IMG/VR virus record: IMGVR_UViG_3300042380_000159
Source of the DNA: an uncultured virus (IMG/VR IMGVR_UViG_3300042380_000159)
Lineage: Duplodnaviria; Heunggongvirae; Uroviricota; Caudoviricetes
Direction: 5' to 3' (one strand)
DNA length: 20,000 nucleotides
This document shows, piece by piece, positions 1 to 20,000 of the stretch (the stretch's first letter is position 1; the number at the start of each line of letters is the position of its first letter). The notes beneath the pieces are model-generated. The model was not told the origin of the DNA and made no database searches. It was given only the letters and a program-made list of their open reading frames with translations. The position numbers were made by a program, and so were the translations under genes.

Positions 1-271
1 CCTCATTCGCCACACTCACTGACTCCCATACTGCGGGGTTTGTCAAGGCTTGGCCGCCGCCGGATATGGAAAGGTTCGCGCGGACGCCGTAGTTCGACGT
101 TCCCGTGTTGGCACCGCCCAAGCACTCGACGCTGCACGTCCCGGCCTCGTCGGTCCAGGCGACGCTTCGCCCCTTTGACGGGCCGCCGCCATAGGTCCAC
201 GAAAGGCCGGTGACTTCCTGAAACGTGACGCCGTTCCACGTCACCGATACGCCGCTGCTGTAGCTCGCCAC
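1..271 (-). CDS. Second tail-tube-like protein (partial, runs off the window)
   Basis: Not in the ORF track. GTG at 271 follows GGGAGG and reads MASYSSGVSVTWNGVTFQEVTGLSWTYGGGPSKGRSVAWTDEAGTCSVECLGG..., open to the window edge. It resembles the 290..667 protein. Confidence 0.65.
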   Translation of the reverse strand, partial: MASYSSGVSVTWNGVTFQEVTGLSWTYGGGPSKGRSVAWTDEAGTCSVECLGGANTGTSNYGVRANLSISGGGQALTNPAVWESVSVANE

Positions 272-289
272 GGGGGCCTCCCTCTGTGG

Positions 290-667
290 CTACGGCACCT
301 GGAAGGAAGCGCTGCCTCGAACCGCGTCATTCACGGTGAGCGTCACGCTCGACGACTTGCAGGTGGCGGTCACGCTCAACGTGATCCCGCCAGTGATCGA
401 AAGGGTGCCAGTTGCCCCCTGCGCAATCGGGGCACCGCTTGCCGCGAGATATTCGATGCTGACTTCCTTGCCGGTGTCGCCAGCGGAGCCCTTGAGCGGG
501 CGACTCAGTGTTAGCACGGTGCTGCCGGTCGTCTGGCCGAGGTGCGAAACGTCGATCTGATCGGACGCGGCTTGGTCGCTGATGCTGTAGGTGATGCTGG
601 TGACGGTGTAATTAGCACCGGCAAAGGTCAGCGTGGTGCCAGACGAATCGTGCGGCGTGTACGGCAT
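290..667 (-). CDS. Putative minimal tail tube protein (125 aa)
   Basis: Directly follows the tail terminator. Ser/Thr/Gly-rich beta-strand pattern with IDVSHL, similar to the ID(V/T)T motif of siphovirus tube proteins. Confidence 0.65.
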   Translation of the reverse strand: MPYTPHDSSGTTLTFAGANYTVTSITYSISDQAASDQIDVSHLGQTTGSTVLTLSRPLKGSAGDTGKEVSIEYLAASGAPIAQGATGTLSITGGITLSVTATCKSSSVTLTVNDAVRGSASFQVP

Positions 668-670
668 TTT

Positions 671-1087
671 TTAACCCTCGCTCCACCAGCAGTCGTAGCG
701 CTGTGTTACCTGATAGACCGGCGGGAGATCCGCTCCAGCCAGCTGCACAAAGTCGTCGGATTCGTCTTCCAGCGACGTTTGCTTGACTTCCGTATTGTCC
801 GAAGTCCCCCCGTAGCCATCCAGAACGCGACGCATGGCGTCGGCCACCTGGCGAGCCTCCTCGTAGGTCACGCCGTAAATGCTGTACTCAACGCTCACGC
901 GGGGCATTCCCATCGGCCTGCCAAGCGTCTGCTCTCGGTCGATGCCAGATCGCCGCCATGTGACGAACGGCAGGGCGGCGGATGCCGGGGCTAGCACTGG
1001 ATAAATCCGCGAACCAAGCAGGGACGAGACGGCGGCATTACCGACAAGAGCGGTACGCAGGACGGCTTCTGGGGATTTGAGCGACAT
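671..1087 (-). CDS. Tail terminator/completion protein (DUF3168, SPP1 gp17-like)
   Basis: LLGSRIYPVLAP...LPFVTW...YEEARQVADAMRRVLDGY pattern; canonical position. Confidence 0.85.
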   Translation of the reverse strand: MSLKSPEAVLRTALVGNAAVSSLLGSRIYPVLAPASAALPFVTWRRSGIDREQTLGRPMGMPRVSVEYSIYGVTYEEARQVADAMRRVLDGYGGTSDNTEVKQTSLEDESDDFVQLAGADLPPVYQVTQRYDCWWSEG

Positions 1088-1089
1088 GG

Positions 1090-1818
1090 CTAAAAGGGCG
1101 TAGGCCCAACGTCCGAGTTGTTGCGTTTGACGGGGAAGTTTGCGGCAAGGTCTTTTTGGGCCTTGAGCAGTGCGTTTGTCATCTCAATTGCCAACTGCCC
1201 GCGCATCGTGCCAAGCGATTCTTGGTAAGCCGTCTTTACCGGCGGCCTGCCCTTCTTTCCACCAATTGGCATTTCTGGAATCCGCAGAAGCTGGCCTCGG
1301 GGTGCCTTCTTGAAAAACGCCTTGGGGTACTTTGGCGACGTGTTGACTCTGACAACACCAGCGAACTTGCCACGCTTTGCCACGCGGCCAATCTTGAAAG
1401 GGCCGATTGTCTTGAAGCTGGACGCAATCGAAGCGCCGCCACGCCGCGACGAGGTTTTGACTATGCGCTCTTTCGTCCCGAACTCCACGAAGCCAGCGTG
1501 AAAGGCGCGGTCCTTGCCCTTTTTCACTGAGCCACCGCGAGCCGACTTGGCCTTTCCGCTACCTGCTGCCGTAAAGCCAACAAGGCCCACGGCGTTTCCG
1601 CTGACGTATGTTTTGACTTTGCTGGTGACCGCTCGCGCCAGGTTGCCGGTTGGCCCTTTGCTGACGTTGCCACGAAGAGCCGTAAGCCCTGGCTTGAGGC
1701 TGCGGCGAATGGCTGCGCCCATGTGCTTGCGGGCGAGGTTCGGCCGGAGCTGGCGGAAAGCCTTCTGGAGTTCGCGGAGTTCTGGAAACTCCACCTTCAC
1801 GTCAATCCCGCCCGCCAT
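1090..1818 (-). CDS. HK97 gp10-like tail completion/neck protein
   Basis: PTGNLARAV and HAGFVEFGT motifs; located between head closure and tail terminator. Confidence 0.8.
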   Translation of the reverse strand: MAGGIDVKVEFPELRELQKAFRQLRPNLARKHMGAAIRRSLKPGLTALRGNVSKGPTGNLARAVTSKVKTYVSGNAVGLVGFTAAGSGKAKSARGGSVKKGKDRAFHAGFVEFGTKERIVKTSSRRGGASIASSFKTIGPFKIGRVAKRGKFAGVVRVNTSPKYPKAFFKKAPRGQLLRIPEMPIGGKKGRPPVKTAYQESLGTMRGQLAIEMTNALLKAQKDLAANFPVKRNNSDVGPTPF

Positions 1819-2135
1819 TACGTCACCTCTTCGCAGATCGCGACGTGTTCGGTTCGGTTGTCGTACTCAAGCAGGCTCACGATGTTCAGCGTGCGGGAAC
1901 GCCACGCGAAGCGATCCCGCTGCGTCAGCCCAGGCAAGTAGCGGAGCCGCACCTTATGCGTGATCGTCGTATCTTGCTGGCCTGCCGCCAGGGCCTCGCG
2001 GGCGCTCACGCCCTCGACGCTCGCCCACACGGCAGATGAGTCGCTCCACGCCAAGACCGTCTCGCCTAGGGCATTGGTCGTGCCGCTGGCAATCTGGACG
2101 GTAACACGCTCGCGGAGCTTGCCGGGCTCGATCAT
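1818..2135 (-). CDS. Head closure protein (SPP1 gp16-like)
   Basis: MIEPGKLRERVTVQ...VWASVE...THKVRLRY; ATG at 2135 overlaps the upstream TGA (ATGA). Confidence 0.9.
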   Translation of the reverse strand: MIEPGKLRERVTVQIASGTTNALGETVLAWSDSSAVWASVEGVSAREALAAGQQDTTITHKVRLRYLPGLTQRDRFAWRSRTLNIVSLLEYDNRTEHVAICEEVT

Positions 2136-2746
2136 CGGTAGGTGCCCCACTTCATGGAATCAAGCAGGCTGCTCACGCCGAAGGGCACGTCCTGCGGGAC
2201 TGCCCCGGTGGAGACGGTCGCGCCACGGGTTTCGTACCAGTGGCTCACGAGCATCAGGATGGCGTGGCGGATCGCGGCGGGCACGTCGGTCCCGCTGGCC
2301 CCGTATCCAGCCCACCACGTCACGGCATGCGCCCCGGCGTCGATCCGGTGCGGCGGCCATGTGCCCGCATAGATGGGCAGCACGGTGCCCGGCGTCGATT
2401 GGCGATCTACGCGGAACTGCTCCACGGCATAGGTGCCGGTCGTGCCGCCGTCTGCCGTGAACGTGAGCGACACAGCCGTGGCCGTGCCAGCGACGGCCAT
2501 CGGCGGGCGGGGTAGTTCCATCGCCTCGATGCCCGACGTGGGGAATCGGTCGAACCTCATCACCCACTGCGTGTAGACCAGCGTGCGGTCTAGGTACTGC
2601 TCGCACCACTCGCGGGCTGCCGTGATGAGCGACGACACGTAGGCATCATCTGTGGTCGTGTCGATCCGGCAATGCGACTTCGCCTCGGAGAGCGTCACGG
2701 GCTCCACGGCGGGCGGCGTCTGGCGGCTGAGGCTGCGGTACTTCAC
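2132..2746 (-). CDS. Head-tail connector (gp6/gp15-like, phiE125 gp8 type)
   Basis: EPVTLSEAKSHCRID...LITAAREWCEQY...AGYG...VPAAIRHAILMLVSHWYETR. Confidence 0.92.
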   Translation of the reverse strand: MKYRSLSRQTPPAVEPVTLSEAKSHCRIDTTTDDAYVSSLITAAREWCEQYLDRTLVYTQWVMRFDRFPTSGIEAMELPRPPMAVAGTATAVSLTFTADGGTTGTYAVEQFRVDRQSTPGTVLPIYAGTWPPHRIDAGAHAVTWWAGYGASGTDVPAAIRHAILMLVSHWYETRGATVSTGAVPQDVPFGVSSLLDSMKWGTYR

Positions 2747-2943
2747 TTTCGCTTTCTCCGCTTGGGCGTGGCGTCGGCCGTCTCCACGTCGTGCTCGACG
2801 GCGGCCGTCTCGATCAACTCCTGCTGCCGGTCCTCCACCGCGAACCGCTTGGCGATCAGTTCCGCCGCCAAGCCGCCGGGGATCTCCACGACCTGGCCGG
2901 GGCGGTAGTTGCGGAACGATCGCAGCATCTTCAGTTTCGTCAT
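2743..2943 (-). CDS. Small capsid-region protein (66 aa)
   Basis: MTKLKMLRSFRNYRPGQVVEIPGGLAAELIAKRFAVE... with a basic tail; start and stop overlap both neighbours. Small genes of this type are common between capsid and connector. Confidence 0.75.
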   Translation of the reverse strand: MTKLKMLRSFRNYRPGQVVEIPGGLAAELIAKRFAVEDRQQELIETAAVEHDVETADATPKRRKRK

Positions 2944-3707
2944 TGAGGGACGCTCCATGCAGTTTCGGGCTTCGTCATCGTGTTGCAGTATTCCGTGGCG
3001 TGCTGATAGACGGGCTTGCCAAGGTCTTTGCCGGGCCATGTGAAGACGTACTCGCCGTGCCCAATGCACACCCGTGGCGTGACGAACACACGGTTTCCGC
3101 TCTCTCGCCAATTGACCCAGAATGCGATGTCGGCATCTCGCCGGGGTCGCCAGTTTGGATCGCCCGGCTTCCTCGGCTCTTCGTCCCATGTGCCGTCGCT
3201 GTTGGGCAGTTCCTGCATCCACGGAAGTTTGCACCGCTTCAGGGCGGCCGTGCTCAGGATGGTGCAGCCGAAGTGCGCTGTGTCCACTTCCTGGACCGGC
3301 TCGGCAAACCACTCCCTTGGCAGCGTTGTCGTGCCGCCCTCGGGCGGGTTGTCGAGCGTGCCTCGCAAGGTAAGCATCGGCCTGCCGTCCTCCCGCTTGG
3401 TTTGCAGCGGAGCGAGCGCGTCGCACTGGAACGTCATGGCCAGGGCGAACAACTGTTCGAGGTCGTCACGACTGAACGCGCTGTCGTAATCAATAACGAG
3501 CAGGTACTCGCATTTGTCTACGAACTTTTGGCAGACCCTCGACAGGCACTGGGACCAAAACGCCCCTTGCATCATCGTCGGCCGAATTCCTAGCGGCATG
3601 AGCGCCTGAGCCCATGTGTAGAAGTTTGACATGAACCCGAGCCGAGGGACGCTCATTACGGCTTCCACCCGAACGTCGGCTTCGGTTCCACCCACACGCA
3701 CGATCAT
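2940..3707 (-). CDS. GT-A fold glycosyltransferase-like protein
   Basis: YLLVIDYDSAF (hhhhDxD), HFGCTILS, DADIAFW and IGH motifs typical of GT2-like enzymes; ATG at 3707 preceded by GAGGT. Confidence 0.75.
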   Translation of the reverse strand: MIVRVGGTEADVRVEAVMSVPRLGFMSNFYTWAQALMPLGIRPTMMQGAFWSQCLSRVCQKFVDKCEYLLVIDYDSAFSRDDLEQLFALAMTFQCDALAPLQTKREDGRPMLTLRGTLDNPPEGGTTTLPREWFAEPVQEVDTAHFGCTILSTAALKRCKLPWMQELPNSDGTWDEEPRKPGDPNWRPRRDADIAFWVNWRESGNRVFVTPRVCIGHGEYVFTWPGKDLGKPVYQHATEYCNTMTKPETAWSVPQ

Positions 3708-3718
3708 GCAGACCTCGC

Positions 3719-3756
3719 AAAAAGAGAGCGGGCCGCCCCGTTGTGGAGCGGCCCGC
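3719..3756 (-). terminator. Rho-independent terminator after the major capsid gene
   Basis: Perfect 9-bp stem GCGGGCCGC/GCGGCCCGC (3728-3736 with 3748-3756) followed on the minus strand by TCTCTTTTT. Confidence 0.8.
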
Positions 3757-3787
3757 CCAGTTTGCACATCACGTCAAGCCGTCAGTC

Positions 3788-5098
3788 TCACGCACCGACC
3801 AGGCCGATGACCGGACCGGCGACGGTCGAGGTGCCCAGGTTCGGATGCGCGATTGCAACCCTGGCCACCGCGCGAATCACGGTCTGGTCGCTGAGGAAGT
3901 TCACCTGGTCGCTGCTCGCGATCTCGATGGACTGCCGCACGCCGTAGTAGGAGCTGTTGGCCATGTTGCCGTACAGCGCCATCACCACGCCCGTCGAGTC
4001 CGCACCGGCCGGGAGCCGGTCGGTGAGGACCACCGGCGAGCCCAGGAAGGTGAGGCCCATGCCTTGCGACAGGCCAACCGAACCGCCCTGATTCAAATCG
4101 AGACTCTGCATGCAGGTCGCGAAGAAGTAGGGGCTCACGAACCACTTCGCACCGGCACGACTGTGCTGCGGAACCGCAGCCATCATCGCAAGCAGGTTCG
4201 CCTTGGTGATCTCTTCGGGGGTGTCGCCAGCGCCGGTCACGAGCGACGCGGCGTAGGTGGCACCCGAGGAGGCTAGGAGGCCGCCCGTGTGGCTGGTCAC
4301 AAGACCGGCCACGCCGGGAGCGTTCGCCGGGTTGCCGCTCCACGCAGCCGCCTCAACGGCGTTGGCGAGCGACAGACCCAGTTCCGTGGCGATGAAATCC
4401 GAAATCGAAACGATCGAGTCAGCAAGCAACTCGCTCGCGATCACCACGGCCCCACTGACCTTGCGAGCCGTCAGCGAGACCTGATTCATGGTCGGGTCGC
4501 TGGCAGTGATCGCGGTGTTCTCGTCGATCCAGTACGCGGTCGTTCCGCCGGACCTGCGAGGAAACTGGAGCACGTCGCTCGGCATCGTCACGCTCGTGGC
4601 GTTCTGGGCGAAAGCCGAATACTGGTCAACGAGCCGGATGACCGTCGAGGAGAGCACGTCGGGCACCACGGCCGAACCGCTGTTCGCCGAGGTCGAACCC
4701 ATCGCACGGGCCTCGACGCCGTGATCCTGGCACCACCGCTTGGCCTCGGCGTCGCCGCTCTTGGCCTTGAACCACATGCCCACCTTGTAGGCGTCTTCGG
4801 CCTTCTCGAACGCACGGAGGCGGCCCGAGAAGGGAACGGCCTCGATGCGGACCTTGGGCTCATCGGCGCGGACCTCGGGGGCGGGCGAGCAGCGCTCGAC
4901 CACGGACCGCAGGCTCTTCGCCGACTCAACGACCTTCTTCTCGAAGTCGATCTTGGCGGTGAGTTCGTCGGCACGCTTGTTGAGGTCGATCAGTTCGACA
5001 TCGCGAGCGGTCGTGTCTTCGGCCTCGATCGCACGAACGGCGTCGATCCGGTTGGCGAGGGCAGCCGCCTCGTCCTGAAGCTTCTTGAGGTTGTCCAC
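3788..5098 (-). CDS. Major capsid protein, HK97 fold
   Basis: N-terminal coiled-coil delta domain, GSAVVPDVLSSTVIRLV, IASELLADS, TFLGSPVV, YGNM; GTG start with AGGAG upstream. Confidence 0.95.
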   Translation of the reverse strand: MDNLKKLQDEAAALANRIDAVRAIEAEDTTARDVELIDLNKRADELTAKIDFEKKVVESAKSLRSVVERCSPAPEVRADEPKVRIEAVPFSGRLRAFEKAEDAYKVGMWFKAKSGDAEAKRWCQDHGVEARAMGSTSANSGSAVVPDVLSSTVIRLVDQYSAFAQNATSVTMPSDVLQFPRRSGGTTAYWIDENTAITASDPTMNQVSLTARKVSGAVVIASELLADSIVSISDFIATELGLSLANAVEAAAWSGNPANAPGVAGLVTSHTGGLLASSGATYAASLVTGAGDTPEEITKANLLAMMAAVPQHSRAGAKWFVSPYFFATCMQSLDLNQGGSVGLSQGMGLTFLGSPVVLTDRLPAGADSTGVVMALYGNMANSSYYGVRQSIEIASSDQVNFLSDQTVIRAVARVAIAHPNLGTSTVAGPVIGLVGA

Positions 5099-5146
5099 TG
5101 TGGTGAATCTCCTGGCGGCGGTATTGCCGTGGAGTCCACAGTGCCA

Positions 5147-5317
5147 CTAGCGGGCGGGTCTCTTGCAGAACCGCACTTCGGAAAGTGTTGTTTTCACAAA
5201 CGCCACCGCCCGAGCCCCGCACCGGGGGCAGCGCAGATACCGCTGCCGCTCGTCACCGCAGGGGCGGCTGGAACGGCAACGGAGTTTCTCGCCGCAGGTG
5301 CAGCGTGCTTCAGACAC
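5147..5317 (-). CDS. Small zinc-finger protein (Ogr/Delta-like), 56 aa
   Basis: Not in the ORF track. MSEARCTCGEKLRCRSSRPCGDERQRYLRCPRCGARAVAFVKTTLSEVRFCKRPAR*; the GTG overlaps the protease 3' end and the ORF fills the protease-capsid gap. Confidence 0.6.
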   Translation of the reverse strand: MSEARCTCGEKLRCRSSRPCGDERQRYLRCPRCGARAVAFVKTTLSEVRFCKRPAR

Positions 5318-5981
5318 GGCGAAGCCTCAGTGCCCACGCCGCAGCGGCGTCACGGACCAGGGAACGCACGGCCTTCTTCACTTCGGGCTCGGCATCGGCG
5401 TCGGCTTCGACGGCCGCAGCCTGCTCTGCCAGCCACGCTTCATAGGACCGCCGGGACACCACCGCAGTCGTCGCACTGCCGTAGGCGGGCACGTTCACGG
5501 GGCCGACCTCGTAAAGGCCGGAAGCCTCCACGATCTCGCGGATGGCCTTGCCGCTTTCGTCCGTCGTGTAGCGCTCACCCTTCTGGCTCACGGTGAAGGC
5601 GAAGGAGCTCCCCGTCAGCAGGCGAGCCCGCACCAGGGCGAGAACGTCACGGCCCGCCGAGGTATCCGGCGGCTCGACGACATACGAGATGCCACGCTCG
5701 TCGGCGATGATCTCAAGCGTTCCAGCCGACTCGCGGCCCAGCAGCATGTCGCTGTTGTGGTTGTAGTACGAAAGGATCTCGCCCTTGCCCCGCTGGCGGT
5801 TCAGCACCTTGTCGAAGGCACCCGGCAGGATTCGCTCGCGAAAGCCACCGAGGTCGAGGGAGAGCCGGTTGTAGGGCACCGCCAGGCCACGGATCGCCTC
5901 GCGCCCGCTGGCGCGCGTTTCGATTTGCAGCTCGCACTCTGGGGCTTCGTCTACGGTCAGGCAGCGGCGTTCAATTTCCAT
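5310..5981 (-). CDS. HK97-family prohead maturation protease
   Basis: GFRERILPGAF, YNH (His), GSSFAF (Ser), LYEVGPVNVPAY; ATG at 5981 with AGGAGG. Confidence 0.95.
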   Translation of the reverse strand: MEIERRCLTVDEAPECELQIETRASGREAIRGLAVPYNRLSLDLGGFRERILPGAFDKVLNRQRGKGEILSYYNHNSDMLLGRESAGTLEIIADERGISYVVEPPDTSAGRDVLALVRARLLTGSSFAFTVSQKGERYTTDESGKAIREIVEASGLYEVGPVNVPAYGSATTAVVSRRSYEAWLAEQAAAVEADADAEPEVKKAVRSLVRDAAAAWALRLRRV

Positions 5982-7260
5982 CGGTGGAATCCTCCTGTTC
6001 GGCTTCATCCTCGGCGTCGTCGGCCGGGCTTTCCTCGTCCTCGACGGGCTGCGCTGGCATCGGCTCCGGTGCCGGTGCGTCCTGGCCAACCTTGTCGAGC
6101 GTGGTCATGTTGAGTTGCACGAAGTGCTTGTCGCCGTCTGGCCCAATCGGGTTCAGGTTCTCGGCCTCTCGTATTTCGTTGATCGTCATCCAGCCGTTTT
6201 GCAGGGCCGACACATAAAACGCCGCCCGGCTTGTGTGGTCACCCCGCAGCAGGCCGTTGACGTTGTGCTCCGCGAAATAGGTCTCATCGTCCACGATGAG
6301 GTCGCGGGAGATCGCCGCCTCCCACCGCTTGAGGTGCGGCAGCAGGCAATGCTGGACGAACTCCGTGCCTTGCACTTCGATGTTCGAGTAGGTGCTGCGG
6401 GTCAGGTCTTGGATCATGTGGGGCGGCACGCGGAACGCCCGGCAGATCTCAATCACTTGGTACTGCCGCGTTTCGAGGAACTGCGCCGCCTCATTGCTGC
6501 CGCTCAGTTCGTGGGCCTTCACGCCGTTGGGCAGGACCGCCGTGCGGAACGCACGATCTGCGCCCCGGTGCATCCGCTCCCACTGCTCGCGGAGCCGCTC
6601 GGCGGCCTCCACCGGAATCGGGTTGTCACTCTCCAGCACGATGCCCGGCCGGGCACCGTTGCCGAAGTAGGTGCTGCCGTGGGCCTCAAGAGCCTGGGCC
6701 AGCCCGATCGCGTTTTGGAAAATCTTGTATGTGGGGATCGCGCGAATCCCGTCCTCGGTCGTGAACCGCAGGGCGAAGATCTGGTCTTGGCTGTAGATCG
6801 TCTCGCGCCCGCTCGGCTCGCGATACCGATACCGCAGCGTCCCGTCAGACAGCCGCTCCACCTCCATCCGCGACGAGTGCAGCGGCCACAACTCCGAGAC
6901 GGCACCGCGAGCACCGGGGCGGATCTCGGCGTAGGACGCACCGTAATGCAAATACATTCCGGTCATCCAATCGCGGAACTCCTGCGCCGTCTGCCAGGGG
7001 TTCGGCTGCTGGTGGAGCAGGCGATACACGGGGTGGCTCGTGGCCTTCTGCTTGCCGCCGTTCGCCATCCGCTCGTAAACATGGAGCGGCAATGCGGAGA
7101 CGGCATCCGAGATCACGCGGATGCAGGCCGTGTAGGCCGAGCAGGCCATGCTGTTGTCGGCGTTGACGCGGATGCCCGAAGGCGTGCGAGACGGCGAAAC
7201 CTCGGGCCAGTCGATGCCACGCAAATCAAACATCCTGAAGTCGGCGGCGTTTTCGCTCAT
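5971..7260 (-). CDS. Portal protein, HK97 family
   Basis: ACIRVISDAVSALPL, HPVYRLLHQQPNPWQT, FGNGARP, ICRAFRVPPHMI, GWMTINEIREAENLNP; ATG at 7260 overlaps the TerL stop. Confidence 0.95.
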   Translation of the reverse strand: MSENAADFRMFDLRGIDWPEVSPSRTPSGIRVNADNSMACSAYTACIRVISDAVSALPLHVYERMANGGKQKATSHPVYRLLHQQPNPWQTAQEFRDWMTGMYLHYGASYAEIRPGARGAVSELWPLHSSRMEVERLSDGTLRYRYREPSGRETIYSQDQIFALRFTTEDGIRAIPTYKIFQNAIGLAQALEAHGSTYFGNGARPGIVLESDNPIPVEAAERLREQWERMHRGADRAFRTAVLPNGVKAHELSGSNEAAQFLETRQYQVIEICRAFRVPPHMIQDLTRSTYSNIEVQGTEFVQHCLLPHLKRWEAAISRDLIVDDETYFAEHNVNGLLRGDHTSRAAFYVSALQNGWMTINEIREAENLNPIGPDGDKHFVQLNMTTLDKVGQDAPAPEPMPAQPVEDEESPADDAEDEAEQEDSTDGN

Positions 7261-8825
7261 ATGCTCATGATGTCCCAGGATTGTTCGGGCGGCGGGGCCG
7301 TGGCCGTCGCGTGAATGCCGAGGGCCATCGTCAGCGCCACGATGCCGTCGATGCGTTCGTTGCTCTTCGCCTTGCTGGGCTTGATGTTTCCGGCGTGGTC
7401 CTGCTGAATCGCCACGTTCGACGCCTGCCACGCCAAGACGGGATGCCCGCCGTGGTGCAGTCGCCCCGCAACGCAGGCCGCCTCAAGGGCCTTCGCTGCG
7501 GAACTCATCGAACTGTAGCCTTGCCCAAAGCCTAAGACGTTGACCCCATCGCCTTGCAGTTGCGTCGCCAGCTGGGTCGCGTTCCAGCGGTCAATCGCCA
7601 CCTGCCGGATGTTGTATTTCTTGGTCAGAGCCATGATGTCGGCCCGCACCTGGTCGAAGTCGGTTACGTTGCCTTCCGTGAACTTAAGGTGGCCCTGCCG
7701 CTCCCAAGTGATATAGGGCACCTTGTCCCGCTTCTCGCGCTGGTGGGCGTTCTCACGTGGAATCCAGAAGTGTGGCTCCACCCAAAAGCTGCCGTCGTCC
7801 AACTGGAACAGCAGGCAGAAGCAGGTCGTGTCGAACGTGCTGGCGAGATCGAGGCCCGCGAAACACTCCCGACCGTCGAGCATCACCGGGCAGGGCTTGT
7901 TGCCCTGCGCCCACTTATCCATCTGGAGCCACCGGGTGCTCTGCTCCGTCCAACAATTCAAATAAAGCTGCTTGAAGGTGTTCTCGTATGAGGGCATCTC
8001 GACCGCCCTCGCGCATTCGCTACGCAGGAAGTCGAGCTTGATTGAGACGCCCAGATTCGGGTTTGCAGTGGCCCAAGTTTTTTCAGACTTCCAATCAGCG
8101 CCATCAGGGGCACAGTAGATTTCGGGCAGGAAGGTCTCGTCTTTGATTGCCCCCGCTTGCACCGCTTCGGCATATCGCCAGATCTCATAGCACACAGACC
8201 GGCGATCCCAGCCTGCCGTCGTGATGTAGATCATGAGCGGCTGCCGCCTTGCGCCCATGCTCGTTTGCATGACATCGGCCAGCTCGCGGTCTGGCTGGGC
8301 GTGCAGTTCGTCGAATATCACGCCGTGAGCGTTGAGCCCGTGCTTCGTGAACGCCTCAGCCGATAGCGCCTTGTAAAACGAGTGCGTATCCTCCCGCACG
8401 ATTGAGTTGCGATAGACCTTAAGCCGCGACCGCAGCGAAGGCGACATTTCCACGCACGCCTTTGCCATCTCGAACACCAAGCGTGCCTGCTCGCGGTCAG
8501 CCCCGCACGAAAATATCTGTGCGCCTGGCTCACCATCGAACAAAAGTTTGAGAGCAATCCCAGCGCACAGCGTGGATTTTCCGTTCTTGCGAGGCAGTGC
8601 CAGTAGGCTCGTGCGGTATTGGCGAAGGCCATCCGGCCGCAGCGTCCCAAAGAGCCGCCCGATGTAACTGGCCTGCCACGGCTCCAGGGCAAAAGGCTTG
8701 CCGCCGAGCTCGCCCTGCGTGTGCCGCAGATGCTTGGAAAAGAAATTGACCGCATCGACGCCAGCCTGGGCGTAGCTAGGCGAACATGCGGGCGTCTTCG
8801 TCGTCTTCTTGCGGGCCTTGGTCAA
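7257..8825 (-). CDS. terL: Terminase large subunit
   Basis: Walker A PRKNGKST, Walker B VIFDELH, ITTAG, nuclease motifs GLDLAST and RIDGIVA; the only plausible in-frame start is a TTG inside terS. Confidence 0.95.
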   Translation of the reverse strand: MTKARKKTTKTPACSPSYAQAGVDAVNFFSKHLRHTQGELGGKPFALEPWQASYIGRLFGTLRPDGLRQYRTSLLALPRKNGKSTLCAGIALKLLFDGEPGAQIFSCGADREQARLVFEMAKACVEMSPSLRSRLKVYRNSIVREDTHSFYKALSAEAFTKHGLNAHGVIFDELHAQPDRELADVMQTSMGARRQPLMIYITTAGWDRRSVCYEIWRYAEAVQAGAIKDETFLPEIYCAPDGADWKSEKTWATANPNLGVSIKLDFLRSECARAVEMPSYENTFKQLYLNCWTEQSTRWLQMDKWAQGNKPCPVMLDGRECFAGLDLASTFDTTCFCLLFQLDDGSFWVEPHFWIPRENAHQREKRDKVPYITWERQGHLKFTEGNVTDFDQVRADIMALTKKYNIRQVAIDRWNATQLATQLQGDGVNVLGFGQGYSSMSSAAKALEAACVAGRLHHGGHPVLAWQASNVAIQQDHAGNIKPSKAKSNERIDGIVALTMALGIHATATAPPPEQSWDIMSI

Positions 8826-9234
8826 CAGATGAGACCCTCGCCAACGCCGAAGCAGTCAGGCCAAACTCGGCCGCAAACTTCAGCATCTGATTCCGTGCGT
8901 CGCGCTTCCGATTCCACGCCGGGTGATTGCTTACCCTACCCTTGTCGTCCATCAATGTGGTGCCGTTGGCCTTCAGCTCTTGGTCGGCCTGCACCATGTC
9001 GGCGAACGAGTCGCAATACGCCGCGAGTGTCTGCTGGTGGCGCGGGCTCATCACCTTCGACGCTTCGAGCATCGGCACGATCCGCTCCCACTCGGCGCGG
9101 GCAATGTCCGACAGCCACGCAGGGGAAGGCGGAACGCCAGGCGGCGCGTCGATACCGGTGGCGTGCGGCCCTCTAAGTCGGCTGCCACGCAGGCTAAGGA
9201 TCTGTTTAGGCGTCGGTTTGCGGCCCTTACCCAT
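8776..9234 (-). CDS. terS: Terminase small subunit, P27 family
   Basis: MGKGRKPTP...PAWLSDIARAEWERI...LAAYC...HPA...EFGLTASA. Confidence 0.92.
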   Translation of the reverse strand: MGKGRKPTPKQILSLRGSRLRGPHATGIDAPPGVPPSPAWLSDIARAEWERIVPMLEASKVMSPRHQQTLAAYCDSFADMVQADQELKANGTTLMDDKGRVSNHPAWNRKRDARNQMLKFAAEFGLTASALARVSSVDQGPQEDDEDARMFA

Positions 9235-9239
9235 ACGGC

Positions 9240-9335
9240 TAAATCCTAACTTCCAATTTCAACCAAACGTACGCAGAGCAAACGACCGGGGTTTTTATTG
9301 GGCAAAGGTGGGGTGATTTGACCCGCCCTCCGCCG
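9240..9335 (-). other. Candidate cos/packaging-initiation region
   Basis: Lower-GC stretch at the HNH-terS junction containing GGGCGGGTCAAATC (9315-9328). HNH-P27 TerS phages typically place cos here. The exact cut site cannot be determined. Confidence 0.4.
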
Positions 9336-9708
9336 CCGAATTTCCCCGTCCGCCCGCAGAAAAAAGCGTGTTTTCGGCAGGTTTTTTGACTGTTTTTCTT
9401 TTTTCGGCTTCGTTTTGCTCGCGTCGCGTCTTCCTGCCGTGGCAAGCGATGCACAAGCATTGGCCGTTCGTTACGTCGTAACGCTCGCCTCCCAATGCGA
9501 CAGGTACAACGTGATCTGCGTGGTTAGAGTTGCATACAGTGCCGCAGGACCGGCAGGCCCACCCGTCACGGGTCAACACAGCCTGCCGCCATGCCCGGTG
9601 CCTCTTGTCGGTATAGCCCCGTGCATATGCGTTGGGCCGCCCTGCATCGTCGCGGCGTCGCGGGGGGCATAGCCTCGGCGGTATGTGGGGGGGGATACGT
9701 TGCGGCAT
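9295..9708 (-). CDS. HNH endonuclease (terminase-associated, HK97 gp74-like)
   Basis: CRSC...ADHVVPVALGGERYDVTNGQCLCIACHGRKT; immediately upstream of terS. Confidence 0.92.
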   Translation of the reverse strand: MPQRIPPHIPPRLCPPRRRDDAGRPNAYARGYTDKRHRAWRQAVLTRDGWACRSCGTVCNSNHADHVVPVALGGERYDVTNGQCLCIACHGRKTRREQNEAEKRKTVKKPAENTLFSAGGRGNSAAEGGSNHPTFAQ

Positions 9709-9803
9709 GGTGGGGGGGGTACTTCACGCACAAACGTGCATGCGTTCAGCCTATGCCTAGCGTCCAGTTGGCTTGCAGCCTTACATCGCCGCTATAGCGC
9801 ACT

Positions 9804-10118
9804 TCAGCCCGGCGGCTCGGGGAGCGGCATCCAGTGGGTGACTTGAAAGTTGCTGCGGCCTGGGGCCGAGAAGTACGCGGTTCCTGCTTCGGTGCTGAAG
9901 TTCAGCCATGCGAGCAAAAGGTCGCGGTACTCCGACACAAGCACCGTGTCACCAGCCTTCGGCAGCTCCTCGCTCACCGGAATCCATCGCGAACTAGCGG
10001 CAATGATTTCTGCCTTACACTCCATCAGCAGCTCTTCTGGAAACGGCACGTCCTCCCACCCTGCTGTCTCGCAGTCGGAAAGTTCTTTGTCGATCCGGGC
10101 AATGATGTCGCTTTCCAT
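9804..10118 (-). CDS. DUF551-domain protein
   Basis: RWIPVSEELP...VTHWMPLPEPP; ATG at 10118 preceded by GGAG. Confidence 0.85.
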   Translation of the reverse strand: MESDIIARIDKELSDCETAGWEDVPFPEELLMECKAEIIAASSRWIPVSEELPKAGDTVLVSEYRDLLLAWLNFSTEAGTAYFSAPGRSNFQVTHWMPLPEPPG

Positions 10119-10132
10119 GTCTCCACTTTCGC

Positions 10133-10348
10133 TCAGTAGCGCATTCCCTGCGACTTTTCCCATCGTCGCAGCCATGCGTGAAAGTTCTTCCACACTCCAG
10201 CGGGCGGGTTCTGGTTCCTCAGCGTTCTGCCGTCCTTCGCAACAAACAGCGGGCCGAACTGCATGGAGTAATCCCAACGCCACGTTCGCCCATTGTGACA
10301 GGTCGAACCGGATGCGGCGTGCCATGAGTCAATGAAGCAGCGTCCCAT
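10133..10348 (-). CDS. Hypothetical protein (71 aa)
   Basis: MGRCFIDSW...RTWRWDYSMQFGPLFVAKDG...; fills the gap between neighbours; AGGT upstream. Confidence 0.55.
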   Translation of the reverse strand: MGRCFIDSWHAASGSTCHNGRTWRWDYSMQFGPLFVAKDGRTLRNQNPPAGVWKNFHAWLRRWEKSQGMRY

Positions 10349-10371
10349 GTCTTTACCTGATTTCAGTAGCG

Positions 10372-10563
10372 TCACCGAATGTGCGTCAGCCCCATCATCG
10401 CCGCCAACTCGCCAGGATCGGTCGGCGTGGATCGCGGCTCCGCCAGGGCGACGATGCACCGCTCCATGCGGGCGATGTCCTCGCGGGCCTTCTCCTGCCA
10501 CGCCTCAAGCTCTTTGATGCGGTTTTGCAGGAGCTCGGTTCGATACTGTGCGTGAGCGTCCAT
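10372..10563 (-). CDS. Hypothetical coiled-coil protein (63 aa)
   Basis: Strong RBS AAGGAGG; LLQNRIKELEAWQEKAREDIARMERCI heptad pattern. Confidence 0.65.
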   Translation of the reverse strand: MDAHAQYRTELLQNRIKELEAWQEKAREDIARMERCIVALAEPRSTPTDPGELAAMMGLTHIR

Positions 10564-10617
10564 CTGTCCCTCCTTGCGGCGTGTTGTGCAACTATCCGGC
10601 AATTCCGGTGGGTTCGC

Positions 10618-10836
10618 TCATACCAGCAAACTCGTCAATTCGTAAGGAATCAACGCCCGTACTTCTTCCAGAATTCTCTCCAACTCTGGCGTCGGCTCGC
10701 CGCGATTGAGGACGGCCCGACAGCGGTTGTCGATCAGCTCCAGCGCGATCAGCGCCTCGCGGCCCGCGAGGGCATAGCGATGCTCGCGGGCGTCGTCGGG
10801 GTCAGCGAGGTCGAACTTCAGGAGAGCGTGTGCCAT
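10618..10836 (-). CDS. Hypothetical protein (72 aa)
   Basis: MAHALLKFDLADPDDAREHRYALAG...; GC-rich coding-like composition next to an AT-rich spacer. Confidence 0.7.
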   Translation of the reverse strand: MAHALLKFDLADPDDAREHRYALAGREALIALELIDNRCRAVLNRGEPTPELERILEEVRALIPYELTSLLV

Positions 10837-11050
10837 GTATAGCGAGGTTACTACGGTTTATCCCGGTTTATCAGTTTCCGATAACTTTGGCCCAGATTGT
10901 ATCCGAACTCATACGGAAAGCGTATCGTTTTCGATATGTTTCGGGCATCCTATTTTGGGAATATTGCCCCTCACGCAATTATCGCGAAATACAAAACCCA
11001 GGTACTTGTGTCGAACTACCGAGCCTTCGCTCTTCTGGTGCTATAGCGCA

Positions 11051-11497
11051 CTAACAGCGAAACGGCTTCACCTTCTCCTGCCATGTGACAATCAGATGGC
11101 GCGTGGCGTCGTCGGCGTACTCCATCGTCGTGATGTCGAACTTGCCATCAGTCTCCACGCCAAGCGCGGCCGGATGCCGCTTGTCGTAAATGCCGTCAGG
11201 AAGGCTCACGCTTTCTCGTTGGGGCAGGCCCTTGTGGCGGTATTCGACCTTGTAGCCTTCGTCAGCCTCCTCAACCGCGACCGGATAAAAGTCACCCAGC
11301 CGCTCCACAAGCAGGGCCGTCAACCTTCCGCCAGTTGGCTGGTGGGCATCATAGGCGCAGGTAAAGGCCAGTTGCGCCCGGTCGAAGTCATGCTCGGAAA
11401 TCTTCCCGGCACAGAGGTCAAGAGCCGCCTGCATGATGTATTCGCGGCACTGGTCGGCTTGCTCAACCGATCCTCGTCCGACGCAAACGTACCCCAT
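11051..11497 (-). CDS. Hypothetical protein (148 aa)
   Basis: ATG at 11497 preceded by AAGGAAGGT; acidic globular-looking sequence. Confidence 0.65.
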   Translation of the reverse strand: MGYVCVGRGSVEQADQCREYIMQAALDLCAGKISEHDFDRAQLAFTCAYDAHQPTGGRLTALLVERLGDFYPVAVEEADEGYKVEYRHKGLPQRESVSLPDGIYDKRHPAALGVETDGKFDITTMEYADDATRHLIVTWQEKVKPFRC

Positions 11498-11585
11498 GAG
11501 ATCACCTTCCTTTCGGGGCGTGATTCTACCCGGCTGGCAAGCGGGCGCAATGCCTTTTCCGACCGTCTCTAAGGTGGATAGCGCA

Positions 11586-12194
11586 CTACATCGCCGCCAG
11601 TAGCGGAAGGTCGATAGCCGCGCCCCATTGCTCGGCCATAGCTCTGGCAATCCCTTCGTATGTCTTGCTTCTGATCTTCCAGCGGTCGGGCGACGGGGCC
11701 AGCTTGTTCTGCCCGCTCGCGGTCTGGTTCTCCCACCTATCCCGATGCTCAAGGACGCTGGTGGGCCGCAGGGGTGGCAATCCCTTCAGCCAGAGACAGG
11801 TGGCCTTCGACTCTGGGTGGCCGAACTGCCAAGGCTGAATGGTCTGGTCGGGCTTCCGCCAGAGCGATGACATGATGCAGACCGGGTTTTCAATGGCGAT
11901 ATGCGGAATGTCGGCCTTCGCCAGCCGCATGAAAAACGACACGCTCGCCTGCTGCCTGCCGTCCATCCGCTTCGCCTGGAAGTGCCTAGCACCGCTCACC
12001 GACAGGTCGGTGCATGGCGGATGGGCAATCATCAAATCCCAAGGGTAGTCCAGAACGTCACGAACGTCGCCTTGGTAGTGCGGGCCTGGCGTCTCGGTGG
12101 GCAGGAGATCGCACGACATAGCCTCATGCCCAAGAGCCAAGAAGGCGTCTCGGACGCTGCCGCTGTATTCGCAGGCGATGAGTACCCGTGCCAT
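11586..12194 (-). CDS. Short DNA cytosine-5 methyltransferase-like protein
   Basis: VLIACEYSG (variant motif I), SCDL, AHPPCT (catalytic PC), IENP (motif VI), KATCLW, C-terminal RSKTYEGIARAMAEQW. Confidence 0.8.
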   Translation of the reverse strand: MARVLIACEYSGSVRDAFLALGHEAMSCDLLPTETPGPHYQGDVRDVLDYPWDLMIAHPPCTDLSVSGARHFQAKRMDGRQQASVSFFMRLAKADIPHIAIENPVCIMSSLWRKPDQTIQPWQFGHPESKATCLWLKGLPPLRPTSVLEHRDRWENQTASGQNKLAPSPDRWKIRSKTYEGIARAMAEQWGAAIDLPLLAAM

Positions 12195-12238
12195 TTCCCG
12201 AGCCTACGCGCATAGCCAAATCTGGCAACAGCATTTCC

Positions 12239-12257
12239 GAGAGCGAATTGCGCTCTC
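12239..12257. promoter_or_regulatory. Intergenic hairpin at the island boundary
   Basis: Perfect 7-bp inverted repeat GAGAGCG-aattg-CGCTCTC; no clear U-tract, function unknown. Confidence 0.4.
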
Positions 12258-12275
12258 TTGTGGGTGTACGGCAAC

Positions 12276-12593
12276 TCAGCCGATAGGCGGGTCGGGCGGC
12301 AGCATCGCCACCGCATCGGCCCACGGGATCACTTCCACGCTTGCCCCTAGCACGGCCTTGTCGGCCGCTTCCCACATGGCATGGAGCAGGCCGCCGGGTT
12401 CGATCTCGGTCAGAATGTCCGCACACAGCATGAGCCGCCCATCGGTCAGCGTGCGCGGGACCGGAACGCAGTTGGGCGAGCCGTGGCTCGCGTGCAGTTC
12501 CGCTAGCCGGGCCGCAAGCGCGGGAGTGAACACCAGGGCGTACCCCTTGGCGGCCTCGTAGGAGATCGGGAGCGTGAGGTCTGCGAGCGTCAT
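12276..12593 (-). CDS. Hypothetical protein, possibly a fibre-associated chaperone
   Basis: TAATG coupling to the upstream gene; PRTLTDGRLMLCADILTE; follows the fibre genes. Confidence 0.7.
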   Translation of the reverse strand: MTLADLTLPISYEAAKGYALVFTPALAARLAELHASHGSPNCVPVPRTLTDGRLMLCADILTEIEPGGLLHAMWEAADKAVLGASVEVIPWADAVAMLPPDPPIG

Positions 12594-13465
12594 TAGTTGC
12601 GCCCCAGTGCTGTCTGAAAGGCCACGACCGCCGACGAGAACGCTGCCGCCTGCGAGGCCGTGAACGACGTTCCGATGGAATAGCCTTGCAGGGTGGCCGC
12701 AAGAAACTGGTCGCCGGTATTGCCGCTGTCGGCGCGATTGCGGGCAAACACCGATGGAGCGCCTGGGCTTGTGACCGACCAGTTATTCGTGTTGGTCATG
12801 CTCACGGCGAGGTTGAGGTCAACGCCGTTCCGGTAGACCTTCGCATCGTTGTTGGTTCGCTGGCACAGAAGGTGGCCGGAACGGTTTGCCCCCGACCATG
12901 CTGCACCTTCGATGCCGCAGTTACTGGCACCACCAGAGCGGTAGTAGATGAGATTTAGGCCGCCGAAAGTTAGTGCGCCAAAGGTGGCCTGCGCTGTTTG
13001 GCCGCCGAATGTGGAGAGCGGCGAATTGTTCGCCGTGATCTGGGCGCGTGAGTACCAAGAGCAATGCGTATCCGTGTGCGAGATGCCAGCCGCCACCATA
13101 TCCATGCCGGTCTGTAGCCGCTTGTTGCTGCCGTTGCCGGTCAGCCCGCCCGTCGTGCCCGTCTCAACGTAATCGCCCGCCACGAAGTTGCTGTTCGTGT
13201 CGATGGTGTTGCCGAACTGCGTCCCGCCGAGCGATGTTCCGCGATAGAGCGGGACGAGAGCCGCCGCGAGGCCGGTGCCACAAAATAAGTTCACGCGGGA
13301 CAGTCGTGAGCGGATGCCTGCCGTATCAACCGCCCGGCAGAAGGTTTCAACCGCCGCGAAGGTTGAAGCCGATACGGTGCCGCCGTTGGCGATGACGCGG
13401 GTCCGCCAACTTGCGGCCTCGGGGTGGGCCGTCGCTCGGAAGTAGCCGATCTTGCCTGCGAGCAT
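12593..13465 (-). CDS. Putative virion beta-sandwich (LamG/ConA-like) protein
   Basis: ATG overlaps the fibre TAA; Gly/Thr/Asn-rich; KVYRNGV and YSIGTSFTASQAAAF resemble LamG C-terminal motifs. Confidence 0.55.
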   Translation of the reverse strand: MLAGKIGYFRATAHPEAASWRTRVIANGGTVSASTFAAVETFCRAVDTAGIRSRLSRVNLFCGTGLAAALVPLYRGTSLGGTQFGNTIDTNSNFVAGDYVETGTTGGLTGNGSNKRLQTGMDMVAAGISHTDTHCSWYSRAQITANNSPLSTFGGQTAQATFGALTFGGLNLIYYRSGGASNCGIEGAAWSGANRSGHLLCQRTNNDAKVYRNGVDLNLAVSMTNTNNWSVTSPGAPSVFARNRADSGNTGDQFLAATLQGYSIGTSFTASQAAAFSSAVVAFQTALGRN

Positions 13466-15564
13466 TAGAAGTTTTGCGCCGCTGTGCCGTACCAGTTCGT
13501 GCCGTCTGAGACGAACACCAAGATGTCGCGCTTGTTGCTCGTCGCCGTGATCGTCGGCGCGGTGCCTCCCGCCCACAGGACGGAAGTGAACGTCGCCGTG
13601 AACGTCCCGCCCTGAGTCAAAATGAGCGTGATCGAAGCCCCAGCGGTCGGGCTGGGCATCGTGAATGCGCAGTTGCCCGAGAGCGTCACGGTCTGCACGG
13701 AGCCGGTGGTCAGGGCCAGCGTGGTCGATGTGCCGCTGTTGCCCACCGTTTGCGTCTGCTCAAGGACGACGGGCAGGCGGGCGAGGGCGACGGTGCCGGT
13801 GGTGATGTCAGCCCCGGAGTGGACGTGCGCCGTGGGCGTCCTCGCGTCACTGAGCCGGGCGTCATTCGCCGCGACGAAATCCGTCGTTGCCGCTGCCGCT
13901 GCGGTGCCGAGCGTGGGGCGGCCCGTGAGGTCCGAATAGGCTCCTGTCCTGCCTGCCGTGGAAATGCCGCTGCCGATCAGATCGGTTCCGGCACGATCCG
14001 GGTAGACATCGCTCTGCGTTGCAAACGTCCAATAGCCAGCGTTCGTGCCGCCGCCCTTGTAGCGGCTTGCCTTCACCCACTCGCTTTCGGTGGGAAGCCG
14101 ATACTTCGCGCCAGCGTTGGCCGCAATCACGACGTTCGATGCGGTAATCGTGTAGGCACCGTCCTCGGTCGTGGAAGATGACTGAGCGCCGGTCGGCTTG
14201 CCGTTATGCAGCCAGTTGCAGTAGCGCACGGACGCATACCAAGTAACAAAATTTACCGGCTTGTTGCGTGCGTTCGCCCGTGCGGCGTAGGTGAACGAGC
14301 CCGACGAGCCACTTCGCGTGATGCCGCCAGCGGCATCTGTTCCCATCCGCGTGTCATACAGGCCGTTCGTGTCGGTGGCCGCCACAGCGTTCAGGAAGGC
14401 GACATACTCCGCGTTCGTGACGGCGTAGCGGCCGATGCGGTACTCATAGGCAACGCCGCCGACGCCGCTCGCGCTGTTCGCGTTGCCGACATCCCCAACG
14501 GTGACGAACCCGCCGTATCCGTTGGCGTCTGACGGCGATGCGACGCGAAACCCGACGTTGGTAAATCGGTTCGTCGGTGATACCGCGATGCCGTCCCAGA
14601 CATAGGTAATCGGGTACGTTCCGCCTTCGCCATCCGACAAGTACGAGCCGCCACGCATCATCGACAGCGACGGGTTGTCGCGAGCCGCGCCGCCGAACGT
14701 GCCGATCCACTCCTCCAGGTTGCCGTGCTGGTCGAACGTGCCGTAGTAGCTGGGACGCCCCGTCGTGCCGACCGCAAACGGGCCGGGATTTTGGCCGTAG
14801 TTGGCCGAATTGCCGAGCAGGTAGCGGGCGTCCAGCGAGGCCGTGAGTCCGACCACCTCTTGTGCGCTATGCGTATGAGAGACGGCAGCCGCCCCGATGT
14901 CGGCGGCCGTAAGGGCGTCAGAGCCGCCCGTGGCGTGGGTGCTCTTGTGGGCCGCCAGGGCGAGCGAGCCGCTCGAGGTCGTGAGGCCGGAGCCGATCGA
15001 CAGTGCCACCGTCTGCGTGCCGGAGTTGTAGGTCACTGGAGCAGTCGCCGCGACGACGCCCGATGGGCCTTGTGGCCCCGTCGCCCCTGTGGCTCCTGTC
15101 GCGCCGGTAGCGCCCGTCGCGCCGGTAGGACCGGTCGGACCTGCCGGGCCTTGGTCGCCAGTGTCACCCTTTGGCCCTTGCGGACCGGTAGCACCAGTCG
15201 CCCCCGCAGGGCCTTGAGGTCCGATGTCGCCTTGATCGCCCTTTGGTCCCTGCGGCCCCTGCGGTCCAGTGGCACCGGTCGCGCCTGTGGAGCCCGTCGC
15301 GCCCGCTGGGCCTTGCAAGCCAACGTCGCCCTGGTCGCCCTTCGGGCCTTGCGGGCCGGTGGCTCCAGTTGCGCCGGTCGGGCCTGCCACGCCTTGCGGT
15401 CCCTGCGGACCTTGTGGACCGGCCGGGCCTTGCTCGCCCTGCGGACCCTGCGGGCCAGCGGCACCGCTCGGGCCAAAGCCACCGCTTACCGTGGCGTCGA
15501 TCTTGGTCTCGCCCACGCTCGCCGTGATCTGCTGCCCGCCGCTGACGTTCGCATTGATCGGCAC
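13465..15564 (-). CDS. Collagen-like fibre protein with an FGE-sulfatase/CLec-fold domain
   Basis: About 46 Gly-X-Y triplets, HxH shaft motifs, FGE-family motifs ([44 protein letters not shown]) and a beta-rich C-terminal domain. Confidence 0.85.
15061..15474 (-). repeat. Collagen Gly-X-Y coding repeat
   Basis: Uninterrupted GPQ/GAT/GPK/GDQ triplets over 138 aa. Confidence 0.95.
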
Positions 15565-15878
15565 TACAGCACCTCCACGAATCCGGTGAGGGCGGTACGG
15601 GTGGCGTTGTTCTCAGTCCACCGCATCTGCCACCCGTAGGTGCCACGGGCCAGGGCGGCCGTCTGCGTGTCGGTGAGGCTCACGTTCACCTGCCCGGCCG
15701 TGGCCGAGACGAACGACACGGTGAGCGGCTGCACCTCGGCACCGCTGACGAGCGACGTGATGCCAGCCGTGACGGTGTACGAGGCCAGCGAAATGGAGAA
15801 GTCAACCAGTGCGCTGAAATCGTCACCTCTCTTGAACGAGAGGCCCAGCGTGCCGGGTGTTTGGTCGTAGGAGGACAT
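15564..15878 (-). CDS. Hypothetical Ig-like/BppU-N-like structural protein
   Basis: LSFKRGDDF...[24 protein letters not shown]...[14 protein letters not shown] coupling to the fibre gene. Confidence 0.65.
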
Positions 15879-15887
15879 TGGCTCGCC

Positions 15888-16148
15888 TCAGTTGTGCCGG
15901 TCGGTGTCGGGCAGGCTGGTCGCGGCAGACTTTGGTTGTAGGGCATACAGCAAGCGCGTCTGCTCTTTGATCGCACTGCCGATCTCGCGTTGCGTCTCGC
16001 CCAGCTGCTGGACGAACTCCTGATGCGCCGCCACGAGCGGGAGCAGCACGTCCTGCCGCAGCACCCAGCCGAAGGCGATGGCCACCAAGGTGGGAAAGCC
16101 CCACCGCTCAATGATCGAAAAGAGTGTGTTCTTCGCTTCGTCGGTCAT
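15888..16148 (-). CDS. Holin-like single-pass membrane protein
   Basis: IIERWGFPTLVAIAFGWVLR transmembrane segment followed by an amphipathic coiled coil (BhlA/UviB-like layout). Confidence 0.55.
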   Translation of the reverse strand: MTDEAKNTLFSIIERWGFPTLVAIAFGWVLRQDVLLPLVAAHQEFVQQLGETQREIGSAIKEQTRLLYALQPKSAATSLPDTDRHN

Positions 16149-16486
16149 CGCCGCATCTCCGTCTGCCACCCTACCAATGCAATGCGATTGCTGGCAGTTT
16201 TGAGCCACCACGCCAGGATCGCTTTGACGATCTCTTGAATGAGCACGCCCAGCACGAGCGAGAGGATGATGCCCATGCGGACGTTCTGCCGTTCGCTCCG
16301 CTCAATGCTCGCGGCCACCTGTTCGAGCATGACGCCGTAGCCCTCGGGCCGGGCCTGCGAGATCGCCACCGTGGGCCACTTGCGGACGACGCGCCGCACC
16401 AGGCGGGAGACGAGGGCTTTCCCGGCAAGGTGCTTCCTAGCCGAGAGGCTGGACCACACGGCGGCGTCGAGGTCTTCGAGGCTCAT
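16145..16486 (-). CDS. Hypothetical membrane protein
   Basis: Hydrophobic segment MGIILSLVLGVLIQEIVKAILAWW; ATGA overlaps at both ends. Confidence 0.7.
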   Translation of the reverse strand: MSLEDLDAAVWSSLSARKHLAGKALVSRLVRRVVRKWPTVAISQARPEGYGVMLEQVAASIERSERQNVRMGIILSLVLGVLIQEIVKAILAWWLKTASNRIALVGWQTEMRR

Positions 16487-16743
16487 TTGGCCACCTTCTT
16501 TCCGGTGCCTTTGCAGACGGGGCAGGTCATCACAATCCGGCCGTCACCGATCTTGCCGGTGCCGTCGCAGTTGTCGCAGTTGTCGCTCTTCGGGGCGGGG
16601 GCCATCTCCTGCTTCAACTTCTCAGCCATGCGGGCCGTCTCGCAGGCGAGATCCGCCACGATGTCGGGATGGTCAGGCTGCACCACGCCGCAGCTGGGCA
16701 CGCCCAGGAGCATCACGCCGGTGACGAGGGCCGCCGTCTTCAT
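16483..16743 (-). CDS. Signal-peptide/lipoprotein-like protein with a DnaJ-type zinc finger
   Basis: MKTAALVTGVMLLGVPSC leader; CDNCDGTG and CPVCKGTG; ATGA overlap with the peptidase stop. Confidence 0.75.
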   Translation of the reverse strand: MKTAALVTGVMLLGVPSCGVVQPDHPDIVADLACETARMAEKLKQEMAPAPKSDNCDNCDGTGKIGDGRIVMTCPVCKGTGKKVAK

Positions 16744-17651
16744 AGAACGCCTCCGGTCCAATCGGGGAGCGTGCGGGGCGGGAAGCCTGCGTAGCCACTC
16801 AGGGCAAAGGAGTCTTCGCCCGATAGCATCGACGTGCAGGTGGCGGCCTCGACCCATCCGGCCGACTTCTGGAACTGCGGCGGGAGGTTCTGGTCTACGC
16901 TGCCCGAGTAGCAGTCGCCCCACGAGTTCACGCACAGCAGGGCGGGCTTCGGGCTCCACCGCACACCGGCAAACATCATGCAGTGAGCCCACTGGCCCAT
17001 CGGCGTGAGGTAGCCATCGCGGAGCGTCATGGAGAATCCACGCATGGAGCACACGGCCACGGGGTAGCCGTTCTGGATCGCACGGGCGGCATCCTCAAAC
17101 GTCTTCACCAGGGCCACGCTCGAAACCTTGTGCTTCGCGGCGAACGGCTCGAACCGATCAGGCACACCGTCGCGGCCCCATTCGCGTTCACGCTGCCCCG
17201 AGTTGTCGGTGAACGCCACGCCGTCGTAGTTCACGCCGTAGTGCAGCGTCCCGTAGTTCGTCACGGCCTTCGCCGCCGCGCCGCCATAGGAACCGTCGCC
17301 CCCGAGGTTGCGGCCACCGCGAACCTCGACGCGGGAAAAGGCGTAGATGCTGGCTTCGAGCACACGCCCGCCGTAACTCTCCCGCTCGTTTCGCAGGAGA
17401 ATGTCGCAAGCCGCGAGGATGTCGCACGACAAGGCCCAGCCCCAGCCGACGCACGAGCCGATCTTCTGGGCTCCACGCTTCCAATCGGGGGCCACCTTGA
17501 GCAGGTAGTGCCCGAGGTTCACGTCTTTGCGCTCGTCGAGCACCAGGTCGGGGCCAGCCTGTGCGAGCGTCGGCCGGGCGAGCGTCGCCAGGAAGTCGTC
17601 GGTGCCCTTCCGGTCGGGCTGGTAGCCCATTAAGGGGATGAAGTCGGCCAC
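16740..17651 (-). CDS. Papain-like (C1) cysteine peptidase
   Basis: QKIGSCVGWG (oxyanion Gln and catalytic Cys), AHCM (His), VNSWG (Asn). Confidence 0.88.
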   Translation of the reverse strand: MADFIPLMGYQPDRKGTDDFLATLARPTLAQAGPDLVLDERKDVNLGHYLLKVAPDWKRGAQKIGSCVGWGWALSCDILAACDILLRNERESYGGRVLEASIYAFSRVEVRGGRNLGGDGSYGGAAAKAVTNYGTLHYGVNYDGVAFTDNSGQREREWGRDGVPDRFEPFAAKHKVSSVALVKTFEDAARAIQNGYPVAVCSMRGFSMTLRDGYLTPMGQWAHCMMFAGVRWSPKPALLCVNSWGDCYSGSVDQNLPPQFQKSAGWVEAATCTSMLSGEDSFALSGYAGFPPRTLPDWTGGVL

Positions 17652-17654
17652 GGT

Positions 17655-18134
17655 CTAGCCTCCGTTGCCGTAGCCAGCCCACGCAATCGCCCTGCACGCC
17701 TCGCCGTAGGCCCGCCGCAGGTCGGCGTCCACCGGCCGCACGTCAAGCCCGACCACGCCCGTCATCGCCTTCTCAACGGCTTCACGCAGGCCGGGGTACT
17801 GGCCCGGCTTCACGCCACCCAGACGACGCCAGGCGATGTCGAGCGACAGGACGGTGAAGCCCCGCAGCGATCGCGTGTCGGTGAATACCACCTCGGTGGT
17901 CACGGCGTCGCCCGCCACGACCACGGCCGCCTTCTCCCACACGCTCGCCCAAATGGCCCGCTCGGCCGGGCTGGCTGCTTTCAACGCACGGGCAACGTCG
18001 GCCACCTTCGTCTTCATCTCGTCGCTCACGTCCTCAACCACAAACGTCGGCGCAGCCTGCCTGGGCTGCGGCATCCCAAACGCCGCAACGCAGCCGAGTA
18101 CAAACGCGATGGCAAGCCGAGTACCAATGCTCAT
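17655..18134 (-). CDS. N-terminally anchored or secreted helical protein
   Basis: MSIGTRLAIAFVLGCVAAFGMP hydrophobic leader; ATGA overlap. Confidence 0.7.
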   Translation of the reverse strand: MSIGTRLAIAFVLGCVAAFGMPQPRQAAPTFVVEDVSDEMKTKVADVARALKAASPAERAIWASVWEKAAVVVAGDAVTTEVVFTDTRSLRGFTVLSLDIAWRRLGGVKPGQYPGLREAVEKAMTGVVGLDVRPVDADLRRAYGEACRAIAWAGYGNGG

Positions 18135-18412
18135 TTCTTCGCCTTCGAGGTGTTGCCGAGCATCACGTCGAGCAGCTGCTGGCACAGGGCCACGCCTTCG
18201 GTGCAGCCTGCCGCCTTGAGCCTCGTGGCCAGGTCAAGCACGATGTGCAAATCCTTCGCCGTCACGCTTGGGGCCGTTTCACTTGCGCCTTCCACCGCAC
18301 GGTCTTTCCAATGGGCTTGGGCTTTGCGAGCCACGGCGGCAATCGCGGGGCCAGCGACGAGACCAACTGCCGCCAGAGCGGCACAGACACGAATGACAGC
18401 ATCAAGGCTCAC
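18131..18412 (-). CDS. Single-pass membrane protein
   Basis: GTGA overlap at 18412; VIRVCAALAAVGLVAGPAIAAVA hydrophobic segment. Confidence 0.7.
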   Translation of the reverse strand: MSLDAVIRVCAALAAVGLVAGPAIAAVARKAQAHWKDRAVEGASETAPSVTAKDLHIVLDLATRLKAAGCTEGVALCQQLLDVMLGNTSKAKK

Positions 18413-18708
18413 TTCGCTCCCTCCACCTGGAGAAGGCACCACCGCAGCAACGCCTCGCCCTCCTTGGTCTTCATCACGTCGCCGATGTGCCGCACGAGTT
18501 GATCGTCGAGCGGGCTCGAAGTCTTGGCCGCGAGCCACTCGCAGGCGTCAGCCACGACGAGAGCCCGGCGGTGCGGGTCCATCTCGTTGACCAGCCGCTG
18601 GCCGTAGCCGATGAGCGGTGCCCAGGTTTGCAGCAGGCGAATCTGGTCCCAGATCGACAGGCCCGCCCCGTACTTGGCGGCTTCCTCAGGGGTCATCTCG
18701 TAACTCAT
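18409..18708 (-). CDS. Hypothetical protein
   Basis: ATG at 18708 with AGGAGG; WLAAKTSSPLDDQLV resembles the TxxxxDD motif of small phage lysis-region proteins. Confidence 0.7.
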   Translation of the reverse strand: MSYEMTPEEAAKYGAGLSIWDQIRLLQTWAPLIGYGQRLVNEMDPHRRALVVADACEWLAAKTSSPLDDQLVRHIGDVMKTKEGEALLRWCLLQVEGAK

Positions 18709-18720
18709 GGCGGGCACCTC

Positions 18721-18972
18721 CTACCCCGAGTCTGCCCCGCCACCCCCTCCGTCTTGCAGTTCGTCCGACAAGCCGTTCACCGTGTCATTGCAGAAGTCGT
18801 AGAACCAGTCGAAGCAATCCCGCGTCTCCTGCCGGGCTTCCTTCACGTCCAGGCGGTACGGCCAGCGGAAATGGTCGCCATCCTTCACGGTGCCGTCGCC
18901 TTCGCAGAGGTAGACGCTGATGTACTTCTGCGAGAAATCCACGACGATCTTGCCCAGGATCGGGTCGCTCAT
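18721..18972 (-). CDS. Hypothetical acidic protein
   Basis: ATGA overlap and GGAGG upstream. Confidence 0.7.
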   Translation of the reverse strand: MSDPILGKIVVDFSQKYISVYLCEGDGTVKDGDHFRWPYRLDVKEARQETRDCFDWFYDFCNDTVNGLSDELQDGGGGGADSG

Positions 18973-19313
18973 TCGCCGCCCTCCATGTGCCGCAGATCCT
19001 CGGGCGTCTCAATCTGCCGCAGCGTGAACTGCGTGGGCTTCGTGACCGCCCGCTCGTAGCGGGTGTGCTCGTCCCATCGGGCCTGAATCTCCTTGCAGGC
19101 TTGCTCGATCTCGCGGGGCGTGGGGTCGCGCTGGCGTTCGGGCTTGAAGCGGAACCGGCGATCGTGCCGGGGCGGCAGGTGGGCGACGGCCTTCAGCCTT
19201 ATGAGCTGGTCCTTCGTGATCGTCCAATGCGTGCAGATGGCGTACATCGACGAGTGCGATGCCCACTGAATCCGCAGCGTCTGGAAATCAATGGTCGCCG
19301 TCACGCCCGCCAT
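18969..19313 (-). CDS. Hypothetical protein
   Basis: Overlaps both neighbours; DPTPREIEQACKEIQARW motif. Confidence 0.7.
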   Translation of the reverse strand: MAGVTATIDFQTLRIQWASHSSMYAICTHWTITKDQLIRLKAVAHLPPRHDRRFRFKPERQRDPTPREIEQACKEIQARWDEHTRYERAVTKPTQFTLRQIETPEDLRHMEGGE

Positions 19314-20000
19314 CGGTTTGCTCCAGCCAGTGCATCACCATCCGCATTGATGGGTCCATGTAGAGCCGCTGCCCCGTCCGCTCCGCAATGCTGCGGTGGA
19401 AGGCAATGTGCTCGCTATCCGTCTCGCCGTCGTAGTGGCCGCGCAGGTAGGCGAAGGCGTCGTAAACCGCCATGCCGCCAAACGCAGAGCAGACGGCGAA
19501 CGGCGGCGAACCCACTGCGGGCAAGTGTTGATGCTTCCAGCCGCCGAGCCCGGCGGTGTAGTCGTCCCAGTAGGCGTTGAGACGGTAGGCCCAGGCGTCG
19601 TAGTGAACCCAGCCATGCACTAGTTTCGGCTGCCTGTCCTCGCCCATTGCCATCGTCGGGTGCTGGATCAGCGACACGCTCGCCATGCCGTAAGCGTCGG
19701 GCGTATCGGCCAGCGCACCCACACCATGCAGGAAGCCCGAGTGTGACCACCCGCCCCACGCATCCCAATCCACGACCACCACGAAGTCGGCGTTGGCGTG
19801 GTGCTTGCGGACCCACTCTTGGCACGCGGTGCGGTACTCAGCCAGCGCGATCGTGCGGCGGCCCGCGAACTCGGCCCCGTAGTGCTCGCGGCCCAGCGTG
19901 CGATCTTGAAACGACGCCTGCCGGTGGGCACCGCAGAACGTCTCCAGCACTTCCACCGTGTCGTCTGCATTGTCGTTAGTTTCGACCCGAAGAGCCCACG
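19288..20000 (-). CDS. GT-A glycosyltransferase-like protein (5' partial)
   Basis: The frame is open to the window end (..VETNDNADDTVEVL..). FVVVVDWD (DxD), VCSAFGGMAVY and DSEHIAFH resemble CAP59/GT2-like viral glycosyltransferases. Confidence 0.75.
   Translation of the reverse strand, partial: WALRVETNDNADDTVEVLETFCGAHRQASFQDRTLGREHYGAEFAGRRTIALAEYRTACQEWVRKHHANADFVVVVDWDAWGGWSHSGFLHGVGALADTPDAYGMASVSLIQHPTMAMGEDRQPKLVHGWVHYDAWAYRLNAYWDDYTAGLGGWKHQHLPAVGSPPFAVCSAFGGMAVYDAFAYLRGHYDGETDSEHIAFHRSIAERTGQRLYMDPSMRMVMHWLEQTDGGRDGDH

Follow-up and report, generated by a model that had tools for sequence, protein, structure and literature searches.

In the targets of diversity-generating retroelements (DGRs), hypervariable ligand binding in phages and bacteria is built mainly on the FGE-type C-type-lectin (CLec) fold. 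CLec-fold DGR targets carry their variable region in a stretch homologous to residues 289-338 of the protein described below. Variable protein 1 of Treponema denticola (TvpA, PDB 2Y3C) puts the same fold family to a non-enzymatic, ligand-binding use, and its residues 183-292 are what we take to be its variable region. FGE itself has its catalytic cysteine pair after the RGGS motif, in the C-terminal half of the fold. A second group of described systems comprises the collagen-like phage tail fibres (phrog_819, 5073, 6320, 366, 1806), in which a long G-X-Y region is followed by non-collagen C-terminal parts.

The locus analysed here lies in a window of 20,000 nucleotides, the whole stretch of DNA examined, from an uncultured virus. 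It encodes a 699-residue protein, P0001, in which the two groups meet. The G-X-Y triple-helix region that marks the collagen-like fibres is present, and Pfam Collagen (PF01391) matches it in three stretches (E 9.9e-19). The PHROG tail-fibre families match P0001 at E values from 1e-34 to 2e-19, none stronger than 1e-34 and mainly through the collagen part. Embedded behind this region is a domain of the FGE-sulfatase/CLec fold whose two halves are in swapped order. Profile comparison and structure prediction confirm it as a circular permutant of that fold, predicted to fold as one rigid unit. The coordinates of the features are collected in the table.

Features of the fibre gene and its neighbours (positions in the window; residues are those of P0001)
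Feature	Residues	Positions	Strand	Basis or remark
Upstream gene, 104 aa (P0346)		15564..15878	-	stop overlaps fibre start; phrog_1084 (unknown function), E 1.9e-10
Fibre gene, 699 aa (P0001)		13465..15564	-	ORF list and translation; GTG start overlaps stop of upstream gene
Collagen-like region	28-171	15052..15483	-	48 G-X-Y triplets, uninterrupted (regex count)
Putative first shaft segment	172-248	14821..15051	-	HKSTH (206), HTH (230); SHTH at 229
FGE-sulfatase/CLec-fold domain, circularly permuted (287 residues)	249-535	13960..14820	-	hhalign, AlphaFold2, VIA-align
C-half of canonical fold, placed first (motif string of 28 protein letters)	249-343	14536..14820	-	Pfam, SUMF2 alignment, hhalign, model
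Most variable stretch of the family, between EEW and GFR	289-338	14551..14700	-	column entropy, 71-sequence alignment
Linker PSDANGYGG	344-352	14509..14535	-	connects canonical C-terminus to canonical N-terminus
N-half of canonical fold, placed second (motif string of 43 protein letters)	353-535	13960..14508	-	Pfam, hhalign, model
Second shaft segment	536-590	13795..13959	-	HVH-type motif (10 protein letters) at 573
Tail-fibre-type C-terminal tip domain	591-699	13468..13794	-	phrog_9017 'tail fiber protein', E 2.3e-8
Downstream gene, 290 aa		12593..13465	-	ATG overlaps fibre stop (TAATG); sequence read

From its N-terminus to its C-terminus, the fibre would consist of a short anchor, a collagen helix of 48 triplets, an H-x-H shaft, a knob of 287 residues, a second shaft and a tip of the tail-fibre type. 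The N-terminus aligns to the N-termini of the relatives P0006 and P0007. Residues 172-248 may serve as a shaft; H-x-H segments resembling them flank the permuted domain in P0006, P0007, P0025 and P0041. The positions of the motifs in P0001 bear out the proposal of the first-pass annotation that the domain sits between two fibre segments with H-x-H motifs. The second of these segments is matched by phrog_21962 ('tail protein', E 9.9e-9, residues 2-84 of the C-terminal piece). For the tip, the ESM Atlas offered the 'phage tail fibre C-terminal domain' PF26209 as a lead (score 0.93); a Pfam scan of residues 546-699 gave zero matches. The fibre is taken as trimeric because of its collagen region. 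A homotrimer prediction with three copies of residues 240-560 scored 0.07 against a mark of 0.42, which weighs neither for nor against a trimer.

All the motifs quoted in the first-pass annotation are present in the order it gave, in a single open frame of the minus strand, and the domain limits found here, 13960-14820, fall within 5 bases of its 13965-14815. The C-half comes first, with SANYG at residue 253, a motif of 13 protein letters at 274, RGGSY at 304 and GFRVAS at 338. It is followed by the N-half, with FVTVGDVGN at 353, YEYRIG at 373, VTNAEY at 382, KPVNFVTW at 435 and YRLPTESEW at 488. PF03781 matches the whole protein with 65.5 bits, above its cut-off of 23.3 bits, and does so in two partial matches, as the annotation had predicted, that depart from the collinear order of N-half before C-half. 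Residues 260-342 correspond to profile positions 163-254 and precede residues 374-509, which correspond to positions 36-129. When the halves are scanned alone, the N-half scores 53.4 bits (E 3.9e-14) and the C-half 20.6 bits (E 3.8e-4), the latter below the cut-off. The halves are likewise reversed in a phmmer comparison with SUMF2 (1y4j), in which the C-half aligns to SUMF2 192-267.

The assignment was carried further by hhalign, in which a profile of 71 swapped-order sequences was compared with one of 26 canonical relatives. Query positions 102-285 match template positions 27-211 (E 2.5e-92, probability 100) and query positions 2-102 match template positions 215-311 (E 4.8e-27, probability 99.7). 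The two matches do not overlap, jointly cover the domain and meet at query position ~102, where template position 311 is connected to template position 27. The two swapped segments cover the full canonical domain, with nothing lost. On the canonical chain, the distance between the new termini is 3 residues, and the 9-residue linker bridges the canonical ends. The chain begins in the loop before the ANY..YG.YD..GN..EW..RGGS..GFR half, continues to the canonical C-terminus and through the linker to the canonical N-terminus (FVTVGD.GN), and stops after YW.(Y/F)ATQSD. The agreement of the two profile matches and the domain limits is far beyond chance. A search of the PDB sequences with the swapped-order profile (hmmsearch) retrieved 20 sequences of the FGE family (best E 3.3e-10), and all four of the alignments printed were in reversed order. 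NCBIfam contains no model for the permuted domain, and PHROG gives the domain a single match, phrog_18508 ('kinase'), on the N-half.

One might suppose that the fibre retains two remnants of a tandem array in decay, the end of one FGE domain and the start of the next, which serve as a degenerate or flexible spacer instead of forming one domain. Many canonical tandem proteins do occur among the close relatives, with the query collinear across their internal junctions, and the C-half was predicted with low confidence (pLDDT 40-68) in a first AlphaFold2 model based on 23 sequences. With the deeper alignment of 71 sequences, however, the domain is predicted as one folded unit with a mean pLDDT of 89.4 and a pTM of 0.91, in the monomer prediction that the first-pass annotation had proposed as a check. 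Moreover, the swapped-order unit is conserved over its whole length, both halves having invariant residues; it stands alone in proteins of ~310 residues and ends proteins cleanly; and the cut falls at the gap of 3 residues on the canonical chain, no part of which is missing. A tandem remnant is accordingly quite improbable. The swap claimed in the annotation is that of a true circular permutant, predicted by hhalign, AlphaFold2 and VIA-align to form one unit.

A comparison of the model with 48,161 chains by VIA-align placed 12 FGE-sulfatase-fold proteins (SUMF1/EgtB/PvdO-type) and two CLec-fold proteins, TvpA and Mtd, in the top 14 rows. The Z scores of 5-6 are middling on the scale of the tool, and sequential aligners match one half per row. 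Model residues 100-285, the N-half, match the N-terminal parts of CarF (Z 6.1), ToxD (5.7), TvpA (5.4), PorK (5.4), EgtB (5.1), SUMF2 (4.9) and PvdO. Model residues 1-96, the C-half, match residues 334-442 of EgtB-IV (Z 5.1) and, more weakly, the C-terminal parts of Mtd and TaqVP. Foldseek returned no match at E <= 0.001 for the first model in the PDB or for the second model in BFVD, which is read as a limit of the method, since the fold is permuted and contains little regular secondary structure.

For the family at large, 344 retrieved proteins were mapped with half-domain queries. The C-half comes first in 140 of them, a number to be read with the retrieval in mind: the swapped-order form is over-sampled because a query of that form was used to collect the homologs. 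Units consisting of a C-half and then an N-half occur once in 92 of these 140 proteins, twice in 25 and three times in 8; canonical two-unit tandem forms account for 51 of the 344. The closest relatives show 58-72% identity and the same order of halves (P0006 72%, P0231 71%, P0007 69%). The annotation had proposed a search of viromes for homologs with the same order; relatives are encoded in 269 stretches of viral contigs, and all 74 of the loci listed match collinearly. To judge by these contigs, the permuted domain is a large, mostly viral family and its form is common in uncultured phages, a known fold that has been rewired. No permuted form of cellular origin was found among the five genome-contig loci examined: in L082, L085, L091, L109 and L144 the match seemed to span both halves, and all five proved canonical.

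The source of the sequence, an uncultured viral contig, raises the question of whether the swapped order could stem from misassembly or from a chimera. The chance of this is next to nil, since the same order recurs in independent relatives from several sources (P0006, P0007, P0231) as well as in the listed viral loci, and the frame of P0001 is open and collinear with its relatives across the entire protein. The novelty suggested for the architecture survives in part. In the literature searched, no published description of the permuted domain was found; the terms 'circularly permuted' and 'permutation' refer to other proteins or to the order of DGR cassettes in PMC8195603, PMC7824862, PMC3521204 and PMC12724379. 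The architecture is, however, not peculiar to this fibre, given the size of the mostly viral family that shares it.

The idea that the permutation serves insertion into the middle of a fibre was not borne out in this form, and the re-orientation of the RGGS..GFR surface that the annotation also proposed is conjectural. The domain lies at the C-terminus in 76 of the 91 further proteins that contain a single swapped-order unit, and 44 of the 91 are essentially stand-alone proteins (~310 residues). Flanks of more than 100 residues on each side of the unit, as in P0001, occur in only 7. Many relatives terminate ~20 residues past the N-half, and the C-terminal limit of the P0001 domain was set by relatives that end directly after it. 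Since the canonical ends lie 9 residues apart and the new ends 3, the termini are close together in both forms, and insertion into a shaft would be possible for either. None of these 91 proteins contains at least eight consecutive G-X-Y triplets. Few proteins in the sample combine collagen with the permuted domain; a further one is L176, where the order differs.

The closest relatives outside the permuted lineage are canonical FGE-sulfatase proteins of Planctomycetota, Verrucomicrobiota and similar MAGs, with 49% identity over the N-half. They occur in single and tandem forms (e.g. P0313, P0302 and loci L082 and L144) and share with the fibre domain a set of motifs of 21 protein letters and GFR. 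In contrast to the fibre domain, their N-half precedes the C-half, they begin with signal-peptide-like sequences, and they are cellular and not viral. In a tree of the N-halves (205 rows), built with FastTree only, only 3 changes of the label 'C-first' are required. A single branch with a support of 95 separates 57 N-first rows and 1 C-first row from 138 C-first and 9 N-first rows. Given the abundance of tandem forms and the grouping of the permuted ones on the tree, an origin by duplication and loss is proposed: the permuted lineage would have arisen from secreted bacterial relatives by tandem duplication, after which the outer half-domains were lost. With canonical, tandem and permuted forms still extant, the family would offer a clean natural case of permutation by duplication.

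What the knob does may be approached through its cysteines. The domain has a single one, residue 449, which belongs to the N-half. Residues 249-343 have none, and the family consensus of the C-half stretch is likewise free of cysteine. The pair that follows RGGS in SUMF1-type FGE is absent. We infer that the knob has no enzymatic role, since its cysteine-free C-half offers no counterpart to the catalytic pair, and, like SUMF2, it is probably non-catalytic. FGE/SUMF1 and its paralogue SUMF2 (PDB 1Y1E, 2AFT, 1Y4J) and the FGE-like domains of EgtB, PvdO, CarF, ToxD and PorK match it structurally with Z 4.6-6.1. In contrast to them, the fibre domain is permuted and resides in a phage fibre; its C-half also lacks the cysteines of FGE.

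The variability of the family is concentrated in one stretch. In the 71-sequence alignment, entropy reaches 2.5-2.8 bits in four of the five ten-residue blocks of residues 289-338 (289-298 and 309-338) and 1.75 bits in the RGGSY block (299-308); elsewhere it is 0.6-1.8 bits. Residues 289-338 align to the C-terminal stretch of TvpA, residues 183-292. The structural correspondence extends to the individual proteins: model residues 96-284 match TvpA 53-241 (Z 5.4), residues 1-101 match Mtd (1YU0) 151-380 (Z 3.5) and residues 3-97 match TaqVP (5VF4) 134-381 (Z 2.9). As in these three proteins, the variable stretch lies in the homologous C-half; unlike in them, the halves are swapped, and the stretch is near the start of the domain and in the middle of the protein instead of at its C-terminus. 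The knob, free of the catalytic pair, would be a lectin-like binding module that helps the virion to recognise a ligand on the host surface. Its specificity surface would be formed by residues 289-338, in the manner of the CLec-fold variable proteins of DGRs. Binding function, ligand and host are all putative.

The position of residues 289-338, where CLec-fold DGR targets have their variable region, could also mean that the domain is itself, as TvpA and Mtd are, a DGR target, whose variable region has come to lie inside the protein. Unlike the TvpA, TaqVP and Mtd systems, the 20-kb window contains neither of the two elements that define a DGR variable protein: it has no repeat resembling a template for any part of the domain, and its scanned ORFs gave no match to a reverse-transcriptase family. 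The repeats within the fibre gene consist of the collagen periodicity and one 31-nt pair with 71% identity, which is at chance level. When 157 loci were screened in a crude way for pairs of adenine-biased repeats, 6 such pairs turned up in 3 loci, and none of them lay over a permuted-domain match. We therefore hold a DGR target to be most improbable. The reading that we favour, and consider likely, is that of a phage fibre with a permuted FGE/CLec knob as a putative lectin-like binding module, from a lineage that goes back to a tandem duplication. More tentatively, and with slightly more doubt than trust, the swapped fold may be a distinct, essentially phage-specific class of receptor-binding domains. 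It would have a single origin by duplication and trimming from secreted bacterial lectin-like proteins, and its new ends would let phages bead it at the start, middle or end of a fibre, alone or in tandem. Its specificity surface would vary by ordinary divergence and not by retroelement mutagenesis.

Annotation with profiles sees half-matches and mislabels permuted proteins as 'formylglycine-generating enzyme', so that the receptor-binding proteins of many uncultured phages may be overlooked. The domain boundaries given here enable expression of the module for the identification of ligand and host. For the source phage, P0001 is a candidate host-recognition protein in which both knob and tip are putative binding parts. 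A scan of genome and metagenome contigs for close relatives of the fibre as a whole found none with more than ~60% identity outside the collagen part, and tblastn against 50,697 phage records gave one weak match, with 28% identity over residues 371-511.

The genomic setting is that of a phage, in which the fibre gene is upstream of methyltransferase, DUF551, HNH, terS and terL genes. P0346, encoded upstream, shows a weak match to phrog_3304 ('L-shaped tail fiber protein assembly', E 7.6e-4) and none in the Pfam and NCBIfam scans; the 290-residue product of the downstream gene was assigned to no family in PHROG, Pfam or NCBIfam. Tail genes are expected after the tail terminator at the opposite end of the window, which places the tail module outside the 20 kb. 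The label 'tail fibre' is not secured because the gene is upstream of the methyltransferase, HNH and terminase genes and not in a visible tail module. The permuted binding domain could instead belong to a head or neck fibre or to a surface protein that is expressed during lysogeny from an accessory ('moron'-type) cluster. Such a cluster would account for the place of the fibre gene and its two small neighbours away from the expected tail genes, and the 'tail fibre' scores of PHROG derive mostly from the collagen repeats. This alternative is unlikely, although the least so of those considered. The C-terminal 164 residues alone match tail-fibre and tail-protein PHROGs (E 1e-8 to 2e-8), the ESM Atlas lead points to a tail fibre, and relatives of the permuted unit occur in giant tail-fibre-like viral proteins, such as the 2308-residue protein of L003. 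The DNA of the collagen region carries a family of direct repeats with a period of 9 nt.

Two profile-profile matches identify the domain of the 699-residue fibre protein P0001 as a circular permutant of the FGE-sulfatase/C-type-lectin (CLec) fold, in which the whole fold is kept and the canonical ends are bridged by a linker. The alignment A2, comprising 71 sequences with the C-half of the canonical fold followed by the N-half (swapped order), was compared with 26 canonical single-domain relatives. Positions 102-285 of the swapped-order profile corresponded to canonical positions 27-211 (probability 100, E 2.5e-92) and positions 2-102 to canonical positions 215-311 (probability 99.7, E 4.8e-27), which places the new chain ends at canonical positions three residues apart and excludes a single collinear profile match. 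The first-pass annotation had claimed such a permutation, and the claim holds, with the fold complete; the motifs it quoted were all found in the order claimed, in one minus-strand frame.

Features of the fibre gene and its surroundings (positions of genes in the window, of motifs in the fibre protein)
Feature	Position	Strand	Remarks
Fibre gene	13465-15564	minus	one open frame, 699 residues
C-half motifs	SANYG 253, [13 protein letters not shown] 274, RGGSY 304, GFRVAS 338		first in domain
Linker PSDANGYGG	residues 344-352		between C-half and N-half
N-half motifs	FVTVGDVGN 353, YEYRIG 373, VTNAEY 382, KPVNFVTW 435, YRLPTESEW 488		last in domain
Flanking motifs	HKSTH 206, SHTH 229; [10 protein letters not shown] 573		first two before domain, third after
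290-aa gene	12593-13465	minus	directly after fibre, TAATG overlap
189-aa ORF	16483-17052	minus	weak C-terminal CXXC zinc-finger-type matches
terL	7257-8825	minus	
Fibre cluster	within 9295-15878		

Searches with single sequences and family models gave the same reversed order. PF03781 matched the whole fibre in two stretches with 65.5 bits (cut-off 23.3). Scanned alone, residues 240-352 corresponded to model positions 163-254 (E 3.8e-4; 20.6 bits, by itself under the cut-off) and residues 353-545 to positions 36-129 (E 3.9e-14), the two reversed partial matches that had been anticipated. In a phmmer search of PDB sequences, the first part aligned with residues 192-267 of SUMF2 and the second with residues 79-149. 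Of the PDB sequences, 20 from the FGE family matched the 71-sequence profile at E <= 0.01; all four of the alignments printed showed the halves reversed.

A first AlphaFold2 model of residues 240-560, built from 23 sequences, was of middling quality (pLDDT 72, pTM 0.77), its C-half being weak; a second, of residues 249-535 from 71 sequences, reached a mean pLDDT of 89.4 and a pTM of 0.91, all five models being at 85 or higher. The top 14 rows of a VIA-align search of 48,161 PDB representatives were FGE-fold and related lectin-fold proteins. With Z-scores that are middling by the tool's own scale, and one half per row because the aligner is sequential, the N-half (model residues ~100-285) matched the N-terminal regions of CarF (Z 6.1), ToxD (5.7), TvpA (5.4), PorK (5.4), EgtB (5.1), SUMF2 (4.9) and PvdO (4.6), and the C-half (residues 1 to ~100) matched the C-terminal regions of EgtB-IV (Z 5.1, rmsd 3.0, 90 aligned residues), Mtd (Z 3.5) and TaqVP (Z 2.9). 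Foldseek searches with the domain models gave no match.

Relatives of the domain numbered 7,948 cluster representatives at E <= 1e-3 and, among 8,000 candidates scored, 6,011 proteins at E <= 1e-10 and 157-503 aa. When the query halves were mapped separately onto 344 retrieved proteins, the N-half came first in 204, including 26 canonical single-domain and 51 canonical two-domain tandem proteins, and the C-half in 140, among them 92 with one swapped-order unit (query included), 25 with two and eight with three. A 2308-aa protein encoded on a 20.7-kb viral contig (L003, 6257-13180) has three permuted units, the first from residue 34. The swapped halves might be the remnant of a decayed tandem, but three observations argue strongly against this. 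Stand-alone or nearly stand-alone proteins (<= 60 residues on either side) make up 44 of the 91 other one-unit proteins; in many C-first proteins the C-half starts 15-45 residues from the N-terminus and the protein ends about 20 residues past the N-half. The order is kept in relatives with 58-72% identity (P0006, P0007, P0231, P0024, P0025, P0038, P0041). Finally, relatives are encoded by 269 IMG/VR stretches, and all 74 loci among the matches listed are collinear with the query between residues ~17 and ~285. The shared order in these relatives and IMG/VR loci also excludes a misassembly of the contig.

Duplication followed by trimming is the classical route to circular permutation. A FastTree phylogeny was calculated from 205 N-half sequences: all 91 one-unit swapped-order and all 26 canonical single-domain rows, with random subsamples of canonical two-unit (40 of 97), swapped-order two-unit (30 of 44) and swapped-order three-unit rows (18 of 24). 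On this unrooted tree, obtained by a quick method from sets retrieved with a swapped-order query, the label C-first requires only three changes, and a branch with support 95 has 57 N-first rows and one C-first row on one side and 138 C-first and nine N-first rows on the other. The query lies in a starred clade of eight one-unit swapped-order rows. Together with the abundant canonical tandem relatives, the tree fits an origin of the permutation, once or a few times, through duplication and trimming. All five representative-genome loci with matches seeming to span both halves were canonical, no cellular permuted form being found among them. In P0302, P0313, P0296 and other closest canonical relatives, a signal-peptide-like N-terminus leads straight into IDWVTVGD. 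No such N-terminus is seen in the permuted proteins, several of which open with phage-like motifs.

The idea that permutation enables insertion into the fibre shaft is not supported. The domain is C-terminal in 76 of the 91 other one-unit proteins and embedded, as in the fibre, in only seven; since the termini are adjacent in the permuted form as in the canonical one, either could be inserted. A re-orientation of the putative binding surface by the permutation is plausible. What is particular to the fibre is the pairing of the permuted domain with a collagen helix: residues 28-171 form 48 uninterrupted G-X-Y triplets (Pfam Collagen, E 9.9e-19), and none of the 91 other one-unit proteins has eight or more consecutive triplets. 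The mid-shaft site between H-x-H segments and the small HK97-type head-gene neighbourhood are unusual. In the metagenome contig L176 (2712-5136), a permuted unit at 2712-3449 is followed downstream by the remaining match to fibre residues 31-544, to 5136, which suggests a putative collagen-like part after the permuted unit, the opposite of the fibre studied here. Pfam, NCBIfam and PHROGs contain no model for the permuted domain, and full-text literature searches found no description of it; it appears undescribed, as had been claimed.

The domain contains one cysteine, residue 449 in the N-half. The C-half, where the catalytic cysteine pair of FGE presumably sits, has none, and the family consensus is without cysteine in the catalytic-pair stretch of the alignment to human FGE (2AFT); judged by these residues, the domain is not an FGE-type enzyme. 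Variability in the family peaks at residues 289-338, between EEW and GFR, where column entropy is 2.5-2.8 bits in four of five ten-residue blocks and 1.75 bits in the RGGSY block, compared with 0.6-1.8 bits elsewhere. The C-terminal part of TvpA, which we take to be its variable ligand-binding region, is homologous to this stretch. The variation seems to arise from ordinary divergence, since the window contains no template-like repeat, the ORFs scanned matched no reverse-transcriptase family, and no adenine-biased repeat over a permuted domain came up when 157 loci were crudely scanned. Beside a collagen-like match on a Eubacteriales MAG contig (L137), a 74-nt repeat pair (11711-11784 and 12223-12296) has all 13 of its mismatches at adenines of one copy and looks like a DGR template/variable pair. 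The collagen region suggests that the fibre would be a trimer, with a lectin-like knob spliced into its shaft and a distinct tip domain; binding is presumed throughout.

The window is phage DNA. Tail-fibre and tail-protein PHROGs match the C-terminal 164 residues of the fibre (E 1e-8 to 2e-8), for which the ESM Atlas points to a 'phage tail fibre C-terminal domain' (0.93). On the minus strand, small unknown genes are followed by a 104-aa gene (phrog_1084), the fibre gene and the 290-aa gene, the last three with overlapping stops and starts, and then by genes for DNA methyltransferase, DUF551, HNH, terS, terL, portal, protease, major head protein, adaptors, neck and tail terminator. Downstream of the head and neck genes would be the expected place for a tail module. 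Because the fibre cluster precedes the methyltransferase, DUF551, HNH and packaging genes, outside any visible tail module, an appendage other than a tail fibre is kept as a rival to the tail fibre to which the C-terminal matches point. PHROG, Pfam and NCBIfam searches gave no family for the 290-aa protein, which bears at its N-terminus a W..RV.ANGG.VS motif, presumably one known from other phage structural proteins. The matches of the 189-aa ORF, to the DnaJ central domain and anti-TRAP, were all under curated cut-offs. In a comparison with 50,697 phage records, terL has its best matches, at only 47-49% identity, in phages of gut Firmicutes (Lachnospiraceae, Blautia, Faecalimonas); the G+C content of the window is about 64%.
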